The notes under the pieces: generated by a model
What the model was told of the DNA's origin: nothing
The model's input: the letters and a program-made list of their open reading frames with translations, nothing else
Database searches by the model: none
Assembly: GCA_964291415.2 (NCBI GenBank)
Contig: OZ219918.1
Span: forward strand, 1 to 64,000
Origin: Alphaproteobacteria bacterium
GTDB lineage: Bacteria; Pseudomonadota; Alphaproteobacteria; SP197
Direction of reading: 5' to 3'
Length of the DNA: 64,000 bases
Program-made: the position numbers and the translations under genes
Shown here: positions 1 through 64,000 of the stretch, in pieces
How the letters are laid out: each line of letters opens with the position of its first letter
How positions within the stretch are numbered: the stretch's first letter is position 1

Positions 1-896
1 CCGGCATTGCCGCGGTGCTGGCGCGCTCCGGCATGACCGTCAGGGGCCACGATGCGAGCGCCGGGGCCATCGAGGCAACGCGCCTGAAACTGCCTGCCAT
101 CTCCGGCGTGCTCGACGATCTCGACGTTTCCGCAGAAGGCTCGGCGAGCGATGTCGTGTTGACGGGCAGCCTCGAGGAAGCAGTCGCCGATGCTGATCTC
201 GTCATCGAGAACGTGCCCGAAGAGGTCGATCTCAAGCGCGCGGTTCTGGCGGAGATTGCCGGCCTGGTGTCCGGGGGTTGTGTTCTCGCATCGGATACGT
301 CGGGGATCCCCATCACCAGGCTCCAGGAGGGCCTGCCCTCCCCCGGGCGGGTGGTGGGCATGCACTGGTCCAATCCACCCCACATCATCCCCGTCGTCGA
401 GGTCGTTGCCGGTGACGAGACGTCGGCCGACACGGTCGAATGGATGATGGCGACCGTGCGCCGCCTCAATCTCATCCCGGTGCGCGTGAAGCGCGATGTT
501 CCGGGCTTTGTCGAGAACCGCATTCTCTACGCCGTCATGCGCGAGGCCCTCGACCTTGTCGAGCGCGGCGTGGTCGATGCGGAAGACCTCGATACCTGTG
601 TCAGCTGGGGGATCGGCTACAAGCTGGCGGTCGTCGGCCCGATGAGCCTCCTCGACATGGCCGGGCTCGACATCTATGGCTCCGTGGCAGGCTATCTCAA
701 CCGCGATCTCTGCAGCCGCGGCGATGTCAGCCCGTGGGCGGCAGAGAAGATCGCCGCAGGCCGGCTCGGGCTGAAGACGGGAGAGGGCATCTACGCCTAC
801 GATCGGGGCGAAGCAGCCTCGCTTGCGGCGGCGAGGGCCCGGCGCCTGGTGGCGGTGCGCCGCGCGCTCGAGGCAGCGGGGGAGGGTGAGCCATGA
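1..896 (+). CDS. 5-formyl-3-hydroxy-2-methylpyridine-4-carboxylate 5-dehydrogenase (3-hydroxyacyl-CoA dehydrogenase family), 5' end cut by the window edge
   Basis: Motifs ADLVIENVPE, ASDTSGIPIT, GMHWSNPPHIIP, DVPGFVENR and DLDTCVSWGIGYKLAVVGP closely resemble the Mesorhizobium loti B6-degradation enzyme as I recall it. The frame is open to the window start and the GxGxxG motif is missing, so it lies upstream. Confidence 0.85.
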   Translation, partial: GIAAVLARSGMTVRGHDASAGAIEATRLKLPAISGVLDDLDVSAEGSASDVVLTGSLEEAVADADLVIENVPEEVDLKRAVLAEIAGLVSGGCVLASDTSGIPITRLQEGLPSPGRVVGMHWSNPPHIIPVVEVVAGDETSADTVEWMMATVRRLNLIPVRVKRDVPGFVENRILYAVMREALDLVERGVVDAEDLDTCVSWGIGYKLAVVGPMSLLDMAGLDIYGSVAGYLNRDLCSRGDVSPWAAEKIAAGRLGLKTGEGIYAYDRGEAASLAAARARRLVAVRRALEAAGEGEP

Positions 897-1438
897 ACTG
901 CCGCAAGTCTCTCTTCATCACCGAGACGGTTCACGCGGAAGCCGGTCACGCCGCCCCGGAGCCGGTGACGCGGGTTGCCGCCATCGCCGTCCTTGACAAC
1001 CCGGCGGCAGGGCGCTTCATGGCCGACCTTTCCGATCTCGCCGACATCGGCCTGGCATTCGGCGAAGCCTTTGCCGCCGCTGCCGTGGACATGCTCCGCC
1101 GCGCGCCCGTCGCCTACGGCAAGGCGGCCATCGTCGGTGTCCATGGCGAGGTCGAGCACGCCGCCGGCATCCTCCATCCCAAGCTGGGCAAGCCCATGCG
1201 CGCCGCCTGTGGCGGAGGCGAAGCGCTCATCCCGTCGGTGGCCAAGGTGTCGTCGGCCGGCGCCGCCATCGACGTGCCGCTCGCCCACAAGGACGAGATC
1301 TGGTCATTCAACGAGCTCGACACGATGACGGTCATGGTCGCGGATGCGCCGCGCCCCGACGAGATTCTGGCCGTCATGGTGTTTTCAGACGGCGGACGTC
1401 CGTCCCCGAGGATCGGCAGTGGCCGCGCCGTCGTCTAG
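893..1438 (+). CDS. Amino acid synthesis family protein (AA_synth/DUF1185-like)
   Basis: AAIAVLDNPAAGRF, YGKAAIVGVHGEVEHAA, IDVPLAHKD and DAPRPDEI motifs; ATGA overlap with the upstream gene. Confidence 0.85.
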   Translation: MNCRKSLFITETVHAEAGHAAPEPVTRVAAIAVLDNPAAGRFMADLSDLADIGLAFGEAFAAAAVDMLRRAPVAYGKAAIVGVHGEVEHAAGILHPKLGKPMRAACGGGEALIPSVAKVSSAGAAIDVPLAHKDEIWSFNELDTMTVMVADAPRPDEILAVMVFSDGGRPSPRIGSGRAVV

Positions 1439-1451
1439 CGCGGACCATGCG

Positions 1452-2249
1452 ATGGTGGGAGATCTCGTCGATCTCGATCGCTATCCGATCGCGGATATCG
1501 CGAGTCCCGAGGCGGTCGCACTCGTGCGCGAGGGACGCCGCCGCCTCGCAGCCGACGGTGTCTTCACCATGCCCGGCTTCCTTCACAGCAACGGAGTCGC
1601 GGCCATGGAAGAAGAGGCCGACAGGCTGTGTCGCGAGGGGTTCCGGCGGCTGGACCACCGCAACGCCTTTCCGCCCGGCATGGGCGAGGAGACCCGGGTC
1701 AGCCTTGTCTGCGCAGGCTTCGACCAGATGCCCTTCGAATCGCCGCCGCACCGCCTCTTCCTGTGGGACGGGCTCACGCGGTTCGTGTCGGAGGTGCTGG
1801 AACGGCGTCCCTACTACCGCAACGCGGATGCCATCGCGTCGTGCATGGTGAGCGAGTACGCGTGCGGCGACGAGTTGGGATGGCACTTCGATACCAATGA
1901 CGGTGCGGTCACCATCATGCTTCGCCAGGCGGGTTCCGGCGGCGCCTTCGAGTACATTCCCGACATCCGGCATCGCCCGGACCTTGCCTCCCTCATCGAC
2001 GACCTGGTGGCCGGCCGCTCGTCGCTCGTGCGGGAACTCGATGTGCCGCCGGGTACGCTGACAATCTTCAACGGTTACCGCGCGCTCCACCGGGTCGCAC
2101 CGGTCCGCAGCGCGCCGTCGCGCCGCATGTTGACGCTGAGTTACGAGACGGAGCCCGATCAACTCTTCAGCGACGAGATTCACATGCGCTACTTCGGCCG
2201 CCGACAGCCGCTGACACCGGTTCCGTCCCGCGGGAACACGACCGGTTGA
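1452..2249 (+). CDS. Fe(II)/2-oxoglutarate oxygenase, BesD/HalD-like family (HxD triad, so probably a hydroxylase)
   Basis: VDLDRYPI N-terminus, ELGWHFD, GGAFEYIP, LHRVAPV and R..L.LSY; start set at ATG 1452. Confidence 0.75.
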   Translation: MVGDLVDLDRYPIADIASPEAVALVREGRRRLAADGVFTMPGFLHSNGVAAMEEEADRLCREGFRRLDHRNAFPPGMGEETRVSLVCAGFDQMPFESPPHRLFLWDGLTRFVSEVLERRPYYRNADAIASCMVSEYACGDELGWHFDTNDGAVTIMLRQAGSGGAFEYIPDIRHRPDLASLIDDLVAGRSSLVRELDVPPGTLTIFNGYRALHRVAPVRSAPSRRMLTLSYETEPDQLFSDEIHMRYFGRRQPLTPVPSRGNTTG

Positions 2250-2458
2250 TTCCGGACCGGTCACCGGAGGCTCCTGCCAAACGCGCCGGGAGGAGCCTCA
2301 TGACTGCACTCGAATCCGTCCTCCACGTGTCTGTCGACTGATGGTGCCTGCGCCTGGCATGCAACGGTTCGCAATCAAGCTCGATGGGTTCCGGATGGGC
2401 GCTCACACCTCGAATCGGGGCCAGCCTGATCTTGATCGATTGAGAGTGCCGAGTGGCC

Positions 2459-2938
2459 TCATCGGTCCCGATCTGATCCACGTGTCGAACGCAAGCGCTG
2501 GCCAACCGCGAAGGGGTCATGCGTGGGCAATTCCGGAAACAGGGCGAAGTCGCGGTCTCGCGTAAGCAACGCCTCAACGCCGTGCGCAACGCACACCGCC
2601 GCGATGCGCGCATCGTGAACCACTCCTCCGACGACGTGAGGCCGGTTCACGAACCTTTGCAGGATCTCCAGGAAATCGTCGGTCTCGCCGATCATGCGAC
2701 TCGACGGCGACGCCGCCCAGGCCTGGAACTGGCGCCACGCGTGATCCGGCGTGGTCGCTTCGTCCTTCCAGATGCGACGGTTCGTCACGACGCTCAGGAA
2801 TTCGTAGCAGCATGGCCATGGAATGGCCCAGGCGCGTTCTCCTTCGGCAAGTCGGGTCATGACCGCGTGCGCCGCGTCACCGAGCCGCGATTCACGCCGG
2901 TGCGCATGGACCAGCAGATTGGTGTCAACGGCGATCAC
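2459..2938 (-). CDS. vapC: VapC-family PIN domain toxin
   Basis: [30 protein letters not shown] and LLTRDRDF keep the acidic PIN residues; overlaps the antitoxin stop. Confidence 0.9.
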
Positions 2939-3183
2939 CGCGTTCCGGGATCGCCGTAGATCACGTCGCGCAACTCTGGCCAGGAATACTGTTCCAGCGG
3001 ATCGCTCGCATCCGGATCCCCCGTTCTGAGATCGGGCAGCTTGTATCCGCGGTCAGGTGCCCCAGGCGCGAGTGCGCGGCGAAGTCCGTCCTCGATCACA
3101 GCGCGCAGAGGGCGTCCCGTTTCCCTGGCGTGACGCTTGGCCCTCGCCAACAGTTCATCGTGGATGTCCAGCGTCGTCTTCAT
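2935..3183 (-). CDS. VapB-like antitoxin (DUF2191/RHH type)
   Basis: [32 protein letters not shown]; coupled to vapC. Confidence 0.85.
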
Positions 3184-3455
3184 CGGCCCATACTACCCAT
3201 ATCGTTTGATATGGGCAAGGCAGATGACGCAAGCATTCATGTTTCGGCGCAAGAAGGGGGTACTCCCTGTGGTGATGAACAACCCGGCGTGTTGGCTGTT
3301 AGGAGCGTCGCAGGTCAATGCGTCCGCGAAACGAGGCCGGCGCCATGCCATGGAAAGCCTGCGGACACGCAGGCTGCAGAAAGAAGGTCGGCTTGAAGCC
3401 GACTGGAAAACACTCAGGATATCAACAGACGTGAGTGTATCGCTGGAGGATATCC

Positions 3456-3686
3456 ATGCGCGTTTCGAAATGGGGCAACAGTCTTGCGGTGCGCCTGCCC
3501 AGAACTTTGGTGAATGATCTCGGCCTGAAGGCAGGCGACCACCTTGAGATCGTGTCCGCAAGCCCCGAACGCCTCGCCGTTGCCAGCGACGAACGCAGGT
3601 CGCGCGCTATCGAACGAATGCGCGCCCGTGCGCTACCCATCCCTGCCGACAACGTCTTCGACCGGGAGGAAGCCAACGCGCGGTGA
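3456..3686 (+). CDS. AbrB/MazE/SpoVT-family antitoxin
   Basis: MRVSKWGNSLAVRLP motif; GGAGGA RBS just upstream of ATG 3456. Confidence 0.88.
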   Translation: MRVSKWGNSLAVRLPRTLVNDLGLKAGDHLEIVSASPERLAVASDERRSRAIERMRARALPIPADNVFDREEANAR

Positions 3687-3824
3687 CGGTAGTGTTCGCC
3701 ACCAATGTTCCGATGTATGCCCAGGAACCGAGCGCATTGCGAAACGCCCTTTACTGAAGATTACCGGGGCGGCCGTCGGATCGACAGCCTCGTTGTCGTC
3801 AATCCGTTCGCCCCGAAGACGTAG
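3683..3824 (+). pseudogene. Internally deleted PIN/VapC toxin remnant
   Basis: GTG overlaps the antitoxin stop and reads VTVVFATNVPMYA (decayed FxDTNVxxYA). A shifted frame reads CETPFTEDYRGGRRIDSLVVVNPF*, a typical VapC C-terminus; the core is missing. Confidence 0.75.
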
Positions 3825-4127
3825 CCTCTCCCTCCTCAGCTCACCCTCTCCGTGCGTCCGAAGTCGGCGCGTCTGTGCCCACCGCCGTCGCTTCCGGTTC
3901 GCACCAGGCCTTGTCGCCCATTGCGTTCGGCGCGGATGGCTCGTCCATGGTCGCCTGGGAGAAAGGCAATGGCGGCCAATGTCCATCGCAGGGATTCGAA
4001 ACGAGCCACCGGTTACGCTCAGGGGCGCATGACGTGCGGCGTTCCGCGTACGGTGCGACTGCTGTAGGGTTGTGCTGACAGTGCACGGTACGACCGCGCC
4101 TGAAGGGCAGGAAGAAGGGACTTGATC

Positions 4128-5510
4128 ATGGCCGAACACGGACTCCCGGAGACGATGCATGAGGTGGAGAAGGCGGCGGCGCGCCACCTCTGGTTCCACG
4201 GTTCCGAAGAGAACTGGGAAGAACTGACGGAGCAGGAAGGCATGCGGGTGTTCACCCGCGGCGAGGGATCAACGCTCTGGGATGTGCGCGGCCGGGCCTG
4301 TCTTGACGGCCTATCCGGACTCTTCGTCGTCAACGCCGGCCACGGGCGGCGGGAGATCGGTGAGGTCATGGCAGAGCAGGCCGGGCGTGTCGCCTATACG
4401 GCTGCGTCGACCTGCAGCAACGATATGGCGGTCCGCCTTGCCGGGAAACTCTCCGATATCACGCCAGGTGACCTGTCGCGCGTCTTCCTCGTCTCGGGCG
4501 GTTCCGAGGCCGTGGAAACGGCGATCAAGATTGCCCGCCAGGCGCAGGCTATGCGCGGGTTCCCGAGGCGCTACAAGATCATCGCCCGGCGCGGTTCCTA
4601 CCACGGCATGACCCACGGCGCGCTGAGCCTCACCGCGTCACGTGTCGAGAAGTATCATGGCCCCTTCATGTACGGCGTCAGCCATGTGCCCTCGCCCAAC
4701 CGCTACCGCAACGACTTTGGTCTGACGGGCGAAGACGGCGATCTGATGTGCGCGCGCTATGTCGAACAGGAAATCGAGAACCAGGGACCTGAGACCGTTG
4801 CCGCGGTGATCGGCGAACCGGTATCGACCTCCAACGGCAACCACGTGCCGTCGCCCCGCTACTGGCAGATGCTGCGCGACATCTGCGACCGGCACGGCGT
4901 TTTCCTGATCATGGACGAGGTGATCAACGGCTTCGGACGGACCGGCAAGATGTTCGCCGGCGAGCACTTCGGCGTTGTGCCCGACCTGATGACCATCGCC
5001 AAGGGCCTGTCGAGCGGGTATGCGCCGATAGCCGGCGTGATGGCGCGCGAGGAGGTCTTCGAGGGGTTCACCGGAGAAGGAAAGCCCATCGAGCATCTGC
5101 TCACATTCGGCGGGCACGCGGTGGCATCCGCTGCCGCCCTGCGGAACATCCAGATCATCGAGGACGAGAATCTCGTGGAACGCAGCGCCCAGAGCGGCGC
5201 CTACCTCATGGAGGGTCTGCAAACCCTTGAATCCCATCCCACGGTTGGTGACGTGCGGGGCATCGGGCTCATGTGCTCCGTCGACCTCGTGAAGGACAGG
5301 ACGACACGCAAGGCGTGGGGCGCGACTCACGCCTTCACGAAGGATCTTGCGGCACGCATCCGCGACCGCGGTCTGCTGACCCGTGTCTGGGGTGAAATCC
5401 ATCTCGGTCCGCCGCTGGTCATCACCAGGGACGAGATTGATTCCATGGTCGGAATCATCGACGAGAGTCTCACCGAGACAGAGAACCGTTTCGCCTCGGA
5501 GATTGCCTGA
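4128..5510 (+). CDS. Class III PLP aminotransferase (omega-amino acid/polyamine type)
   Basis: DGLSGLFVVNAGHGR, SGGSEAVETAIK, SYHG, DEVINGFGRTG and TIAKGLSSGYAP. Confidence 0.92.
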   Translation: MAEHGLPETMHEVEKAAARHLWFHGSEENWEELTEQEGMRVFTRGEGSTLWDVRGRACLDGLSGLFVVNAGHGRREIGEVMAEQAGRVAYTAASTCSNDMAVRLAGKLSDITPGDLSRVFLVSGGSEAVETAIKIARQAQAMRGFPRRYKIIARRGSYHGMTHGALSLTASRVEKYHGPFMYGVSHVPSPNRYRNDFGLTGEDGDLMCARYVEQEIENQGPETVAAVIGEPVSTSNGNHVPSPRYWQMLRDICDRHGVFLIMDEVINGFGRTGKMFAGEHFGVVPDLMTIAKGLSSGYAPIAGVMAREEVFEGFTGEGKPIEHLLTFGGHAVASAAALRNIQIIEDENLVERSAQSGAYLMEGLQTLESHPTVGDVRGIGLMCSVDLVKDRTTRKAWGATHAFTKDLAARIRDRGLLTRVWGEIHLGPPLVITRDEIDSMVGIIDESLTETENRFASEIA

Positions 5511-5716
5511 CGCCGGTTGAATCCAGGTCAGGCCAGCTGCCTTCCTGCAGTGCGCTCGGTTCTTTCCCAGGGACTGCCGGTCGGTGTGCGTTGCGCCCCG
5601 CGCATCGTCAATCGAGGCTACCCGTTCTCCGGTGTCCGCTCTCTGTGCGGACTTGCAGGGAACTTCGTCCGGAACGCCCGTGACCACCGGCCGTGGAAGG
5701 GAGTTATGCTACGGGT

Positions 5717-5953
5717 GTGAGAACGGCAGTATCCATTCCTGACCACATTTTCGAACGCGCCGAACGATTGGCCTTGCTGGGACGGCGGTCCCGAAGCGAA
5801 GTGTACGCCGCAGCGCTCGACGAGTATCTCGCGCGCCATATGCATGACGAGGTTACCGACGCCATGAACCGGGTATGTGACGAGATTGACGACAATGATG
5901 ACGTCTTCCACGCCGCCGCCGGCAAGCGGGTGCTCGCCGACAGCGAATGGTGA
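5717..5953 (+). CDS. Ribbon-helix-helix antitoxin (MazE/ChpI-like)
   Basis: MRTAVSIPDHIFERAERLA..SRSEVYAAALDEYL; ends SEW overlapping the toxin start. Confidence 0.82.
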   Translation: MRTAVSIPDHIFERAERLALLGRRSRSEVYAAALDEYLARHMHDEVTDAMNRVCDEIDDNDDVFHAAAGKRVLADSEW

Positions 5954-6278
5954 TCTCCCAGGGTGATGTGTGCTGGGCCGGGTTGCCCGAGCCCGCAGGC
6001 TAGGGGCCGGGTATTCGTCGGCCGGTTATCGTCGTCCAGGGGGATGCTCTGAACCGGAGCCGGTTGGCATCCCGCTCACGAGCAGTCTTCGGTGGGCGGA
6101 GGCACCGGGAAACGTGCTGTTGACCGCCGCGATGGCAGGCCTGCCAAGAGATTCCGTCGCGAACGCGACACAGATCGTCGCACTCGACCGGTTGCTTCTC
6201 GAAGCACGCGTTCGCCGGATCGGGTCGGCCAAGCTCGATCTGCTGCTCGCCGGCATCGACACCGTCCTTGGCCGCTGG
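5947..6278 (+). pseudogene. PemK/MazF-family toxin pseudogene
   Basis: MVISQGDVCWAGLPEPAG*(TAG 6001-6003)GPGIRRPVIVVQGDALNRSRL, then a frameshift to IPLTSSLRWAEAPGNVLL..DSVANATQIVALDR..GIDTVLGR. Confidence 0.88.
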
Positions 6279-6728
6279 TCTCGATGTCGTCTTTCCCTGA
6301 AAGCAAGGGTATCGAAATCAGGACCGGGGCGGATTCGGCGGATGATCCGGCAGCCGTCCGCGTGTCGGCCCATCCCTCCCGGCAGAACCCTCTTGCCGTT
6401 ACGCTTGCGTTCCACCCGCGCGCCCGAACATCGAAGCAGCGCAGTCTGAATGGATCACTTGTGGACAACATGAAGGCGGCCACCCGCAGTACGAGGCTGT
6501 CGACCGCCCCTGATGTTGACCACGTGTCGAGAGCGGGAGATCGTGACGGTTTGGTGGCGCGAATGCCGGGAGGGCGATGCCGGGGCTTATGGTGGTGGAT
6601 CGGGTTGGTTGTGAACTGATCATTCGCTGATCCTTGAAGATCAGGTGGACACATGTCCGTTCCCGCCTTACGAACGCCTCTCGCCCCCGGGCCGACCATT
6701 GGCGCAACAAGGAGGAACCAGACCAACG

Positions 6729-7496
6729 ATGTCGAGACCCCGCGTCGGCGTCATCGGCTCCAGGTATCTCGTCAGTGATCACTATGTGACCCAGATGACC
6801 GGGGAGAAGAATCTCTCTGCCGTGGCGGAAGTCGCCGGGGCCCTGCCCTTGATGTTCGCCGGAACGCCCGACATCACCGATGTCGCCTCGCTGATTGATG
6901 CCGTTGACGGAATCCTGCTCACCGGGGCGCGCGCCAACGTTCACCCCTCCTGTTTCAATGTCGATCCTCATCCGGACCACGAACCCTACGACCGGGAACG
7001 GGACACGGTGGCGTTGTCCGTGGCGCAGGCCTGTGTTGAAAGGGGCGTGCCGATCTTTGGCGTGTGCCGCGGCATCCAGGAACTCGGCGTGGCCTTCGGG
7101 AGCGTTCTTCACCCCGAAATCGGTGATCTGCCGGGGCGGATGAATCACCGGGCCCCCCGTCTGGAAAACGGGGAGGTTCATCCCGATCCGGACGTCGTGT
7201 TTGCCGACAGGCACGAGGTCCGTTTCACAGCGGGAGGCGTGTTTGAGGAGATCCTCGGCCGGCAGACCATACGCGTCAATTCGCTCCACGGTCAGTGCAT
7301 CGTGGAGCCGGGAGACCGCGTGATCGTCGAGGGTGTGGCGGAAGACGACACGATCGAGGCGATCCGCATTGCCGACGCGCCGGGCTTCGCTCTGGGAGTG
7401 CAGTGGCACGCCGAGTACGACCCAGAGACCAATCCCGTCAACCGGGCCCTCTTCGAGGCCTTCGGACAGGCACTTCGGGATCACCAGCGGCCGTAG
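6729..7496 (+). CDS. Gamma-glutamyl-gamma-aminobutyrate hydrolase family (peptidase C26, PuuD-like)
   Basis: DGILLTGARANVHP, FGVCRGIQE nucleophile elbow, VNSLHGQ and GVQWHAE. Confidence 0.9.
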   Translation: MSRPRVGVIGSRYLVSDHYVTQMTGEKNLSAVAEVAGALPLMFAGTPDITDVASLIDAVDGILLTGARANVHPSCFNVDPHPDHEPYDRERDTVALSVAQACVERGVPIFGVCRGIQELGVAFGSVLHPEIGDLPGRMNHRAPRLENGEVHPDPDVVFADRHEVRFTAGGVFEEILGRQTIRVNSLHGQCIVEPGDRVIVEGVAEDDTIEAIRIADAPGFALGVQWHAEYDPETNPVNRALFEAFGQALRDHQRP

Positions 7497-7657
7497 CGAC
7501 CGTCCACATCATGACTGAGCAGTTCTGGGGCCCGGGATCCTTGACCATGGTTCAGACCGTTCTGGCGCCGGGTCCTTGGTTTCGTTGTTTTCTGCGGCTG
7601 ACGCGATTCATGATGGGCGTTTCTCTGGAATGCCGGAAGATGAGATAAGGTGTTTCA

Positions 7658-7936
7658 ATGGGCGACTGCTCCTACCTGTTCCTGGATGAGTCCGGCAATT
7701 TCGATTTCGGTTCGCGAGGAACCCGTCATCTGGTGCTAACGAGCGTCGGAATGCGCCGACCGTTTCCTGTGCTGACCAAGCTTGACGACTATCGGCATGA
7801 TTGCATCGAACCGGCAGTGCGCAGCGAACTGCTTTCCGGACCGGCGAGCAGTTGACTTCTGTGCCAGAGGGATGATGGCGTTCGCTGCGAGGATCTTCGA
7901 TGCTGAGCGGGAACGGTGCAGTGCACTACTACGAAC
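7658..7936 (+). pseudogene. DUF3800-domain protein remnant
   Basis: N-terminus YLFLDESGNFDF..GTRHLVLTS is typical of DUF3800; it stops early at 7855. A short GAVHYY piece in another frame resembles a family C-terminus. Confidence 0.7.
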
Positions 7937-7957
7937 ATGTCCGGTGGCCCGCAATGC

Positions 7958-8022
7958 GACCCCCCCGACTACTCCATTGCTGGAGAGAGCGCCCATGGCA
8001 CTCTTGTCATCGGGGGGGAACC
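7958..8022. ncRNA. Candidate DUF3800-associated structured RNA
   Basis: Outer stem CCCCCCCGA (7960-7968) with TCGGGGGGG (8010-8018) encloses hairpins CTCC-attgct-GGAG and AGAGCGCC-cat-GGCACTCT; it directly follows a DUF3800 remnant. Confidence 0.55.
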
Positions 8023-8410
8023 TTTGTCCGCACGACCTATAGCGGATCAACAGCGGTGTCGAGTGATGAAAGTTTACTTAAGGCTAAATCCTGTTCAGCG
8101 GGGCGTGCGCCCAAGCCCGTCCGTTCTGTTTCAAGTTCACTCGATCCGTGATCCTGGTTTCAAGCTGTGAAGGCAGGCGATTGAAGCTGGTGTCGTATCG
8201 GTGTGAGGCATTTCGCCGGTGTTCCAGCAGTACGGGACGTTCCACCTGTTGCTCAGGCGGAACATGACGCGGTTGACAGAACCCTGCCTGTACTTCCCCT
8301 GCGGAGCGGCAACGTATGAAGTGCCGGGCGCGTCGCTTCGATTCACAGCACCGAGGGGTTCATCGGTCGAGTGATGCTCTTCGATGCCGGCATGCCTCTC
8401 ATGGCGTCTG

Positions 8411-9430
8411 TCAGTATCGCATCCTGCCTTCTGAATGCAGCCAGGGAAGCACCGTTTGTCCGAACCGGTCGGTACGCTCGATCACGATCTCCTTGGACAA
8501 TCGATCGTCGATCGCCAACCGCGCTGCCGTCTCCCTGTCGCTGAACGATTCGCGACGGGTGGCATCCTGCTCCCACAACAGGGCCTCACTCCATTGGAGA
8601 ATGTCGGCTCGTTCCGCCATGACTCTGGGATGCATGTGCAGCCATCTCAGGAATGCAATCGCGTTGCGGGTTTTATGCCACAGCCTGCCTTGGTCCAATG
8701 CGTAGTCGATCGCCAGTTCCGGCTCGCTCCAACTGCTGCCATGCCAGATGCCGATCGAAGTGGGCTGTGCATTGCCGCAGAGGGCCTCGGCGATGTAGCC
8801 GTTGTTGACGAACCCCAACCGCAGGCTGGTTGCCGCCTCCACGTACCGCTCCTGACGCAGCAGCAGCAGCGCCCGCTCGTAGCAATAGGGCGGGTACCCC
8901 ATTCCCGCATCAAAATAGGACATCGCCTTCTCATCTTCGCCCACACGCAGGTACTCTGAACCCATCAGAAAGCGAACTCCCTGGCCATCCTCCGGGTTCC
9001 ACATCAGCATCTTTTCCAGCATCTCTATGCTCTCTGCGTGGCGGCCCAGCTTCGATTGGCTGAGAGCGATACCGTGAGCCGAGCGCAGGAACGGGCGGTT
9101 GTCGAGATGTCCCCACGGGATGTGGTCCGTGAATCCGGCCGGCAGCGCGGCCGTGCCCAAGGCGTATCCACGTTCGTAAGCCAGAAGAGCACGCTTGAAC
9201 TCGCCATGCTCGTGAAGGACGTTCCCAATGTGCACGTGGCCGTCGATGAACCAGGGATGTTGCTCGACGAGTTTCTTCAATGCACCCAGATACTGCTTCT
9301 CGCGCAACCGGCCCGTCCGGTGCCCGTGCAGAAGGCCGTCGAACTCTTCCACGACATCGACGTATTGTGCAGGATACCGGAACTCGGCTGCAAAGTCATA
9401 GAGTTCGATGGTGATTGTCATGATTCTCAA
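8411..9430 (-). CDS. Tetratricopeptide-repeat protein, function unknown
   Basis: Long helical ORF with TPR-like segments (HPWFIDGHVHIGN, WGHLDNRPFLR, WNPEDGQGVRFL). Confidence 0.75.
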   Translation of the reverse strand: MRIMTITIELYDFAAEFRYPAQYVDVVEEFDGLLHGHRTGRLREKQYLGALKKLVEQHPWFIDGHVHIGNVLHEHGEFKRALLAYERGYALGTAALPAGFTDHIPWGHLDNRPFLRSAHGIALSQSKLGRHAESIEMLEKMLMWNPEDGQGVRFLMGSEYLRVGEDEKAMSYFDAGMGYPPYCYERALLLLRQERYVEAATSLRLGFVNNGYIAEALCGNAQPTSIGIWHGSSWSEPELAIDYALDQGRLWHKTRNAIAFLRWLHMHPRVMAERADILQWSEALLWEQDATRRESFSDRETAARLAIDDRLSKEIVIERTDRFGQTVLPWLHSEGRMRY

Positions 9431-9668
9431 GTCGCCATGTTGAGGACTCGGCTGACCTTAGCCACATGTGCCGGCGGGGTCATGTGCTCAGGTTCGATCG
9501 GTCGCCGTGTTCCCCATGGAGATTGCAAACGGCACGGATCGGACTCGCTGTTTGCCTCTTGTCGCCAGCCGGCGCATGAGGCCTCGTGGTCATGGCGTGC
9601 GGGCGATGTTTGACAAGGCCGAAACGGATGGAGCATGACATGATGATCAGGATCAGGGAGATGGAACG

Positions 9669-10409
9669 GTGAGACGATTCGAGGGACGTGTGGCGATCGT
9701 GACCGGAGCGGCGAGCGGGATCGGTGCGGCTGCCGCCGCCAGGCTGGCGAGCGAAGGAGCCACCACGGTCTTTGTGGACATCGACGGCAGCGGCGCTGCT
9801 GCCAAGGCCGACGAGGCCGGAGGGTCCGCCCTGGCCCTTCAATGCGACATCGCCGAACCGGACTCGGTCGCTGCTCTCCACCGGGAGGTGCTGGAGAGAT
9901 GCGGCAAGATCGACGTCCTTGTGAATGCTGCTGCCCAGGTGCCGTTCGTCGCCTGGGACGATCTCACCTTCGAGGAATGGCGCCGCGTGCTGCGAGTCAA
10001 TCTCGACGGGCTCTACCTTATGTGCCGCGCCTCGTCGGACGCCATGCGCCAGAACGGCTACGGCCGGATCGTCTCGGTCAGCTCCAATTCGATTTTTGTC
10101 GGGACGCCGAACATGGCGCACTACGTCGCCTCGAAGGGAGGCGTGCTGACATTTTCACGAGCGCTTGCGACCGAGCTGGGCGTCCACAAGATCACTGTCA
10201 ACTGCGTGTGTCCCGGCCTCACCGACACCGAAGGCGTGCGCAAGACCGATCATGTCAACGCCTTCGAGTTCGTCGACATGCTGCAGGCGATCAAGGGACG
10301 CGGGGTGCCCGGGGACATCGTCCCGGCCATCGCCTTCCTTGCGTCCGAGGAAGCGCACTGGATTACCGGTCAGGCCCTGACGGCGGATGCCGGCATGGTG
10401 CGCTGGTAG
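9669..10409 (+). CDS. Pyridoxal 4-dehydrogenase (SDR family)
   Basis: TGAASGIG and YxxxK (YVASK); VPFVAWDD, GTPNMAHYVASKGG, AFEFVDMLQAIKG and DAGMVRW resemble the recalled M. loti enzyme; B6 gene context. Confidence 0.85.
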   Translation: MRRFEGRVAIVTGAASGIGAAAAARLASEGATTVFVDIDGSGAAAKADEAGGSALALQCDIAEPDSVAALHREVLERCGKIDVLVNAAAQVPFVAWDDLTFEEWRRVLRVNLDGLYLMCRASSDAMRQNGYGRIVSVSSNSIFVGTPNMAHYVASKGGVLTFSRALATELGVHKITVNCVCPGLTDTEGVRKTDHVNAFEFVDMLQAIKGRGVPGDIVPAIAFLASEEAHWITGQALTADAGMVRW

Positions 10410-10427
10410 GTGGCAAGTCAATCCTTC

Positions 10428-10817
10428 TCACGGAGCGCGGCAGGCGAGGCGGTCCCCGTCGGCTGAACACCTGAATTGCCGTTCACGTCCGGAAACGGCG
10501 GCGAGATCGGTGTTGCCGACGCTCCGGCTCCAGTCTTCGTGCATGCCGCAGAGCAGGTTCTCCAGCATCATCGGCCCTGTGTCATGGCGTGCCATCGCCA
10601 GGCCGCCGTCAGGAGTATCGACGAGGGTGAACCGGTAGGTGCCGCCGGCGGGGATGACGGGAAGATCCACGGTCACGAAGTGCGCCAGCACGGCGACGCA
10701 GCGGATGTCGCCGTCCGTGACGTTGGCCAGCGCGATGCGGATGGCGTTGTCGTGTCGGCATGCGACAAGGGCGTATATCATGAGAGCCGCAACAGTGACG
10801 TGACGGGGAATGGACAT
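10428..10817 (-). CDS. Hypothetical small secreted or lipoprotein
   Basis: Signal-like N-terminus ending LVAC; five Cys in total; fills the gap between two B6 genes. Confidence 0.5.
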   Translation of the reverse strand: MSIPRHVTVAALMIYALVACRHDNAIRIALANVTDGDIRCVAVLAHFVTVDLPVIPAGGTYRFTLVDTPDGGLAMARHDTGPMMLENLLCGMHEDWSRSVGNTDLAAVSGRERQFRCSADGDRLACRAP

Positions 10818-11988
10818 GACGGCGACAAAACCTCCGGTTCTGACTTTGAGCGCCGGGCCGGTGCAGAGCTACCCCAATGTGCTTCAGGCCATGGCACGGC
10901 CGATCGGCTACGACTTCGATCCTTCGTTCCAGGCGTTCTATGAGGAGACCGCACTCGAGTGCGGTCGCGCCATGCGCCAGGACGAGCCGGCCCTCATCCT
11001 GCAGGCCGAACCGGCGGTCGCCATCGAGGCTGCGGCCGCCTCGCTGATCTCGGCCGACAATGTCGTGCTCAACCTCGCATCGGGTGTCTACGGCAAGGGG
11101 TTCGGCTACTGGTCCGCGCGCTACCACAAGTCGATGGTCGAGATCGAGGTGCCGTTCAACGACGCCATCAGCCCGGCGGCTGTCGAGACTGCGCTCCGTG
11201 ATCACCCGGAGATCTCGGTGGTCTCCGTCGTCCATCACGACACCCCGTCCGGCACCCTCAACCCCATCGTCGACATCGGCCGCCTGGTGGCCGATCACGG
11301 GGCGCTCCTCATTGTCGATGCGGTGTCCTCGTTCGGCGGCATGGATATCCACCCCGCGGACTGCCATGCGGACATCTTCATCACCGGTCCGGGAAAGTGC
11401 CTGGGCGGCACGCCGGGGATCACCTTCGTCGCGGTGTCGCAGGCGGCCTGGGAGAAGATGGAACGCAATTCCGCCGCGCCGCGCGCCTCGGCGCTGAGCT
11501 ACCTCGACTGGCGGAACGCCTGGAGCCGTTCGGCGCCCTTCCCGTTCACCCCCTCCACGGCCGAGGTCTGCGGGCTGGCGGAGGCCGTGGACCACTACTT
11601 CCGCGAGGGTCCGCAAGAGGTCTGGCGGCGCCACGCTCTCACCGCCAGGGCCTGCCGCGAAGGCCTCAAGGCCAGCGGCGCAACGCTGTGGGCGGCCCGC
11701 GAGGACATCGCGTCGCCGACCACCACGGCCATCGAGGTTCCGGAAGGCCTCAAGGACACCGACATCTTCGATGTCGCGCGGCGGGACTATGGCGTGGTCT
11801 TTTCCCTGGGCCGGGGTGCGACCGCCGGCAAGCTCATGCGCATCGGCCACATGGGCCCGACGGCGGAACCGGCCTATGCTCTCATCGCCGTGGCCGCCAT
11901 GGCTGGCGCCATGCGCAAACTTGGCTTTCCCGCCGAGGCCGGCAAGGGAGTCGAGGCGGCCCTGGCCGTGATCGACAATCAGGAGTAG
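10810..11988 (+). CDS. ppaT: Pyridoxamine--pyruvate aminotransferase
   Basis: LTLSAGP, EAAAASLIS..VVLNLASGVYGKGFGYW, HHDTPSGTLNP, DAVSSFGGM, GPGKCLG, PFPFTPS and RIGHMGPTA match the M. loti PPAT signature. Confidence 0.9.
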   Translation: MDMTATKPPVLTLSAGPVQSYPNVLQAMARPIGYDFDPSFQAFYEETALECGRAMRQDEPALILQAEPAVAIEAAAASLISADNVVLNLASGVYGKGFGYWSARYHKSMVEIEVPFNDAISPAAVETALRDHPEISVVSVVHHDTPSGTLNPIVDIGRLVADHGALLIVDAVSSFGGMDIHPADCHADIFITGPGKCLGGTPGITFVAVSQAAWEKMERNSAAPRASALSYLDWRNAWSRSAPFPFTPSTAEVCGLAEAVDHYFREGPQEVWRRHALTARACREGLKASGATLWAAREDIASPTTTAIEVPEGLKDTDIFDVARRDYGVVFSLGRGATAGKLMRIGHMGPTAEPAYALIAVAAMAGAMRKLGFPAEAGKGVEAALAVIDNQE

Positions 11989-12794
11989 TAGCCGTCGGGC
12001 GCCTTCACGTAGTCGACGAAGCTCTCCGGATCGTGGGAGTAGAAGAGTTCGGCGTCATGGGTCTCTGCCAGGTCCTTGAGACGCTGCATGGACTGCAGGC
12101 TGGCCGTCGGATCGAGGTGGAAACTCGAGATGCACATCAGGTCCATGTTCTTCTGGCTGTAGCACGCATCGGCCGTGAAGAGCATCGGCCGCCGGTTGGC
12201 CAGTTCGACCATCATCGAGTAGTGGCCCGCCGTGTGGCCGGGGGTCTCGAAGAGCCACAGGCCCTTGGCGAGCTCCTGATCGCCGGTCAGGGTCTCGAAC
12301 TTCGGCGTGTAGATGTCGAGTTCCGGATCCCCGGAGCCGCCGACTGAACTCTCCGCATCGCCGCCCTCGCTTTTTGTGAAGCCGAGATCCGAATACCCCA
12401 GGTGCTCGAAGGGCTGATGGTGCTCGCAGGCTTCGAGTTCCTTCGCATGGCACACCGTGCAGGCTGTCGAGAGGTGCCGGTTTCCGCCGCAGTGATCGAA
12501 GTGGTAGTGCGAATTGATGACGTAGTTGATGTCCGACGGTTTCATACCGACGAGATCGAGGGCTCCCGGAATGGTCTGCTCGGGTGTCTGCAACGGCTTC
12601 TCGAAGGGCAGCACCTTCATGACGTGGTCGTAGTCGTAGCCGGTGTCGAAGAGATAGAGGCCGTCGTCATGTTCGACGAGGACGGCATAGCAGGGAAACC
12701 GGAGTTCGCCTCCCGGCCCCCGGTTCCAGAAGGCGTGGAACCCGTCAATCACCAGGGTTCCGCCATCGAGAAGGTGGACTTTGGTATCGGCCAT
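11979..12794 (-). CDS. 4-pyridoxolactonase (metallo-beta-lactamase fold)
   Basis: MADTKVHLLDGG..FWNRGPGGELRFP, DTGYDYDHVMKVLPFEKP, HYHFDH and PFEHLGYSDL. The true start is ATG 12794 inside the longer listed ORF. Confidence 0.9.
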   Translation of the reverse strand: MADTKVHLLDGGTLVIDGFHAFWNRGPGGELRFPCYAVLVEHDDGLYLFDTGYDYDHVMKVLPFEKPLQTPEQTIPGALDLVGMKPSDINYVINSHYHFDHCGGNRHLSTACTVCHAKELEACEHHQPFEHLGYSDLGFTKSEGGDAESSVGGSGDPELDIYTPKFETLTGDQELAKGLWLFETPGHTAGHYSMMVELANRRPMLFTADACYSQKNMDLMCISSFHLDPTASLQSMQRLKDLAETHDAELFYSHDPESFVDYVKAPDGYYS

Positions 12795-12823
12795 GAGTTG
12801 ACCCTCCTTGGCAGGTGATGTCG

Positions 12824-13759
12824 TCAGCGCGCTCCGCGCTGATAGGGAAGCCCCAACGCCGGCGGCAGGTAGCTGTGTCTGGCAAACAGTAACAGAACAA
12901 CGATCACCATGGCGAAGGGCAGCATCTGGATGACGTCGGTGGGAATGTTGACGCCGATGACCTGCAGGGCCGTGGTGAGAGCAAGGCTGGCGCCGAACAG
13001 GAAGGCGCCGAAGAGGACCCACAAGGGATTGCCGCGGGCCAGCATGGCAAGGACGATGGCAATGAAACCGGCACCGCCGGTCATGAACGGCAGGAAGAGG
13101 CCGCCGCCAACGGTCGCCATGTAGGCTCCCCCCAGACCGCCCAGGCATCCGGTCACCAGCACCGATACGAAACGGGTCACCGTCACGCTCACGCCCGCCG
13201 CATCCAGGGCGGCCGGGGCATCGCCGGCCGCCTGCAGGTTGAGCCCGGCCTGGGTGCGTCTGAACACCCAGATCATGAAGAAGGTCAGTGCGAAGGCAAG
13301 GTAGATGAGGGCGTTCCGGTCGAAGAACGCCGGGCCGATGTAGGGGATGTCCGCCAGACCGGGAATGGTCCAGGTCTCGACCCGGGACAGCCGTGGATAG
13401 GAGCGGGAATACAGGACGTGATGCAGGAGGGCGGTGACGCCCTCGGCGCCAAGCGTGATGGCGATGCCGACGACGATCTGGTTCATGCCCAGAACGACAC
13501 ACAGCACGGCCATGATGAGCGCCACGGCCATGCCTGCCAGGATGCCGGCGCAGAACCCGGCAAGGAACGAGTCCGTGGCGTAGGCGGCGGCAAATCCGGC
13601 GAAGGCGCCGGCCAGCATCATGCCCTCGAGGCCGATGTTGAGGACGCCTGCCTTTTCGGACACCTGCTCGCCCAGTCCGGCAAGAAGCAGCGGCACTCCG
13701 GCCGTGACGGCGCCGAAGAAGAGGGAGGCGATGAAGGCTTCGCTGAGCAGTCCGTCCAC
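12824..13759 (-). CDS. ABC transporter permease (nucleoside/BMP type, putative vitamin B6 uptake)
   Basis: GEQVSEKAGVLNIGLEGMML, GAGFIAIVLAM and PPALGLPY; GTG start at 13759. Confidence 0.88.
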   Translation of the reverse strand: MDGLLSEAFIASLFFGAVTAGVPLLLAGLGEQVSEKAGVLNIGLEGMMLAGAFAGFAAAYATDSFLAGFCAGILAGMAVALIMAVLCVVLGMNQIVVGIAITLGAEGVTALLHHVLYSRSYPRLSRVETWTIPGLADIPYIGPAFFDRNALIYLAFALTFFMIWVFRRTQAGLNLQAAGDAPAALDAAGVSVTVTRFVSVLVTGCLGGLGGAYMATVGGGLFLPFMTGGAGFIAIVLAMLARGNPLWVLFGAFLFGASLALTTALQVIGVNIPTDVIQMLPFAMVIVVLLLFARHSYLPPALGLPYQRGAR

Positions 13760-13764
13760 GGGTT

Positions 13765-14814
13765 TCAGTCCCCTGCCGTCAGGCGCCGGCGGTGGTCCAG
13801 GAACTCCGTGACGGCCAGAAACAGCATCACCAGGCCTACCAGAACCAGCACGAAGTATGTCGGAACGTCCAGCCGCCGGGCGGCGCTTTCGCCACCGATG
13901 ACGAGGACGGCGAAGACGAAGACGAAGGCGATGACGGCATAGCCGTTGAAGCGCGCCAGGAAGACCAGGGGGATGACGACAATGCCGTAGGCCGGGTTCC
14001 AGTCGGCGCGGATGGTGCCGTGGACGCCGAGAACGTCGACGGCGCCGGCCAGGCCCGCCAGGCCTGCACTGATGGCGAAGGCGACGACCACGAGAAGCCG
14101 CAACCGCAGGCCTGCGTGGACGGCCGTCTTCATGTTGGCCCCGACAATCTGCAGTCTCATCCCGAGCGCCGTCATCGTCATCGCGTGGTGGACGGCAACC
14201 ACCACGACGAGCGCCAGCAGCACCCCCCAGTGGATGGTGGTATCCGCCAGCCGCGCCAGGCGGTCCTCGACGGCAAGGGTGGCGGTCTGCGGCACGGTGG
14301 TCAGCGGATCGTTGAACGGGATCTTGATGAGAACGTTGGCGAGACTGACACCCAGAAAGCTCATCATCAGGGTCGAGATGATCTCGTTGACGCCGAACTG
14401 CGCCTTGAGGAGAGCGGGAATGAGCGACCAGGCAGCGCCAACGGCCATGGCCACGGCAAAGCACACGGCAATCATCAGGACCGGCGGCAGTCCGTCCGCG
14501 AGTTCGGGCGCCAGGGCCGCCGTCACCACGGCGGCGAGCAGGAGTTGGCCGTCCACGCCCAGGTTCCACAGACCGCTGCGAAAGGCCACGATCAGTCCGG
14601 CAGCGATCAACAGCAGGGGCGCAGTGCGGGTGAGTGAGGCCTCGAGCCCCGTCGGGCTCAACAGCCCCCGTTTGACGACGTAGCCGTAGTAGGCGAGGGG
14701 GTCCTTGCCGAGCGCCAGCAGCAGGATGCCTCCGACGGCAAGCGCGAGAACGACCGGCAGCAGCACGGAGACCATCCCGTGAAGCCACGAAACGAGAGGG
14801 TGCTGCCGGTTCAT
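13765..14814 (-). CDS. ABC transporter permease (nucleoside/BMP type)
   Basis: FRSGLWNLGVDGQ and VNEIISTLMMSF; hydrophobic with many TM segments. Confidence 0.88.
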   Translation of the reverse strand: MNRQHPLVSWLHGMVSVLLPVVLALAVGGILLLALGKDPLAYYGYVVKRGLLSPTGLEASLTRTAPLLLIAAGLIVAFRSGLWNLGVDGQLLLAAVVTAALAPELADGLPPVLMIAVCFAVAMAVGAAWSLIPALLKAQFGVNEIISTLMMSFLGVSLANVLIKIPFNDPLTTVPQTATLAVEDRLARLADTTIHWGVLLALVVVVAVHHAMTMTALGMRLQIVGANMKTAVHAGLRLRLLVVVAFAISAGLAGLAGAVDVLGVHGTIRADWNPAYGIVVIPLVFLARFNGYAVIAFVFVFAVLVIGGESAARRLDVPTYFVLVLVGLVMLFLAVTEFLDHRRRLTAGD

Positions 14815-14815
14815 C

Positions 14816-16417
14816 TCAGGCAGCCTCGACCCCCGCCATCAGGCGGCCGATGGCTGTCGTGGCACCAGGCCGGTTCCTCACGATGCCGGCAATGCGGCCG
14901 CGCTCCATCACGGCGATGCGATGCGACACGTCGATCAGTTCCTCGAGTTCATTGGAGATGACGACAATGGCGGAATCCGCGTTGCCGCCGATGCTCTTGA
15001 TCCAGTCCCGCGCCCGGCGCGTGTTCTGAAGGTCCAGCCCGTAGGTCGGCTTGGAGACGACAAGAAGCCGGGCATCGCCGGTCCACTCCCTGGCCAGCAG
15101 GACCTTCTGGATGTTGCCTCCCGACAGGCCGGCAAGGGGAGCCCGTTCCGACGGCGCCACGATGCTGTAGGTCCTGATCATGTGCCGGGCATGATCGTGA
15201 ATACGCCTCCACAAGGTGATTCCGCCTCTCCAGAATTGCGGCGAGCCGATCTCCTTGATGACGAGGTTGATGGCCAGCGAGTGACGGGGTGCCGTTCCCT
15301 CGCCAAGGCGTTCGTCGGTGATGTAGCGCACGCCGAGGCGGCGGCGGCCGGCAACGCCGAGATGTCCTATCTCCCTTCCGGCCAGCGAGATCGAGCCGGT
15401 TGTCATCATGCGCTGGCCGGCAAGAACCTCGGCCAGGTGTTTCTGGCCATTGCCGTCGACACCGGCAATGCCCATGATTTCTCCGGGCCTGACCTCGAGG
15501 TCCGCGCCGTCGAGAGCGCACTCGCCTCGCTCTCCGGCCGTGTGCCCGCCGCGGAGCGCGAGGAGCGGCTCCGCCCCGGCATCGGCGTGCTGTCGGCTCT
15601 GCGGTTCCGTGGCGTCGCCGACCAGGGTGGCCCGGAGGTCTTCCGCCTTTCCGCCACGTCCGAACATCATGGCGACTACGCGTTCAATGATCGCGTCCGG
15701 CGACATCGTGCCCAACTCGGCAGGCTCTACCTCGCCGACAACGCGCCCCTGGCGCAGCACCGATATGCGATCGGCGAGATCGCTGGCCTCCTTCAGCTTG
15801 TGGGTGATGAAGACGATGGCGACACCATGGTCGCGCAACCGGCGCATGACGACACCGAGGTCGTCGACGCCCTGGGGTGTCAGCATCGACGTCGGTTCAT
15901 CGAGGAAAAGGATCAGTTCGCCGTGCCACAGGGCGCGCATGATCTCGACCTGCTGCTGTTCCCCCAGGGAGAGCCTGCCCACCAGGGCATCCGGCGACAC
16001 CCTGACGGAGAGCAGTTCGGCCAGTTCGGCGAATCGCCTGGAGGTAGCGGCACGGTCGAGGGTGCGCCACCACGGGTTTCCCAGCATCAGGTTCTCGAGG
16101 ACGCTCAGGCTCGGGACGAGCAGGACGTGCTGATAGACCGTGCCGATACCCAGGCGCAGGGCGGCAGAAGGCGACGCGATTCGCACCGGCCGGCCGGCGA
16201 CCTCGATGGAGCCGGAGTCGGGGCGCACCATGCCGGAAACGATGCCGATGAGTGTGGATTTGCCGGCGCCGTTCTCGCCCAGGAGGGCATGAATCTCGCC
16301 GCGCCGGAAGACCAGCGACACCCGGTCGTTCGCGAGAACGCCGGGGAATCGCTTGGTGATGTCGTGAAGTGTGAGGGCGGAATCGCCGTCAGGCGCGCCG
16401 ACGGGTTCAGGTTCCAC
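14816..16417 (-). CDS. ABC transporter ATP-binding protein (tandem ATPase domains)
   Basis: GENGAGKST Walker A, LSLGEQQ, DEPT and a second-domain LSGGNIQK. Confidence 0.93.
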   Translation of the reverse strand: MEPEPVGAPDGDSALTLHDITKRFPGVLANDRVSLVFRRGEIHALLGENGAGKSTLIGIVSGMVRPDSGSIEVAGRPVRIASPSAALRLGIGTVYQHVLLVPSLSVLENLMLGNPWWRTLDRAATSRRFAELAELLSVRVSPDALVGRLSLGEQQQVEIMRALWHGELILFLDEPTSMLTPQGVDDLGVVMRRLRDHGVAIVFITHKLKEASDLADRISVLRQGRVVGEVEPAELGTMSPDAIIERVVAMMFGRGGKAEDLRATLVGDATEPQSRQHADAGAEPLLALRGGHTAGERGECALDGADLEVRPGEIMGIAGVDGNGQKHLAEVLAGQRMMTTGSISLAGREIGHLGVAGRRRLGVRYITDERLGEGTAPRHSLAINLVIKEIGSPQFWRGGITLWRRIHDHARHMIRTYSIVAPSERAPLAGLSGGNIQKVLLAREWTGDARLLVVSKPTYGLDLQNTRRARDWIKSIGGNADSAIVVISNELEELIDVSHRIAVMERGRIAGIVRNRPGATTAIGRLMAGVEAA

Positions 16418-16461
16418 CCGTCGACGCTCCTGGCGTTGTGACTCTTGGCGTGGCGTCCGGT

Positions 16462-17508
16462 TCAGCCCTCGCCGATATCGATTGACGTCATCAATGCCCG
16501 GACCTCCTGGGCGTCCGTGATGAGATCGATCATCATGCCGGAGAGGATTTCGTCACGCTTGGCCATGATCGACGCCCAGACATCGTCCGGAATGTTGTCG
16601 GTCTTCAGCAGCTGGACGGAGTCATCGGCCAGCTGGATCTTGTATCCCACGGTGCCGAAGGTGCCCGCCTTGAGGTCCTCGACCATGGCGGAATAGACCG
16701 GAACCATGTTCCACAGGACGGAACTGAGGAGGTGGCTGGCGGCCTGCGACGTCTTGTCGCCGATCACGTCGATGAACCACACCTTGCCTCCGTCGGCGGC
16801 CGCGGTTGTTTCGACAGCCTGGATCATGCCGAAACTGGAACCGTTGCCCTGTCCGAAGATGATGTCCGCGCCTGCGGCAATCACCGTCTCCGTGACACGG
16901 CGTCCACCGGCGACATCGCCGTAGGCGGCCGGCCCGATGACGGCATAGATTATGTTGATGTCGGGATTGGTGGCGCGGGCGCCCATGGCAAACCCGGCGG
17001 ACTGGGAGTTCCACGACGGCGGTTCACCGGACACGACGATGCCCACGGTTCCCGAACGGCTCATCATCGCGGCCATGGCCCCGGCGAGCCATGCGCCTTC
17101 GTGACCGTGCAGCGTGTAATCCGCCACCAGCCCCTCCTGGACGGCATCGGGGCTGTCGACGATGGCCACCGGCACACCGGTCTCGGCAGCGATTTCCGGG
17201 GCTGCCGTGTTGTATCCGCTGGCATGGGCGATCATCAGGCTGGCGCCGTCCTCGGCGAGTTCGCGCAGTGTCGGACGGACGTCGCCGTAGCCCAGGCCCT
17301 CTGCCGGCATGAACTCGAGGCCGTGCATGTCGGCGACGGCGCGTGCGGCATCGACACCCTGCTGGTTCCAGCCGAAGTCCGTGCCCTGTTCAGGAACCAG
17401 AACCGCAATGCTCGTGACGTCGTCGGCCAGACTGGCCTGGACCACGCCGAACGCCATGACGGCGCCCGCCGCGAGTCCGGCAATGAACTTTCTTCCGGAT
17501 TGTTTCAT
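16462..17508 (-). CDS. BMP-family ABC substrate-binding protein (putative B6 vitamer binding)
   Basis: Signal peptide, DFGWNQQG, IAHASGY and GADIIFGQG; first gene of the transporter operon within the B6 cluster. Confidence 0.87.
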   Translation of the reverse strand: MKQSGRKFIAGLAAGAVMAFGVVQASLADDVTSIAVLVPEQGTDFGWNQQGVDAARAVADMHGLEFMPAEGLGYGDVRPTLRELAEDGASLMIAHASGYNTAAPEIAAETGVPVAIVDSPDAVQEGLVADYTLHGHEGAWLAGAMAAMMSRSGTVGIVVSGEPPSWNSQSAGFAMGARATNPDINIIYAVIGPAAYGDVAGGRRVTETVIAAGADIIFGQGNGSSFGMIQAVETTAAADGGKVWFIDVIGDKTSQAASHLLSSVLWNMVPVYSAMVEDLKAGTFGTVGYKIQLADDSVQLLKTDNIPDDVWASIMAKRDEILSGMMIDLITDAQEVRALMTSIDIGEG

Positions 17509-17560
17509 GGGGATCTCCCTTGTGAGGTCAATCCGTTTCCCTGTGGACCGGGGAACCGGA

Positions 17561-19219
17561 TCAGCGTGTCAAGCCTACAGGATGCGCTTCGCCGTCCGCA
17601 ACGACCTCCGCGGCCGGAGCGAGGGGCGGCTTGCCCAGAATGAGGTCGGCTGCACGCTCCGCCACGGCGACGACGGCAGCGTTGATGTTGCCGCTCACGA
17701 GGCGGGGCATGACGGAAGCATCGACGACCCTCAGGCCTGTGGTTCCATGGACCTCCAGGGCCGGGCTGACGACCGCCGCCGGATCGCCGTCACGTCCCAT
17801 CGAGCAGGTGCCCAGAGGATGATGCACCGTGATGGCGGTCGATCGAATGTGGTCGTCCACATCCCCGTCTCCCGGAGCGGTTTCGGCATCGATGAAAGTT
17901 CTGAGAGCAGGTTGCGAGGCGACGTCGCGGGCAAGCTCGATACCCCGGCGCATCGCCTTCCAGTCGTTTTCCCTGGCAAGGAAGTTCGACTGCAGGAGCA
18001 CCTTCCCGGCAGGGTTGTCGTCGGCGAGTGTGATCCGCCCCCTGCTCCGGGGGTGCAGCAGCACGATGCGGCAGGCAAAGCCATCCGTGAAGGGCTTCAG
18101 CCACCACGGACCGACGCCGAGTGGTGCTGCCGTGAAGAGGAGCTGGATGTTGGGCGCCGGCAGCGCGGCGTCGGTCTTGAGGAAGGCGGTGATGCCCCCT
18201 GGAACGTCGCTGGCGAAACCGCTGCCGAGGAACCGGGCCTGCAGCATGGCAAGCGCGATGCGGTCATAGCGCATGGCCCTGGCGAAGGGGCCGGGTTCCC
18301 GTCGCCTGTAGAGAAGGATCGTCGAGACATGGTCCTGCAGGTTGCTGCCGACACCGGGCAGGTCGACGAGGACCGGGATGTTTCGGTCACGCAACGCATG
18401 GGCATCGCCGATGCCGGAATGCATGAGGAGCTTTGGCGAGTTGATGACCCCGCACGAGACGATGACTTCGCGTTTGGCCCGGATGGTGCGCGTCCGTCCG
18501 CCCTGGATCACTTCCACGCCCACGGCCCTTGCGCCCTCGAAGAGAATGCGCGTGGCCTGGGTGTTCACGACCACGCTCAGTCCACGCCTGGAGAGCGCCG
18601 GGCGCAGGTAGGCCGACGCGGCGCTCGCGCGGCGGCCGCGGCGTATGGTCATCTGCAGGCGGCCGAAGCCGTCCTGGTGCGCGGCGTTGTAGTCCTCGGT
18701 CCAGGAATGCCCGGCTTCGCGGCCGGCTTCGCCGAAGGCCTCGACAAGCGGATCCTGGTACTTGCAGAACTGGACATGGAGGGGGCCACCGGCGCCGCGC
18801 CAGGTGTTGGCGCCTTGCTCCCAGTTCTCCTGGCGCTTGAAGTAGGGAAGCATGTTGGCCCAGGACCAGCCGGGCAGTCCGCCGGCTGCCCAGGTGTCGT
18901 AGTCGTGTGGATTCCCCCGGACATGCGCCATGGCGTTGACGGAAGACGATCCTCCGACGACCTTGCCCCTGGCGCACTCCACGCTGCGGCCGCCAAACCC
19001 CTCCGCGGGTTCATAGAAGTACATCCAGTCGTGCAGGCGGTTCTGCAGGATCTTGCCCCATCCCAGCGGAATGTGAATCAGGGGATCGCGGTCCCATCCC
19101 CCGGCTTCCACCACGAGCACACGGGTGACATTGTCGGCAGACAGACGGTTGGCAAGCGTGCACCCTGCCGAACCGGCGCCGACAATCACGTAATCGAAGG
19201 TTTCCTGCACGGCGGTCAA
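17561..19219 (-). CDS. 4-pyridoxate dehydrogenase (GMC oxidoreductase)
   Basis: GAGSAG FAD motif, DRDPLIHIPLGWGKIL, VECARGKVVGGSSS, FGRLQMTI, DVPGG and ITVHHP resemble the recalled M. loti enzyme; B6 context. Confidence 0.85.
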   Translation of the reverse strand: MTAVQETFDYVIVGAGSAGCTLANRLSADNVTRVLVVEAGGWDRDPLIHIPLGWGKILQNRLHDWMYFYEPAEGFGGRSVECARGKVVGGSSSVNAMAHVRGNPHDYDTWAAGGLPGWSWANMLPYFKRQENWEQGANTWRGAGGPLHVQFCKYQDPLVEAFGEAGREAGHSWTEDYNAAHQDGFGRLQMTIRRGRRASAASAYLRPALSRRGLSVVVNTQATRILFEGARAVGVEVIQGGRTRTIRAKREVIVSCGVINSPKLLMHSGIGDAHALRDRNIPVLVDLPGVGSNLQDHVSTILLYRRREPGPFARAMRYDRIALAMLQARFLGSGFASDVPGGITAFLKTDAALPAPNIQLLFTAAPLGVGPWWLKPFTDGFACRIVLLHPRSRGRITLADDNPAGKVLLQSNFLARENDWKAMRRGIELARDVASQPALRTFIDAETAPGDGDVDDHIRSTAITVHHPLGTCSMGRDGDPAAVVSPALEVHGTTGLRVVDASVMPRLVSGNINAAVVAVAERAADLILGKPPLAPAAEVVADGEAHPVGLTR

Positions 19220-19390
19220 CTCCCGTCATGGTCTCCATGGTGACATCCGCCTGACCGGTTTTCCATGACGGCGCAAGTCTTTCTGTTCACTGCCGCGGAC
19301 CATCCCGCGTTGCACACGAAGGCGGCACGGCTTATCACTCGTGCCTTGTCCAACAGTGCGCGTCGGGCGGTCGGCGGGGCGAAGGAAGCC

Positions 19391-20242
19391 ATGGATATCC
19401 TGACGATCCAGTCCCACGTCGCGCGGGGCCATGTCGGTCTCAACGCGGCGGTGCTGCCCCTGCAGCTTCTGGGCTTCGAGGTCGACGCCGTGCCGACGGT
19501 GGTGTTCTCCAATCACCTGGGCTGGCAGGACTACGAGGGGCGCGCTCTCGAACCCGCCTGGGTGACGCGCGTCATCGATGGCGTCGCGCGCCGCGGCCTC
19601 GGCCAGTGCCAAGCCCTGCTGACGGGATTCATCGGTTCGCCGGAACTCGGTGACACCGTGCTTCACGCCCTCGACGTGCTGCGCCAGGCCAACCCCGGCG
19701 CCCTCTATGCCTGCGATCCGGTGATGGGCAACGAGGACGGTTTCTTTGTCGAGCCCGGCGTGCCCGAGTACCTCAAGGATCACATCGTGCCGAAGGCCGA
19801 CATTCTCTTTCCCAATCACATGGAGCTCGAGTTCCTCGCCGGACGGCCGGTCAACACGATCAGCGATGCCCTCGAGGCGGCCCGCGCCGTCCAGGAGATG
19901 GGCCCCGACACGGTCCTCGTCACCTCGCTCGAGGCCCGCGCCGGGTTTCCCCGGACAATTCCCGTCATCGCCGTTGACCGTCACTGCGCCTGCCAGGCCA
20001 GCGTCGAACGCCTCGACGTCCCGGTCGATGGCGCCGGCGACCTTGTCGCCGCGGTGTTCACGGCGGCGACCCTGCGGGGAGCGGCGCTTCCCGATGCGCT
20101 GGCCCATGCCCTCGCCACAACCCACGGCATCATGAGAAAGACGGCGCAATGCCATGCCGAAGAACTCGCCCTCGTCTCCGGCCGCGACGAAATCGTGAAC
20201 CCCAGCCAGCCCGTCGACGTGACGCTCATCGACGCTCCCTGA
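19391..20242 (+). CDS. pdxY: Pyridoxal kinase
   Basis: ILTIQSHVARGHVG, PTVVFSNH, CDPVMG, PNHMEL and GAGD ribokinase anion hole; ATG 19391 follows GAAGGA. Confidence 0.88.
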   Translation: MDILTIQSHVARGHVGLNAAVLPLQLLGFEVDAVPTVVFSNHLGWQDYEGRALEPAWVTRVIDGVARRGLGQCQALLTGFIGSPELGDTVLHALDVLRQANPGALYACDPVMGNEDGFFVEPGVPEYLKDHIVPKADILFPNHMELEFLAGRPVNTISDALEAARAVQEMGPDTVLVTSLEARAGFPRTIPVIAVDRHCACQASVERLDVPVDGAGDLVAAVFTAATLRGAALPDALAHALATTHGIMRKTAQCHAEELALVSGRDEIVNPSQPVDVTLIDAP

Positions 20243-20337
20243 TTCGCTTCCAAGAAGCGTCCCACATTCGCCATCAGGAGGCCGGCGCCACGTCGTCCTG
20301 CCCGAACAGCTGCCTTGCCAGAATGCAAACACCGCTT

Positions 20338-20793
20338 TCAGGTCAGGGAGGACGGGCTCCAGCGATAGGTGACGTCGGGCTCGTTCTCCTCTTCGCTGTG
20401 GCCGAAACTGATCGCGACAAGGCCGCAGGCTTCATAGAAGTCACGCGCTCCCCGGTTGGCGCGGAAGGTGCGCAGCGTGAACCCGGCCGGCCTGAGAGCC
20501 ATCACGTCGCGCAACAACCTCGATCCGACCCCGTGCCTCTGGGCCTCGGGCGCGACAAACAGCTGATCGACGACATCCTCGCGGAGGCAGTGAAAGCCGA
20601 TCGCCCGGCAGCGCGCCTCGGCGATGCGCGCCGCGTCCCAATCGTCGAAGGACGCGCGAACAAACTCGGTGAAGTCGTCGTCGCTGTGGGTCCACGGCAT
20701 GAAGGTGTAGGCCAGGCGCGACGAGCGCATCAGGATGTCGGCAATCGCCAGGATGTCGCCGGGAACCGCATCACGCACAAGGACGGGAATCAT
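20338..20793 (-). CDS. GNAT family N-acetyltransferase
   Basis: QLFVAPEAQRHGVGSRLL, NRGARDFYE and NEPDVTY. Confidence 0.85.
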   Translation of the reverse strand: MIPVLVRDAVPGDILAIADILMRSSRLAYTFMPWTHSDDDFTEFVRASFDDWDAARIAEARCRAIGFHCLREDVVDQLFVAPEAQRHGVGSRLLRDVMALRPAGFTLRTFRANRGARDFYEACGLVAISFGHSEEENEPDVTYRWSPSSLT

Positions 20794-20806
20794 GTCTGCG
20801 GGCTCT

Positions 20807-21433
20807 TCACCCCCGGTCCTCCCGGCGGGTACGCCAGACCTTCGCGAACGGGTCGACGGCGGCGTCCCGGTGCCGCGTGTATTCGGCCCAGAGCGCGGCA
20901 TCTTCCGCTGCCGTTTCCCCGAGGGTCCGGGAGATGAACGCCAGGGCCATGTCCATCCCGGCTGATACACCCGATGCCGTGAAGATGTTGCCGTCTTCGA
21001 CCCACCGCGCTTCACGTTGCCACAGCACGTTCGGTCCCTGAGAGGCCACCCAGTCGAAGTTCATCTTGTTGGTGGTGGCCATTCGTCCGTCCAGGACCCC
21101 CGCCTTCGCAAGCAGCGCAGCGCCCGTGCAGACCGATGTGACGAACTGCGCTTGTCCGGCCCGAAGCCGGAGCCATTCAATCATCGAACGATTGTTGACT
21201 TCCCGCCGTGTCCCTTGTCCGCCTGGAACAAGGATCGCGTCGTAGGCAACGTCGTCATCAAACGCATCCTCCGCCAGGCACCTGGGACCCTGAACACTGG
21301 AGACCATTCCCCGCGCTTCGGCAACCATGCGCAGCTGAAACGATTCCGGGTGCATTCCCAGCATCTCAACGGGACCGAAGGCGTCCAGTATCTCGAAGTC
21401 CGGGAACAGAACGACTCCAATTGACATGTGCAT
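20807..21433 (-). CDS. DJ-1/PfpI family protein
   Basis: FEILDAFGP, LVPGG, SVCTG, ATTNK and RWVEDGNIFTASGVSAGMD. Confidence 0.9.
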   Translation of the reverse strand: MHMSIGVVLFPDFEILDAFGPVEMLGMHPESFQLRMVAEARGMVSSVQGPRCLAEDAFDDDVAYDAILVPGGQGTRREVNNRSMIEWLRLRAGQAQFVTSVCTGAALLAKAGVLDGRMATTNKMNFDWVASQGPNVLWQREARWVEDGNIFTASGVSAGMDMALAFISRTLGETAAEDAALWAEYTRHRDAAVDPFAKVWRTRREDRG

Positions 21434-21782
21434 CGCAGCAGCCTCGGTTGGACGCATGGCAGGGTGTGACGTTGGCCAGGACTTCGAATCGTACCGGCCC
21501 CCTTGAAGGAACGATCAAGAGTACGCGGCAATCAGACCATGCGTGGCGTGCCCCACGTGTGCGTGGTGCTCCGGCCATCCCTCCGTCTCCAGGCGATGAT
21601 CCCTCGAGGAGAGGAGGGCATGTTCATGGATGATGTGCATGGTGTGGGCCGGGGATCGAGATTGCGGCTGGCGAGGTGGCGAAAGGTCGCCGCCACCAGG
21701 CCGTCGCCCTTGATGAGGGGCGCTTGCGGGTTGATGGTTCCCGGCCCCGGGCTCGATCGAAGCGGCGCATCGAGGGTTGCCG

Positions 21783-22529
21783 TCATGGAGTCCCGCCGTA
21801 GCTCTCGACGATGGCGTCGTAGCGGCCGGAGGCCCGCAGCGCCGCGAGCGCGACGTCGAAGGCATCGCGCGTCGCCTCGTCGCGAAAGCCGACGCGGTAG
21901 GACGTGGGCGGGAAGATCGCGTGCCGGGTCACCGGCTGCCGGGCGTCGGCCATCGAGGTGACCCTCGGGTCGTCCGTGAACCAGTTGAAGATGTTGATGT
22001 CGGCCACGACGACATCGACCTCGCCCGTGAACAGGGCCAGGTTCTGACGGTACTGTTCGGCGACCTCGCTGTAGGCGGGATTGCCGTCGGCAACAGCGCG
22101 ATAGGGATCGGGCAGGTAAAGCCGCGCGTTCTGGAACGCCATGACCGAGTGGTCCGCCAGATCCTCGATGGTGTCGATGGCGATGCCGCGCTCCGCCAGC
22201 GTCATTGCCTGGTTGCGGTAGACGATCGCGACTTCCGACAGGGCTGCGCCCGGGTTCGCGTCCGGGCTGACGGTCATGGCCGCGTCAACCTCGCCTCGTG
22301 CCAGCGCCTCCGGAACGGCACCCAGTTCCATGAAGACGGGCTCCATGGCGTATCCGGCGTCCGCCAGCGCCTCGCGGACGATGTCGTATTCCATGCCGCG
22401 CCGTTCGTCGGCAATCACATAGGGCGGCATCGAGAGACCGACGGCGACCGTAATCGGCTCCAGGTCCTGGGCCGGTGCGGCCGGCGCCAGAAAGACGAGG
22501 CCGGCCAGGAAAGAGATGAGACGCGACAT
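21783..22529 (-). CDS. Periplasmic substrate-binding protein, family 3 (orphan)
   Basis: Signal peptide, PPYVI..GMEYDIVREAL, GEVDVVVAD and ALRASGRYDAI. Confidence 0.85.
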   Translation of the reverse strand: MSRLISFLAGLVFLAPAAPAQDLEPITVAVGLSMPPYVIADERRGMEYDIVREALADAGYAMEPVFMELGAVPEALARGEVDAAMTVSPDANPGAALSEVAIVYRNQAMTLAERGIAIDTIEDLADHSVMAFQNARLYLPDPYRAVADGNPAYSEVAEQYRQNLALFTGEVDVVVADINIFNWFTDDPRVTSMADARQPVTRHAIFPPTSYRVGFRDEATRDAFDVALAALRASGRYDAIVESYGGTP

Positions 22530-22885
22530 CGCTGTGAACTCTGAGCTGCGGATCGGTTGGGACTTTGCAGGCCGTACTCTCGACGATCCGCGCACTCCGG
22601 GTCAATGCGGACGGAGCGGCCATTGGCAAGGCCGCCCTCGAGCAGAGCCGCGCCAGTGTGCCTATGTGTGTGTCGACGACAGCGACCAGCACCACGTCGC
22701 CCGGTACGAAGGCGTCGCCCTGTTCGACTGACCTCAGTGACTCCGGCCACCGTCACCGGCCGTCTGTGACTCCGTACCGGAGGGCCACACGATCCTTCGA
22801 TCTTCTCCGCGCACAATTGGCACAGGCGTGATGACCCGGAACACCTTGTCGGGTGGCGGCGGAACGATGGTCCCCGTCGCCGGCG

Positions 22886-23899
22886 TTACAGGAGGTGGCG
22901 GCGGTCGAGTTCCTCGGCGATCTGCACGGCGTTGAGTGCGGCGCCCTTGCGCAGGTTGTCGGAGACCACCCACATCGACAGACCGTTCTCGATGGTCGGG
23001 TCCTTGCGGATGCGGCTGACGTAGACGGCATCCTCGCCGGCGCACTCGCGCGGGGTCATGTAGCCGCCTGGTTCACGGTCGTCGATGACAAGGACACCGT
23101 CGGCCTCGCGCAATTGCTCGCGGGCGTCATCCTCGTCGAGCGGCCCGGCAAACTCGACGTTGATCGCCTCCGCGTGGCCGATGAACACGGGCACGCGCAC
23201 GCAGGTGGCATGGACCCTGATGGCGGGATCGAGAATCTTCGCGGTCTCGGCCACCATCTTCCACTCCTCTCTTGTCGAGCCATCCTCCATGAACGAGTCG
23301 ATGTGCGGGATGCAGTTGAAGGCGATGTCCTTCTGGAACACGTCCGGCGCGTGAGGTTCGTTCCAGTACCGCTTCCTGGTCTGCTCGTAGAGCTCGTCCA
23401 TCCCCTTCTTCCCGGCGCCGCCCGTGGCCTGGTAGGTGGAAACGACGATGCGCCGGATGGGGACGAGGTCGTGCAGCGGCTTGAGGGCGACCACCATCTG
23501 GATTGTCGAGCAGTTCGGGTTGGCGACGATGTTGCGGCGCGGCGCCATGTCGAGGTGATGGGCGTTCACCTCCGGGACGACGAGCGGCACATCGTCGTCG
23601 TAGCGAAAGCGCGACGTGTTGTCGATGACCATGGCGCCTGCTTCGGTCGCCCCTGGCGCATAGCGGCCGGAGACCTCACCTCCGGGTGAGAAGAGGGCGA
23701 CATTCCAGCCGTGGAAGTCGAAGGTCTCGAGATCCCGGCAGGTGAGGGTGGCGTCGCCGAAGGAGACTTCCTTGCCGGTCGAGCGGGACGAGGCGACCGC
23801 AGCCACCTCGTCGACCGGGAACTCCCGTTCGGCGAGCGTCTGCAGCATTTCGTGGCCGACGGCGCCGGTGGCGCCGACGACGGCAACGCGGTAGCTCAT
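22886..23899 (-). CDS. asd: Aspartate-semialdehyde dehydrogenase
   Basis: VVGATGAVG, ANPNCSTIQ and DNLRKGAALNAVQIAE. Confidence 0.97.
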   Translation of the reverse strand: MSYRVAVVGATGAVGHEMLQTLAEREFPVDEVAAVASSRSTGKEVSFGDATLTCRDLETFDFHGWNVALFSPGGEVSGRYAPGATEAGAMVIDNTSRFRYDDDVPLVVPEVNAHHLDMAPRRNIVANPNCSTIQMVVALKPLHDLVPIRRIVVSTYQATGGAGKKGMDELYEQTRKRYWNEPHAPDVFQKDIAFNCIPHIDSFMEDGSTREEWKMVAETAKILDPAIRVHATCVRVPVFIGHAEAINVEFAGPLDEDDAREQLREADGVLVIDDREPGGYMTPRECAGEDAVYVSRIRKDPTIENGLSMWVVSDNLRKGAALNAVQIAEELDRRHLL

Positions 23900-23902
23900 G
23901 GT

Positions 23903-25009
23903 TCAGGCCCGTCTCTCGATTTCCGCGACGACGGCTTCCGCCATGGCCGTGGTCGTCGCCTGGCGGGCCCCGTCCTCCATGATGTCGGCCGTTCTCAGTC
24001 CGCTCTCCAGGACGGCGCCGATGGACGCATCCACGAGAGCTGCCTCGTCCTGCAGATCGAAGCTGTAGCGCAGCATCATGGCAAAGCTCGAGAGCATGGC
24101 GAGCGGATTGGCCCGGTTGGTGCCGGAAATGTCCGGGGCGGTCCCGTGCACCGGTTCATAGAGCGCCGGAATCCTGTCGCCGGAGCGCGCGCCCAGTGAG
24201 GCTGAGGGCAGCATGCCAAGCGATCCCGTCAGCATGGCGGCGCAGTCCGACAGGATGTCGCCGAACATGTTCGTCGTCACCATGACATCGAACTGGCGGG
24301 GGTCGCGGACAAGCTGCATGGCCGCGTTGTCGGCCAGCATGTGGGAGAGTTCCACGTCCGGATACTCCTCGGCCCCCAGGCGGGTCATCTCCTGGCGCCA
24401 CAGCAGCGTCGATTCCAGGACATTGGACTTGTCGACCGAGCACACCCGGCCGCCCCGCTTGCGGGCGAGTTCGAAGGCCACGCGTCCGACGCGCAGGATC
24501 TCGGCAGTCGTGTAGACGAGGGTGTTGACCCCGCGGCGCTCGCCGCCACCGGCATCCTCGATGCCGCGCGGCTCGCCGAAGTAGATGCCGCCGGTCAGTT
24601 CGCGCACGATCATGATGTCGAGGCCCGAGACGATGTCGGGCTTGAGCGACGAGGCGTGGGAGAGGGCGGGGTAGACCACCGCCGGGCGCAGGTTGGCGAA
24701 GAGCTCCATCTCCTTGCGCAAGCCCAGGAGAGCCCGCTCGGGCCGCACGGAAAAGTCGAGCTCGTCCCAGCGCGGACCGCCGACGGCGCCGAAGAGAACG
24801 GCGTCAACCGACTTCGCCCGCTCCAGGGTGTCCTCGGTCAGCGGCGTGCCGTGGGCATCAATGCTGGCGCCTCCGACGAGGGCTTCGGCGATGTCGACGT
24901 TGAGACGGTTTTCCCGGTCGAACCAGTCGATCACGCGCCTCGTGGCGTCCATGACCTCCGGTCCGATCCCGTCGCCGGGCAACAGCAGCAACGACCTGTT
25001 TGAGGTCAT
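23903..25009 (-). CDS. leuB: 3-isopropylmalate dehydrogenase
   Basis: [30 protein letters not shown] and [11 protein letters not shown]. Confidence 0.97.
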
Positions 25010-25025
25010 CGTCCCCGCTCCCCTG

Positions 25026-25631
25026 TCAGAGCCATGGCTGCAGAGCGGCGCGGCGCTCCTCGAAGGCGGCGATGTCGGCCTCCCTGGCGAGGCTGATGCC
25101 GATCGGATCGAGCCCGTTGAGGAGTCGGTGCTTCACCGATTCGTCGATGGCAAAGGCGATCCGGCTGCCGTCGGGACGTGTCACGGTCTGGCTCTCGAGG
25201 TCGACGCTGAGCCGCGCGTTGTGCCCGGACCGCGCATCGTCCATCAGCCGGCGCACGTCCTCGTGCGGCAGGGTGATGGCGAGAATGCCGTTGTTGACGC
25301 AGTTGCCGAAGAAGATCTCGGCGAAACTCGGAGCGATGATGCAGCGGATGCCAAAATCGAGAAGGGCCCATGGCGCATGCTCGCGGCTCGACCCGCAGCC
25401 GAAGTTGTCCTCCGTCACGAGAATGGACGCCTGGCGCCACGGGTCTTGGTTCAGGACGAATTCAGGACGTTCGCGACCTTCAGTATCGTGACGCATCTCG
25501 TCAAAGAGATGACGGCCGAGCCCGGTTCTGCGGATGGTCTTGAGGTACTGCTTGGGGATGATCTTGTCGGTGTCGACATTGATCATCGGCAGCGGCGCGG
25601 CGATCCCGGTCAGCGTGGTGAACCGTTCCAT
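25026..25631 (-). CDS. leuD: 3-isopropylmalate dehydratase small subunit
   Basis: [13 protein letters not shown] and [15 protein letters not shown]; start ATG 25631. Confidence 0.97.
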
Positions 25632-25635
25632 GGTC

Positions 25636-27045
25636 CTATTCCCCGAGCGCGCGGACGTCGGTAAGGGTGCCGCGTATGGCCGCGGCCGCGGCCATGGCCG
25701 GACTGACCAGATGGGTGCGACCGCCACGTCCCTGGCGCCCCTCGAAATTGCGGTTGGAGGTGGAGGCGCAGCGCTCGCCGGCAAGCAGCCGGTCGGCATT
25801 CATCGCCAGGCACATCGAACACCCGGCCTCGCGCCAGTCGAAACCCGCCTCCGTGAGGATGCGGTCGATTCCCTCGTCTTCTGCCTGCCGCTTCACCAGC
25901 CCGGATCCCGGCACCACCATCGCGTGCACGCCGTGCGCCACCTTGCGGCCCTCCACGACGTCGGCCACGGCGCGCAAATCCTCGATGCGGCCATTGGTAC
26001 AGGAGCCGATGAAGACCCGGTCGATGGGGATGTCCTTCAGCCGGGTCCCGGGTTCGAGACCCATGTAGTCGAGGGAGCGCTCCATTGCCGCGCGCCGCTC
26101 ATCGTCCTCGACCTCTCCGGGGTCGGGGACGACGCCGGAGATCGGCAGGACGTCCTCGGGACTGGTTCCCCAGGTGACCTGCGGTTCGATGTCGCCTGCC
26201 TGGATCACCACCTCACGGTCGTAGGCGGCGCCTGGATCCGACACCAGGGTTGCCCACCAGGCCACGGCCCGGTTCCAGTCCTCGCCCGATGGCGAGAAGG
26301 GCCTTCCCTCGAGCCAGGCGACGGTCTTGTCGTCCGGTGCGATCAGGCCGGCGCGGGCCCCGGCCTCGATCGACATGTTGCACACCGTCATGCGCCCGGC
26401 CATCGAAAGGGCGCTGATCGCCGGACCGGCATACTCGATGACATGTCCGGTGCCGCCGGCCGTGCCCACGGCACCGATGATTCCAAGAATGAGATCCTTG
26501 GCCGTCACGCCGGGGCCCGGCGCGCCCTTGACCGTGATGCGCATGTTGCGGGAACGCCTCTGGACCAGCGTCTGCGTGGCGAGGACATGTTCCACTTCGG
26601 AGGTGCCGATGCCGAATGCGAGAGCGCCGAAGGCGCCGTGGGTGGCGGTGTGGCTGTCACCACAGACGATCGTCATGCCGGGCTGGGTGAGTCCCTGTTC
26701 GGGTCCGACGATGTGAACGATCCCCTGGCGCGGATCGTCCATCCCGAAGAGAGTGATGCCGAAGTGCTCGCAGTTCTCTGCCAGGGTATCGACCTGGATC
26801 CGGCTTTCCTCGTCGTCGATCCCCTGACTGCGGTCCGTTGTCGGCACGTTGTGGTCGGCAACGGCCAGCGTCGCTTGAGGCCGCCGGACCCGCCGGCCGC
26901 TCTGGCGCAATCCCTCAAAGGCCTGGGGGCTGGTCACCTCGTGGACGAGATGGCGGTCGACATAGAGCAGGGTCGTGCCGTCGCCCATGTCGGCGACGGC
27001 ATGGCTGTCCCAGATCTTGTCGTAGAGTGTCTTCGGTGCGTTCAT
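25636..27045 (-). CDS. leuC: 3-isopropylmalate dehydratase large subunit
   Basis: [33 protein letters not shown] and [12 protein letters not shown]. Confidence 0.98.
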
Positions 27046-27097
27046 GGTCGAATGATGCGGTCATCTGGCGTCAAGGGGTTCCGCGACGAGCCCGGGG

Positions 27098-27484
27098 TCA
27101 GGACTTCTTGGCTGCCTTCGCCCTGTCGTCGCGCTTCTCGGGGATGCGCGCCGCCTTGCCGGTGCGTCCACGCAGGTAGTAGAGCTTTGCCCGCCGCACG
27201 GCGCCGCGCCGCACCACGGTGATCGACGCAATGCGCTGCGAATAGAGCGGAAACACCTGCTCGACACCCTCGCCGTAGGAGATCTTGCGGACCGTGAAGG
27301 AGGAGTTCAGGCCGCGGTTCTTGCGCGCGATGCATACACCTTCGTAGTTCTGGATGCGTTCGCGTGTTCCCTCGACAACGCGCAAGGCGACGCGCACGGT
27401 ATCCCCGGGCGCGAATTCGGGAATCTCCTTCGTCTCCAGGAGCTTTGCGACCTGCTCCTGTTCCATCGTCTCCAGAACGTTCAT
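27098..27484 (-). CDS. rplS: 50S ribosomal protein L19
   Basis: [31 protein letters not shown] and [10 protein letters not shown]. Confidence 0.98.
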
Positions 27485-27516
27485 CCTTCTTGTCCTCCGC
27501 TGGCCTGCGTCAGCCC

Positions 27517-28230
27517 TTATTCTCTTGATTCCTGGTATCGGGACCAGAGGTCAGGCCTGCGCTCCCGGGTTGTCTGTTCGGCCTTGTCATGCCGCCACTG
27601 GCGCACCTTTCCATGGTGCCCCGACAGCAGGACTTCCGGCACCGCGCGGCCTTCCCAGGTGCCAGGCCGCGTGTAGTGCGGATACTCGAGCAGGCCGGTC
27701 TCGAAACTCTCGTCAAGAAGCCCTTCGGGGGCATGGACCACTCCCTCGAGAAGTCGCACGCAGGCGTCCACCAGCACGATGGCTGCCGGTTCGCCTCCCG
27801 ACAGGACATAATCACCGATCGAAATCTCCTCGAGGCCGCGTGCCTGGACCACGCGCTCGTCCACCCCTTCGAAACGTCCGCAAACGACGACCAGACGCCG
27901 TTGCCTGCAGAGCCGGCGCACGCGTTCCTGGGTCAGCGGCACGCCGCGGGGCGTGAGAAGGATCAGTGTTTCGTCTTCACCTCCAGTGGCCGTTGAGTCG
28001 ATGGCCCGCGCCAGGACATCGGGCCGCATGACCATGCCGTTGCCGCCGCCGAAAGGCGCATCGTCGACGGTGCCGTGCTTACTACACGCATATTGGCGAA
28101 TGTCCACTGTTTCCAACGCCCAAAGGCCCGATTTCAGCGCATGACCCGGCAGGGAGGCGCCCAGCGGGCCGGGAAACATCTCGGGAAACAGGGTGAGGAT
28201 GGTGGCGGTCCATGGTGCGGCCATGATCAT
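27517..28230 (-). CDS. trmD: tRNA (guanine37-N1)-methyltransferase
   Basis: [33 protein letters not shown] and LEYPHYTRP. Confidence 0.97.
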
Positions 28231-28775
28231 CCCTCCTGTCTGACGAGAATGCCGTCGGGCGGATCGACGATGATCCGGCCGCGCTCCAGGTCGACCACCG
28301 GTACATTGCTCTCGGTGAAGGGCACCAGGAAGTCGCTCCCGGGGGTCTCACCGCTGATCTCCATGGTATCGCCGGCCCCCCAGTCGTGCATGGCGCACAC
28401 CTGGCCAAGCGGCGAGCCATCGACATGGAAGGCGGCGAGACCGATCAGGTCGTGGTGATAGAACTCGTTGGCAGACACCTCCGGCATGCGCGAACGCGGA
28501 ACGAGGAGGCGGGTGCCGGTGAGGGCTGCGGCGGCTTGCCGGTCCGTGACTCCATTGATGGCCACCACCAGGTGGCCGCGCCGGGGGTGCTCAAGGACGG
28601 TGAGATCGAGGGTGCGGCCGCCGGGCCCCGCATGCATCGGGTTGTAGTTGCCAATGGCTGCCGGATCCTCGGCAAAGCAAGAAAGACGGACGGCGCCCCG
28701 AAGTCCCTTCGGCGCCCCTATGACGGCCAGACAGACCCAGTCCGGGTGGGTGTCAGGAGTTGTCCCCTTCCGCAT
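28227..28775 (-). CDS. rimM: Ribosome maturation factor RimM
   Basis: [27 protein letters not shown] and LVPF..VP.VDL; sits between rpsP and trmD. Confidence 0.93.
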
Positions 28776-29070
28776 CGTCCGTCACTTCGCCGGCGCTGCC
28801 CCCGCGGCGCTCCGGCATGGGAATGATTTCGGCCTTTCCGAGAAAGACCGCGACCCGGTCCGTGGGCTTGGCGCCCTGCCCGAGCCAGTAGCGAATCCGG
28901 TCCTGATCCATGATGACGCGCTCGGGATCATCGGCAGACAGCAGCGGCCGGTAGACGCCGACACGTTCGATGAAACGGCCGTCGCGCGGTGAACGCGAAT
29001 CGGCGACGACGATCCTGTACATCGGGCGCTTCTTGGCGCCGCCACGTGACAGGCGAATCTTCAGGGCCAT
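28753..29070 (-). CDS. rpsP: 30S ribosomal protein S16
   Basis: [35 protein letters not shown]; start ATG 29070. Confidence 0.97.
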
Positions 29071-29287
29071 GAACCGAGACCTCCAGGAGGCTGCATCGCG
29101 AATGAGGGACCGCAGGAGACGCCACTGCCGAACCACCGGCCACCATCACGACAAGGTGAAGGCGTGAGGCGTCGGCGCCACTACCTAATGGCGACAGGCG
29201 CCGTTGGCAAGCCCAGATTGGCCTTTACGACTGCGGGCGGTCTGCCAGAATGGCGCGGCGGATCATTTAACCGGAATGCAGGTCATC

Positions 29288-30244
29288 ATGTCGGGCGAAG
29301 GATCGTTCAAGCCTTTTGATTCGGGGATTGTCCCGCGCTACCAGGAGCCTGCGAGCTTCATGCGCGCCCAGCGGCACCCGGTCTCCAGCCGTCTCGACAT
29401 TGCCCTTGCGGGCGTGCCGTTCGATACCGGTGTCACCTTTCGGTCCGGGGCCCGCCACGGTCCGGCAGCGGTGCGCGAGGCGAGCCGGCTCATCCGGGCG
29501 GTCAATCCGGCCACCAGGGTGGCGCCCTTCGACCTGTGCAACATCGCCGACGTCGGGGACGCGCCGACCCATCCCCTCAAGGTCGAGGAAAGCTGCGACA
29601 TGATCCAGGCCTTCTTCGCCGGGATCCATGAGGCCGGCGCCTGGCCCCTTTCCATCGGCGGCGACCACACGGTGCCGCTTCCCATCCTGCGCGCCATTGC
29701 TCGTGACGAGCCGCTCGGTCTCTTCCATGTCGATGCCCATGCCGACACCTTCGACAGTTTCATGGGAACGAAGATCAACCACGCCACCTTTGTCCGCCGC
29801 GCCGTCGAGGAAGGGCTGATCGATCCGGCGAGGACCATCCAGGTCGGCCTGCGCGGCACCCGCTACGGCGATGACGACATCGACTACGGCAACGAGGTCG
29901 GCATGACCATGGTGCCGATGGACGAGTACGAGGCGATGGGACGGGAGAGTTTCATCGACCTTGCCCGCAGCGTTCTTGGCGACCGGCCCTGCTATCTGAC
30001 CATCGACATCGACGGCCTCGACCCGCGGGACTGCCCGGGAACCGGGGTTCCGGAGCCAGGCGGCATCTCCATGCGCGACATGCAGGTCATCCTGCGCAGC
30101 TTCACCGGACTCAACGCCGTTGGCGGAGACGTCTGCGAGGTGTCTCCGCCGCACGACCCGATCGGCATCACCTTCGTCAATGTCGCCAACCTGATGTTCG
30201 AAATGGCATGCGTGATGGCCCGCAACAGAAAGAGGAGCCAATGA
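29288..30244 (+). CDS. Agmatinase/ureohydrolase family protein
   Basis: GVPFD..RSGARHGP, GGDH, DAHAD, DIDGLDP..PGTG.PEPGG and EVSP. Confidence 0.9.
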   Translation: MSGEGSFKPFDSGIVPRYQEPASFMRAQRHPVSSRLDIALAGVPFDTGVTFRSGARHGPAAVREASRLIRAVNPATRVAPFDLCNIADVGDAPTHPLKVEESCDMIQAFFAGIHEAGAWPLSIGGDHTVPLPILRAIARDEPLGLFHVDAHADTFDSFMGTKINHATFVRRAVEEGLIDPARTIQVGLRGTRYGDDDIDYGNEVGMTMVPMDEYEAMGRESFIDLARSVLGDRPCYLTIDIDGLDPRDCPGTGVPEPGGISMRDMQVILRSFTGLNAVGGDVCEVSPPHDPIGITFVNVANLMFEMACVMARNRKRSQ

Positions 30245-30978
30245 TGCAGACCTGGAATCTCGAAGGCCGCAGGATCGTCAACTGGAAGACCTGCGAGTGG
30301 CAACCCTATCCCGGACTGGACGGAGCGGAACCTGGCCTCTCCTGGTGCCCCATCCGCGCCGAACCCGGACGCGACGTCGGCTACTTTCTCATGAAGGTCG
30401 AGCCCGGCTGCGGTGCGGCATTGCACCTCCACAGTGCCGGGGAAGATTTCATCATGCTCGAGGGCGAACTCGTCGACGGTGACGGCACCGTGCTGCGGGA
30501 AGGCGATTGCGTGAGCTATGCGCCGGGAACCCGCCATCGCACGCACTCGCCCAAGGGCTGCACCCTGCTTGCCGGCGTCAAGGGCCCGATCTCCACGATG
30601 GAGGGAGACGATGAACTGGAGACCATGCGCGAGGGCCGCACGATCGTGAACTGGCGCGACGGCGGCTTTGTACCCTATCCCTCGCTGCCCGATGATTCCG
30701 CCGCGATCCAGTGGCTGCCGGTGCGGGCGAATGCCGAGACCGGGGAGGGGTTCTATCTCATCAGCTTCGAGGCGGGCGGCTGCTCGGCGCTGCACGAGCA
30801 TACCGATTTCGAGGAGTTTGCCATGCTCCAGGGAACCCTGACCGATTGCGACGGAACGACCTACGTCGAGGGTGACTGCATCAGCATGCCGCCCGGAAGC
30901 TCGCACTTTTCCCGTTCGTCCGGAGGCTGCGTCGTCATCGACATGATTTCCGGCCCCTTGCGCGTACTCGAGCAGTAG
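30241..30978 (+). CDS. Tandem ChrR-like cupin domain protein
   Basis: Two homologous halves, each with HxH..E and G.L.D.DG; overlaps the ureohydrolase stop. Confidence 0.82.
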   Translation: MMQTWNLEGRRIVNWKTCEWQPYPGLDGAEPGLSWCPIRAEPGRDVGYFLMKVEPGCGAALHLHSAGEDFIMLEGELVDGDGTVLREGDCVSYAPGTRHRTHSPKGCTLLAGVKGPISTMEGDDELETMREGRTIVNWRDGGFVPYPSLPDDSAAIQWLPVRANAETGEGFYLISFEAGGCSALHEHTDFEEFAMLQGTLTDCDGTTYVEGDCISMPPGSSHFSRSSGGCVVIDMISGPLRVLEQ

Positions 30979-31073
30979 ACGGCCCCATTGTTCATGGATC
31001 ACGTGACGAGGGCGTGACGCCCCTGTTCCTGCAGCGCTACGTCCTCCTTGTCGAGGCGATCAGTCGGCGGGTG

Positions 31074-31270
31074 GGCGAGGCCCATCTGCGGACACAGGGC
31101 ACCAAGATGTCACTGACCACCATCCCGGATGACGAATGGGCCTAGGCCGAGGCCGCCAGTTCTGGGACGAGATTGCCGCGACCAGCGAGCGTTCTGCCCG
31201 CGTCGTCGGTATCTTCTGTCAGTACAACGAGGTCATGGCGCAGGCGGGCAAGCCGTACCGCTACAGCTGA
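31074..31270 (+). pseudogene. 3' fragment of a TRAP transporter substrate-binding protein (DctP-like)
   Basis: GEAHLRTQGTKMSLTTIPDDEWA*(TAG 31143), then a frameshift to FWDEIAATSERSARVVGIFCQYNEVMAQAGKPYRYS*. Confidence 0.7.
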
Positions 31271-31280
31271 TCTCCGAACA

Positions 31281-31319
31281 GGACCACGCCCCTTCGCCAT
31301 GGGCAAAGGGGCGTGGTCC
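31281..31319. terminator. Strong stem-loop after the TRAP remnant
   Basis: Perfect 14-bp inverted repeat GGACCACGCCCCTT / AAGGGGCGTGGTCC; no clear U-tract. Confidence 0.55.
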
Positions 31320-31499
31320 CTGCCGGCTCCGTCAAGGGGACGGGCTGCGACTCCCTTCCCGCAGATCGAGAGCAGGGCATAGCCCTTCGTGCAAGCCTGC
31401 TTCACCTCGACAATGCAGACACCCGCACCAAAGGGGGGCATCTTCCGTGACAGGCCACGTTCTCTTGATTTGGCTGCCCACAACGGAAGGAGCGATGCG

Positions 31500-31814
31500 A
31501 TGGCGAAGTTCTACCTGGTTCTTTGCGTGGTGGGCGTGGTTGTTCCCTACGGATTCTTCCTGCCCTGGCTATTCGACCACGGGCTCGATTTCCCGCTCTT
31601 CGTCACCGAGCTGCTGTCCACGCGCATAGGCGCATTCTTCGGCGCAGACGTGATCGTTGCCGCCGTCGCCCTGTTCGGCTTTGTGGCTGCCGAAGGGCGG
31701 CGTGTCGGCATGAAGGGGCTTTGGGCGCCCGTGCTCGGAACCATCTGCGTGGGCGTCTCGCTCGGACTGCCGCTCTTTCTCTACCTGCGGGAGCGCGCCC
31801 GCGCCAGGGATTGA
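31500..31814 (+). CDS. DUF2834-like small membrane protein
   Basis: YLVLCVVGVVVPY, FFGADVIVAA and VGVSLGLPLFLYLRE. Confidence 0.82.
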   Translation: MAKFYLVLCVVGVVVPYGFFLPWLFDHGLDFPLFVTELLSTRIGAFFGADVIVAAVALFGFVAAEGRRVGMKGLWAPVLGTICVGVSLGLPLFLYLRERARARD

Positions 31815-31831
31815 GGAGCCGCCGGGAGGAA

Positions 31832-32158
31832 TCAGGCCCGGCCGGTGGCCTCGCCGTCGGCGAAGAGTTTCGAGCCCCTCTCGTCGATGATCTGCTTTGC
31901 CTTGCGAACCGAATTGGTCACGGCATCCTCATGCGTCGCGAACGTGTCGGCGCGGGTGAAGGTGCGCTCCCGGTCGCCTTCTTCGCGTTGCTGGATGATG
32001 GTGCCTGCGATTCGCCATTGCTGTCCCTCGCGTTCCGGCGCCGGGTGAATGAGAAACCCTTCGTAGGCCTCGGCCTCGTCGCTTCCGGCGGGTTGCTTCT
32101 CCTCACCGCCCGACTGCCCGGTGAGGCCTTTGAGAATTCGCGATACGAACGACGCCAT
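31832..32158 (-). CDS. HlyU family protein (alphaproteobacterial type)
   Basis: YEGFLIHPAP..GQQWRIAGTI, FTRADTF and KAKQIIDERG.LF. Confidence 0.82.
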   Translation of the reverse strand: MASFVSRILKGLTGQSGGEEKQPAGSDEAEAYEGFLIHPAPEREGQQWRIAGTIIQQREEGDRERTFTRADTFATHEDAVTNSVRKAKQIIDERGSKLFADGEATGRA

Positions 32159-32459
32159 GATCGGCATCCCTGTTGTCCCAGGGTCCAGACAACCACCTGA
32201 CCGCGGTGAAGTCCACTGTCTCAACCCCATGCTGTTCGAACCAAGGACTGCGTCGGCCACCTCGAGTCCATCCCTTGACAGTCCTGGCGAACAGGACAAG
32301 GCGCATGGACCGACGTACCGGACCACGAAACCGAAGCACCCGCCCCTGCACAGAGCCCGCCGGATAGGGGCCGCGCGCCGAGCGATGGATCCGGAAACGG
32401 TTCAGGCAGGGGACCCGGTGCGGGAAGGCGCTCTCCGCCGATCACGCGCCGCCGGCAAA

Positions 32460-32629
32460 GCAATCGTCGACGACACCAGCGTCTTCATGCAGCAAGCAAG
32501 CCGCAGGCGGCCCTGTGTGACAGTTCCCCGTTCTCCAGCTGCTCCAACCCCTTCTCTTCTGTCTACTGCATAGTCAGTCAGATAGCGTCGAAGGGGCGCC
32601 GGGGTTTCGTGATCAAACAGGACCTTCAC
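32460..32629 (-). pseudogene. DUF5615/PIN-like toxin remnant
   Basis: GTG 32629 overlaps the DUF433 stop and reads VKVLFDHETPAPLRRYL, then frameshifts to EKGLEQLENGEL. The end coordinate is approximate. Confidence 0.7.
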
Positions 32630-32853
32630 GCCGCGACGGTCTCCTTGAGAGACTCCGTTTCGTGCCTGAGAACGGCTGTTACCTGCCACTCCTTGACCTC
32701 GGGAAACCACTCCAGGAAGTCATTGACGGTGGCACCGCTCTCAAGGTTCTCGAAGAGCGCATAAACCGGCACCCGGGTTCCTGTGAAAGCCCAGGCGCCA
32801 CTGATCTTGCGAGGGTTGCGCTCTACCGCCGGGCAATCCTTCCAGTCGGTCAT
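32626..32853 (-). CDS. DUF433 domain antitoxin-like protein
   Basis: WKDCPAVERNPRKISGAWAFTGTRVPV.ALFENLESGATV.DFLEWFP. Confidence 0.88.
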   Translation of the reverse strand: MTDWKDCPAVERNPRKISGAWAFTGTRVPVYALFENLESGATVNDFLEWFPEVKEWQVTAVLRHETESLKETVAA

Positions 32854-32929
32854 GGCGTGTTCTCTTCTCCCTGAGTATCGATTCACATGAACTGCCATCG
32901 GACCGGACATCATCGCTTCCATCGCAGTT

Positions 32930-33073
32930 GGCAACAACGCTCAACTCTGGAAAACGGGTTGCAGCGTCACGTGCGTCAAGCTTGCCAGTGCGGGCGTCGA
33001 TTCGGTCGATGATGGCGTCAGGACGATAACCTGCTTCCAATTCTCCAGCAGCGCCATCAGGTTTTCCGTGGCA
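32930..33073 (-). pseudogene. Type I R-M specificity subunit (hsdS) relic, 3' part
   Basis: ATENLMALLENWKQVIV and, in another frame, RTGKLDARDAATRFPE resemble the conserved HsdS coiled-coil and C-terminus. Confidence 0.6.
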
Positions 33074-33247
33074 CTTGAACGAAGGGCCGCTTCGCGGCCA
33101 TGGGTGCTGTGATCGGGTTCCGTGGCGCGTGATCGACGTGAATGGTGTGGAGGGAGCGGGGTCCTTGCTGTTCCGATGATCTAAGAGGGGATTCACACTT
33201 CCTGGTCTCCCGACTGTTCGGGAGGACGATCAACCAGGGAGTGAGAG

Positions 33248-34105
33248 ATGAAGGCAAGGGAAGTATCCCCTCTTCGCCAGAAGACGCTCGACGTGATGAC
33301 GATGAAGGGGCTGTCGCCTGTCACGCAGAAGCACTATCTGCGCGAGATTGCGAAGTTCGACCGCCACACCGGACATCAGCTGGACGTGCAGACGGACGAC
33401 GCGATCAGGGACTGGGTTCTGATGCTGATTGACGGTGGTCTGTCGCCGCGCACGACCAATGTCACCGTGGCGGCGTTGCGTCTGTTCTACGACACTGTTC
33501 TCGGTCAGCCGGAGAAGGTCGCGACTCTGCGCTTTCGCCATGTCCCCGATCGCTTGCCCCGGACGATGCCGGAAGAGGATGTGGAGCACCTGATCCAGGC
33601 GATGACAGACATGCGCTACCGCATGGCGACCCTTGTGGCCTACGGCTCGGCGCTGCGTGTCTCCGAGGTGGTGTCGCTGCAGATCCCGGACATCCGGCGC
33701 AACGAGTGCCTCCTGCGCATCCGCAAGGGCAAGGGCAACCGCGAGCGCATGGCCTACCTGCCCGAGGCCGTGCTCGGGGAACTGGAGCGCTACTGGAGGA
33801 CCACCTGGCCGCGTCCCACAAGCTGGCTCTTCTACCGCAAGACGCCCGATGAGCCGATCACCGCGAGCGCCCTGCACGGCGCCTTCAGGAAGGCCCGCGA
33901 CCAACTCGGACTTGATCGCGGGCTCACCTTCCATTGCCTGCGGCACGCGGCCGCGACACACCTTCTCGAAGGGGGTGCGTCGCAGAGTGTCGTGCAGGAT
34001 GTCCTGGGACACAAGTCCCCGGAGTCCACCAGGGTCTATGCCCGCACCACGTCCGTGATGTTCCGTTCCCTCGACCATCCGGTGGGGAGGTTCCTGACCG
34101 CCTGA
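33248..34105 (+). CDS. Tyrosine recombinase/integrase
   Basis: N-terminal SAM-like domain, YGSALRVSE (R), GKGNRER (K), HCLRH, VLGH and TRVY. Confidence 0.93.
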   Translation: MKAREVSPLRQKTLDVMTMKGLSPVTQKHYLREIAKFDRHTGHQLDVQTDDAIRDWVLMLIDGGLSPRTTNVTVAALRLFYDTVLGQPEKVATLRFRHVPDRLPRTMPEEDVEHLIQAMTDMRYRMATLVAYGSALRVSEVVSLQIPDIRRNECLLRIRKGKGNRERMAYLPEAVLGELERYWRTTWPRPTSWLFYRKTPDEPITASALHGAFRKARDQLGLDRGLTFHCLRHAAATHLLEGGASQSVVQDVLGHKSPESTRVYARTTSVMFRSLDHPVGRFLTA

Positions 34106-34108
34106 TCC

Positions 34109-35314
34109 TTGGCCCTTCCCAGCCCCGGCGTGGCAGACATCATGCGCCACGCCGGGCCCGGCTTCCGCGAACGCCACGCGGGACGTCTCGACGCGCTCTC
34201 GCGTGACGTGCTCTCGAGCATCGCGCGCTGCCGCACGGCGGAACTCGGTGGTCACCTCTACCAGTGCCCGCACTGCGAGCGCTTCCATGTCGCCTGGCAT
34301 GCGTGCGGCAACCGTCACTGCCCCTCCTGCCAGGGCGCTGCGGCGCGGGCATGGATGACGAGGCAGGTCGGCGATGTGCTGCCCGTGCCCTACTTCCACG
34401 TCGTCTTCACCCTGCCGCCATCCATCGCCAGGATCGCCTTCCAGAACCGAAAGACCGCGTTCGCCATCCTGTTCCGCACCGCCGCCGACACCATCAAGAC
34501 CATCAGCGCCGATCCCCGCCGCTTCGCCGCCCATGTCGGCGGCACCGCCGTGCTGCACACCTGGAACCAGAAGATGGAATGGCATCCCCACCTCCACTGC
34601 CTCGTCCCCAACGGCGGCTTCGACGTCACCACCGGCGCGTGGAAGACAGGCTCCCCTCACTTCTTCGCACCCGTGCGCGTCCTGGCACGCTTCTTCCGCA
34701 ACCGCTTCCTCGAGAACCTGGCGAAGGCCGATCTCGCCTTCCACGGCTCCATCGCCCACCTCGCCGACCGCAAAGCCCTCGAGGCCGTGCTGCGCGAAGC
34801 GCGCACGATCGCGTGGAACGTCTACGCCAAGCGGCCCTTCAACGGGCCCGACGCCGTCATCCGCTACCTCTCCAGGTACACCCACCGGATCGCCATCTCG
34901 GATGCCCGTATCCTCGCCTTCGACGGCGACACCGTCACCATGCGTCACCGCAAGCCGGTCGCGAAGGCCGGGGAGAAGCCCTCCTACGGCACCATGACTC
35001 TCGGGACCGACGCCTTCATCAGGCGCTTCCTCCTCCATCGCCTGCCCAGAGGACTGCACCGCATCCGCCACTTCGGCATCCTCGCCAACGGGTGCCGCGC
35101 CAGGACCCTCGACGCCGTGCGCTCATCCACCGGCGCCACGCCCGATATCACCGACAACGCCACCGGCGAGAACGTCAGGGTCTGCGCCCACTGCGGCGCC
35201 CCCTTGCGGCTCGTTCTCGACTTCGGCCGCAAGCGTCTCTCTCCCGACAAACGCGCGTTGGTCGACGCCCTGCTGCGCCAACGTGGGCCTCCCACGCCGG
35301 AGCCAACGCCATGA
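34109..35314 (+). CDS. IS91 family transposase (Y2 HUH)
   Basis: CRTAELGG..CPHC, CGNRHCPSCQ, YFHVVFTLP, LHTW..WHPHLH, YLSRY and RIRHFG; TTG start. Confidence 0.93.
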   Translation: MALPSPGVADIMRHAGPGFRERHAGRLDALSRDVLSSIARCRTAELGGHLYQCPHCERFHVAWHACGNRHCPSCQGAAARAWMTRQVGDVLPVPYFHVVFTLPPSIARIAFQNRKTAFAILFRTAADTIKTISADPRRFAAHVGGTAVLHTWNQKMEWHPHLHCLVPNGGFDVTTGAWKTGSPHFFAPVRVLARFFRNRFLENLAKADLAFHGSIAHLADRKALEAVLREARTIAWNVYAKRPFNGPDAVIRYLSRYTHRIAISDARILAFDGDTVTMRHRKPVAKAGEKPSYGTMTLGTDAFIRRFLLHRLPRGLHRIRHFGILANGCRARTLDAVRSSTGATPDITDNATGENVRVCAHCGAPLRLVLDFGRKRLSPDKRALVDALLRQRGPPTPEPTP

Positions 35315-35615
35315 CGGGCCCGGCATGCCCGAGCCTGCGGTGTACGCACCGCCACACGGCTCCGCGCCCTCGTGGCGCCGGATCGCCGCCAACAGCGTGT
35401 CGGCGCCCCACGTCAGGCCGACCGTCCGTGTCCCACAGGCTCGGCACGCCGCGCCGTGGGCCGAACGTCGCTGTCAGGAGCCGTACAACACGCCGCTTCG
35501 CGCGTCCGTAATCGACGCTTCCTTCACACTTTATCCATGGAAAGAACGAGCCCGCGCGGCCTTCGTTCAAACCTGCTTAGCGACGGCGCTCCGGCCGTCA
35601 CTAACCAGAATCTTG

Positions 35616-35671
35616 TAGCGGTCGATGAGGCCGGTGGCGTGGTCCAGGAAACGGGTGATGGCTGTTTGCTC
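35616..35671 (-). pseudogene. Type I R-M hsdS relic, 5' part
   Basis: EQTAITRFLDHATGLIDRY matches the HsdS EQxxIxxFLD helix and runs into the IS91 end. Confidence 0.6.
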
Positions 35672-35768
35672 AAACACGGTTGCGAAACAAGCCGTTCCGA
35701 ACAGAGTGCTCACATCACAGGGTGCATGGAACGATGCACCGACCCTGGAGACCGAAACATCGCGAGGT

Positions 35769-37292
35769 CTAATCGAGTGCCGATGCAACCAGTTCGGCAA
35801 AGGCGCCGTCGCGCACCATCGCCGAGACCGCCTCGATGTCCGGCGCCATCAGACGGTCCTCGTCCCAGAAGGGCACCTGCTGTCGGACCAGTTCGTGCGC
35901 CCGCGCCAACGTCGTGGAGGTCCAGAGCGGCTGGCGGAAATCGATCCCCTGGGCCGCTGCCAGCAGTTCGACGGCGATGATATCGGCGAGGTTGTCGTTC
36001 ATGCCGGCGAGTCGGCGCGCCGCATGGGTTGCCATGGACACGTGATCCTCCTGGTTGGCCGAAGTCGGCATGCTGTCGATGGAGGCTGGCGCCGCTCGTT
36101 GCTTGTTCTCGGCGGCAAGTGCGGCAGCGGTGACATGGGCGATCATGAAGCCGGAGTTGACGCCGCTGTCCTCGACCAGGAAAGGCGGCAGCGAACTCAT
36201 GCTGCCGTTCGTGAGCAGCGCCGTGCGCCGTTCGGACATCGATCCGATCTCGGCCAGCACCAGGGCGAGGATATCGGCTGCCATGGCCACCGGCTGGGCA
36301 TGGAAGTTTCCGCCCGAAAGGACGTCACCCTCGTCGCAGAACACCAGTGGATTGTCGGTCACCGCGTTGGCCTCGCGGACCAGCACATCGCCGACCGATC
36401 GCAGATGATCGAGACAGGCGCCCATGACCTGAGGCTGACACCTCAGCGAATAGGGGTCCTGCACCCGATCGCAATCCTCGTGCGACTTGCGGATTTCGCT
36501 GCCGCTCAGGAGGGTGTGGTAGACGCCTGCGACCCTGGTCTGCCCGACCTGCCCGCGTGCCGCGGAAATGCGCGGGTCGAAGGGCGTGTCGGCGCCCAGG
36601 GACGCATCAACCGAAAGCGCGCCGGCCACGACGGCCGCCGCAAAGTTGCGTTTTGCCCGGATCAGGCCATCAAGCGCCAGCGCCGCCGAGACCTGCGTTC
36701 CGTTGAGCAGTGCCAGACCCTCCTTGGCGGCAAGCGTCACCGGCTCGAGGCCGACACGCTCGAGCGCCGTGGAGGCGGGGACTGTCTCGCCAGCCATGCG
36801 GACCTGGCCGTAGCCAAGGAGAACGGCGCTGAGATGGGCCAGAGGGGCCAGGTCGCCGGACGCGCCAACCGATCCCTTGGCCGGAATGACAGGGAGCGCA
36901 TCGTGGTTGTAGAGCCGGACAAGCGCCTCGATTGTCGTGCGCTGGCACCCGGAAAGGCCAAGGGCGAGCGCGTTGATCTTGAGTGCGAGAACCAGTCGCA
37001 CGATGGAGTCGGGCAGGGGCGCACCGGTGCCGGCCGCATGGCTGAGGACGATGCGTCTTTGCAGGTCGTTGATGCGGTCGCGCGAGATCGCTGTCCGCGC
37101 GAGGCTGCCGAATCCGGTGTTGATGCCGTAGACCCTGGCGTCGCCCGCGGCAACATCGAGTACGAGCCTTGCCGAACGCTCGACCTCGGCCCAGGCCTGC
37201 TCCTCGACGGCCACGGCAAGCCCACCCGACAGAAGGCGCTCGATGTCGGTAAGTGACAGCGCTCCCGGCGTCAGGGTCAGGGTCTCGGGCAT
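35769..37292 (-). CDS. hutH: Histidine ammonia-lyase
   Basis: YGINTGFG, GSVGASGDLAPL (MIO), VQDPYSLRCQPQV, GGNFHA and ANQEDHVSM. Confidence 0.96.
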   Translation of the reverse strand: MPETLTLTPGALSLTDIERLLSGGLAVAVEEQAWAEVERSARLVLDVAAGDARVYGINTGFGSLARTAISRDRINDLQRRIVLSHAAGTGAPLPDSIVRLVLALKINALALGLSGCQRTTIEALVRLYNHDALPVIPAKGSVGASGDLAPLAHLSAVLLGYGQVRMAGETVPASTALERVGLEPVTLAAKEGLALLNGTQVSAALALDGLIRAKRNFAAAVVAGALSVDASLGADTPFDPRISAARGQVGQTRVAGVYHTLLSGSEIRKSHEDCDRVQDPYSLRCQPQVMGACLDHLRSVGDVLVREANAVTDNPLVFCDEGDVLSGGNFHAQPVAMAADILALVLAEIGSMSERRTALLTNGSMSSLPPFLVEDSGVNSGFMIAHVTAAALAAENKQRAAPASIDSMPTSANQEDHVSMATHAARRLAGMNDNLADIIAVELLAAAQGIDFRQPLWTSTTLARAHELVRQQVPFWDEDRLMAPDIEAVSAMVRDGAFAELVASALD

Positions 37293-37707
37293 AAGTCCCT
37301 CCTCAAGCAGCGGCATTCGCCGTGTTTACACCGTACCGGACCGATACGAATAGCGCCGGAACAGTCATCGTGGGAACAGGAGTCCGGCAAGACGCGGTGC
37401 AGCCGGCCTGATCTGACACGCTGACACCTTGGGCGCGCAGCGCATCGGGGAAGTTTGTTCAACCATCTGCATTGCGCGCGTCGGGGCTCGCCGGGGATCT
37501 CAGGGCCGAAGCGGGCATCGTCAAGGTGGCGATGCGCCAAACGGAACACGACGGGAAGCAGTCCCTCCAATGATCATCCGCAAGGAAATCTCCCGCCCTG
37601 CTGGGGACCCGGATCACACGTGCCCCTTCGTGGCGCGGAATCAGCTTGGCCGGGTTCAGGACTGCAGGCTTTCGATGTCTGGCCGCCGTGGTTGAGGACT
37701 CGGATGG

Positions 37708-38850
37708 TCAGACCGGATCCATCAGCGAGATGGCCTCGGCCATGGCGATGGTTTCGAGCTGGTAGGAGAAATCGGCGGCACTGTCGTCCTCGAGGACACT
37801 GAAGAACGCCACCACGGTGCCGCTGTCGGGATCAACGAAGAGAAACTGGCCACCCCAGCCGCCGTGTCCGATCCAGCGGCCGTTGGTGCGCATCTGGTTG
37901 CCGTAGGTGATGTGGTCGGCCGGTGGCGCGTAGCGCGGACCGGTCTGCGCGCGGGTTGCGTTGATGAAGGCCTCGCTGCCGACCTTTTCGCCGTGGATGC
38001 CCCGGCCGCCGCGAACGAAGATGAGACCATAGCGCGCCAGGTCGCGGGCGCTCATCGACACTCCGCCGTTGAGGTTGGGCACGCCGTCGCGGTCGCACGA
38101 CAGCCAGAACGTGTCCTCCATGCCCGCACCCTCGACGATGTCGATGAAGTGATATCTGAGAGGCGTCTTCGTGACACGTTCGGCGACCCAGCCGACGACA
38201 TCGGTGTTCGCCGACTTGTACTGCGGCTCGCCGGAACGGTTGGCGAGGTCATCGCTTGCAATGCTGCAGAGAAATGACCGGTTGACGGGTTCTGCCCCGT
38301 CATCAGCCGGCAACCGCCAGCCCATGGCGGCTCCATGGTCGAGGAGGGCAGTGGTCATCGGATCGGAATAGTCTTCCGCGTAGTCGTTGACGATGTTCAT
38401 GTCCATGACGTCCTGGACGGTCGCGTCCGCGTAGCCGCTGCCGATCTCCGGCAGGTGCTCGCCGACGCGTGAGCGCATGTCGAGACGCCCCTCCTCGACG
38501 AGGCGGCCGATCAGCAGGTTCATGGCCGTCTTCGAGATGGACATGACCGTGTGGGGCCGGTCGGGACCGAAGTCGGGCGCGTAGTGCTCGAACACGAGCT
38601 CGTCGTGTCGCAGCACCACCATGGCGGAAAAGTAGGTGGTGCCTGTCAGGCGCCGGACCTCGGGCATGTCGCCGATCCGCCGGTCGATCCGGCGGTTGAG
38701 TGTCAGAATGTTCGGGCTCCTCAGGAAGAGGCCATAGCGCGTCAGGCGCCACAGATTGTGGAACCCCCGACGCCGGTTGCTGGACGTGACCCATGCTTCC
38801 CGCTGATCCGGGCCGACAGTGAGGTCGGGATTGGCAATGATGGTGCTCAT
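37708..38850 (-). CDS. Serine hydrolase, beta-lactamase family (6-aminohexanoate-dimer hydrolase-like)
   Basis: SxxK (SISK), YKSANTD, SARDLARYG and HGGWGGQ. Confidence 0.85.
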   Translation of the reverse strand: MSTIIANPDLTVGPDQREAWVTSSNRRRGFHNLWRLTRYGLFLRSPNILTLNRRIDRRIGDMPEVRRLTGTTYFSAMVVLRHDELVFEHYAPDFGPDRPHTVMSISKTAMNLLIGRLVEEGRLDMRSRVGEHLPEIGSGYADATVQDVMDMNIVNDYAEDYSDPMTTALLDHGAAMGWRLPADDGAEPVNRSFLCSIASDDLANRSGEPQYKSANTDVVGWVAERVTKTPLRYHFIDIVEGAGMEDTFWLSCDRDGVPNLNGGVSMSARDLARYGLIFVRGGRGIHGEKVGSEAFINATRAQTGPRYAPPADHITYGNQMRTNGRWIGHGGWGGQFLFVDPDSGTVVAFFSVLEDDSAADFSYQLETIAMAEAISLMDPV

Positions 38851-39809
38851 GTGGTTTCTCCTCTCGGAACGACTTCCTGGCCGGGTTCTTCCGGTTCGTC
38901 GTCGATCATCTCCGCCGGAAATCCGGGGGCAAGAACCGAGACGCCGCAGGCTTCCTCGAGCCTGCGGATGATGTTGGGCGACCATTCCCTCGGGCCGTAA
39001 CGCGCCTCGCCATCCTGGAAGATCTCGACCAGCTTCGGCGCGACCTCGACAGGGACCCCGGCCCGTTCGGCGATAGTCCGGAAGATTCCGATATCCTTCG
39101 ACACGAGGTCCATCGTGAAGTTGATGTCGCGGCTGCCGTTGAGGATCACCTGGCTCTCGGTCTCGTGGACGAACGAGTTGCCCGAGGAAATGCGGATCGC
39201 CTCGTAGGTGGTGGAAAGGTCCATGCCGGCCATCTTCGAGGTGACGAGAGCCTCAGAGAGGGAGACGAGATTGGCCGTGGCCAGGTAGTTGGTGACCACC
39301 TTGAGGATGGATGCGGAACCCAGCGGGCCGGTATGAAGGATGCGCCGGCCCATCGCCTTGAGCAGAGGCAGCATGCGCTCGAAGACGCGGCGCTCGCAGC
39401 CGGCGAAGATGGCAATGTTGCCTGTCGCAGCCCTGTGGCATCCACCGGAGACGGGACAGTCCACCGCGTCACCGCCCGCAGCCTCGACAAGCGCTGCGAG
39501 GCGGCGGACTTCCGCTTCGTCGGTGGTGCTCATTTCCGCCCAGATGCTTTCCGGGCGAAGGCCGGCGAGGATGCCGTCCTCCGCCTCCATGACGCTCGTC
39601 GAGGCTGCTGGAGAGGGCAGGCACGTGATCACGACGTCGCACGTGCGGGCCATGTATTCAGGGCTCTCTGCCCAGGCGGCGCCGTTCTCGACGAATGGGT
39701 GGGCGGCATCGCGATCGAGATCCCTCACCACGAGTTCGAACCCGTTGCGCTGGAGGCTTCCCGCGAGCTTGCCTCCCACATTGCCCAGCCCGATGAAACC
39801 GACCTTCAT
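38847..39809 (-). CDS. NAD(P)-dependent oxidoreductase, 3-hydroxyisobutyrate dehydrogenase family
   Basis: MKVGFIGLGNVG, DCPVSGG and LKVVTNY. Confidence 0.9.
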   Translation of the reverse strand: MKVGFIGLGNVGGKLAGSLQRNGFELVVRDLDRDAAHPFVENGAAWAESPEYMARTCDVVITCLPSPAASTSVMEAEDGILAGLRPESIWAEMSTTDEAEVRRLAALVEAAGGDAVDCPVSGGCHRAATGNIAIFAGCERRVFERMLPLLKAMGRRILHTGPLGSASILKVVTNYLATANLVSLSEALVTSKMAGMDLSTTYEAIRISSGNSFVHETESQVILNGSRDINFTMDLVSKDIGIFRTIAERAGVPVEVAPKLVEIFQDGEARYGPREWSPNIIRRLEEACGVSVLAPGFPAEMIDDEPEEPGQEVVPRGETT

Positions 39810-39967
39810 GATGGAATGCTCCGCGCCACGATCACGAAATCCTGCACTGCCGCCAGACCGGTGTCGACACGTTCCCGTGCATCGTTGCCGGTCCTGTGTC
39901 CCTTGACCGGCGCCGGAGCCGGCCATGACAATGGCCAAAGAGACCGGGAAGGCTCCGGGAGGAACCA

Positions 39968-40954
39968 GTGAGCGACGAGCGCGACATCTTCTGGGACGAA
40001 AGGGACCTCCCTGGACCGACGCGAGACCCGTCACGGCTCAAGCGTGACATGGACCGGTGGGGGTACTGCATGATTGCCGAGGCCGTGGCCGGCGACACGC
40101 TGCGGGTCATGCGCGAACGCCTCGAGGAGCTCGCCGAAACCGAGGCGGGAATGGGCGATCATGTCTTTGCCGACAGGGTCAACGCCGCCGACAGCGACAA
40201 CCAGTGGATCCTCATGCTCGTCAACAAGGGCGAGGACTTCCTGCGTGCGGTCGATCATCCCGACACCCGGCCGATTCTCGAGCACCTGCTGGGCCCCGGG
40301 TACCTGCTGAGCGAATCGTCAGCGCACCTCACCCGTCCGGGCAATCCGGCGATGGCGCTCCACACGGACCAGTGGTGGATGCCGCCGCCCGTGATGCCGG
40401 GAGAGCGTCATCAGCCCGGCGGCACGATCACCCGCGAGGGAGCGGTTCAGGGACCACTCAGGAAGGCAACTCGACCGATCGCGGCCCCTATGGTCGCCCA
40501 GAACATGCTCTTCGTCTCGGACTTCACGGAAGCCAACGGCGCTACCCGCCTGGTGCCGGGGAGCCACATGACCGGCAGTCAGCCGGACCAGTCCGTGCCT
40601 CAGGTGGTGCCCTCGATCGCCGCCGAGGGACCGGCGGGCACGATCGCGATCTGGGAGGGCCGGACCTGGCATTCGGCGGGTCCCAACACCTCGAACGAGA
40701 CACGCTACGGGATGCCGACGCTCTATGCCGCACCCCAGATGCGGACACTCATGAACTTCACGCTCGGCACCCGCACCCGCATCGTGGATGAGGCACCGGA
40801 GCGCCTGCGCCAGCTTCTCGGGTTCAGGATCTGGAGCGGCTACGGCTCGACCGGCGAAATGGGCGCCCAATGGGCCCGTTCAGGCGACGCAATTGAGGCC
40901 GACACGGACCGCCACAATCCTGCGGATTCGACCGTCAAACCCGCTTCCAAGTGA
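39968..40954 (+). CDS. Phytanoyl-CoA dioxygenase (PhyH) family protein
   Basis: LHTDQWW (HxD), DFTEANGATRLVPGSH and GRTWHSAGPN..R. Confidence 0.9.
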   Translation: MSDERDIFWDERDLPGPTRDPSRLKRDMDRWGYCMIAEAVAGDTLRVMRERLEELAETEAGMGDHVFADRVNAADSDNQWILMLVNKGEDFLRAVDHPDTRPILEHLLGPGYLLSESSAHLTRPGNPAMALHTDQWWMPPPVMPGERHQPGGTITREGAVQGPLRKATRPIAAPMVAQNMLFVSDFTEANGATRLVPGSHMTGSQPDQSVPQVVPSIAAEGPAGTIAIWEGRTWHSAGPNTSNETRYGMPTLYAAPQMRTLMNFTLGTRTRIVDEAPERLRQLLGFRIWSGYGSTGEMGAQWARSGDAIEADTDRHNPADSTVKPASK

Positions 40955-41197
40955 CGATATCAGGCCAAGCGATGCCGAATGAAACATGGTCCTTAACCCA
41001 ACGCACATGAACCGGTCGGACCGTTGAGGTGACAGGGGGTCACTCGGGATCGCCCGTGCAATTCGGCACTTGTGGAGGATCACGGGCGTCATGCGTTCCG
41101 TCACTGGGGATAGGTTTTCGGTCATGGACCACAGGGCATGCGACAATCACATGCCGGTCGGTTATCAAGGAACCAGCGGTTGAATAGGGAATGAGCG

Positions 41198-41953
41198 ATG
41201 CCTCGGGAAGCGATACAACGAACCGAGCAGACTCATGCTTCCTCCGATCCACCAGCCGAAACAGTTTACTCGGGCGAGCGCACAATCAGTGCGCCGGCCA
41301 TCGATCTTCCGCCGGATCTGGAACCGAACACGCGGCTCAAAATGGATGGACTAGAGTTTCTGGCGAAGATTCCTTCGAGCATGATACCGGTTGCCTTTTT
41401 CGATCCACAGTATCGGGGAGTACTGGACAAGCTCGCCTATGGCAACGAGGGCAAGCAGCGCGGTCAGAAAAGGGCCGCACTAATGCAAATGCCGGAAGAC
41501 GTCATAGGCCGATTCATCCATGGCATCGACCGGGTTCTGATCCCTTCCGGTCACCTGTTCCTATGGGTAGACAAATTCCACCTATGCCAAGGTGTACGCC
41601 CTTGGATACGAGAAACCACCCTCGACATCGTGGACCTTGTGACATGGGACAAGGGTACATTCGGTATGGGCTACCGTACACGCCGCAGGGCTGAGTATTG
41701 CATCGTGCTGCAGAAGCAGCCGCGCAAGGCCAAGGGCGTATGGAAGATTCACAACATTCCCGACGTGATCCAGGAGCAGGTGTCTCAGCGCGAACATCCG
41801 CACTCGAAACCCGTGGACCTGCAAGGCCAACTCATGGCCGCCGTGAGCCATGAAGGTGACTATGTGATCGATCCAGCTGCCGGGTCATTCTCGGTTCTGC
41901 AGGCGGCGATGAACTGGCAACGCAAGTTCCTCGGCTGCGACCTGAACGGCTAG
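41198..41953 (+). CDS. Site-specific DNA amino-methyltransferase (beta class)
   Basis: Catalytic FFDPQY, HPHSKP and VIDPAAGSFS SAM motif; start uncertain. Confidence 0.88.
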   Translation: MPREAIQRTEQTHASSDPPAETVYSGERTISAPAIDLPPDLEPNTRLKMDGLEFLAKIPSSMIPVAFFDPQYRGVLDKLAYGNEGKQRGQKRAALMQMPEDVIGRFIHGIDRVLIPSGHLFLWVDKFHLCQGVRPWIRETTLDIVDLVTWDKGTFGMGYRTRRRAEYCIVLQKQPRKAKGVWKIHNIPDVIQEQVSQREHPHSKPVDLQGQLMAAVSHEGDYVIDPAAGSFSVLQAAMNWQRKFLGCDLNG

Positions 41954-41957
41954 GTCC

Positions 41958-42638
41958 ATGGCCCGCCTTAGCGATGCAAATCCGAGGAACACGTCTGGTT
42001 CCTATGTCCGACTGTTCGGCAACGAAGCACTGGGCGAGTTGGCCAGCAAGATTCAGTCCACCGTGATCTCGTCGGGTTCGGAACTTGAAGCAATGATCGT
42101 TGCAGCAGTTCCTGATATCCCCGACCTGGATGCCTTCCTGGAGCAGGAGATCATGCCTGACGGCGTACTTCTCGCCTCCAAGCGGCAGATCAAGCGGAGC
42201 CAAACCTTAAGCTTCGCAGGGTCCGAGCCCGATTTCATGGTGTTCAAACGCCGCGCCGGTGCGCAAACTTGCCACATTATCGAGTTGAAGGACGGACATG
42301 TTTTCGACACCAAGAAGGCCGACGCCGAACGTCAAGCAATGCGCAGGTTCATCGAGCGCAACGCTCAGCACATCCAGTATCGAGTCCGGGCACACTTCTG
42401 CGCATTCAACCAGGAAGATCGTCAGGCGATATGGGAAGGCTTCAAGAGACGCATCGACTTAGACGAGGCGATGACTGGCCGGGAGTTCTGCGAACTGTTG
42501 GAAATCGACTACGACGACATTGTGCAGGCACGGCGGGCGGACTGCGCTGACAATGTGGAGTTCTTGCTATCCGAACTAGTCAAGATCGAACCAGTCCGCC
42601 ACCGTTTGCTAGAGCTTCTTGGCCAGCACCGCATCTAG
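41958..42638 (+). CDS. Putative type II restriction endonuclease (PD-(D/E)xK)
   Basis: EPDF..IIELKDG..DTKK; lies 4 bp after the methyltransferase. Confidence 0.75.
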   Translation: MARLSDANPRNTSGSYVRLFGNEALGELASKIQSTVISSGSELEAMIVAAVPDIPDLDAFLEQEIMPDGVLLASKRQIKRSQTLSFAGSEPDFMVFKRRAGAQTCHIIELKDGHVFDTKKADAERQAMRRFIERNAQHIQYRVRAHFCAFNQEDRQAIWEGFKRRIDLDEAMTGREFCELLEIDYDDIVQARRADCADNVEFLLSELVKIEPVRHRLLELLGQHRI

Positions 42639-43794
42639 TGTCCTGTGCCAAGAATGGATTGAATTAATGTCTGGGCTCCCGGATCTGTTCGAGTCGCTCT
42701 CTGGCACGCCTGATCTTGGCCAGGATGTCTTCGCTCCTGGCGGTCCATTTGTAGGGCCGCGGATTCTCGTTGTGCGCGTCCAGGTGGCGCACGATCTCGC
42801 GCCGCAGCTCGGCGACGCTGGCGAAGCTGCCATCGCGTATGACGGCGGTCAGGTCGGCGAAGAAGCGTTCGACCAGATTGAGCCACGACCCCGACGTTGG
42901 CGTGAAGTGCATTTCGAAGCGCGGGTGACGGGCGAGCCATGCCCTGACCTTGCCATGCTTGTGCGTGGCGTAGTTGTCGGCAATGACGTGGATCGTCAAG
43001 CCGTCCGGCGTCTCCCGGTCGATCTGCTTGAGGAAGCGCAACCACTCGACATGCGTGTGCTTGGCCTCGAGGCGCTGGATCAGCTTGCCGTCGAGATAGT
43101 TCATCGCCGCGAACAGCGTGATGGTGCCGTGCCGGACATAGTCGTGGGTCGCGGTGCGGATGTGGCCGACGCCGAGCGGCAGCCCGGGTTGCGTGCGTTC
43201 CAACGCCTGGATCTGCGACTTCTCGTCGCAGCACAGCACGATGGACCTCTCCGGTGGATCGAGGTACAGCCCCACGACATCCCAGAACCTGGCCTCGAAC
43301 TGCGGATCGTTCGACAGCTTGAACGTGCGCCTGAGGTGCGGCTTGAGGCCGTGTTCGCGCCAGATGCGAGCCACGCTCGACGCCGAGATGCCGACCTCGG
43401 TCGCCGTGGTGCGCGTGCTGCGCCGCCGCATGCCCGGCGCCTTCTGGCCGGCCTTGGCCACCACCGCCTCGACCACCGCCGGCGCAATGGACGCCTTGAC
43501 GCCTCGCCCCGGACGGTCCGCAAGGCCGTCCAGCCCCAGCAGCTCGAAGCGTTGCGACCACTTGTTGACCGACGTCGTCGACACCCCCACCGCCCGCGCC
43601 ACGTCGCTCTGCTTCATCCCCGTGCTGCGCAACAGCACGATGCGCGCCCGCACGACATCGCGCGCCGCGGTCGTCGGCGCACGAACACGACGGTGAAGCT
43701 CCGCTTCCTCTTCCGCCGTCAGATCCAGAACCGAAACAGGTCGTGCCATCGCACTCGCCATCATACGCCCAACGGAGGCCATGGCACGGAACAC
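42638..43794 (-). mobile_element. IS630 family insertion sequence
   Basis: Imperfect terminal inverted repeats GTGTCCTGTGCCA / TGGCACGGAACAC flanked by duplicated TA (42636-42637 and 43795-43796) in a CTAG site. Confidence 0.92.
42664..43749 (-). CDS. IS630 family transposase
   Basis: HTH N-terminus, CDEKSQIQALER, HDYVRHGT, ADNYATHK and SWLNLVERFF. Confidence 0.95.
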   Translation of the reverse strand: MARPVSVLDLTAEEEAELHRRVRAPTTAARDVVRARIVLLRSTGMKQSDVARAVGVSTTSVNKWSQRFELLGLDGLADRPGRGVKASIAPAVVEAVVAKAGQKAPGMRRRSTRTTATEVGISASSVARIWREHGLKPHLRRTFKLSNDPQFEARFWDVVGLYLDPPERSIVLCCDEKSQIQALERTQPGLPLGVGHIRTATHDYVRHGTITLFAAMNYLDGKLIQRLEAKHTHVEWLRFLKQIDRETPDGLTIHVIADNYATHKHGKVRAWLARHPRFEMHFTPTSGSWLNLVERFFADLTAVIRDGSFASVAELRREIVRHLDAHNENPRPYKWTARSEDILAKIRRARERLEQIREPRH

Positions 43795-44288
43795 TAGTTC
43801 CCTTCACATTCTGTGCCGACCACAGCGAGTCGTGTTCTGAAGCGACGTCAGAGAGATCGACCACTTGCCAGTCCCGTTCTTCTCGGTCAACGGTCATGCT
43901 CGATGTGGCATCTAGTGACGGTCAACTATCTCGATTCCCCAGGCGTAGCCATCACGCCGAGGGAAACAGGTGCGCCATTGCTTGTTGACCCGAGCGCCAC
44001 GTTACCCAAGTAGGTCGCTGCGAAGAATTTCCAGCCGGTTGCCGGGCCAGACCTCAGGTTATCGAGGCGGCCGATCGCGTTCCTGTCCCATACCTTGACA
44101 GTTTGCCGGTTGTCTCGATGTGCCGACAAAGAACGACACCAATCGGTCTCCCTCCGGCCCCAAGAACGCCGGCTGGTTCGTTCCGATCCTGGTGCGGCTG
44201 GCGACCGCATGAAAGAGAGGTTTGCCCGGGCATTCATCATCCGAACGGATGGCCCTATTCTTGCCGTACGGTGGAGCGAGGACGAGGC

Positions 44289-45263
44289 ATGAAGAGACCA
44301 CGCATGCTCATTGCCATGCCGCTGGCGCAACGGACGATGGAACGCCTTGCGGAGGCGGGCGATGTCACGGTCATGAATCCGGGCGAGGCGGGGGAGGAAG
44401 CATTCCAGGAGGCGCTGGCCAGTCATGACGGGGTCCTGTGTTCCGCCATGCAGGGCATTCCCGACGGTTGTCTCGAAAGGGCGTCGGAGCGCTTGAGGGT
44501 GGTGAGCAACTTCGGTGTCGGATACGACAACGTCAACGTGGCGCTGGCGACGAGGTGCGGCGTGAGAGTCTGCAACACGCCGGGCATTCTCAGTGATGCG
44601 GTGGCGGAACTCGTCATGCTGCTCATTCTCGCCCTGGCACGCCGCCTGGACGAAGCCTCGGGGTTCGTGCGTGGCGGTCACTGGGGAACGGCGTCATTTC
44701 CCCTTGCCCATGACATCTCCGGCAAGACCCTCGGGCTCGTCGGATTCGGCCGCATTGGCAGGGCTGTGGCCGAACGGGCGCTGGCCTTCAACATGCGCGT
44801 GGTGGCGAGCGATGTCCGCGACATCGCCGAGGGTCCCTGGGAACAGGTGCCCCTGGCAACCCTTCTCGCTGAAGCGGACTTCGTCAGCGTCCACGTCAAC
44901 CTGTCGCAGACCACCAGGGGGCTGATCGGCGAGGAGTCGCTGGCGTGCATGAAGCGGTCCGCTTTCGTGATCAACACGTCACGTGGTCCTGTCGTCGATA
45001 CGGCAGCACTGCGCCGGGCGCTGGCCTCGGGCACCATTGCCGGAGCTGCTCTCGACGTGACCGATCCCGAACCGCCTGCGCCGGACGACCCGCTCCTGTC
45101 GCTGCCCCAGGTCATCGTCACCCCGCATGTCGGCACGGGGACCGTCGAGACCCGCGAAAAGATGGGTGATCTGGCGGCCACCAACCTCATCGAGAGCCTG
45201 GCAGGGCGCCGGCCTCCGGCGGTCGTCAACCGGGTGGACCTTCAGCTGGCCGGAGAAACCTGA
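44289..45263 (+). CDS. D-2-hydroxyacid dehydrogenase (glyoxylate reductase-like)
   Basis: GVGYDN, NTPG, GFGRIG, INTSRG, LDVTDPEP and TPHVG. Confidence 0.92.
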   Translation: MKRPRMLIAMPLAQRTMERLAEAGDVTVMNPGEAGEEAFQEALASHDGVLCSAMQGIPDGCLERASERLRVVSNFGVGYDNVNVALATRCGVRVCNTPGILSDAVAELVMLLILALARRLDEASGFVRGGHWGTASFPLAHDISGKTLGLVGFGRIGRAVAERALAFNMRVVASDVRDIAEGPWEQVPLATLLAEADFVSVHVNLSQTTRGLIGEESLACMKRSAFVINTSRGPVVDTAALRRALASGTIAGAALDVTDPEPPAPDDPLLSLPQVIVTPHVGTGTVETREKMGDLAATNLIESLAGRRPPAVVNRVDLQLAGET

Positions 45264-45317
45264 AGACCGATGCGCCAGGGGGCATCGGACTCATGGATGC
45301 CGGCAGTGCTGACGGGT

Positions 45318-46247
45318 TCAGGGCGGTTTCGAATGGCGCTTCAACTGTGTCACCGACGGTGCGGCGTCATCACGTGAACGGTTTCTAACGGGCAGGAAGG
45401 CGTGGAACGAGATGGCTGCCATGATGACAGCGCCGCCGATGATGGTCAGGAGAGTCGGGACTTCGCTCAGGAAGAGGAAGACCCAGAAGGGGGACAGGAC
45501 CGATTCGACCATGGAGAGCAGGGTCAGTTCGGCAGCGGGCAGGTGTCGTGCGGCAAGCGTGAAGAGGCCGTTGCACACGGCGCTGATGAAGACGCCCTGG
45601 ATCAGGCACAGCGCCAGATCGTGGAACGAGATGGAAAGGTGGTCGGCTGTCAGCGCTGCGGCCGCGGCCGCCATCATGCCCGAGACGGCAACGGTCGGCA
45701 CCATGTCCCGTCCCCGGCCAAAGCGACAGGCGACGACATAGAATGACGCAAGCAGGGCGCAGGCAAGGGCCAGAAGATTGCCCTCCCAACTGCCGCCGGC
45801 AAATCCTTCCCAGACCATGAGGGCGACGCCCCCCATGGCGATAGCGGATGCCAGGACGGTGCGCCGGCCCATCGATTCCCGCATCACGATCCAGGCGAGC
45901 GCACCGACGATGAACGGTGCGGTGGCAACCAGGAAGCTGATGTTGGCAATGGTCGTGTGATCGATTGCCATGATGAACGTGACCGAGGCGAATCCGAGAC
46001 CGGCGCCGCCGATGACGCCTGGCCAGCCGATGGCCCTGAAGGCGCGAAGCGTGTTGATGCGGTATCTGAACGCGACGAAGGACGTGATGGCCGAAGCGAG
46101 AGCAAGACCGCGGTAGAACACGACCTCGAGGGCGCCGGCCTCCTCGATGAGACGGAAGACGAGACCCGTTGTGCTCCATCCGGCGGCGAGGACAAGAGCG
46201 ACGATGACCCAGAGAAGACGGCTTTCTGAACGGAACCAGCCCAGCAT
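45318..46247 (-). CDS. DMT/EamA family transporter
   Basis: About ten TM segments in two EamA repeats; ESVLSPFWVFLFLSEVP. Confidence 0.88.
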   Translation of the reverse strand: MLGWFRSESRLLWVIVALVLAAGWSTTGLVFRLIEEAGALEVVFYRGLALASAITSFVAFRYRINTLRAFRAIGWPGVIGGAGLGFASVTFIMAIDHTTIANISFLVATAPFIVGALAWIVMRESMGRRTVLASAIAMGGVALMVWEGFAGGSWEGNLLALACALLASFYVVACRFGRGRDMVPTVAVSGMMAAAAAALTADHLSISFHDLALCLIQGVFISAVCNGLFTLAARHLPAAELTLLSMVESVLSPFWVFLFLSEVPTLLTIIGGAVIMAAISFHAFLPVRNRSRDDAAPSVTQLKRHSKPP

Positions 46248-46375
46248 GGCGTTGCACCTTGATGCCGAATGCGGATCCTTGCGGACTGCCGACAGGCAGT
46301 TCGCACGCTATCTCAAGGTCAAAAGACCCCTGTCGTCCAGAGGCCAGCCGAAAAAAAGGGGATTATATACTGAGT

Positions 46376-46405
46376 TTGACAAGCGGCGGCATCTCGCCCT
46401 AGCCT
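46376..46405 (+). promoter_or_regulatory. Putative sigma70 promoter with its -35 inside the left TIR
   Basis: TTGACA (46376-46381), 18-nt spacer, TAGCCT (46400-46405); predicted start near 46412. Confidence 0.5.
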
Positions 46406-46411
46406 CCATCC

Positions 46412-46570
46412 TGCAACGTTACACGGACCCGCGAGTCGGGTCGCCCGCCGAATAGAACAGCCCTCAGACCGGCAAGGGGTAGCTCCCCATGCTTGGCGAA
46501 TAGGCGGGGCTTCACCAATCCGTGTGACGTTGCAACGGCCCGGCACCCGCTGGGCTGGCACACCGGAGGG
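46412..46570 (+). ncRNA. Candidate c4/CI-like antisense leader RNA, copy A
   Basis: Stems 46433-46443/46536-46546 and CCCGCC/GGCGGG with loop GAATAGAACA; 46519-46534 is complementary to 46412-46427; homologous to copy B. Confidence 0.6.
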
Positions 46571-46578
46571 GAGGCTCC

Positions 46579-47973
46579 ATGAATATCAGAAACACGTTAA
46601 CTTCATCGGTGATCGCCGCAGGAATGCTGTTTCTCGCCGCTTGTGGCGGCGGTGGCGGCAGTTCAAGTTCGACGGAGCAACCGACGGTCGGTTTGCCGCC
46701 CAGTGCATCGAACAACGAGTACCGGATACACCTCGGCATCCCAGCGTCTGATGCGAAGCGATCTCCCATCTATCGGACAGGCAACCTGCTTCGCGTCGGC
46801 GTAGATCAAGGGGCTGCACTGGAACGGTTGCCAAAGCTGACGATTCCCGGCTTCCCGGATGTCGAAGTGCGGTACGGCACAATCAGTGACGGCGCGGGCG
46901 GTTCGGCTCTACGCGACTATTTGTCATCGATCGAAGGATCCTATTCGGGCTTGAGCCGCCGGTTGCCAGGTTATGAAGTGCGCGTTATCGGCGCTTCAAC
47001 CGCGGCAGAACGTCGGCGCGTCCTCGCGGCCGTCCAGTTGGTGAACGCCGCCCTGCCGGAGAATGCCAAACTGAGCGTCGGAACGCCACTGCCGGGCTTC
47101 AGCCTCAAGGACACGGTGAATGCGGACGGGCGCTATTTCGGGGCCGGCAGCGAACTGCCGAACACGATTCATGTCGAGTTCACGCCGGAAAGCGAGTTCT
47201 ACGACAGCGACGCCGCTGGCACGTCGTGGGGCGAGTACATGCTTCTGTCACGCGGCGACTTCCCGGCATACACAGACGAGCGCAAGGCCGTGATCCTGAT
47301 AGCCCACGAATTCGTGCACTCGCTCGGGATCGGTGGGCATGTGCCGGAACACTTCGACACGATCATGGAGACTGGCAGCAGGGTCTATGACAATGCCCAG
47401 GGCATCCGACAGCCTGCGTCCTTGCTCTACCCGATCGACCGTGAGGCTGTGCGGGCACTCTACGGACCCTTGCGGAACAGCAACGATCCCAACGATCTCG
47501 GGCCATGGTCCAGCACATCGGAACACTTGTTCGTGGGCAATGAGCATGGCGCGTTCGGCGTCGCAAGCCGCAACGGTTATGCGGAGCCATGGGCGTATGG
47601 AACCACACCGCGAACCAATCTCGCCTCCAACCCGCAACTGTCCGGCACCGTGAACTGGTATGGCGCCCTGGTTGGCTTCACGTCGAACGCCCTACCCATG
47701 GCAGGCGACGCGGGAATCGCCGTTGATCTCACGAACATGGCGGGAACGGCGGCGTTCACGGATCTGACGATCATTTCAATAGACGGTGCGCCGGTTCCGC
47801 AGTGGGCTGACCGAGACCTCCACTACACCATCGCCGTCACCGGCAACACGTTCCGCGAAACCGGAGGCGATGACGGTAGGCTCACCGGCATCTTCGTGGG
47901 CCGTTACCATGAAGCGGCGGGCGGCACGCTGGAGCGGTCCGACTTGTCAGCGGCGTTCGGTGCGGTACGCTGA
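46579..47973 (+). CDS. Putative lipoprotein with a zincin HExxH motif and a C-terminal beta-barrel-like domain
   Basis: Lipobox LAAC plus Gly/Ser linker, AHEFVHSLG, TIM Met-turn-like segment and C-terminal GGTLERSDLSAAFGAVR; GGAGG RBS. Confidence 0.8.
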   Translation: MNIRNTLTSSVIAAGMLFLAACGGGGGSSSSTEQPTVGLPPSASNNEYRIHLGIPASDAKRSPIYRTGNLLRVGVDQGAALERLPKLTIPGFPDVEVRYGTISDGAGGSALRDYLSSIEGSYSGLSRRLPGYEVRVIGASTAAERRRVLAAVQLVNAALPENAKLSVGTPLPGFSLKDTVNADGRYFGAGSELPNTIHVEFTPESEFYDSDAAGTSWGEYMLLSRGDFPAYTDERKAVILIAHEFVHSLGIGGHVPEHFDTIMETGSRVYDNAQGIRQPASLLYPIDREAVRALYGPLRNSNDPNDLGPWSSTSEHLFVGNEHGAFGVASRNGYAEPWAYGTTPRTNLASNPQLSGTVNWYGALVGFTSNALPMAGDAGIAVDLTNMAGTAAFTDLTIISIDGAPVPQWADRDLHYTIAVTGNTFRETGGDDGRLTGIFVGRYHEAAGGTLERSDLSAAFGAVR

Positions 47974-47977
47974 CCAC

Positions 47978-48139
47978 ATGGAGACAGACATGACGGAACA
48001 GACGAAGGGCCCGGACTTGCTCACCTTGGCGATGCGTCGGGTTCAAGCCGAGACGGTCGAAAGACAGGGGCGGGAACCGGAATCCCCGCCCCATGCCGAA
48101 AACGCGTCAGCCGCGGATGCCGCTGACCGTGATGAATGA
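47978..48139 (+). CDS. Hypothetical small protein
   Basis: METDMTEQTKGPDLLTLAMRRVQAE; follows the lipoprotein stop directly, with GGAG before the second ATG. Confidence 0.4.
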   Translation: METDMTEQTKGPDLLTLAMRRVQAETVERQGREPESPPHAENASAADAADRDE

Positions 48140-48325
48140 ACCGTCCATGAGCCGCTGTTCGTTGACCAATCCGTGAAGCAGTCCCCGGCGGATCGCGCCT
48201 ATCACGGTGGTCTCGATCACGTGAGGACTGGCGTCGGGGATCTCGGTGGCGAGGTCATCAACGGTGTTGAATTCTCGGCCTCGGCAGGTCGTGAGAATGC
48301 GTTGTAGAAGGGATGTCTGAGCCAT
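48107..48325 (-). CDS. Hypothetical small protein
   Basis: 72-aa ORF with a strong AAGGAGG RBS. Confidence 0.55.
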   Translation of the reverse strand: MAQTSLLQRILTTCRGREFNTVDDLATEIPDASPHVIETTVIGAIRRGLLHGLVNEQRLMDGSFITVSGIRG

Positions 48326-48413
48326 TCGGGCCTCCTTGAATCGGAGGCCGCATGACCCTATGCTGTAGAAATTGTTGCAGCATCCCGCACGGCCTCCAAA
48401 GCAGCGATGCGGG

Positions 48414-48445
48414 GAAACGGGCGCCCTTGCCGGGGCGCCTGTTTC
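48414..48445. terminator. Stem-loop downstream of the IS1595 transposase A gene
   Basis: GAAACGGGCGCCC / GGGCGCCTGTTTC inverted repeat. Confidence 0.5.
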
Positions 48446-48460
48446 GAATCTGGGATCAGG

Positions 48461-49444
48461 CTAACAGGAACGCGCCCCAGAAGACAATCCGTTGTCCTCG
48501 ATCAAGGCGCGATAGGCCAGATGCTTGCCGATCATGTGTGTGAACGCGGCTTCCATCTGGTCGATGGTGTCGGCGTCGCGCACATTGTGACGACCGGAAA
48601 ACTCGCTGATGTACCGCGCAAGGTGCTTCGGGCTCATCTTGTGATAGGTGCCCTGATAGCCGCGCTTGAGCATGGACCAGAAAGACTCGATGCCGTTGGT
48701 ATGGGCCATCCCACGCACATATTCGCCGGCGGAGTGGTTCACGGCTTCACGGTCGTAGTACGGATCGAGAATGTTGTAGGCACTGGCCTCATCGGTGAAC
48801 AGCTTGGCGCCGAACTCGGCCTTGGCGACCACGACATTCGAGACCGTCAGAGAGTCGGTCTTGTTGACGCGCTGAGCGGAGACGCGATTGGTGGCCCGAT
48901 CCTTCACGCCGACGATCGTCTCTTTGCCGACCGCGCCGCGTCCGCGCAGTTCCGTGCGCTTGCTCTTGGGCATGTTCTTGCGCTTACCGCCGATGAATGT
49001 CTCGTCGGCTTCGACCGGGCCGGTGAACGCGTCGGAGTCGCCATCTTCCCAAGCATCCCGGAGCCGGTGAAGCATGAACCATGCGGTCTTCTGCGTGACT
49101 TTGAGATCGCGGTGGAGCTTCATGCTGCTCACGCCCTTGAGGTTCGTCATGTAGATGTAGACGGCGAACACCCACTTGCGGAGCGGCAAGCGGGAACCCT
49201 GCAACATCGAGCCGGTGCGGACGGAGAAGTAGGAACGGCACGACTTGCACCAGTAGGGCATCGGCTTGGCGCTCGGCACTTCCCTGGTCTCGGTCGATCC
49301 GCAGTGACCGCAATGGCGTTCACCGTTCGGCCAGCGCGTATCCTCGAACCACCTCACCGCCGATGCCTCGTCGGGGAACATATCGGTCAACTCGATGATC
49401 GAGATACCTTCGCGGTGTGACTTGCCCGGTGCTTTCTGTGCCAT
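48461..49444 (-). CDS. IS1595 family transposase
   Basis: Zn ribbon CGHC..CKSC, VEADETFIGG, FTDEASAY, VNHS.GEYV, HTNGIESFWS and YISEF..RHN. Confidence 0.95.
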   Translation of the reverse strand: MAQKAPGKSHREGISIIELTDMFPDEASAVRWFEDTRWPNGERHCGHCGSTETREVPSAKPMPYWCKSCRSYFSVRTGSMLQGSRLPLRKWVFAVYIYMTNLKGVSSMKLHRDLKVTQKTAWFMLHRLRDAWEDGDSDAFTGPVEADETFIGGKRKNMPKSKRTELRGRGAVGKETIVGVKDRATNRVSAQRVNKTDSLTVSNVVVAKAEFGAKLFTDEASAYNILDPYYDREAVNHSAGEYVRGMAHTNGIESFWSMLKRGYQGTYHKMSPKHLARYISEFSGRHNVRDADTIDQMEAAFTHMIGKHLAYRALIEDNGLSSGARSC

Positions 49445-49471
49445 GTCCCGACTCCGTGTCTAACTGACCGG

Positions 49472-49500
49472 AATATAGGGATTCTCGTTGCGCTTGTCAA
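49472..49500 (-). promoter_or_regulatory. Sigma70-like promoter for transposase A
   Basis: Minus strand TTGACA-17 nt-TATATT, with the -35 inside the right TIR. Confidence 0.65.
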
Positions 49501-49612
49501 GTTCAGTATATAATCCCCCAAAGAAAAGGGAATTATACGCCTAACTAGCCAAAGCGCTTGACACCGGCTGGATAATCACCATTATACTAGCCATATCACA
49601 CGGAGTCGTGAG

Positions 49613-50578
49613 ATGGCGCAGAAAGGTCCGGGACGGTCGCACAGAGAAGGGATGACCGTTGTCCAGTTGCTCGGGATGTTCCCCGACGACGCAAGCGCCG
49701 AGGCGTGGTTCGAGGCGCAGAGATGGCCCGAGGGCCGGTTCTGCCCGGACTGCGGTTCGACCAACACCGTGTCGGTCACCAGCCGCAAGCCCATGCCCTA
49801 CCGTTGCCGCGACTGCCGCAATCACTTCTCCGTCCGCAAGGGCACGGTCATGCAGTCAAGCAAGCTCGGATTGCAGAAGTGGGCGATCGCGCTCTACCTG
49901 GCGACGACGGGCATCAAGGGCACGGCCAGCATGAAGGTCTACCGGGATCTCGGTATGCGTCAGGCGACGGCCTGGCACCTCATGCACCGCATCCGCGAAG
50001 CCTTTGACGACGGCGTGAACCTGCCGTTCCCCGGACCCGTCGAGATGGACGAGTCGCACTTCGGCGGCCGCGAGAAGAACAAGCACGGCAACAAAAAACT
50101 GCGCGCCGGCCGTGGTGCCGTCGGCAAGACCACTGTCGCCGGCGTCAAGGATCGCGGCTCCAGGCACGTCAGCGCCGCCGTGGTTCCGGCAACCAACAGG
50201 GAGACGCTTCAGGGCTTCGTGAAGGACCGTGCCGCTGACGGCGCGATGATCTACACCGACGAGCACGGCGCCTATCGGGGCATGGAGAACCACGAGTCGG
50301 TCAGTCACAGCACTGGCGAGTTTGTCCGCGGCATGGCGCACACGAACGGCATCGAGTCGTTCTGGAGCCTGTTGAAACGCGGCTATCACGGCACGTTCCA
50401 CAAGATCAGTGCCAAGCACCTCGACCGCTACGTCCGGGAGTTCGCCGGTCGCAACAACATCCGCGATCTCGACACGCTGGCACAGATGACCGCGCTGGCC
50501 CGTGGCATGGTCGGCAAGCGGCTTCGTTACAGCGACTTGATCGCGGACAATGGATTGCCTTCGGGAGCCCGAAGGTAG
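49613..50578 (+). CDS. IS1595 family transposase
   Basis: CPDC..CRDC, VEMDESHFGG, YTDEHGAY, HTNGIESFWS and YVREFAGRNN. Confidence 0.95.
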   Translation: MAQKGPGRSHREGMTVVQLLGMFPDDASAEAWFEAQRWPEGRFCPDCGSTNTVSVTSRKPMPYRCRDCRNHFSVRKGTVMQSSKLGLQKWAIALYLATTGIKGTASMKVYRDLGMRQATAWHLMHRIREAFDDGVNLPFPGPVEMDESHFGGREKNKHGNKKLRAGRGAVGKTTVAGVKDRGSRHVSAAVVPATNRETLQGFVKDRAADGAMIYTDEHGAYRGMENHESVSHSTGEFVRGMAHTNGIESFWSLLKRGYHGTFHKISAKHLDRYVREFAGRNNIRDLDTLAQMTALARGMVGKRLRYSDLIADNGLPSGARR

Positions 50579-50696
50579 AAGTAACAGCGCTCCGACCAGC
50601 GGCAACTGGCGGAGCGCACAATCAGGCGAGAACCCTCTCGGCAACAACCGTAGCCGAGAGGGCTTTGGCATGTCTAGTTCCGAGTCAACCCACGAA

Positions 50697-50960
50697 TCAT
50701 GTCTCGCCGCTATCAGGGCCGAGATCCCCGACAGTCCCAGCGCGGATATGATCGCGAATATCATCGCACGCGATTGCAATCGCCTCCATCTCAGGGCTCG
50801 TGAAAGCAACGCCCGTCGGGTGCGTAGGGAGGCAATCGAGAATCTCGCACGCCACTTCCGGGTTTCGTTGCATGAGCTCTCCGAACATGAGAAGGACGAG
50901 AGCCTTCAACGCAGTGAGATCGGCTTGAAGCCCGGCGATTCCATCATCGTCTTGCGTCAT
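50697..50960 (-). CDS. Hypothetical protein (passenger)
   Basis: 87-aa ORF after the upstream passenger gene, with a GGAG RBS; an antisense ORF competes for the same region. Confidence 0.45.
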   Translation of the reverse strand: MTQDDDGIAGLQADLTALKALVLLMFGELMQRNPEVACEILDCLPTHPTGVAFTSPEMEAIAIACDDIRDHIRAGTVGDLGPDSGET

Positions 50961-50981
50961 CTCTAGCGATCACTCCAACAG

Positions 50982-51362
50982 CTAGTAGAACGAGAACTCC
51001 GTGATCCTCCAGCGACGTTCTTCTCCGCCCTCCACGCATTGGGCGATGCCGTAGAAGTAGAGTCGGAGCGGGCCACCATACATGTTGAGGGTGTCAAGGT
51101 GCGATACGAGTTCGTATCTGTCGCCACTCTTGCGAACTGGTTTCTCGAAGGCGAAATCCGCCTCATCAGGAGCGTATAACTGGCCTTTGGCATGGCGCTC
51201 TATGATGACCTTGGCGGCCCATTTGGCGTCGTCCGCATCGCAACTTGCCCGGCTCTCGGCGGTCTTGGCACACATGGCAATGACACCGCCGATCGCGACA
51301 AAGATCGCCACCAAAACGATCACAATGACGGTTTGCTCGTTGGGACCTCTACCATTGGACAT
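50982..51362 (-). CDS. Hypothetical membrane-anchored protein (passenger)
   Basis: N-terminal TM segment VIVIVLVAIFVAIGGVIAM, then LYAPDEADF..SHLDTLNMYGG.LR; GGAG RBS. Confidence 0.7.
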   Translation of the reverse strand: MSNGRGPNEQTVIVIVLVAIFVAIGGVIAMCAKTAESRASCDADDAKWAAKVIIERHAKGQLYAPDEADFAFEKPVRKSGDRYELVSHLDTLNMYGGPLRLYFYGIAQCVEGGEERRWRITEFSFY

Positions 51363-51435
51363 CTTGCACTCCACTCGCTGGCGAGCGGCGGGCTGGGCAA
51401 GACACCCTTGTCGTCAATCTCCTGTCGTGTGTTAC

Positions 51436-51587
51436 CCCATGGTCATTGCCGCTCGGTTTGCGACCCGGCGGGATGCCGGGCCGGTCGCCAAACAACCATG
51501 GGTTCAAGGTTCCCGCTGATTTCCGCACGAGGCGGTGTTGTATTCACGGGCAGCCCGACACAGGGCGTCCCATGGTTGGTTTGGCGA
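51436..51587 (-). ncRNA. Candidate c4/CI-like antisense leader RNA, copy B
   Basis: Stem 51551-51561/51473-51483 and loop GAATACAACA (51545-51536); segment 51483-51502 is complementary to 51569-51587 and partly to 51436-51465; homologous to copy A. Confidence 0.6.
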
Positions 51588-51594
51588 TGGTGAA

Positions 51595-51667
51595 AGCGTG
51601 GGTGTGCGGTTGGTGGGAGTCAACCACTATTAGATCAGTTGCCTAGCCGTAGGTCGTGCCATAGGAT
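51595..51667. promoter_or_regulatory. Divergent sigma70-like promoter pair
   Basis: Minus strand: TTGACT(51623-51618)-17 nt-CACGCT, driving the RNA leader. Plus strand: TTGCCT(51639-51644)-17 nt-TAGGAT, ending 6 nt before ATG 51674. Confidence 0.45.
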
Positions 51668-51673
51668 GGCGGC

Positions 51674-51841
51674 ATGACGGACAAGCCAGAACCTCGGCCG
51701 CGCGGTCGGCCACCGAAGCCCATGCCGAAGATCGACGCCACTCCGGAGCGAGCGGCCCAGGCGATCTTCTCGGCCGTCAAGAAGCCGGACCCGTCTGTCC
51801 GGATCCAGAAAGCCTACGAGCGGAAGAAGCCTAGTCAGTGA
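51674..51841 (+). CDS. 55-aa AT-hook-like microprotein (absent from the ORF track)
   Basis: MTDKPEPRPRGRPPKPMPKIDATPERAAQAIFSAVKKPDPSVRIQKAYERKKPSQ*; PRGRP motif; probably leaderless. Confidence 0.65.
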   Translation: MTDKPEPRPRGRPPKPMPKIDATPERAAQAIFSAVKKPDPSVRIQKAYERKKPSQ

Positions 51842-52015
51842 GCAACACGCCCAAAGCACCCACACCTAGCCCATCCTCGGCAAACGCCAAGCAGTCACCG
51901 CCTGCGGCAGTCAATCCGCCGAAGCCTCCGCTGGTTATCGGCGGGCGAGTGGAGAAGCACGAAGCGCCATCTGGCTAGTTAGGCGTATAATTCCCAAAAA
52001 AAACGTCCGTTTGTG

Positions 52016-53452
52016 TCAGGCGTTCGGGCGCGTCTCGCCGTTCCCCTTGTGCCGGGGCGCCAGCCGCACGCGAAGATTGGCCGGGAACATCGTGAAGGCG
52101 AGGCGCTCCTCGACGCCGTCACTGGCCGGGTGGATGTCGAAGTTCCGCACCAGCATGGCGAGCACCGTGCGGATCTGGGTGAGAGCGATGTTGCGGCCCG
52201 GACAGAGCCGCGGGCCGGCGCCGAACGGCAGGAAGGCGCGCGGATCATGGGGTGAAGGCTTGTCCCTTGAGAGCCAGCGTTCGGGGTCGAAACGGCGGGC
52301 ATCCGCGAAATGCTCCTCGCGCGTGGCTTCGCGGCGGACCAGCATCATGATCGGCGTGCCTCGAGGAACGTGGCAGCCCATGAGTTCGACGTCGCTGACC
52401 GGTTCCAGGACGTGAAGCGGCGCCACCGGCTTGAGGCGCATGGCCTCGTTGTTGAAGGCATCGATGAATGGAAGCTGCTTCGTCTGTTCCAGGGTTTCGA
52501 TGGCTTCAGCCGGTGCGATGAGTCTGTCGACCTCCTGGCGTGCCCGGTCGAAGTGTTCCGGATACTGCATGAAGTAGTGAACGGCCCAGCCGGTGGAGTT
52601 GGCCGTCGTGTCCTCCCCGGCCAGCAGCAGTGTCCCGGCGTTGGCAAAGATGTCTGCATCGGTGAACCCCGACCCCTCATCCTCCAGGGCAGCAAGAATG
52701 GCTTCGATGAAATTGGTCGGCTCGGGCTTCTCCGCCATGCGCTCCCTGGCGGTGCGGACCATGGCGTTGACCTCCTCCTCGAGACGGTCGAGCGCCCGGG
52801 CGAGCGTCCGGTCCGAAGGCATCGGCACATAGCGCCAATAGGGAAAGGGCGCATTGACCCGGCGATGCAGCACGGGGAACACCTTGTCGAGATGACGCTG
52901 GATCACAGGCCCCGGGGTCTCCAGCGTGTTGGCATCGATACCGAAGGCAAGGCCGATGGTGACGTCGACGGTGAAACGCATGAGATCGCTGCAGAGATCG
53001 ATTGTGTCCCCTCGAACGGCTGCCTGTTGCCAGTGCCGCCGCAAGCGTTCGGCCGTCATGACCAGGCGTGGGAAGAAATCCTCGAGATGCGCACGATTGA
53101 GCGCGGCGGCAACGATCCGGCGCTGACGCCGCCAGTCGTCGCCTTCAGCGGCAAAGACGCCCTTCAGCCTCATTTCCGTGGCGACCGCTTCCAGCGCCCT
53201 CGTGCGCCGGAACGCCTGCGGGCGCTGGACGAGGAGTCGCTGAATCGTCGCCCGGTCCGACACCACGACGACATCGGAGGGTCCGATACGGACCCGGTAG
53301 ATCGGACCGTAACGGTCCGCCCATTTCTCGAGATGCAGATGCAGTCTCGAGAACCGGATCTGGTGGAGGTTGCCGATCAGCGGGAGGCCACCCGGTCCGG
53401 GAAGATTTCGGACCCTGGCCGGTGTCGAGGCGGTTTCCTGGTACAGTGTCAT
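52016..53452 (-). CDS. Cytochrome P450
   Basis: LPGPGGLPLIGNL, I-helix AGEDTT, ExxR (EAMR), FDPERW and heme motif FGAGPRLCPG. Confidence 0.95.
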   Translation of the reverse strand: MTLYQETASTPARVRNLPGPGGLPLIGNLHQIRFSRLHLHLEKWADRYGPIYRVRIGPSDVVVVSDRATIQRLLVQRPQAFRRTRALEAVATEMRLKGVFAAEGDDWRRQRRIVAAALNRAHLEDFFPRLVMTAERLRRHWQQAAVRGDTIDLCSDLMRFTVDVTIGLAFGIDANTLETPGPVIQRHLDKVFPVLHRRVNAPFPYWRYVPMPSDRTLARALDRLEEEVNAMVRTARERMAEKPEPTNFIEAILAALEDEGSGFTDADIFANAGTLLLAGEDTTANSTGWAVHYFMQYPEHFDRARQEVDRLIAPAEAIETLEQTKQLPFIDAFNNEAMRLKPVAPLHVLEPVSDVELMGCHVPRGTPIMMLVRREATREEHFADARRFDPERWLSRDKPSPHDPRAFLPFGAGPRLCPGRNIALTQIRTVLAMLVRNFDIHPASDGVEERLAFTMFPANLRVRLAPRHKGNGETRPNA

Positions 53453-53707
53453 GGTGATCTCCCGAATCTGAAGAACCTGGCGCCGACCGACTGCTCTGGA
53501 GGAGATGTCACCATGCTGCAGGCAGCGCCGCAACCGCTGCTTGACAGGGGATCCCCCTGGGAGAACGCAAGGGCGTCGGGAATCGGGGAAGCCGCCAAGA
53601 GCGTTGTTCCGGCGACACGTGCGCAAGGAGCTTCAGCGCTTCCCCTCCGGGGGGACGGGGGAACTCCCGTTCAGAGCGGATACGGGGGGGGCGGCGTCGA
53701 CGGACGC

Positions 53708-56035
53708 TCAGGGGGTCTTCGCCTTGCCCGGCCGAAACAGCCAGGCACCCAGCGCCGGCAGCAGGACGACGGCGCCGACCATGTTGACCAGGAACATGAA
53801 CGTGAGCACCGTGCCCATGTCGGCCTGGAACTTCAGCGGCGCCACGGTCCATGTGGCAACGCCCGCCGCCAGGGTGAGGCCGGTCAACACGACACCCGCC
53901 CCGCTGGTGGCCAGCGCCCGCTCGTAGGCCGCGGCGAAGTCGAGACCCTCGGCGAGGTGGGTTCGCAGCCGTCCGTAGATGTAGATCCCGTAGTCCACTC
54001 CAATTCCCACCCCGAGAGCCACAACCGGCAGGGTGGAGACCTTGAGGCCGATCTCGAGCAGCGCCATGAGCGCGTAGGCCAGGAGAGAGACCACGGCGAG
54101 CGGCACGACGATGCACGCTGTTGCCGCCAGGGAACGGAAGGACACCAGGCACAGCGCGATGACCGCAGCGTAGACGTAGGCGAGGATGGGGAACTGTGAC
54201 GCTTCCACCTCCTCGTTGGTCGCCGCCATGACCCCGACGTTGCCGGAGGCGAGCCGGAAGGTGATGCGCTCGTTGGTGTTCGCGGCATCGAACTCCTTCA
54301 CCGCGTCGACCACGCGCTTGATGGTCTCGGCCTTGTGGTCGGTGGTGAAGACCGACACCGGCATCACGCTGCAGTCCAGATTGAGCAGGCCACTGCTCGT
54401 CGGCACCGGGGAGACGGCCTGCACGAGCATGTAGTGGTTGCGGGGCAGGGTGCGCCACTTGAGGCTGCCCTCGTTCCAGCTTGCGTTGATGGTCCGGGCG
54501 ACACCGGCAAGCCCCAGCACCGACTGGACGCCGTCCACGCTGCGCAGCCGCCATTCGAAGTCGTCGAGGGTGCGCATCACCTCGTAGTCGATGCAGCCTT
54601 CGGTCACCGTCTCGGAGATCACCGTCAGCACGTCCACGCCGATCTCGAAGCGATCGGTGATGACAGCCGAGTCGAGGTTGTACACCGAATCGGCCCGCAG
54701 TTCCGGCACTCCCTGGTGCTCGTCGCCCACCCGGACCTGCCGGGCGTACTCCCAGCCAACCGCCAGCAGCACTGCGGCTGCGACGATTACCATCGCTGCA
54801 GGCCGGCGATGAGCCAGTCGCGCGATCCGCATCCAGACCGGCCGCAGCAGGCCGTCGCGCGCCCGGGCCGCGCGGCGATGCTTCTCGTCCGGCTCAACGT
54901 AGGAGAGCAACACCGGCAGCAGCGCCAGGTTCGTCAGGATGATGGCGGCCACTCCCAGACTTGCGGTGACCGCGATTTCCCGGATGACCTGCACCTCGAT
55001 GTGCGAGATGGTGATGAACCCCGCCGAATCGGAAGCGAGCGCCACGGTGCCGGGCAACAGCAGGCGGCGGAAGCTCGCCCGCGCGGCGTCCAGGCCCGTG
55101 GCGCCATCAGCCACCTCCGCGCGGACCGAGCTCACCATCTGGACGCCGTGGCTCACCCCGATTGCAAAGACGAGGAACGGCACCAGGATCGACATCGGAT
55201 CGACGCCGTAACCCAGCGCGGTGAGTCCGCCGAGCTGCCAGACCACAGCGATGAGGGAGCAGGCGAGCGGCGGCGCAGTCAACCGGACCGACCGCGTGTA
55301 GGCGTAAACGAAGAGCGCGGTGATGAGGAATGCCAGTCCGAAGAATGCCATGACCCGGACCGCGCCATCGGCGATGTCGCCGACCATCTTCGCGAATCCT
55401 ATGATGTGCAGGTCGACGTGAACATCCACGGCCGCGTCTGCGCTGGCCTCGCGGCGGATGCGCTCCAGTTCGTGCGCCACCTCGATGTAGTCGAGCCGCT
55501 CGCCGCTGTTGGGATGGAACTCCTGAAGCTTGGCGGCGACGATGGCGCCGGTGAAGTCGTTCGCCACCAGGCGACCGACGATGCCGGCCTTGATGATGTT
55601 CTCCCGCACCCGGGCGAAGCCGGCCTCGGTCGGCTCGAAGTCCGGCGGCAGGACGTTGCCGGCGGCGATGCCGTCCTCCACCACCTCGATGTAGCGCACG
55701 TTCGGCGTCAGGATGGAGAAGACCTGGGCCCGGTCGACACCGGGAAGGAAGAACATCTCGTCTGTCACCTTGCGCAACGCGGCGAAGAAACCGGGTGTGA
55801 ACATGTCGCCGTCCCGCGCCATGACCGCGATCAGCACCCGATCCGCGCCGCCGAACTCCTCGCGGTACTCGAGGAAGGTTTGCATGTACTCGTGCTTGAC
55901 CGGGACCAGCTTGGTGAAGCCGGCGTCGACCCGCAGGCCCGACGCGAGCCACCCCATGGCCAGGGTGGCCAGCAGGAATGCCGCCAGCACGAGGGGCCGT
56001 CGGGCGAAGAGCAGTCGTTCTATGTGGGAAGTCAC
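53708..56035 (-). CDS. RND/MMPL family transporter
   Basis: Two membrane halves, FAIGVSHGVQ and GVGIGVDYGIY; GTG start at 56035. Confidence 0.92.
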   Translation of the reverse strand: MTSHIERLLFARRPLVLAAFLLATLAMGWLASGLRVDAGFTKLVPVKHEYMQTFLEYREEFGGADRVLIAVMARDGDMFTPGFFAALRKVTDEMFFLPGVDRAQVFSILTPNVRYIEVVEDGIAAGNVLPPDFEPTEAGFARVRENIIKAGIVGRLVANDFTGAIVAAKLQEFHPNSGERLDYIEVAHELERIRREASADAAVDVHVDLHIIGFAKMVGDIADGAVRVMAFFGLAFLITALFVYAYTRSVRLTAPPLACSLIAVVWQLGGLTALGYGVDPMSILVPFLVFAIGVSHGVQMVSSVRAEVADGATGLDAARASFRRLLLPGTVALASDSAGFITISHIEVQVIREIAVTASLGVAAIILTNLALLPVLLSYVEPDEKHRRAARARDGLLRPVWMRIARLAHRRPAAMVIVAAAVLLAVGWEYARQVRVGDEHQGVPELRADSVYNLDSAVITDRFEIGVDVLTVISETVTEGCIDYEVMRTLDDFEWRLRSVDGVQSVLGLAGVARTINASWNEGSLKWRTLPRNHYMLVQAVSPVPTSSGLLNLDCSVMPVSVFTTDHKAETIKRVVDAVKEFDAANTNERITFRLASGNVGVMAATNEEVEASQFPILAYVYAAVIALCLVSFRSLAATACIVVPLAVVSLLAYALMALLEIGLKVSTLPVVALGVGIGVDYGIYIYGRLRTHLAEGLDFAAAYERALATSGAGVVLTGLTLAAGVATWTVAPLKFQADMGTVLTFMFLVNMVGAVVLLPALGAWLFRPGKAKTP

Positions 56036-56051
56036 GCAGGTTCCCCGGGGG

Positions 56052-57044
56052 TCAGTCCGCCAGACGCCGGACGCCGAATTCACCGATCAGCAGCACGCCG
56101 CCGTCCGCAAGCGGCAGCACTGCCGATATCCCCTCGCGCAAGGGAAGCGTTGCGGTCGACACACTGCGACCTTCGTCGCGGCTGGTGAGCACGCTCCCTT
56201 CCAGGCCCGTCACGACGATCGCACCCGATGGCAGCCGGGTGGCTCCGGTCAGCAACGCCTGGGTTCCGGTGGCGAGTTGCGTCCAGGTCTCGCCGCCGTC
56301 TGCCGACCGGAACAGGTGGCCCCTGAGCCCGGTCAGCAGCACCTGGTCCTGGTCGAGCGCAATCCCGCCGAACCACGATCCGGCGTAGGGTGAGGGAAGT
56401 TCGCGCCAGGTCGTGCCGCCGTCGTCGGAGCGGTAGACGACCCCTGCCTCCGCGGCGATGTACAGGCGCCGGGATGCGGTCGGCTGCGTGCCGGTGTCGT
56501 CGGCGGCCACGGGTATCAGCGCGTTCAGGTGGAAGTCGTCCTCGCTGACGGAACGACGGGACCAGGTTTCGCCGCCGTCGTCGGTGGCGAGGAAGTAACC
56601 ATAGGCCCCGACCGCGAAGCCGGCGCGTTCGTCGCGAAACCAGACGTCGAGCAGGGGAAGCTCCTCCTCCGGTGCCCGGTGCACCACGGACCAGGTTTCG
56701 CCGCCGTCGACGGTGCGCAGGATGACCGCGTCGTGTCCGACGGCCCAGCCGGTGCGCTCGTCGTGCATGTGAACCGCCGTGAGCAGGACGCGGGTGGGGA
56801 CCTCGGCCTGGGTCCAGCTTGCGCCGTCGTTGGTGGAGACCAGGATATGGCCGCGCTCACCCACCACCACGAGCCGCGCGCCGGCCGCCGCGCCGTCGAG
56901 CAGCAGGCCTTCGACCGCCAGCGGCGCCTTCACTGCCTCCCCGGCCTTCGCGGCAGACGGCGCAAGAAGCGCGAGCAGGAGCATGACCGACGCAAATCCC
57001 GCGGCCACCGGCCGCCGCCACGGCGTCGGTCTCGGGGTCATCAT
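56052..57044 (-). CDS. YCF48/BNR-repeat beta-propeller protein
   Basis: Repeated S/TxDGGxTW Asp-boxes, VGERGHIL and AVGHDAVIL; signal peptide. Confidence 0.9.
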   Translation of the reverse strand: MMTPRPTPWRRPVAAGFASVMLLLALLAPSAAKAGEAVKAPLAVEGLLLDGAAAGARLVVVGERGHILVSTNDGASWTQAEVPTRVLLTAVHMHDERTGWAVGHDAVILRTVDGGETWSVVHRAPEEELPLLDVWFRDERAGFAVGAYGYFLATDDGGETWSRRSVSEDDFHLNALIPVAADDTGTQPTASRRLYIAAEAGVVYRSDDGGTTWRELPSPYAGSWFGGIALDQDQVLLTGLRGHLFRSADGGETWTQLATGTQALLTGATRLPSGAIVVTGLEGSVLTSRDEGRSVSTATLPLREGISAVLPLADGGVLLIGEFGVRRLAD

Positions 57045-57104
57045 GACCCTGGGGGAAGAGCGGCGTCGGGAATGTCGAGGCTCAGGCGGCCGACGCCGGA
57101 CTCG

Positions 57105-58490
57105 TCACCGCCCTTCGCTGCGCAACGCCGCGGGCGTGAAATTCCGGGAGGTCAGGTCAGAATCCCAGGTGCACATCCGGTACTCGTTGTCGAGGCCGAA
57201 CGCGAGGTAGCGCCCCGCCTGGAGGTCGGTGTGCAACTCCAGGGTTGGCCACATCAGCGGCTTCTCATAGTAGTTGATGAGGTGGCCTTCCGACACTCGC
57301 CAGAGCTGATCGCGGTTGTCGTAGATATCGGCGACCAGAATCTGCCAGGAATCCTCGTCCACGTAGAAGGTGCGCCGCTTGTAGATGTGCGTGGCACCAT
57401 CCTTCAGCGTGGCCTCCACGACCCAGACCCGGTGCAGCTCGTAGCGCAGGAGTTCCGGATTGACGTGAAGCGGCTTGAGGATGTCGTCGAAGGAGAGGTC
57501 GCCGGCGTGCAACCGGTACGAGTTGTAGGGCACGTACATCTCGCGCTTGCCGACGAGTTCCCAGTCGTAGCGATCGACCGCGCCATTGAACATGTCGAGC
57601 TGGTCCGCGGTGCGCAGTCCATCCGAGGTGGTTCCGGGATTGTCGTAGGCGATGTTCGGCGCGCGACGCACCCGGCGCTGGCCTGGATTGTAGACCCATG
57701 CGCTGCGGGGTTCGCGAACCTGGTTCATGGTCTCGTGGATCAGCACGATGTCGCCCGCGAGCCGGGCCGGCGCGAGGGTCTTGTTCTTGTAGTAGATCAT
57801 CGTGTTGCCGAGCTCTTCGAGCGTCATGCCGGGTAGCGAGTAGCGCAGTTCAGCCTCAAGGCTCTGTTTGACCACCGTGTAGTCGCCGCCGCGGGTGACG
57901 GCGGCCTGTCCGACGATGCACGACAGCGTCTCGCCCCGGTAGCGCAGCAGGTGATTCCAGATCACCTCGAGGCCGCTGGACGGAATCGGGAAGGGAATGC
58001 CGATCACGGCATCGCCGACGCCGTTGCCGCCGTCGACCAGCCTTGCGGTGGCTGCGGCGGTACGCGTGGCGTCGTAGATCCGCTCCGGCACGGAGGCGCT
58101 GCGCCGGGTGGGATAGATCGTCATGGAGAAGCTCGGATAGGTCTCCAGCATGCGCTGGTGCCCGACCGAAAGCCGGTCGCGGTGCTCGTCGAGGTTCTCG
58201 GCTGTGATGACGAACAGAGGCTGGTCATCGGGATAGGGGTCGCGGTGATGCTCGCCGACGCTGTAGCCCGCCGGCGGCGCGGTGATGCCGCCGGTCCACT
58301 CCGGGATGGTCCCATCGGCGTTGCCGGCCCTTTCCCCGCCCAGTGGCGTGAGGTCGGCGCCGAGCCGCGCGATCTGGTCGGCGGCAAGTTCGGCCGAGGC
58401 GGGAAGCGCCAGGGTGCAACCGAGGATGAAGGCGGCACCCAGACGGAGCGTGGACGGTTTCGTGCAGTAAATGGCTTTCGTGGCGTTCAT
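57105..58490 (-). CDS. DUF1329 domain periplasmic protein
   Basis: LTPLGGERAGNADGTIPEWTGG, PFPIP, AWVYNPGQRRVRRAP and RYELHRVWVVEATLK. Confidence 0.92.
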   Translation of the reverse strand: MNATKAIYCTKPSTLRLGAAFILGCTLALPASAELAADQIARLGADLTPLGGERAGNADGTIPEWTGGITAPPAGYSVGEHHRDPYPDDQPLFVITAENLDEHRDRLSVGHQRMLETYPSFSMTIYPTRRSASVPERIYDATRTAAATARLVDGGNGVGDAVIGIPFPIPSSGLEVIWNHLLRYRGETLSCIVGQAAVTRGGDYTVVKQSLEAELRYSLPGMTLEELGNTMIYYKNKTLAPARLAGDIVLIHETMNQVREPRSAWVYNPGQRRVRRAPNIAYDNPGTTSDGLRTADQLDMFNGAVDRYDWELVGKREMYVPYNSYRLHAGDLSFDDILKPLHVNPELLRYELHRVWVVEATLKDGATHIYKRRTFYVDEDSWQILVADIYDNRDQLWRVSEGHLINYYEKPLMWPTLELHTDLQAGRYLAFGLDNEYRMCTWDSDLTSRNFTPAALRSEGR

Positions 58491-58502
58491 GGCGTCGGAC
58501 CC

Positions 58503-60575
58503 TCAGAACGAGTACTTGACGGAGGCGGTGACGAAGTCGCGGTCGCTCAGTTCGTTACCCTCGCCCGCGAGGCGCGTATAGCTCACGTTGGCCTGCCAAC
58601 TGCTCAGGTAGTCGGCACGCAAGCCGAGCGTGACAGCAGTCCGGTCCTCGACGAACGGACCGCTGGGCGCGGGACTGTTGCCGCTGACATCGTGCAGGAA
58701 CTGCATGTACGGGTAGAGATTGATCGACCCGACGGCGTTGTTGTAGTCGAGCCGCGCCGCGAGCCTGTAGCCCCAGGAGGTGGCATCGGCGTCGGCCTCA
58801 CCCTCGGCGAGCGTACCGCCGGCAGGGCTCTCCAGGGGCGTGACGGCCTTGTCCGGCATGCCGTGCACGTGCATCACGGCGGCCTCGGTCACGAAGACGA
58901 CGGCGTCCGCGCCCATGGCGGGCCCAAACACCTTCGTGGCGGTGGCCTGGAGTTGGCTGACGTCGTGCCTGACATACCCCTGGACCGCGCTTGGAGCGTA
59001 GCCGCTCAGGAAGGCCTGGAGGTTAGCTCCCGCCTGTTGTGCCGCGTGCGCGGCAGCTTGTGCTCCAGCCAAATCTCCGGCGGCCTGCAGCGCGGCTGCC
59101 CGGGCTTGGGCTGCTCCCGCAGCGCCCGCCAGTCCCAGTGCCGTGTTGATGGGTGCCAGACCGTCCTCAATCACCTTCCGCTCCGCTCTCTGCAACGGTG
59201 CATCGCGGCGGAATGAGTACTCGCCCTGCAGCGCCCAGCCCGAAGTGCCGAGCAGGGTGTTGAAGCTCAGGCCAAAGAGCTGGATGTCCTCGGGATAGTC
59301 AAGAAAATAGGTTCCTTGCTGGCCGTATGCGTCAATACCGGCCTGCGCCGCGACCAGAGGAGCAACAGCGCTCGCGTAGTCCTGGGTATTCTTGGCAATG
59401 CCGCCGCATGCTGCACTCGCCATGGGAGAGGGGCATCCCGCGGCAGCCAAGGCCTGACCGACGAGGGTTCTGACAGCCCCAGGGGCGGCTGCTCCAGCCG
59501 CTCCGGCGGCCGCGAGGCCCGCGTTCACGGCCTCCAAGGGAGCGGTCTGGGCGGCGACCGTGGGCAGGCGGCTATGGTAATTCATGGCGTAGAAGCCGAA
59601 TTCGGTGTCGTTGAGATCCGCCGCGAAGTAGCGCATCGCCAACCCCCACTGTCCGGTGTCGTCAGGAGTCCGGTCAGGGCCGCGGGGCACGTTCATGAAG
59701 TGAGGATCCGCCGCGATTTGGAATGCCGCGTAAAGGCGGTCTTCGGAGGTTACGCCTTCGTCACCCAACTGGACTCCGGGGATGACGAGCCGGGGGTCTT
59801 CAATCACCGCCCGGTTAGCTCCCGCTCCCGCATAGTCCACGCTCGAGAAGTAGCTGCCGACCGGGTCGATCCGCGTCTCCTCCCATTCGAGCTGGTAGAA
59901 GGCCTCCAGCGTCAGGTCGTCGGTCGGCGACACGGAGAGCGACGCCAGCCCGACCGGCAACAGCGCCTCGCGCAACTCCGAGCCCGGCTGCCTCAGCTTG
60001 CTCACGTCGAAGTGGTTCACGGCGTTGACGCCGTTGGGAATGAAGGTGCTCTCGCCCCAGTTGAGCACGTGGCGGCCGAGCCGCGCGTCGACGATCGCGT
60101 CGTCAATGTCGAAGGATCCGGTGACGTAGGCGTCGAGCACCTCGAAGTCCTGGCCCACCAGTTCCTTTGCCTCGTCGCTCAGCGGAGTGCGCTCCCGCGT
60201 CCCGCGCTCGTTTTCGAAGTCAATGAACCCGGTGGCCCGGACGAACGCGCCGAACGCGCCGCGGCGGACATCGAGGTCGGTGGTGAACTTCGACGTGTTG
60301 GAGACGATGCCCCGGTCGTAGTTGAGGTCGCCGTCGTTGCCGTTGGTGTCGGCGGCCAGCTCGGGGTCGCGATCCTCGACGCGAATCGTGACGCCGTGGG
60401 TGATCGTGGTGCCCAGGCTCCCCTGGAGTTCCCCGTCGCCGAACTCGATCGCCCGCGCCGGCGGCGTCTGCAGGAGCCCGCACAGGAGAGCGGCAGCCGC
60501 GGCCACGGCGACCGAGCCCGTGGCGCGCCCCGGATGAAGCCATCCGATCGCGTCAAATTCGCGTGTGTTCCTCAT
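58503..60575 (-). CDS. DUF1302 domain outer-membrane protein
   Basis: NDGDLNYD, GRHVLNWGESTF, PGSELRE, YHSRLP, YPEDIQLFGLSF and C-terminal DRDFVTASVKYSF. Confidence 0.92.
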   Translation of the reverse strand: MRNTREFDAIGWLHPGRATGSVAVAAAAALLCGLLQTPPARAIEFGDGELQGSLGTTITHGVTIRVEDRDPELAADTNGNDGDLNYDRGIVSNTSKFTTDLDVRRGAFGAFVRATGFIDFENERGTRERTPLSDEAKELVGQDFEVLDAYVTGSFDIDDAIVDARLGRHVLNWGESTFIPNGVNAVNHFDVSKLRQPGSELREALLPVGLASLSVSPTDDLTLEAFYQLEWEETRIDPVGSYFSSVDYAGAGANRAVIEDPRLVIPGVQLGDEGVTSEDRLYAAFQIAADPHFMNVPRGPDRTPDDTGQWGLAMRYFAADLNDTEFGFYAMNYHSRLPTVAAQTAPLEAVNAGLAAAGAAGAAAPGAVRTLVGQALAAAGCPSPMASAACGGIAKNTQDYASAVAPLVAAQAGIDAYGQQGTYFLDYPEDIQLFGLSFNTLLGTSGWALQGEYSFRRDAPLQRAERKVIEDGLAPINTALGLAGAAGAAQARAAALQAAGDLAGAQAAAHAAQQAGANLQAFLSGYAPSAVQGYVRHDVSQLQATATKVFGPAMGADAVVFVTEAAVMHVHGMPDKAVTPLESPAGGTLAEGEADADATSWGYRLAARLDYNNAVGSINLYPYMQFLHDVSGNSPAPSGPFVEDRTAVTLGLRADYLSSWQANVSYTRLAGEGNELSDRDFVTASVKYSF

Positions 60576-60815
60576 GGTACCCCCCTGTCACAATCCAGGC
60601 CGCGGACGCGAAGACGCCCGGCGATCCTCCCAACAAGCCGCGCGAATTAGAACACAAATCCGTACGCCAGACCAAGCCCCCTCGAACGGTCGAGGTGGAC
60701 AATGCGGGAGCCGTCTCCGGCACGGCGGCAATCCGGCGGCCGTTGACGCCGAAAAGCCGGGTGTGGCGCGTCTTCAAACCCGGTGATTTCGTCGTGCCCG
60801 ACAACCGCAGGATGA

Positions 60816-61748
60816 TCAGGGCTTGATGATCCATCGCACATGGCGGGATTCGGCCGTGATCACCAACCGGACAAGCCGTGCGGCCTCACGCCAGGCAACG
60901 GACACCGGCCGGTTCCTGGCGACGGCAAGCGAGAGCGTCCTCGCCATGACGGGCTCAACGATCCTGGAGGCGGCCAGGGTCGCGGAATGTCTGCGGACGA
61001 TGCTGAAGGGCAGGATGGCGAAGCCCTCGCCAGCCTCGACGAGGTCGATCAGCGGACCGTTCGTGTCTATCTCCATGACGACATCGGGCGTGAGGCCGCT
61101 GGATGCAAAGGCCTTGTCCGTCACCGACCGGAAGCCGCCGGGAAGGCCGTTGAGGATGAGCGGCAGCCGCGCCACGTCGGACAGTGGTATCGTCGGCTGC
61201 CGCGTCTCCGGCGCGCCCGCTGGCCCGACAAGGTAGAACTCCTCGGTGAACAGGACCTCGACGTTGCCGGCCGGCCGCGGATGGGTGTCGGCGACGATGC
61301 CAAGATCGGCAGCGTTGGTGTCCAGCATGCTGGGAATGCCGGAACTGTGGGCGGTGATGGTGCGCACGGCAGCGTTCCTGTGGAGTCCCCGGAACTGCTT
61401 GACGAGCGGTGCGAAGATGACGGCGCCGACACTGTCGGGAGCGGCGAGCCGGACTTCGCCGACAAGTGTTTCCCGCAATGTCTGGAGTTGATCGAGAGCG
61501 CGGTCATGGAAGCGGAGAACCTGTTCGGCATTCTCGAGGAAGTGCTGTCCGGCGGTGGTCAGGGCAACGCCGTGGCCGGAACGGATCAGCAGTGGCGTGG
61601 CGGCGAGGGATTCAAGGCGTTTCACGAGGCGGCTGACGGCTGGCTGAGGCACCGACAGGGCGTTTGCGGCTCCGGTCACGCTCCCGTGCCTGGCTACGGC
61701 GACAAAGCCCCGCAGCTGGTTGAGCGTGATATCGGGCCGGCGCGGCAT
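60816..61748 (-). CDS. LysR family transcriptional regulator
   Basis: QLRGFVAVARHGSVTGAANAL.VPQPAVSR HTH and LTTAG; divergent from the dioxygenase. Confidence 0.92.
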   Translation of the reverse strand: MPRRPDITLNQLRGFVAVARHGSVTGAANALSVPQPAVSRLVKRLESLAATPLLIRSGHGVALTTAGQHFLENAEQVLRFHDRALDQLQTLRETLVGEVRLAAPDSVGAVIFAPLVKQFRGLHRNAAVRTITAHSSGIPSMLDTNAADLGIVADTHPRPAGNVEVLFTEEFYLVGPAGAPETRQPTIPLSDVARLPLILNGLPGGFRSVTDKAFASSGLTPDVVMEIDTNGPLIDLVEAGEGFAILPFSIVRRHSATLAASRIVEPVMARTLSLAVARNRPVSVAWREAARLVRLVITAESRHVRWIIKP

Positions 61749-61896
61749 GGTAGGGGAGGGACCGTTACGCCTGCTGCCTTGGAAAGCGGGAGACACCATA
61801 CCCTCAACAGCATGGCGAACATACCTTTTCGGGAAGGATGTGTGGACCGGTCATGAGCGTATTGTTGCAGACTTGGGCCAAGCGAATGGAGTGGTC

Positions 61897-63111
61897 ATGG
61901 ACACCATCGCGCATTCCGGTCCCTGCACCATGTCCGCAGACCCGTTACGCATCAGCGGACTTTCCCGCGGCGGGCGCGGATTGATCCTGCGCTGGCGGGA
62001 CGGTTCGGAGAGTTTCTTTCACCACATCTGGCTTCGCGACTGCTGCCATTGCCCGACGTGCGGCGATTGCTATTCGAGCAACCGCTGGATGGTGCCGTGC
62101 GACGTTCCGCTGGATGTGCATCCCCGCGGCGTGCGGATCGATGCCCGCGGCGACCTCGTTGTGGAGTGGGAACCGGATGGCCATGTCTCCCGCTACACGG
62201 GCCGCTGGCTTCACGAGAACCGGTATGATGCTCCCGCAAGGGAGAATCGCCGCTTTCATCCGGTCCTGTGGGACAGCCAGACTCCCGGCCAGCCACCCGC
62301 ATTCGATTTTGCCGATGTGCGGGATTCGGACAGCAATCGTCTCGCCCTTTTCCGGGCATTGCGCGATTGTGGTTGCGCCTTCATCACGAATGGTCCGTGC
62401 CGGCCGGGAGCCGTCGAGGACGTGGCATCGCTGGTTGGCGGCCTCGGGGAGTCGGCCTACAGCCGGATCTTCGACCTGACGCCGAAGGCAAGCGTCCGCA
62501 CCGCCGGCAACACCACGAGACCGGTTCCGCCGCATACCGACGAGGCGTATCGCTATGCGCCTCCCGGGCTGATGATCCTTGGTTGCGTGCGCCAGGCGAG
62601 CGAGGGGGGCGACACCGTTCTTGTCGACGGCTTCCGGATTGCTGCGGCGCTGAAAGAGGAGGATCCGGATGCCTACTCTCTGCTGGTCCGGCATGAACAG
62701 AACTTCGTCCGGATACACGAAGGAACGCTGAACCAGCAGGTGCGTGCGCCGATGATCGCGCTCGACAGCCAGGGCGACGTCTGCGGCGTGAGAATTCACA
62801 CCCGGTCATCGGGTCCGCTGGATCTTCCCGCTGACCTCGTGGAGCCATACTACGCGGCCTACCACCATCTCACCCGGCTGATGATGGCGCCTGAATACCA
62901 GGTGCGCCGCGCCCTTCAACCCGGCGATTTCGTCATGTTCGACAACCACCGAACGCTGCATGCGCGCACGGGCTTTGCCGATACCGGGCGGCATTTCCAG
63001 ATCTGCAATGTTCCGCGCGAGACGCTCCACGAACGCCTGCGCCTGCTGGCGGCGGCTCAGGGCTGTGCCGGTGAGGCGCGGATGATGCTTCCGGCCGGCG
63101 CCATTCGCTGA
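61897..63111 (+). CDS. TauD/TfdA-family dioxygenase, gamma-butyrobetaine hydroxylase-like
   Basis: N-terminal WLRDCCHCPTC Zn site and W.PDGH.S, HTD, GGDTVLVDGF and FDNHRTLHART. Confidence 0.9.
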   Translation: MDTIAHSGPCTMSADPLRISGLSRGGRGLILRWRDGSESFFHHIWLRDCCHCPTCGDCYSSNRWMVPCDVPLDVHPRGVRIDARGDLVVEWEPDGHVSRYTGRWLHENRYDAPARENRRFHPVLWDSQTPGQPPAFDFADVRDSDSNRLALFRALRDCGCAFITNGPCRPGAVEDVASLVGGLGESAYSRIFDLTPKASVRTAGNTTRPVPPHTDEAYRYAPPGLMILGCVRQASEGGDTVLVDGFRIAAALKEEDPDAYSLLVRHEQNFVRIHEGTLNQQVRAPMIALDSQGDVCGVRIHTRSSGPLDLPADLVEPYYAAYHHLTRLMMAPEYQVRRALQPGDFVMFDNHRTLHARTGFADTGRHFQICNVPRETLHERLRLLAAAQGCAGEARMMLPAGAIR

Positions 63112-63167
63112 AACTCGACCACCGGGATCGCCCTGCCGCCGCTCAGGGGATCGATCGTCCTTGCCAA

Positions 63168-64000
63168 TCAGGCATCGCAGCAACGCTGGCCTGGAACGGG
63201 TGATCCGGTCGGGTCCTGGACGGACCCTTCGAGCGACGTGCCGAGGAAACGGATGGCTTCGTCCACGCCGCCTTCACCGTGGTCCACCTTCAGCGCTGTC
63301 ATGGCGGTTTCGATCACCGAGAGTGTCCCGAGCACCATCGGGGCATTGACATGACCCATGTGGGCGATGCGAAAGGCACTGCCCGAGAGTTCGGGCCCGA
63401 TGCCGATGCCTATGGTGACGCCGCAGACATCACGGCAGAAGGCGATCAGGGGCGCCGGGTCGATACCGTTTGCGCGCACGGTGGTGACGGAGTTCGCGCG
63501 CTCGCCAGGCTCGGTGATGTTGAACTCGAGGGCATCTCCACGGCACCACCGGGCCACGGCTGTTCTGACCGTCTCGGCGAGCAGGCGGTGCCGTTCGATG
63601 ACGTTTGGAAGTCCCTCCTCGAAGAGCATCTTCAGGGATTCGTCCAGGCCGAAGAGGAGATGTTCGGGCGCCGTGCCGCAGTACTTCATGTAGTGCTCGG
63701 GCCCGTCGCGAAACTCCCAGTCCCAATAGTGGGTGACGAGGTCGGCGTGTGCGCGGCGTTCCCTGGCCCTGCTGCCGACACCGTTGAACCCCAGGCCCGG
63801 AGGGACCATCAGCCCCTTTTGCGATCCGGCCACCGCGACATCGACGCCCCAGGCGTCCATCTCGAAGGGCATGGAGCACAGTGAAGCAATGGTGTCGACC
63901 ATGAGAAGGGCGTCGTGGCCAGCCATGTCCATGGCTCCGCGAATCGCCGGAATGTCGTTGACGACGCCGGAGGCGGTGTCGATCTGCACCGTGAGAACCG
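63168..64000 (-). CDS. Class V aminotransferase (serine/alanine--glyoxylate type), 5' end cut by the window edge
   Basis: DTASGV, VDTIASL, GSQKGLMVPPGL and FRIAHMG. Confidence 0.9.
   Translation of the reverse strand, partial: VLTVQIDTASGVVNDIPAIRGAMDMAGHDALLMVDTIASLCSMPFEMDAWGVDVAVAGSQKGLMVPPGLGFNGVGSRARERRAHADLVTHYWDWEFRDGPEHYMKYCGTAPEHLLFGLDESLKMLFEEGLPNVIERHRLLAETVRTAVARWCRGDALEFNITEPGERANSVTTVRANGIDPAPLIAFCRDVCGVTIGIGIGPELSGSAFRIAHMGHVNAPMVLGTLSVIETAMTALKVDHGEGGVDEAIRFLGTSLEGSVQDPTGSPVPGQRCCDA

Follow-up and report, generated by a model that had tools for sequence, protein, structure and literature searches.

Adjacent IS1595 transposons carry homologous structured leader RNAs related to phage c4-type antisense RNAs

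The window analysed here, a 64,000-nt stretch of alphaproteobacterial contig OZ219918.1, contains two adjacent IS1595 transposons, element A (46358-49518) and element B (49528-51995), each with a structured leader 5′ of its passenger gene. Element A is bounded by a 28-nt terminal inverted repeat (TIR; 46358-46385, 93% complementary to the right TIR at 49491-49518) and element B by a 24-nt TIR (49528-49551, 100% complementary to 51972-51995); the two TIR pairs are unlike each other. Both transposases belong to the IS1595 family and carry the DDE_Tnp_IS1595 and Zn_ribbon_IS1595 domains. That of element A (48461-49444, minus strand; DDE_Tnp_IS1595, 1.2e-36) has a predicted promoter, TTGACA-17-TATATT, at 49500-49472, and that of element B (49613-50578, plus strand; 2.9e-36) has one at 49558-49585. 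The passenger gene of element A (cargo A; 46579-47973, plus strand) encodes a 464-aa predicted lipoprotein with a LAAC-GGGGG lipobox region and an HExxH motif; that of element B (cargo B; 50985-51362, minus strand) encodes a 126-aa protein with a hydrophobic segment at its N-terminus. Pfam returned no family for either protein, and they are unrelated (17% identity when aligned). An earlier sequence-only reading of this DNA had described two distinct elements with different TIRs and unrelated cargo, which the TIR comparison and the cargo identity confirm. In their family-typical TIRs, DDE_Tnp_IS1595 transposases and internal non-transposition genes, both resemble IS1595-family elements with passenger genes; among the matches listed for "IS1595" and "passenger genes", titles and abstract openings mention no leader RNA.

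Leader A lies on the plus strand. Its predicted sigma-70-type promoter (46376-46405) combines TTGACA (46376-46381), located within the left TIR of the element, with a -10-like TAGCCT (46400-46405) across an 18-nt spacer, and transcription is predicted to start at about 46412-46413; this promoter was absent from the output of a simple promoter scan. The 5′ arm GCAACGUUACACGGA (46413-46427) pairs with 46519-46533 and is followed by the 5′ strand of the closing stem P1, GUCGGGUCG (46435-46443), whose alternative partner 46427-46431 gives a small hairpin, Pa. The P2 domain (46444-46508) comprises an outer stem CCCGCC/GGCGGG (46444-46449 with 46503-46508), a conserved internal loop of GAAUAGAACA (46450-46459) opposite GAAUA (46498-46502), and an apical hairpin, GGGGUAGCUCCCC. 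Next come the copy-specific 3′ arm UCCGUGUGACGUUGC (46519-46533), the "antisense" segment complementary to the 5′ arm, and the P1 3′ strand CGGCCCGGC (46536-46544) with the tail ACCC (strand and tail, 46536-46548); the alternative partner of this strand, 46549-46555, forms hairpin Pt. The arm helix has 15 bp with one G-U pair, and the folding z-score of the leader is -3.2 with the 5′ arm versus -0.5 without it.

Leader B has the same order of parts on the minus strand. A -35-like TTGACT (51618-51623) lies 37 nt 5′ of the 5′ arm, a spacing as in leader A and near the family peak. The 5′ arm CGCCAAACCAACCAUGGG (51569-51586) pairs with 51502-51486, and the P1 5′ strand GUCGGGCUG (51551-51559) pairs with 51483-51475, which together with the tail AUCC occupies 51471-51483. 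Between them lie a short form of P2 (51512-51550), with the internal loop GAAUACAACA/AAAUCA, and the copy-specific 3′ arm CCCAUGGUUGUUUGGCG (51486-51502), complementary to the 5′ arm in a 17-bp helix with one bulge. The folding z-score is -5.0 with the 5′ arm versus -1.2 without it, and the predicted pairing energy of the variable segment with its own leader is -25.0 kcal/mol, with 3% of 300 shuffles as good. Further downstream, a mini-ORF (Met-Thr-Met-Gly-stop; 51432-51446) overlaps 8 nt in which part of the 5′ arm is repeated. Neither leader A nor leader B has a terminator-like U-run 3′ of hairpin Pt. The homology and common fold proposed for the two leaders are borne out, and their variable segments are indeed unrelated in sequence.

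A motif scan detected further homologues on at least 118 contigs from genomes and 55 from metagenomes. More than 130 homologous leaders in other genomes are arranged like leaders A and B, again with copy-specific arm pairing. Together they make up a large RNA family that has so far escaped annotation and is kin to the c4-type antisense RNAs of phages. Of 135 homologues, 94 have a TTGAC-like hexamer 28-48 nt 5′ of the 5′ arm, most often at 34-36 nt, and the predicted transcription start of the leaders coincides with the beginning of the 5′ arm. The outer pairs of P2 are kept in 98-111 of 111 sequences, and the GAAUA and AACA columns of its internal loop are invariant in the 111, an invariance due in part to the search pattern.

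The module had been taken for an IS1595 feature, which applies to only about 20% of the copies: a convergent IS1595 transposase accompanies 26 of 170 family copies, and 13 of the 66 whose available downstream sequence extends to 4.5 kb or more, leaving about 80% with no IS1595 transposase nearby. The proteins encoded downstream of the family leaders fall into 38 Pfam families (82 proteins) that share no pathway, and most passenger genes encode exported or surface proteins. Relatives of cargo A (46-64% identity) stand behind the same leader type at L017, L024, L039, L074, L075 and L112.

Structure prediction indicates that the full leader folds into a lock, in which the 5′ arm and the copy-specific 3′ arm form a helix of about 17 bp and the P1 strands are held in Pa and Pt. 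The lock helix averages 16.8 bp with 7.8% G-U pairs. It appears in the minimum-free-energy fold of 119 of 135 full leaders, versus two with P1, and its predicted advantage over any P1-containing fold is 17.6 ± 5.9 kcal/mol. Without the 5′ arm, the RNA is predicted to fold like sRNA-Xcc1 and c4, with a 9-bp closing stem followed by R-C-C-A/C and a single-stranded 3′ arm; P1 forms in 103 of 135 5′-trimmed leaders. The lock and the c4-like fold are mutually exclusive, and both are conserved. Across 136 leaders, P1 pairs are 89-100% canonical or G-U and the R-C-C-A/C tail is conserved at 85-89%; one P1 pair shows a compensatory change from C-G to G-C (L050, L062 and L067), and Pa covaries in seven of eight GCC variants.

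Each variable segment had been proposed to pair with the first bases after its own predicted promoter, which is of the TTGAC type, and this held for leader A (15 bp) and leader B (17 bp). In 101 homologues, own 5′ arm and own variable segment pair at a predicted -27.8 kcal/mol versus -13.7 for mismatched partners, with 94% of own pairs and 6% of mismatched pairs at or below -20 kcal/mol, and no 3′ arm has a better complement than its own 5′ arm. Because the pairing recurs in homologues and own pairs outperform mismatched ones, it is not a product of chance; its strand preference is modest (sense strand better in 79 of 136). The upstream segment, read earlier as a silenced target, looks instead like one strand of a contiguous cis lock of about 17 bp in the primary transcript. 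Arm identity is 0.57-0.59 versus 0.51 for the linkers; the arms are therefore no more variable than unconstrained sequence, and selection for the "exchangeable specificity" once suggested is not indicated.

An antisense target at the ribosome-binding site (RBS) of the passenger gene is weakly supported. Across 65 leaders, the 3′ arm is predicted to pair with its own RBS window at -14.95 kcal/mol versus -13.78 for others (permutation p = 0.0002), a cognate advantage of only about 1.2 kcal/mol that places 9 of 65 leaders in the best 5%. Among 84 leaders, pairing with the own UTR exceeds that with the reversed UTR (-16.14 versus -14.58; p = 0.0008), and about a quarter (24%) reach a z-score below -1.64 against shuffles. 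In leader A, the 3′ arm and its flank, 33 nt that reach into the P2 stem, are complementary to the Shine-Dalgarno (SD) region at 46550-46574 at -29.6 kcal/mol, with 0 of 300 shuffles as good; the best downstream site of leader B lies 42 nt 5′ of the start codon. Of the upstream and downstream targets originally envisaged, the upstream complementarity thus stands and the downstream one is only weakly detectable.

Comparison with Rfam placed the leaders near a known family. No family reached its gathering score in a scan of leaders A and B, and the models of the C4 clan, C4 and c4-a1b1 included, as well as isrK gave no match to either even at E values up to 10. Both leaders matched sRNA-Xcc1 (RF02221) over its full length (positions 1-87 of 87) at 27.5 and 30.8 bits (E = 0.009 and 0.0013), below the cut-off of 53, which all 17 family loci tested also missed. 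L224, a viral contig that carries the motif of the leader family, does pass the RF02221 cut-off, at 55.2 bits, and L222 is an intermediate form, one of whose loops matches two sites, the first upstream and the second next to the SD sequence. RF02221 is thus an already known relative, which the title of its paper calls transposon- and plasmid-transferred.

RF02221 RNAs in prophages are themselves organised like c4. Their hairpin-loop and junction segments are complementary to SD sites of antirepressor genes, with a second copy of the SD-type sites upstream, as in P1 c4, and antirepressors lie downstream in nine of ten cases tested. Across 65 prophage RNAs, the variable region is predicted to pair with its own upstream sequence at -29.1 versus -22.1 for others, and its own downstream sequence at -21.1 versus -16.9. 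The annotated order in P1 is promoter, a1 b1, c4, a2 b2, icd, and the C4 and RF02221 consensus sequences both terminate in a closing stem followed by ACC. Given the RF02221 match, this c4-like organisation and the c4-like alternative fold of the leaders, the proposed analogy with c4 RNAs is largely right, within limits.

Leaders A and B may represent a branch of the c4/sRNA-Xcc1 class of cis-encoded antisense RNAs that left the control of phage antirepressors for the 5′ leaders of mobile genes, yielding a self-down-regulating passenger gene; we give this reading an even chance. By analogy with P1 c4, removal or occupation of the 5′ arm would allow RNase P to cut the tRNA-like stem with its RCCA at the 5′ end, freeing an RNA of about 114 nt (A) or 89 nt (B); these predicted sizes agree with the 90-115 nt foreseen by the sequence-only reading. 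The exposed 3′ arm would then pair with the 5′ arm of new transcripts and with the shortened 5′-arm copy beside the passenger-gene SD sequence. The passenger gene would be down-regulated by its own leader, through an address private to each copy. Since the lock exceeds P1 folds by 17.6 ± 5.9 kcal/mol, release of the small RNA would need a trigger.

The strength of the lock invites a different explanation, a purely cis-acting structural leader whose 5′-end helix counters 5′-end-dependent decay or serves as an RNase III-type processing stalk, with no antisense regulation. The leader would give a mobile gene a stable transcript independent of the host, and the c4-like fold would be inherited baggage. 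Such a leader fits a lock that dominates the predicted folds of full leaders (119 of 135, by 17.6 kcal/mol over P1 folds) and begins at the predicted first transcribed base, arms that drift like unconstrained linker with pairing alone kept, the weak downstream signal, and functionally unrelated passenger genes, as expected of a generic expression module. We nevertheless regard it as possible but clearly less probable than the c4-type reading. Conservation persists in the R-C-C-A/C tail and in those parts of the P1 strands that lie beyond Pa and Pt; the compensatory P1 pair and P1 formation in 103 of 135 trimmed RNAs are hard to explain if the fold is unused; a protective hairpin has no need of the GAAUAnAACA/GAAUA loop common to RF02221; and cognate RBS complementarity, though weak, is significant.

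Two mutually exclusive conserved folds, immediately ahead of the SD sequence and with a highly conserved internal loop (partly an effect of the search pattern), also recall a riboswitch, in which a ligand or protein at the P2 loop would choose between lock and alternative fold, with the arms as switching helix, and so set translation or stability of the passenger mRNA. This appears improbable, because the downstream genes, whose 82 proteins span 38 Pfam families, have no pathway in common, unlike those of metabolite riboswitches; phage RF02221 RNAs, which work by antisense pairing, contain this loop too; a gap of 17.6 kcal/mol far exceeds what ligand binding usually bridges; and leaders A and B lack a terminator-like U-run after Pt. 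Slightly less probable still is a trans-acting small RNA aimed at host mRNAs or at the IS1595 transposase mRNA, the latter coupling passenger expression to transposition control. It draws on the title of Chen et al. 2011, which terms sRNA-Xcc1 trans-acting, and on a 14/16 complementarity between leader A (46512-46527) and 49596-49611, just 5′ of the element B transposase start codon. Such matches are, however, common in this 6-kb region (29 inverted pairs, the 25 longest each at least 14 nt), the RBS regions of the transposases show no conservation across 19 elements, about 80% of copies lack a nearby IS1595 transposase, and every 3′ arm finds its best complement in its own 5′ arm.

Among known systems, IS10 RNA-OUT is transcribed opposite to the transposase 5′ end and controls the transposase. 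It resembles the present RNAs as a transposon-encoded small RNA that base-pairs at a ribosome-binding site, as is proposed for the leader family; in contrast, the leader RNA is co-linear with the passenger gene and found mostly outside IS1595 elements. IsrK (RF01394) shares an upstream RNA segment complementary to an antisense RNA, and its model overlaps a1/b1 in P1. However, IsrK-type segments terminate in a hairpin and U-run of their own and may exist as separate RNAs, whereas the 5′ arm of the leader family lies 10 nt from the structured core.

The c4 RNAs of P1 and P7 (C4, RF01695; c4-a1b1, RF03163; clan CL00128) are closer. Like the leaders, they are encoded in the leader of the controlled operon, end in a closing stem and ACC with the antisense segment just 5′ of the closing-stem 3′ strand, have complementary copies at two places, upstream by the transcription start and at the RBS of the following gene (the latter weak in the leader family), and differ in specificity between copies. 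An excerpt of PMC5320573 describes c4 as processed by RNase P, with b′ occluding the ribosome-binding site. c4 pairs through two short sites (7 and 8 nt), whereas the leader family has a single contiguous helix of about 17 bp, which is incompatible with the c4-like fold; the upstream site lies about 70-90 nt from the RNA body in c4 but 10 nt in the leader family, which also lacks a phage immunity context.

The closest relative is sRNA-Xcc1, which the leaders match collinearly from end to end: a 9-bp closing stem, a second stem with an AAUAcAAnA/GAAUA loop, the variable region, the closing stem again and ACC. Its variable region comprises a hairpin loop and a junction, whereas in the leader family it is an uninterrupted strand, 15-19 nt long, whose pairing partner is the transcript 5′ end; leader A, the long form, has an additional apical hairpin in P2, and the genes downstream are antirepressors or symE for sRNA-Xcc1 but mostly encode exported proteins in the leader family. 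Both RNAs reside on mobile DNA upstream of a same-orientation gene, in that sRNA-Xcc1 is placed upstream of symE cassettes in the same orientation in an excerpt of a preprint (bioRxiv 10.1101/2025.06.18.660453). The length of 88 nt reported for sRNA-Xcc1 of Xanthomonas campestris from end mapping and Northern blot, in an excerpt of PMC2996969, fits the 89 nt predicted for leader B.

Two transposons of the IS1595 family stand back to back in the window: element A (46358-49518), with inverted ends of 28 nt that are 93% complementary, and element B (49528-51995), with inverted ends of 24 nt that are 100% complementary. The terminal repeats of one are unlike those of the other, and both are IS1595 transposons with passenger genes, each holding within its inverted repeats extra genes and a transposase with DDE_Tnp_IS1595 and Zn_ribbon_IS1595 domains. 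No Pfam family was found for the passenger ORFs of either element; cargo A (46579-47973, +) encodes a predicted lipoprotein of 464 aa with an HExxH motif, and cargo B (50985-51362, -) a small membrane protein of 126 aa with a hydrophobic N-terminal segment. Immediately upstream of each cargo gene, and on its strand, lies one copy of a structured leader.

Only 9 nt separate the two elements. The flanks are all A-rich (GAAAAAAA at 46350-46357, C followed by AAAGAAAA at 49519-49527, and AAAAAAAA at 51996-52003), which suggests that the elements inserted one after the other into a single A-rich target; because the 8-nt flanks are only loosely alike, clean 8-bp target duplications are not readable and such duplications are not proven. 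TTGACA occurs inside the terminal inverted repeat at both ends of element A (46376-46381 and 49495-49500), at one end as the -35 of the cargo leader promoter and at the other as the -35 of the transposase promoter (TTGACA-17-TATATT). Besides the window, a promoter placed within the terminal repeat in the style of leader A was found only at L020 and L075, two homologous loci elsewhere; further short inverted matches in this comparison look like chance.

The sequence-only reading had proposed that the two leaders share one fold and that each pairs with the start of its own transcript, and both parts hold. The two RNAs have in common an outer closing stem, P1, of 9 bp (GUCGGGYYG with CGGCCCGGC, two U-G pairs included), an inner stem (CCCGCC/GGCGGG in leader A, CCCGU/GCGGG in leader B) and, within that stem, an internal loop in which GAAUAnAACA faces GAAUA or AAAUCA. 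The segment between the inner stem and the P1 3' strand is unrelated in sequence between the copies; this 3' arm pairs with the first predicted transcribed bases, the 5' arm, in a helix that we call the lock, formed in leader A (+) by 46519-46533 with 46413-46427 (15 bp, one G-U) and in leader B (-) by 51502-51486 with 51586-51569 (17 bp, one bulge). Both 5' arms begin 37 nt past the first base of a TTGAC hexamer, where a sigma-70 transcript would be expected to start. Against dinucleotide shuffles, folding z-scores were -3.2 (leader A) and -5.0 (leader B) with the 5' partner, and -0.5 and -1.2 without it. No intrinsic terminator was found after the leader RNA on the leader strands. Leader B also carries a mini-ORF (Met-Thr-Met-Gly-stop, 51432-51446, -) about 70 nt before the cargo B start codon; a partial repeat of the 5' arm, 8 nt long, overlaps this mini-ORF, which is reminiscent of icd, the small ORF through which c4 control is coupled to ant in phage P1.

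The leader family is large, and its two copies in the window are no coincidence. Homologues, on which the earlier proposal depended, were recovered on at least 118 genome contigs with a first motif (one genome per species scanned) and on 55 metagenome contigs with a second motif that left the outer stem free, counts that come from exact-motif scans favouring conserved cores and are lower bounds, not a census. The first motif also occurs on 4 viral contigs. By record title the family spans several phyla: the carriers among the at least 118 contigs are mostly metagenome-assembled genomes of Alphaproteobacteria, and others are titled Gammaproteobacteria, Pseudomonadales, Vicinamibacterales, Marinacidobacterales, Binatota, Sphingomonas and Phenylobacterium. 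The distribution is patchy in the 60 related genomes scanned. Within the genus of the window genome, 7 of 22 genomes have the motif, at 1-3 copies apiece; elsewhere in the family it is absent from all 10 genomes of other genera, and of 28 genomes from the other families of the class one has it. A reversed-pattern control gave no match in these 60 relatives, and the window's own genome has two copies only. L090, an apparent chance match within a coding region, was excluded from later counts, and loci with truncated flanks were left out wherever flanks were required, so that n varies between analyses.

Across this family, the variable segment is complementary to its own transcript start. Because MAFFT does not align the arms, the comparison was made without alignment, using the 101 homologues with a recognisable 3' strand among 114 unique sequences. 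Pairing between a copy's 5' region and its own variable region reached -27.8 ± 4.6 kcal/mol, compared with -13.7 ± 3.8 kcal/mol for the variable regions of other copies, and 94% of own pairs versus 6% of mismatched pairs were at or below -20 kcal/mol. The lock helix averages 16.8 bp (range 11-22), with 7.8% G-U pairs. A TTGAC-like hexamer lies 28-48 nt upstream of the 5' arm in 94 of 135 leaders (exact TTGAC in 52) and in none of the 135 in a control window; its distance to the arm is 34-36 nt in 65 of the 94, and the lock helix therefore takes in the very 5' end of the predicted transcript. This agrees with the sequence-only reading, in which the variable segment pairs with the first bases after the predicted promoter.

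What is conserved in the arms is their pairing, not their sequence. Pairwise identity of the arms is 0.57-0.59 (shuffled control 0.45), and that of the adjoining unconstrained linker 0.51 (control 0.43); the arms drift like the linker, and diversifying selection on them is not supported. Where copies share a genome, own arms pair at -26.9 kcal/mol and arms across copies at -15.7, and cross-reaction is confined to 4 of 24 ordered pairs, which amount to two duplicate pairs. Identical arms were seen in two co-resident pairs, L048/L074 on one contig and L009/L068 in one genome. The passenger proteins of L048 and L074 have a common N-terminus and then diverge, which suggests recent duplication together with recombination within the cargo.

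Along the RNA, the strands of the lock and of P1 interleave in a pseudoknot topology with almost no linker, and for this reason we treat the two helices as alternatives. In minimum-free-energy folds of the full leader, the arm helix is present in 119 of 135 and P1 in 2 of 135, the optimum being favoured over the best P1-forced fold by 17.6 ± 5.9 kcal/mol; when the RNA is trimmed to run from the P1 start through the tail, P1 forms in 103 of 135. In the locked fold, the P1 5' strand is held in a hairpin, Pa, with CCCG just upstream, and the P1 3' strand in a second hairpin, Pt, with downstream sequence. Pa shows covariation: of 8 metagenome variants with a P1 strand starting GCC, not GUC, 7 have a changed upstream strand (CUCGGC, CCGGC or UCGGU), by which the hairpin is kept or lengthened.

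P1 itself is also conserved. Each of its nine pairs is canonical or G-U in 89-100% of 136 leaders, one pair that is C-G in most copies is G-C in L050, L062 and L067, and RNAalifold on a MAFFT alignment of 111 sequences returned P1 and the outer P2 stem, part of the inner stem domain, as the consensus. The tail after P1 follows R-C-C-A/C (purine 88%, C 85%, C 89%, A or C 89%; 136 leaders), with an exact RCCA in 65 of 136, and stem and tail together have the shape of a tRNA acceptor end. Both the lock fold and the c4-like P1 fold are conserved.

Near the ribosome-binding site, a complement to the 3' arm is weakly detectable across the family, with a small but significant cognate advantage. In 65 leaders with non-redundant arms, the 3' arm pairs with its own -35 to +8 window at -14.95 kcal/mol and with other windows at -13.78 (permutation z = -3.65, p = 0.0002), 9 of the 65 ranking in the best 5%. 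For 84 leaders, own UTRs gave -16.14 kcal/mol versus -14.58 for reversed UTRs (p = 0.0008), and 24% had a complementarity z-score below -1.64. A short motif of GCRAY, 0-12 nt and SGGR, which resembles a 5' arm with the middle left out, is present in 19 of 84 UTRs versus 3 of 84 reversed UTRs. The signal is clear in leader A, whose variable region, taken together with its flank, can pair with the whole SD region at -29.6 kcal/mol (0 of 300 shuffles as good); this site stops 5 nt short of the start codon, and the pairing segment is partly P2 stem. The best site of leader B (-25.0 kcal/mol, 3% of shuffles as good) lies 42 nt before the cargo B start codon and covers the four-codon mini-ORF.

The genes behind the leader are diverse. 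The first ORFs of at least 60 aa comprise 82 distinct proteins, 52 with a hydrophobic N-terminus and 30 with a lipobox-like motif; most have no Pfam match, and the remainder fall into 38 Pfam families, so that the genes behind the leader are unrelated, with some preference for those of envelope proteins. Represented are TbpB-like lipoprotein barrels (6), glycosyltransferase family 25 (5), HTH proteins (5), outer-membrane barrels (3), rhodanese (3), CsgG, matrixin and nuclease. Proteins homologous to the cargo A lipoprotein with its HExxH motif, at 46-64% identity in alignment, are encoded behind the same leader in other genomes, at six loci (L017, L024, L039, L074, L075 and L112).

The claim that the leader is a module of IS1595 transposons survives in part. 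The link is real, with a convergent downstream IS1595 transposase, arranged as in the window, at 26 of 170 copies, or 13 of the 66 with at least 4.5 kb of downstream sequence, and a transposase in another arrangement at 11 further copies; it is also partial, as these fractions indicate. The idea that the copies share a conserved transposase RBS as their target finds no support, such regions not being conserved in other elements. Bases 46512-46527 of the leader A variable region are complementary at 14 of 16 positions to 49596-49611, just before the start codon of the element B transposase, and the ACACGGAG core is present as well in the leader of element A's own transposase; this match may be chance, because matches of that size are common locally and transposase RBS regions are unconserved.

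At gathering thresholds, Rfam gave 0 matches in the whole window. C4, c4-2, c4-a1b1 and isrK, the families that the sequence-only reading named for checking, did not match the leaders at E up to 10 (46250-46650 and 51350-51700); the same search on phage P1, as a positive control, returned C4 at 68.8 bits and c4-a1b1 at 51 bits. The permissive matches (sRNA-Xcc1, cyano-S1, ROSE_3 and TEG147) were all far under their cut-offs, and apart from these four, no Rfam match at E up to 10 pointed to a hairpin or other known ribozyme, a riboswitch or a thermometer. Leaders A and B score 27.5 and 30.8 bits against sRNA-Xcc1 (RF02221), below the gathering score of 53 bits, and each independently aligns to model positions 1-87 of 87. 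The shared layout comprises a closing stem, a second stem with an AAUAcAAnA / GAAUA loop, a variable region and an ACC tail. None of 17 further family loci reaches the gathering score; L224, a viral contig with the leader-family motif, passes at 55.2 bits, and L222 is an intermediate whose 15-nt variable-region loop has two matching sites, one upstream and one directly adjoining the SD sequence.

A scan of viral contigs with the RF02221 consensus motif gave at least 96 contigs, and 14 of 15 loci tested pass, at 60-77.5 bits; prophage examples (loci L125-L220) are L127:3704-3790 (-) and L224:4609-4693 (-). In these prophage RNAs, two sites just before or over the SD of the next gene have their complements in the loop of hairpin three and in the junction ahead of the closing stem, and another copy of the loop target lies upstream, exactly the a'/b', a1/b1, a2/b2 layout of c4. 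Over 65 RNAs, the variable region pairs with its own downstream 90 nt at -21.1 kcal/mol (others -16.9) and with its own upstream 128 nt at -29.1 kcal/mol (others -22.1). The gene that follows is of antirepressor type (AntA, P22_AR, Rha, KilA-N or Bro-N) in 9 of 10 tested. In excerpts of published work, RF02221 matches adjoin C4 and isrK matches in Xylella (PMC12189769) and stand upstream of an ORF6N-domain gene in APSE phages (bioRxiv 10.1101/2020.03.17.996009) and of symE in Xanthomonas integron cassettes (bioRxiv 10.1101/2025.06.18.660453); for the original sRNA-Xcc1, end mapping and Northern blot gave a length of 88 nt (PMC2996969). The literature, in the portions available, treats sRNA-Xcc1 as an sRNA linked to virulence that acts in trans and has many predicted targets. 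A view of it as a c4-like regulator of the adjoining gene may fit better.

We give roughly even chances to a c4-like mechanism in which RNase P releases the RNA and the passenger gene is repressed copy by copy. With the 5' arm gone or occupied, RNase P would free a small RNA of 114 nt from leader A or 89 nt from leader B, whose unpaired variable segment would bind both the SD-proximal site and the 5' arms of newly made transcripts; the outcome would be copy-specific self-repression. The main rival, somewhat unlikely in our estimate, holds that the lock helix is simply a cis-acting protective or processing structure, and it draws on the wide energy margin by which the lock is favoured, the weak signal at the downstream site and the neutral-looking drift of the arms. 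A DNA-level element, such as a recombination site or attC-like hairpin, was rejected: P1 has U-G at two positions in 100 and 91 of 136 copies, which speaks against it because the other strand would carry A-C mismatches, and a conserved structured core separates the arms. The strand preference of the lock helix taken alone is modest.

Beyond release and self-repression, it is improbable, on our assessment, that horizontally moving genes have in the leader a portable timer of expression that carries its own address. On that view a naive cell would translate the passenger gene behind the locked leader; processed leader RNA would then build up, titrate new 5' arms and pair at the SD sequence, and expression would drop to a low, copy-number-independent level with no host regulator. 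A private 17-nt address per copy would allow several modules in one genome without cross-talk. If true, phage immunity logic would have been reused as a general control for mobile surface-protein genes. With its two clean exclusive folds and private 17-bp address, the leader offers a model, easy to put to the test, of gene control by RNA alone that moves together with its gene. Standard annotation misses the family, in that neither the window nor 17 further loci give an Rfam match at gathering score, and the available portions of the literature on sRNA-Xcc1, c4 and IS1595 passenger genes contain no description of the leader family, the lock helix or a c4-like view of sRNA-Xcc1.

Comparison with c4 places these features in a known class. 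The annotated order in phage P1 is promoter, a1 and b1, c4, a2 and b2, icd-ant, and the C4 consensus, like that of RF02221, finishes with ACC after a closing stem, which is long in C4. As excerpted, RNase P cuts the c4 precursor at the 5' end of the closing stem, the b' loop blocks the ribosome-binding site and the a' segment adds specificity (PMC5320573). The leaders, read from their sequence, have the 9-bp stem and RCCA-like tail of an RNase P substrate, and they resemble the a1/b1 arrangement in carrying an internal antisense segment with a complementary upstream copy in the same transcript. They differ in forming one contiguous helix where c4 uses two short sites, in having a variable region that is a single contiguous strand up to the closing stem where RF02221 has a short loop and junction, and in having the upstream partner right at the transcript start, only some 10 nt away from the RNA body. 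The phage antirepressor or immunity region typical of c4 is not seen around the window cargo, which has no Pfam match, and no antirepressor family is among the 25 families shown of the 38 found in the 82 downstream proteins. This suggests that c4-type antisense control extends beyond antirepressor genes; it appears to be reused before very diverse genes, mostly for exported or surface proteins, some of them on IS1595 transposons. By way of sRNA-Xcc1, the family is connected with the phage immunity RNAs of the c4 class. Already in its title, Chen et al. 2011 calls sRNA-Xcc1 integron-encoded and transposon- and plasmid-transferred. We file the leaders under the c4 / sRNA-Xcc1 class, of which they are a divergent, widely spread branch with a self-locking architecture and a new gene context.

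Follow-up and report, generated by a model that had tools for sequence, protein, structure and literature searches.

On the minus strand of the DNA analysed here (the window, i.e. the first 64,000 nucleotides of contig OZ219918.1 from an alphaproteobacterium), copy B is, to judge from comparative sequence evidence, a real folded RNA that is conserved and heads a gene. In the reading that we favour, and hold to be rather probable, it is the promoter-proximal, self-masked c4-like leader RNA of a small membrane-protein gene and switches between two folds. The predicted RNA spans about 51591 to 51455 and seems to fall into an unnamed alphaproteobacterial subfamily that is distantly related to sRNA-Xcc1 and to the phage c4 leader-embedded antisense RNAs.

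Results

An earlier note on this DNA had proposed that a single segment is complementary to two alternative sites, one upstream of an RNA core and one, split, downstream of it, and direct reading together with location by script finds both complementarities in place on the minus strand. The top-strand stretch 51483-51502, GGTCGCCAAACAACCATGGG, has its complement, with one extra base, at 51569-51587, and its split complement at 51436-51443 and 51456-51465, the second piece without one G. Read along the minus strand, a -35-like box TTGACT (51618..51623) is followed 17 nt on by a -10-like hexamer, CACGCT (51595..51600; a weak match), and then by the 5' arm (51569..51587), the a1b1-like upstream target, of which one half, UCGCCAAAC, is constant and the other, CAACCAUGGG, variable, and which MFE folding, covariation and shuffles identify as the 5' strand of helix A. 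Rfam alignment places the 5' strand of helix B, GUCGGGCUG, the closing stem of the sRNA-Xcc1 model, at 51551..51559; it is followed by a CCCG/CGGG stem with the GAAUACAA...GGAAAU hairpin common to sRNA-Xcc1 (51512..51550, from the alignment and homologues) and by hairpin D (AACC...GGUU, 51494..51511), which is recognised from paired changes in homologues and is incompatible with helix A. The 20-nt antisense segment itself, CCCAUGGUUGUUUGGCGACC (51483..51502), is the 3' strand of helix A and would supply loop and linker (a'b') in the Xcc1-like fold. The strand CGGCCCGGC (51475..51483) is common to helix B and hairpin C, with partners at 51551-51559 and 51461-51469; the latter, GCCGGGUCG, is the hairpin C 3' strand in the MFE fold and has no U-tract after it.

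Further downstream, a b2-like box GGUCGCAAAC (51456..51465) complements the linker part of the segment and overlaps hairpin C, and an a2-like box ACCAUGGG (51436..51443), an 8-mer also found in the 5' arm, complements its variable part. The a2-like box is contained in a 4-codon mini-ORF, AUG ACC AUG GGG UAA (51432..51446), whose equivalent in the nearest homologue, L004, reads AUG AUC AUG GGG UAG; the mini-ORF could be what is left of an earlier gene start. The downstream ORF proper (50982..51362, minus strand) encodes 126 aa with an N-terminal hydrophobic segment, and its codon-position GC contents of 0.57/0.43/0.69 fit a coding frame. The product has no known family, and a protein search limited to near lengths found nothing but the product itself. 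The neighbours of copy B are IS1595 transposases, a P450, and an MMPL transporter.

Homologues were found in relatives and in 32 of the 36 stretches from a pattern scan. Once 4 chance hits, 7 duplicates, and 6 identical copies had been set aside, together with 1 locus that has no 5' arm, 28 distinct RNAs remained, all from Alphaproteobacteria. The predicted promoter-plus-leader cassette is present three times in this genome and at least nine times in one other, and one genome holds 7 identical copies of a unit that starts 12-13 nt upstream of the -35 box. Within the window, the same family is also represented by copy A (46376..46574, plus strand), which is located upstream of a lipoprotein gene (46579-47973) and was recognised by nhmmer (E = 3.4e-5), by model R1 (39.9 bits), and by its sequence and fold. 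BLAST of 51380-51660 against plasmid and phage collections gave no match, and the family motif had 0 matches in viral contigs. A metagenome scan for the leader common to copy B and L004 (ACAGGAGATNGACGACAAGGGTG) likewise returned 0 matches, while a scan with GCAATGANCATGGGGTA matched at least 120 stretches; we regard the matches listed as chance, because none of them adjoins a member of the RNA family by nhmmer.

The promoter-like sequence proposed earlier, TTGACT-17-CACGCT, is present, and in 24 of the 28 homologues (22 by script and two, at distance 35, from the printout) TTGAC keeps a conserved position, 35-38 nt ahead of the 5' arm, but an E. coli-type consensus scan of the minus strand does not call a promoter there. 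At the -10-like position, homologues carry TAGCCT, TAGCAT or CAAGCT. The same kind of scan found no terminator-like site on the minus strand, and a classical intrinsic terminator after the copy B RNA was ruled out for want of a U-tract. As to the strand, helix A is uninformative: G-U pairs account for 37 of 545, no more than 14 of 28 members fold better on the sense strand, and the mean energies are -29.8 kcal/mol for the sense and -28.9 kcal/mol for the opposite strand. Members with 4 G-U pairs in helix A, however, fold 3-10 kcal/mol better on the sense strand. We thus assign the strand from the U-G pairs of helix B (see below), the promoter, and the gene orientation, as the orientation relative to promoter and downstream gene is identical in all loci; moreover, the RNA model matches the core on the minus strand only. 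Alignment to the model and the pairing in homologues support the earlier proposal of a minus-strand RNA that would start near the upstream site and contain a c4/sRNA-Xcc1-like core. A protein-coding cause of the conservation was rejected: the plus-strand ORFs 51082-51519 and 51192-51593 are without a coding GC pattern, and the RNA family varies by paired changes and loop indels.

The MFE fold of copy B pairs 51569-51587 with 51483-51502 in a helix of about 18-19 bp, the 5' partner being roughly the first 20 nt of the predicted transcript. For copy B alone, pairing of the segment with the upstream 93 nt reaches -31.3 kcal/mol, a value attained by none of 2000 dinucleotide shuffles. Over the 28 distinct homologues, the variable halves of cognate arms pair at -14.91 kcal/mol against -6.28 kcal/mol for non-cognate arms (0/20000 permutations), so that the upstream complementarity of the earlier note turns out to be a conserved, covarying, a1b1-like pairing. 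Nine further divergent members and copy A retain a long helix A of unrelated sequence; in copy A, the helix differs wholly (UGCAACGUUACACGGA / UCCGUGUGACGUUGCA) within the same architecture. The homologue comparison thus shows the predicted helix A to be kept by covariation across the subfamily, even where the whole sequence differs. One half of it is nonetheless nearly invariant (AUCGCCAAAC / GUUUGGCGAC) across distant genomes.

The alternative, Xcc1-like fold, composed of helix B and hairpin D, is also well preserved, with 98.1% of cells paired over the 28 homologues. Three of the four pairs of hairpin D show changes on both sides, one of them being C-G in 14 and U-A in 11 sequences, and helix B is maintained via U/C changes opposite G (26 sequences), with U-G pairs in 18 and 13 of 26-27 sequences at two positions. 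The invariance of its 3' strand CGGCCCGGC is partly forced, as the pattern by which loci were fetched required that strand. The inner GAAUACAA...GGAAAU hairpin is absent from some homologues, and in members with GAUU the 5' arm lacks the matching bases. These compatible and compensatory changes show that the second predicted fold is kept, and it is apparently under selection, because hairpin D covaries despite its competition with helix A. In copy B, the predicted energy is -67.2 kcal/mol with helix A against -52.3 kcal/mol with helix B enforced, and of the pairs expected for the segment, 16.2 fall on the upstream arm and 1.55 on the downstream boxes. Without the 5' arm, or with it blocked, however, the predicted MFE fold pairs the segment with the downstream boxes (9.5 expected pairs). 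To the extent that folding predictions can tell, the partners of the 20-nt segment are therefore mutually exclusive, as had been proposed. A pseudoknot combining helices A and B was rejected on geometric reasoning only.

The downstream site of copy B is striking when taken alone. Pairing of the segment with the downstream 100 nt (51473..51374) reaches -26.9 kcal/mol, which 7 of 2000 shuffles equal, and ranks first of 28 when compared with the downstream regions of other members; the boxes follow the Xcc1 order, i.e. the linker complement and then the loop complement. Nevertheless, the GGUCG of the b2-like match doubles as the 3' strand of the conserved hairpin C, and when the downstream stretch is begun 12 nt later, the longest exact match (8 nt) has p = 0.057 and the energy p = 0.077 (300 shuffles). 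Four tests over the family gave no signal for a conserved downstream target, among them those of the full arm against 160 nt downstream (-19.98 vs -19.75, p = 0.27), of the longest word in common (5.46 vs 5.35, 6189/20000), and of the variable arm against the start region (-8.23 vs -7.83, 3533/20000). A separate test of the 5' arm against downstream regions was negative as well (-13.30 vs -13.21, 8002/20000). In contrast, the same kind of test is clearly positive in true sRNA-Xcc1 loci, where the cognate energy is -20.46 against -16.78 kcal/mol (0/20000) and two downstream boxes, which complement the loop and the linker, flank the next gene's Shine-Dalgarno site in 12 of 20 loci. A two-box arrangement was found in 2 of 29 subfamily loci, copy B included. 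L004, with the same leader, still carries the box sequence AUCAUGGGG, yet both of its arms have changed in concert, so that the match is lost (rank 28 of 28, p = 0.98); L005 has arms identical to those of copy B and no boxes. Downstream targets do occur in this clade, in L023, L077, and L075. Hence, the a2b2-like target of the earlier note is not a family property, and we read the site of copy B as a lineage-specific feature or a relic.

In copy B, 74-103 nt separate the boxes from the AUG of ORF 50982-51362 further downstream, with no Shine-Dalgarno site between them, and cover only the 4-codon mini-ORF. The Shine-Dalgarno site and AUG of the real ORF (51360-51372) sit within a local hairpin of their own, and this start region is folded alike in both predicted states, so that no effect on the gene is predicted.

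With regards to known families, the sRNA-Xcc1 model (RF02221) scores 30.8 bits at 51467-51559 on the minus strand in an alignment that spans the whole model (positions 1-87); the gathering score is 53, and by Rfam's rule copy B thus falls outside the family. The model scores 31.2-35.6 bits in 4 of 20 other members, and none of the 20 reaches the cut-off. The predicted Xcc1-like fold of copy B contains the features that characterise sRNA-Xcc1, namely the closing stem, the AAUACAA hairpin, a second hairpin, and a U-rich linker. No Rfam family reaches its gathering score anywhere in the window, and at E up to 10 the region 50500-52500 matches only sRNA-Xcc1, RtT, and mir-81. The C4 model (RF01695) had no match at E up to 10 in 50500-52500 or the whole window, 20 homologous loci gave none at E up to 5, and no isrK (RF01394) match was found at copy B or in the 20 homologous loci.

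Discussion

We propose that the full-length copy B RNA rests in a closed state, with helix A and hairpin C formed and the 5' end buried, in which the antisense segment would be masked by a built-in copy of its own target. Helices A and B probably cannot both form fully, because the segment abuts the helix B strand and only 9 nt join the two 5' strands; from this exclusivity, which is a matter of geometric reasoning, we derive that the full-length RNA would adopt the closed fold. If processing or a second RNA molecule removed or displaced the 5' arm, the Xcc1-like fold would then be released, with the variable part of the segment exposed in a loop and its constant part left as a single-stranded linker. 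In the subfamily, the self-target would have replaced the downstream boxes, and those of copy B would be either a lineage-specific extra or the relic of an older Xcc1-type target before a lost gene start. Any effect on ORF 50982-51362 would be expected through leader stability or control of read-through rather than through direct occlusion of the ribosome site.

In P1 and P7, c4 acts in a phage immunity context with an antirepressor gene downstream, and its a2b2 site overlaps the ribosome site of the first ORF and represses translation. This antisense RNA with its a1b1 and a2b2 sites is reportedly the subject of work by Citron and Schuster in 1990, Biere et al. in 1992, and Hartmann et al. in 1995, the last of whom are said to have found that RNase P produces its 5' end. 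Copy B resembles c4 in being embedded in the leader of its own operon, in carrying a copy of the target ahead of the RNA in the same transcript (its 5' arm covaries with the segment) and a second, partial copy downstream, and in belonging to a family whose specificity segments differ between copies while the scaffold is retained. It differs from c4 in that its upstream copy is one contiguous 19-nt arm that would form a single long helix instead of two short sites, in that its downstream site does not lie over the ribosome site of the real ORF, and in that it is without a phage immunity context or antirepressor gene, the family motif being absent from the viral contigs searched. By reading of the sequences, A-CC comes after helix B in 17 of the 29 members, which may hint at RNase P processing. 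Both c4 and c4-a1b1 are listed as motifs in the available part of Weinberg et al. 2010 (PMC2864571).

The subfamily also resembles sRNA-Xcc1, which the accessible text of its description (PMC2996969) gives as an 88-nt RNA of Xanthomonas campestris, and which, in the available parts of two preprints, stands upstream of symE in Xanthomonas integron cassettes (bioRxiv 10.1101/2025.06.18.660453) and of an ORF6N-domain gene in APSE phages (bioRxiv 10.1101/2020.03.17.996009). Both RNAs share the closing helix GYCGGGYYG/CGGCCCGGC, an inner hairpin with GAAUACAA...GGAAAU, a second hairpin with a variable loop and then a U-rich linker, and the position directly upstream of a gene in the same direction. 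However, the predicted subfamily promoter is located about 30 nt further upstream and adds the 5' arm, which pairs with loop and linker: as far as the accessible part of PMC2996969 goes, sRNA-Xcc1 is a transcript of about 88 nt from the closing stem, whereas the -35 box of copy B predicts a start about 30 nt earlier. Boxes flanking the next gene's Shine-Dalgarno site, found in 12 of 20 true loci, contrast with the 2 of 29 two-box loci of the subfamily. The genes differ as well. Downstream of sRNA-Xcc1 (20 loci) they are SymE-like or antirepressor-like, judged from the first residues, whereas those of the subfamily, though diverse, are mostly for exported lipoproteins and glycosyltransferases (18 of 29 start with a signal peptide or lipobox by eye, and four encode GT25 glycosyltransferases). 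Our model is also reminiscent of IsrK of the Gifsy-1 prophage (RF01394), which the available portion of Hershko-Shalev et al. presents as a leader-embedded RNA with two mutually exclusive folds: in one, its middle part pairs in cis with another stretch of the transcript, and in the other it makes a hairpin of its own. In that account, though, pairing in cis involves a downstream partner, in orf45, and it is a short terminated isoform that drives the switch in trans, whereas the cis partner in copy B is the 5' end and the RNA is not followed by a terminator-like site.

In structured RNAs, it is normal for a closing stem to covary while its sequence is not conserved, and helix A could be such a stem in a structural leader or free-standing small RNA without antisense action. 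Its role might then lie in protection of the 5' end, protein binding, or an action on transcription; the Xcc1-like pairings would be inherited baggage and the downstream match chance. In favour of this, the closed fold has an advantage of about 15 kcal/mol over its alternative, neither arm has a conserved downstream target, and the diverse downstream genes suit a general expression module more than they do a specific repressor. Yet a plain stem needs no near-invariant half such as AUCGCCAAAC / GUUUGGCGAC, hairpin D covaries although it competes with helix A, and in the GAUU members the 5' arm has no bases to match; we consider this explanation, taken as a whole, quite unlikely. The two arms also form an inverted repeat in the DNA, of 19 bp, that could be a protein-binding or recombination site, and both the nearly equal folding of helix A on the opposite strand and the seven identical units starting just ahead of the -35 box would suit this. 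But the U-G pairs of helix B would be A-C mismatches on the other strand, the members with four G-U pairs favour the sense strand, the orientation to promoter and downstream gene never changes, and the core matches the RNA model on one strand only, which together make a DNA-level element extremely improbable.

A full c4-type switch, in which the segment would bind the upstream arm in the precursor and the downstream boxes after processing and thereby control ORF 50982-51362, for instance via the 4-codon mini-ORF and transcriptional polarity, is closest to the earlier note. It draws on the true sRNA-Xcc1 order of the boxes, the rarity of such a pair among the 29 loci, the rank and shuffle statistics of the match, the refolding onto the boxes once the 5' arm is gone, and the evidence from L023, L077, and L075 that downstream targets occur in the clade. 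Against it stand the four family tests without signal beside the positive control, the box that L004 retains though its arms no longer match, the absence of boxes in L005 despite shared arms, the second role of GGUCG as a hairpin C strand, the distance of the boxes from the real AUG with no Shine-Dalgarno site between them, and the start region that folds alike in both states. We judge this switch unlikely, and prefer the self-masked leader described above.

The known role of phage c4, IsrK, and sRNA-Xcc1 is to guard antirepressor and toxin genes on mobile elements. Our analysis suggests that in Alphaproteobacteria the Xcc1/c4 scaffold has been rewired by placing the target copy at the RNA's own 5' end, and that the rewired module heads genes for exported lipoproteins and LPS-type glycosyltransferases. 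The loci seem to form a natural series that runs from a downstream target only (sRNA-Xcc1, L023) via both targets (copy B, L077) to a self-target only (most members), and this series could help explain the purpose of the long-puzzling upstream a1b1 copy in phage P1. Furthermore, the two-box arrangement of true sRNA-Xcc1 loci, of which the available parts of the literature on this RNA hold no statement that we found, provides a likely cis target for an sRNA that has been described as trans-acting and linked to virulence. It is conceivable, albeit improbable, that the hypervariable self-complementary arms serve as address codes, by which a processed RNA would recognise only the 5' arm of its own locus and exert copy-specific feedback. 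If this were true, each surface lipoprotein or glycosyltransferase gene could be set on or off independently, and Alphaproteobacteria would possess, via a mobile cassette, an RNA-based route to variable surface composition.

The antisense segment of copy B probably pairs with the 5' end of its own RNA

Both complementarities that the earlier note had read in copy B, a probable c4-like leader RNA on the minus strand (about 51591 to 51455) ahead of ORF 50982-51362, are present. The 20-nt segment CCCAUGGUUGUUUGGCGACC (51502..51483, minus strand, as are all elements of copy B) can pair with the upstream arm CCAUCGCCAAACCAACCAUGGG (51590..51569) and with two downstream boxes, GGUCGCAAAC (51465..51456) and ACCAUGGG (51443..51436), and the proposed promoter, TTGACT (51623..51618) and CACGCT (51600..51595) with a 17-nt spacer, is likewise found. 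The claim that these are two alternative targets was half right: the upstream pairing turned out to be a covarying helix, whereas the downstream target gave null results in tests across the family. Pairing with the upstream arm (helix A) amounts to -31.3 kcal/mol, a value that none of 2000 dinucleotide-shuffled versions of the upstream 93 nt attained, and folding of 51360-51595, as had been proposed, gave -97.9 kcal/mol (z = -2.67) with this pairing in the minimum free energy (MFE) structure. Against the downstream 100 nt the segment reaches -26.9 kcal/mol (matched by 7 of 2000 shuffles), a figure inflated because GGUCG is shared with one strand (3') of a conserved hairpin; once the first 12 nt are left out, 300 shuffles put the longest exact match (8 nt) at p = 0.057 and the pairing energy at p = 0.077.

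Membership and anatomy of the family

No Rfam family reached its gathering threshold anywhere in the window. At permissive settings the sole relevant Rfam match was sRNA-Xcc1 (RF02221) at 51467-51559 (-), with a score of 30.8 bits (cut-off 53) and 87/87 model positions aligned, and neither C4 nor isrK was matched. By BLAST, 12 of 61 related genomes contain homologues of the region (8 of 22 same-genus genomes, the window's own left out) and the window's own genome one further copy; phage and plasmid collections gave no match. A scan for the conserved 3' motif, which had no match in viral contigs, yielded 36 stretches at one genome per species: four were chance occurrences in other phyla without any other family feature, seven duplicated loci from BLAST, seven were one identical unit of a single genome, and one (locus L023) lacked a 5' arm. 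The 28 distinct RNAs remaining after these removals form alignment A1. A covariance model built from it showed that 7 of 151 genomes from across the class carry the family, the window's own included, and nhmmer with A1 located three copies in that genome, namely copy B, one at C1:88435-88545, and one at 46429-46557 (+) of the window, which is evidently the copy A of the earlier note.

Read from 5' to 3', a TTGAC box stands 35-38 nt 5' of the 5' arm in 24 of the 28 members, and the arm itself joins a near-invariant half, AUCGCCAAAC, to a hypervariable one. There follow GYCGGGYYG, the 5' strand of helix B (the closing stem of the sRNA-Xcc1 model), a CCCG/CGGG stem that in most members encloses a GAAUACAA hairpin common to sRNA-Xcc1, then GGGAAYC and a variable stretch, and the 3' arm GRUUGUUUGGCGAC, to which the segment corresponds. 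Directly 3' of this arm lies the invariant CGGCCCGGC, which makes hairpin C with a second GCCGGG-like strand across a short loop; most members with an assigned start continue into the ribosome site of a same-strand gene, starting 27-65 nt further on.

A covarying terminal helix and a competing fold

When the variable arm halves alone were compared, without an alignment, pairing with the own partner averaged -14.91 kcal/mol vs -6.28 kcal/mol with the arms of other members, and 0 of 20000 permutations were as good. A helix A of 16-22 bp, with an entirely different sequence, also persists in copy A and in nine more divergent members that the covariance model picked up. Thus, the supposed upstream target is one strand of a conserved terminal helix, and, judged from the promoter position, that strand is the extreme 5' end of the transcript. 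Since only 37 of 545 helix A pairs are G-U and the sense strand pairs better in just 14 of 28 members, the transcribed strand cannot be read from helix A alone; it is assigned from the U-G pairs of helix B, the promoter, and the constant orientation towards the next gene. In one homologue, L006:1491-1632 (-), a 5' arm like that of copy B (CCAGCCAUGGG) meets a different 3' arm (AUCACACGG), so that helix A pairs poorly there (-6.6 kcal/mol, rank 17), as if arms had been swapped between copies.

RNAalifold on A1 returned the sRNA-Xcc1 fold, with helix B, the CCCG stem, and hairpin D (AAYC/GRUU), the loop of which would display the variable part of the segment; 98.1% of the cells are paired. Hairpin D has changes on both sides at three of its four pairs (one of them C-G in 14 and U-A in 11 members), which is no by-product of helix A, as the 5' arms of the GAUU members lack matching bases. 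Helix B shows U/C changes facing G, confined to its 5' side because the search pattern fixed the 3' strand. On geometric reasoning, helices A and B would not be fully compatible, since the 3' arm abuts the helix B strand without a spacer and only 9 nt separate the 5' strands. For copy B the fold with helix A (-67.2 kcal/mol) lies 15 kcal/mol below the best fold with helix B enforced (-52.3 kcal/mol), and in copy A the same preference amounts to 17 kcal/mol. Given this predicted advantage, the full-length RNA should rest in the closed form, and the Xcc1-like form would arise only if the 5' arm were removed or occupied.

Candidate downstream targets in sRNA-Xcc1 relatives and in copy B

Of 151 genomes sampled from the whole phylum, 24 contain RF02221 matches above the cut-off. 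The 20 best of these loci (L052-L071, all from other genomes) have a promoter-like region adjoining helix B and no 5' arm. Their second-hairpin loop and linker are exactly complementary to two boxes around the Shine-Dalgarno site of the next gene in 12 of 20 cases, counting two separate exact complements of at least 6 nt within 75 nt, and cognate box pairing exceeds non-cognate pairing (-20.46 vs -16.78 kcal/mol; 0 of 20000 permutations). This arrangement, which follows the logic of c4 and served as positive control for our downstream tests, suggests that an RNA described as acting in trans has a c4-like target in cis; no such statement was seen in the passages on sRNA-Xcc1 consulted. From their first residues, the next genes look like SymE-type toxins or Bro-N, ORF6N or Rha-type antirepressors, in agreement with the sRNA-Xcc1 contexts reported in two studies, symE downstream of it (10.1101/2025.06.18.660453) and an ORF6N gene in APSE phages (10.1101/2020.03.17.996009).

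The subfamily with a 5' arm gave null results in the equivalent comparisons: the full 3' arm against 160 nt downstream (cognate -19.98, non-cognate -19.75, p = 0.27), the longest shared word (5.46 and 5.35; 6189 of 20000 permutations), the variable arm against start regions (-8.23 and -7.83; 3533 of 20000), and the 5' arm against downstream sequence (-13.30 and -13.21; 8002 of 20000). Against shuffles of their own downstream sequence, 4 of 38 members by word and 5 of 38 by energy had p <= 0.05, where about 2 are expected. Two boxes as defined for RF02221 occur at 2 of 29 subfamily loci, copy B and L023, the latter in effect an Xcc1-type locus, as it has no 5' arm.

Copy B might nevertheless possess a working downstream site of its own, a reading that we regard as unlikely but not negligible. 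It ranks first of 28 in the full-3'-arm test, its boxes follow the Xcc1 order, and once the 5' arm is taken away or blocked, the MFE structure places the segment on them (9.5 expected pairs; -87.6 vs -100.7 kcal/mol for the full fold). Elsewhere, boxes surround the own ribosome site at L077, and L075 (G275:C41:5835-5968) carries an exact 16-mer complement of its 3' arm about 75 nt downstream, followed by sequence resembling the start of a second RNA, so that it is apparently an arm of a tandem copy. However, L004, the only homologue sharing the copy B leader (77% identity over 269 nt), retains the box sequence, both its arms have changed together, and the match is lost (rank 28 of 28; p = 0.98 vs shuffles), while L005 has the same arms as copy B and no boxes; two metagenome scans for further loci with this leader had none among the matches listed. 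In copy B no Shine-Dalgarno site lies between the boxes: they cover only a 4-codon mini-ORF, at least 74 nt upstream of the AUG at 51362, and the local hairpin holding this AUG and its Shine-Dalgarno site is identical in both predicted states.

Genes and genomic setting

ORF 50982-51362 (126 aa) has a hydrophobic N-terminal segment, codon-position GC of the coding-frame type with GC3 below that of core genes, and neither a Pfam family nor a homologue was found for it. Its Shine-Dalgarno site and AUG lie in a predicted stable hairpin (GGUGUCUUGC...GCAAGAUGUCC; 51345-51400, minus strand), regardless of which state the upstream RNA is in. Two diverged, divergently oriented IS1595-family (ISXO2-like) transposase genes, 48461-49444 (-) and 49613-50578 (+), separate copies A and B, and a P450 and an MMPL gene are situated on the other side; GC content dips to 0.57-0.61 around 41-52 kb.

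Copy A (46376-46574, plus strand) has TTGACA, 18 nt, and TAGCCT, followed by a helix A that differs throughout in sequence, and precedes a 464-aa lipoprotein gene (46579-47973, plus strand; signal ...LFLAACGGGGG). Its variable arm matches, with one bulge, CACACCGGA, a stretch overlapping the Shine-Dalgarno site; among 25 it comes first in the variable-arm test against start regions and is not significant vs shuffles. The third copy (G000:C1:88434-88551; L015, L079), of the short form that lacks the AAUACAA hairpin, precedes a gene for a GT25 (LPS-type) glycosyltransferase. Across the family, a signal peptide or lipobox opens the next gene at 18 of 29 loci (by eye), several with a CGGGGG lipoprotein start and two with weak TbpB-type beta-barrel matches, and in 4 loci that gene encodes a GT25 glycosyltransferase. 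One genome holds seven 100% identical units of at least 1350 nt (L016, L018, L021, L025, L038, L047, L050), which start sharply 12-13 nt upstream of the RNA's -35 box and extend into a CGGGGG lipoprotein gene, so that promoter and RNA together form the left end of a multi-copy and probably mobile unit. The RNA is preceded at a distance of 300-600 nt by tRNA genes in two homologous loci (L004:1481-1566 and L029:1748-1906), and these may be island insertion sites.

Proposed mechanism and relation to known RNAs

Judged from sequence comparison, copy B represents a conserved promoter-proximal RNA whose segment and 5' end form a covarying terminal helix, with a competing Xcc1-like fold apparently under selection; relatives direct this same segment at the ribosome site of the gene that follows. 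We propose that the full-length RNA would be closed, its segment masked by an in-built copy of the target. Opening could come about by processing, either by RNase P at helix B or by RNase III on the long helix, or alternatively by a second RNA molecule, and the output might be altered stability of the leader or altered read-through. Once opened, the segment of copy B could additionally take the downstream boxes. RNase P processing is known from c4 RNA. IsrK (PMC4825925) provides a tested example of a leader RNA in which the central portion either pairs with a partner in cis or folds into its own hairpin. While RNAs of this kind are thus already known in c4, IsrK, and sRNA-Xcc1, what is new is a subfamily whose 5' end carries a contiguous self-target, outside every Rfam family at threshold, and a series of intermediate forms.
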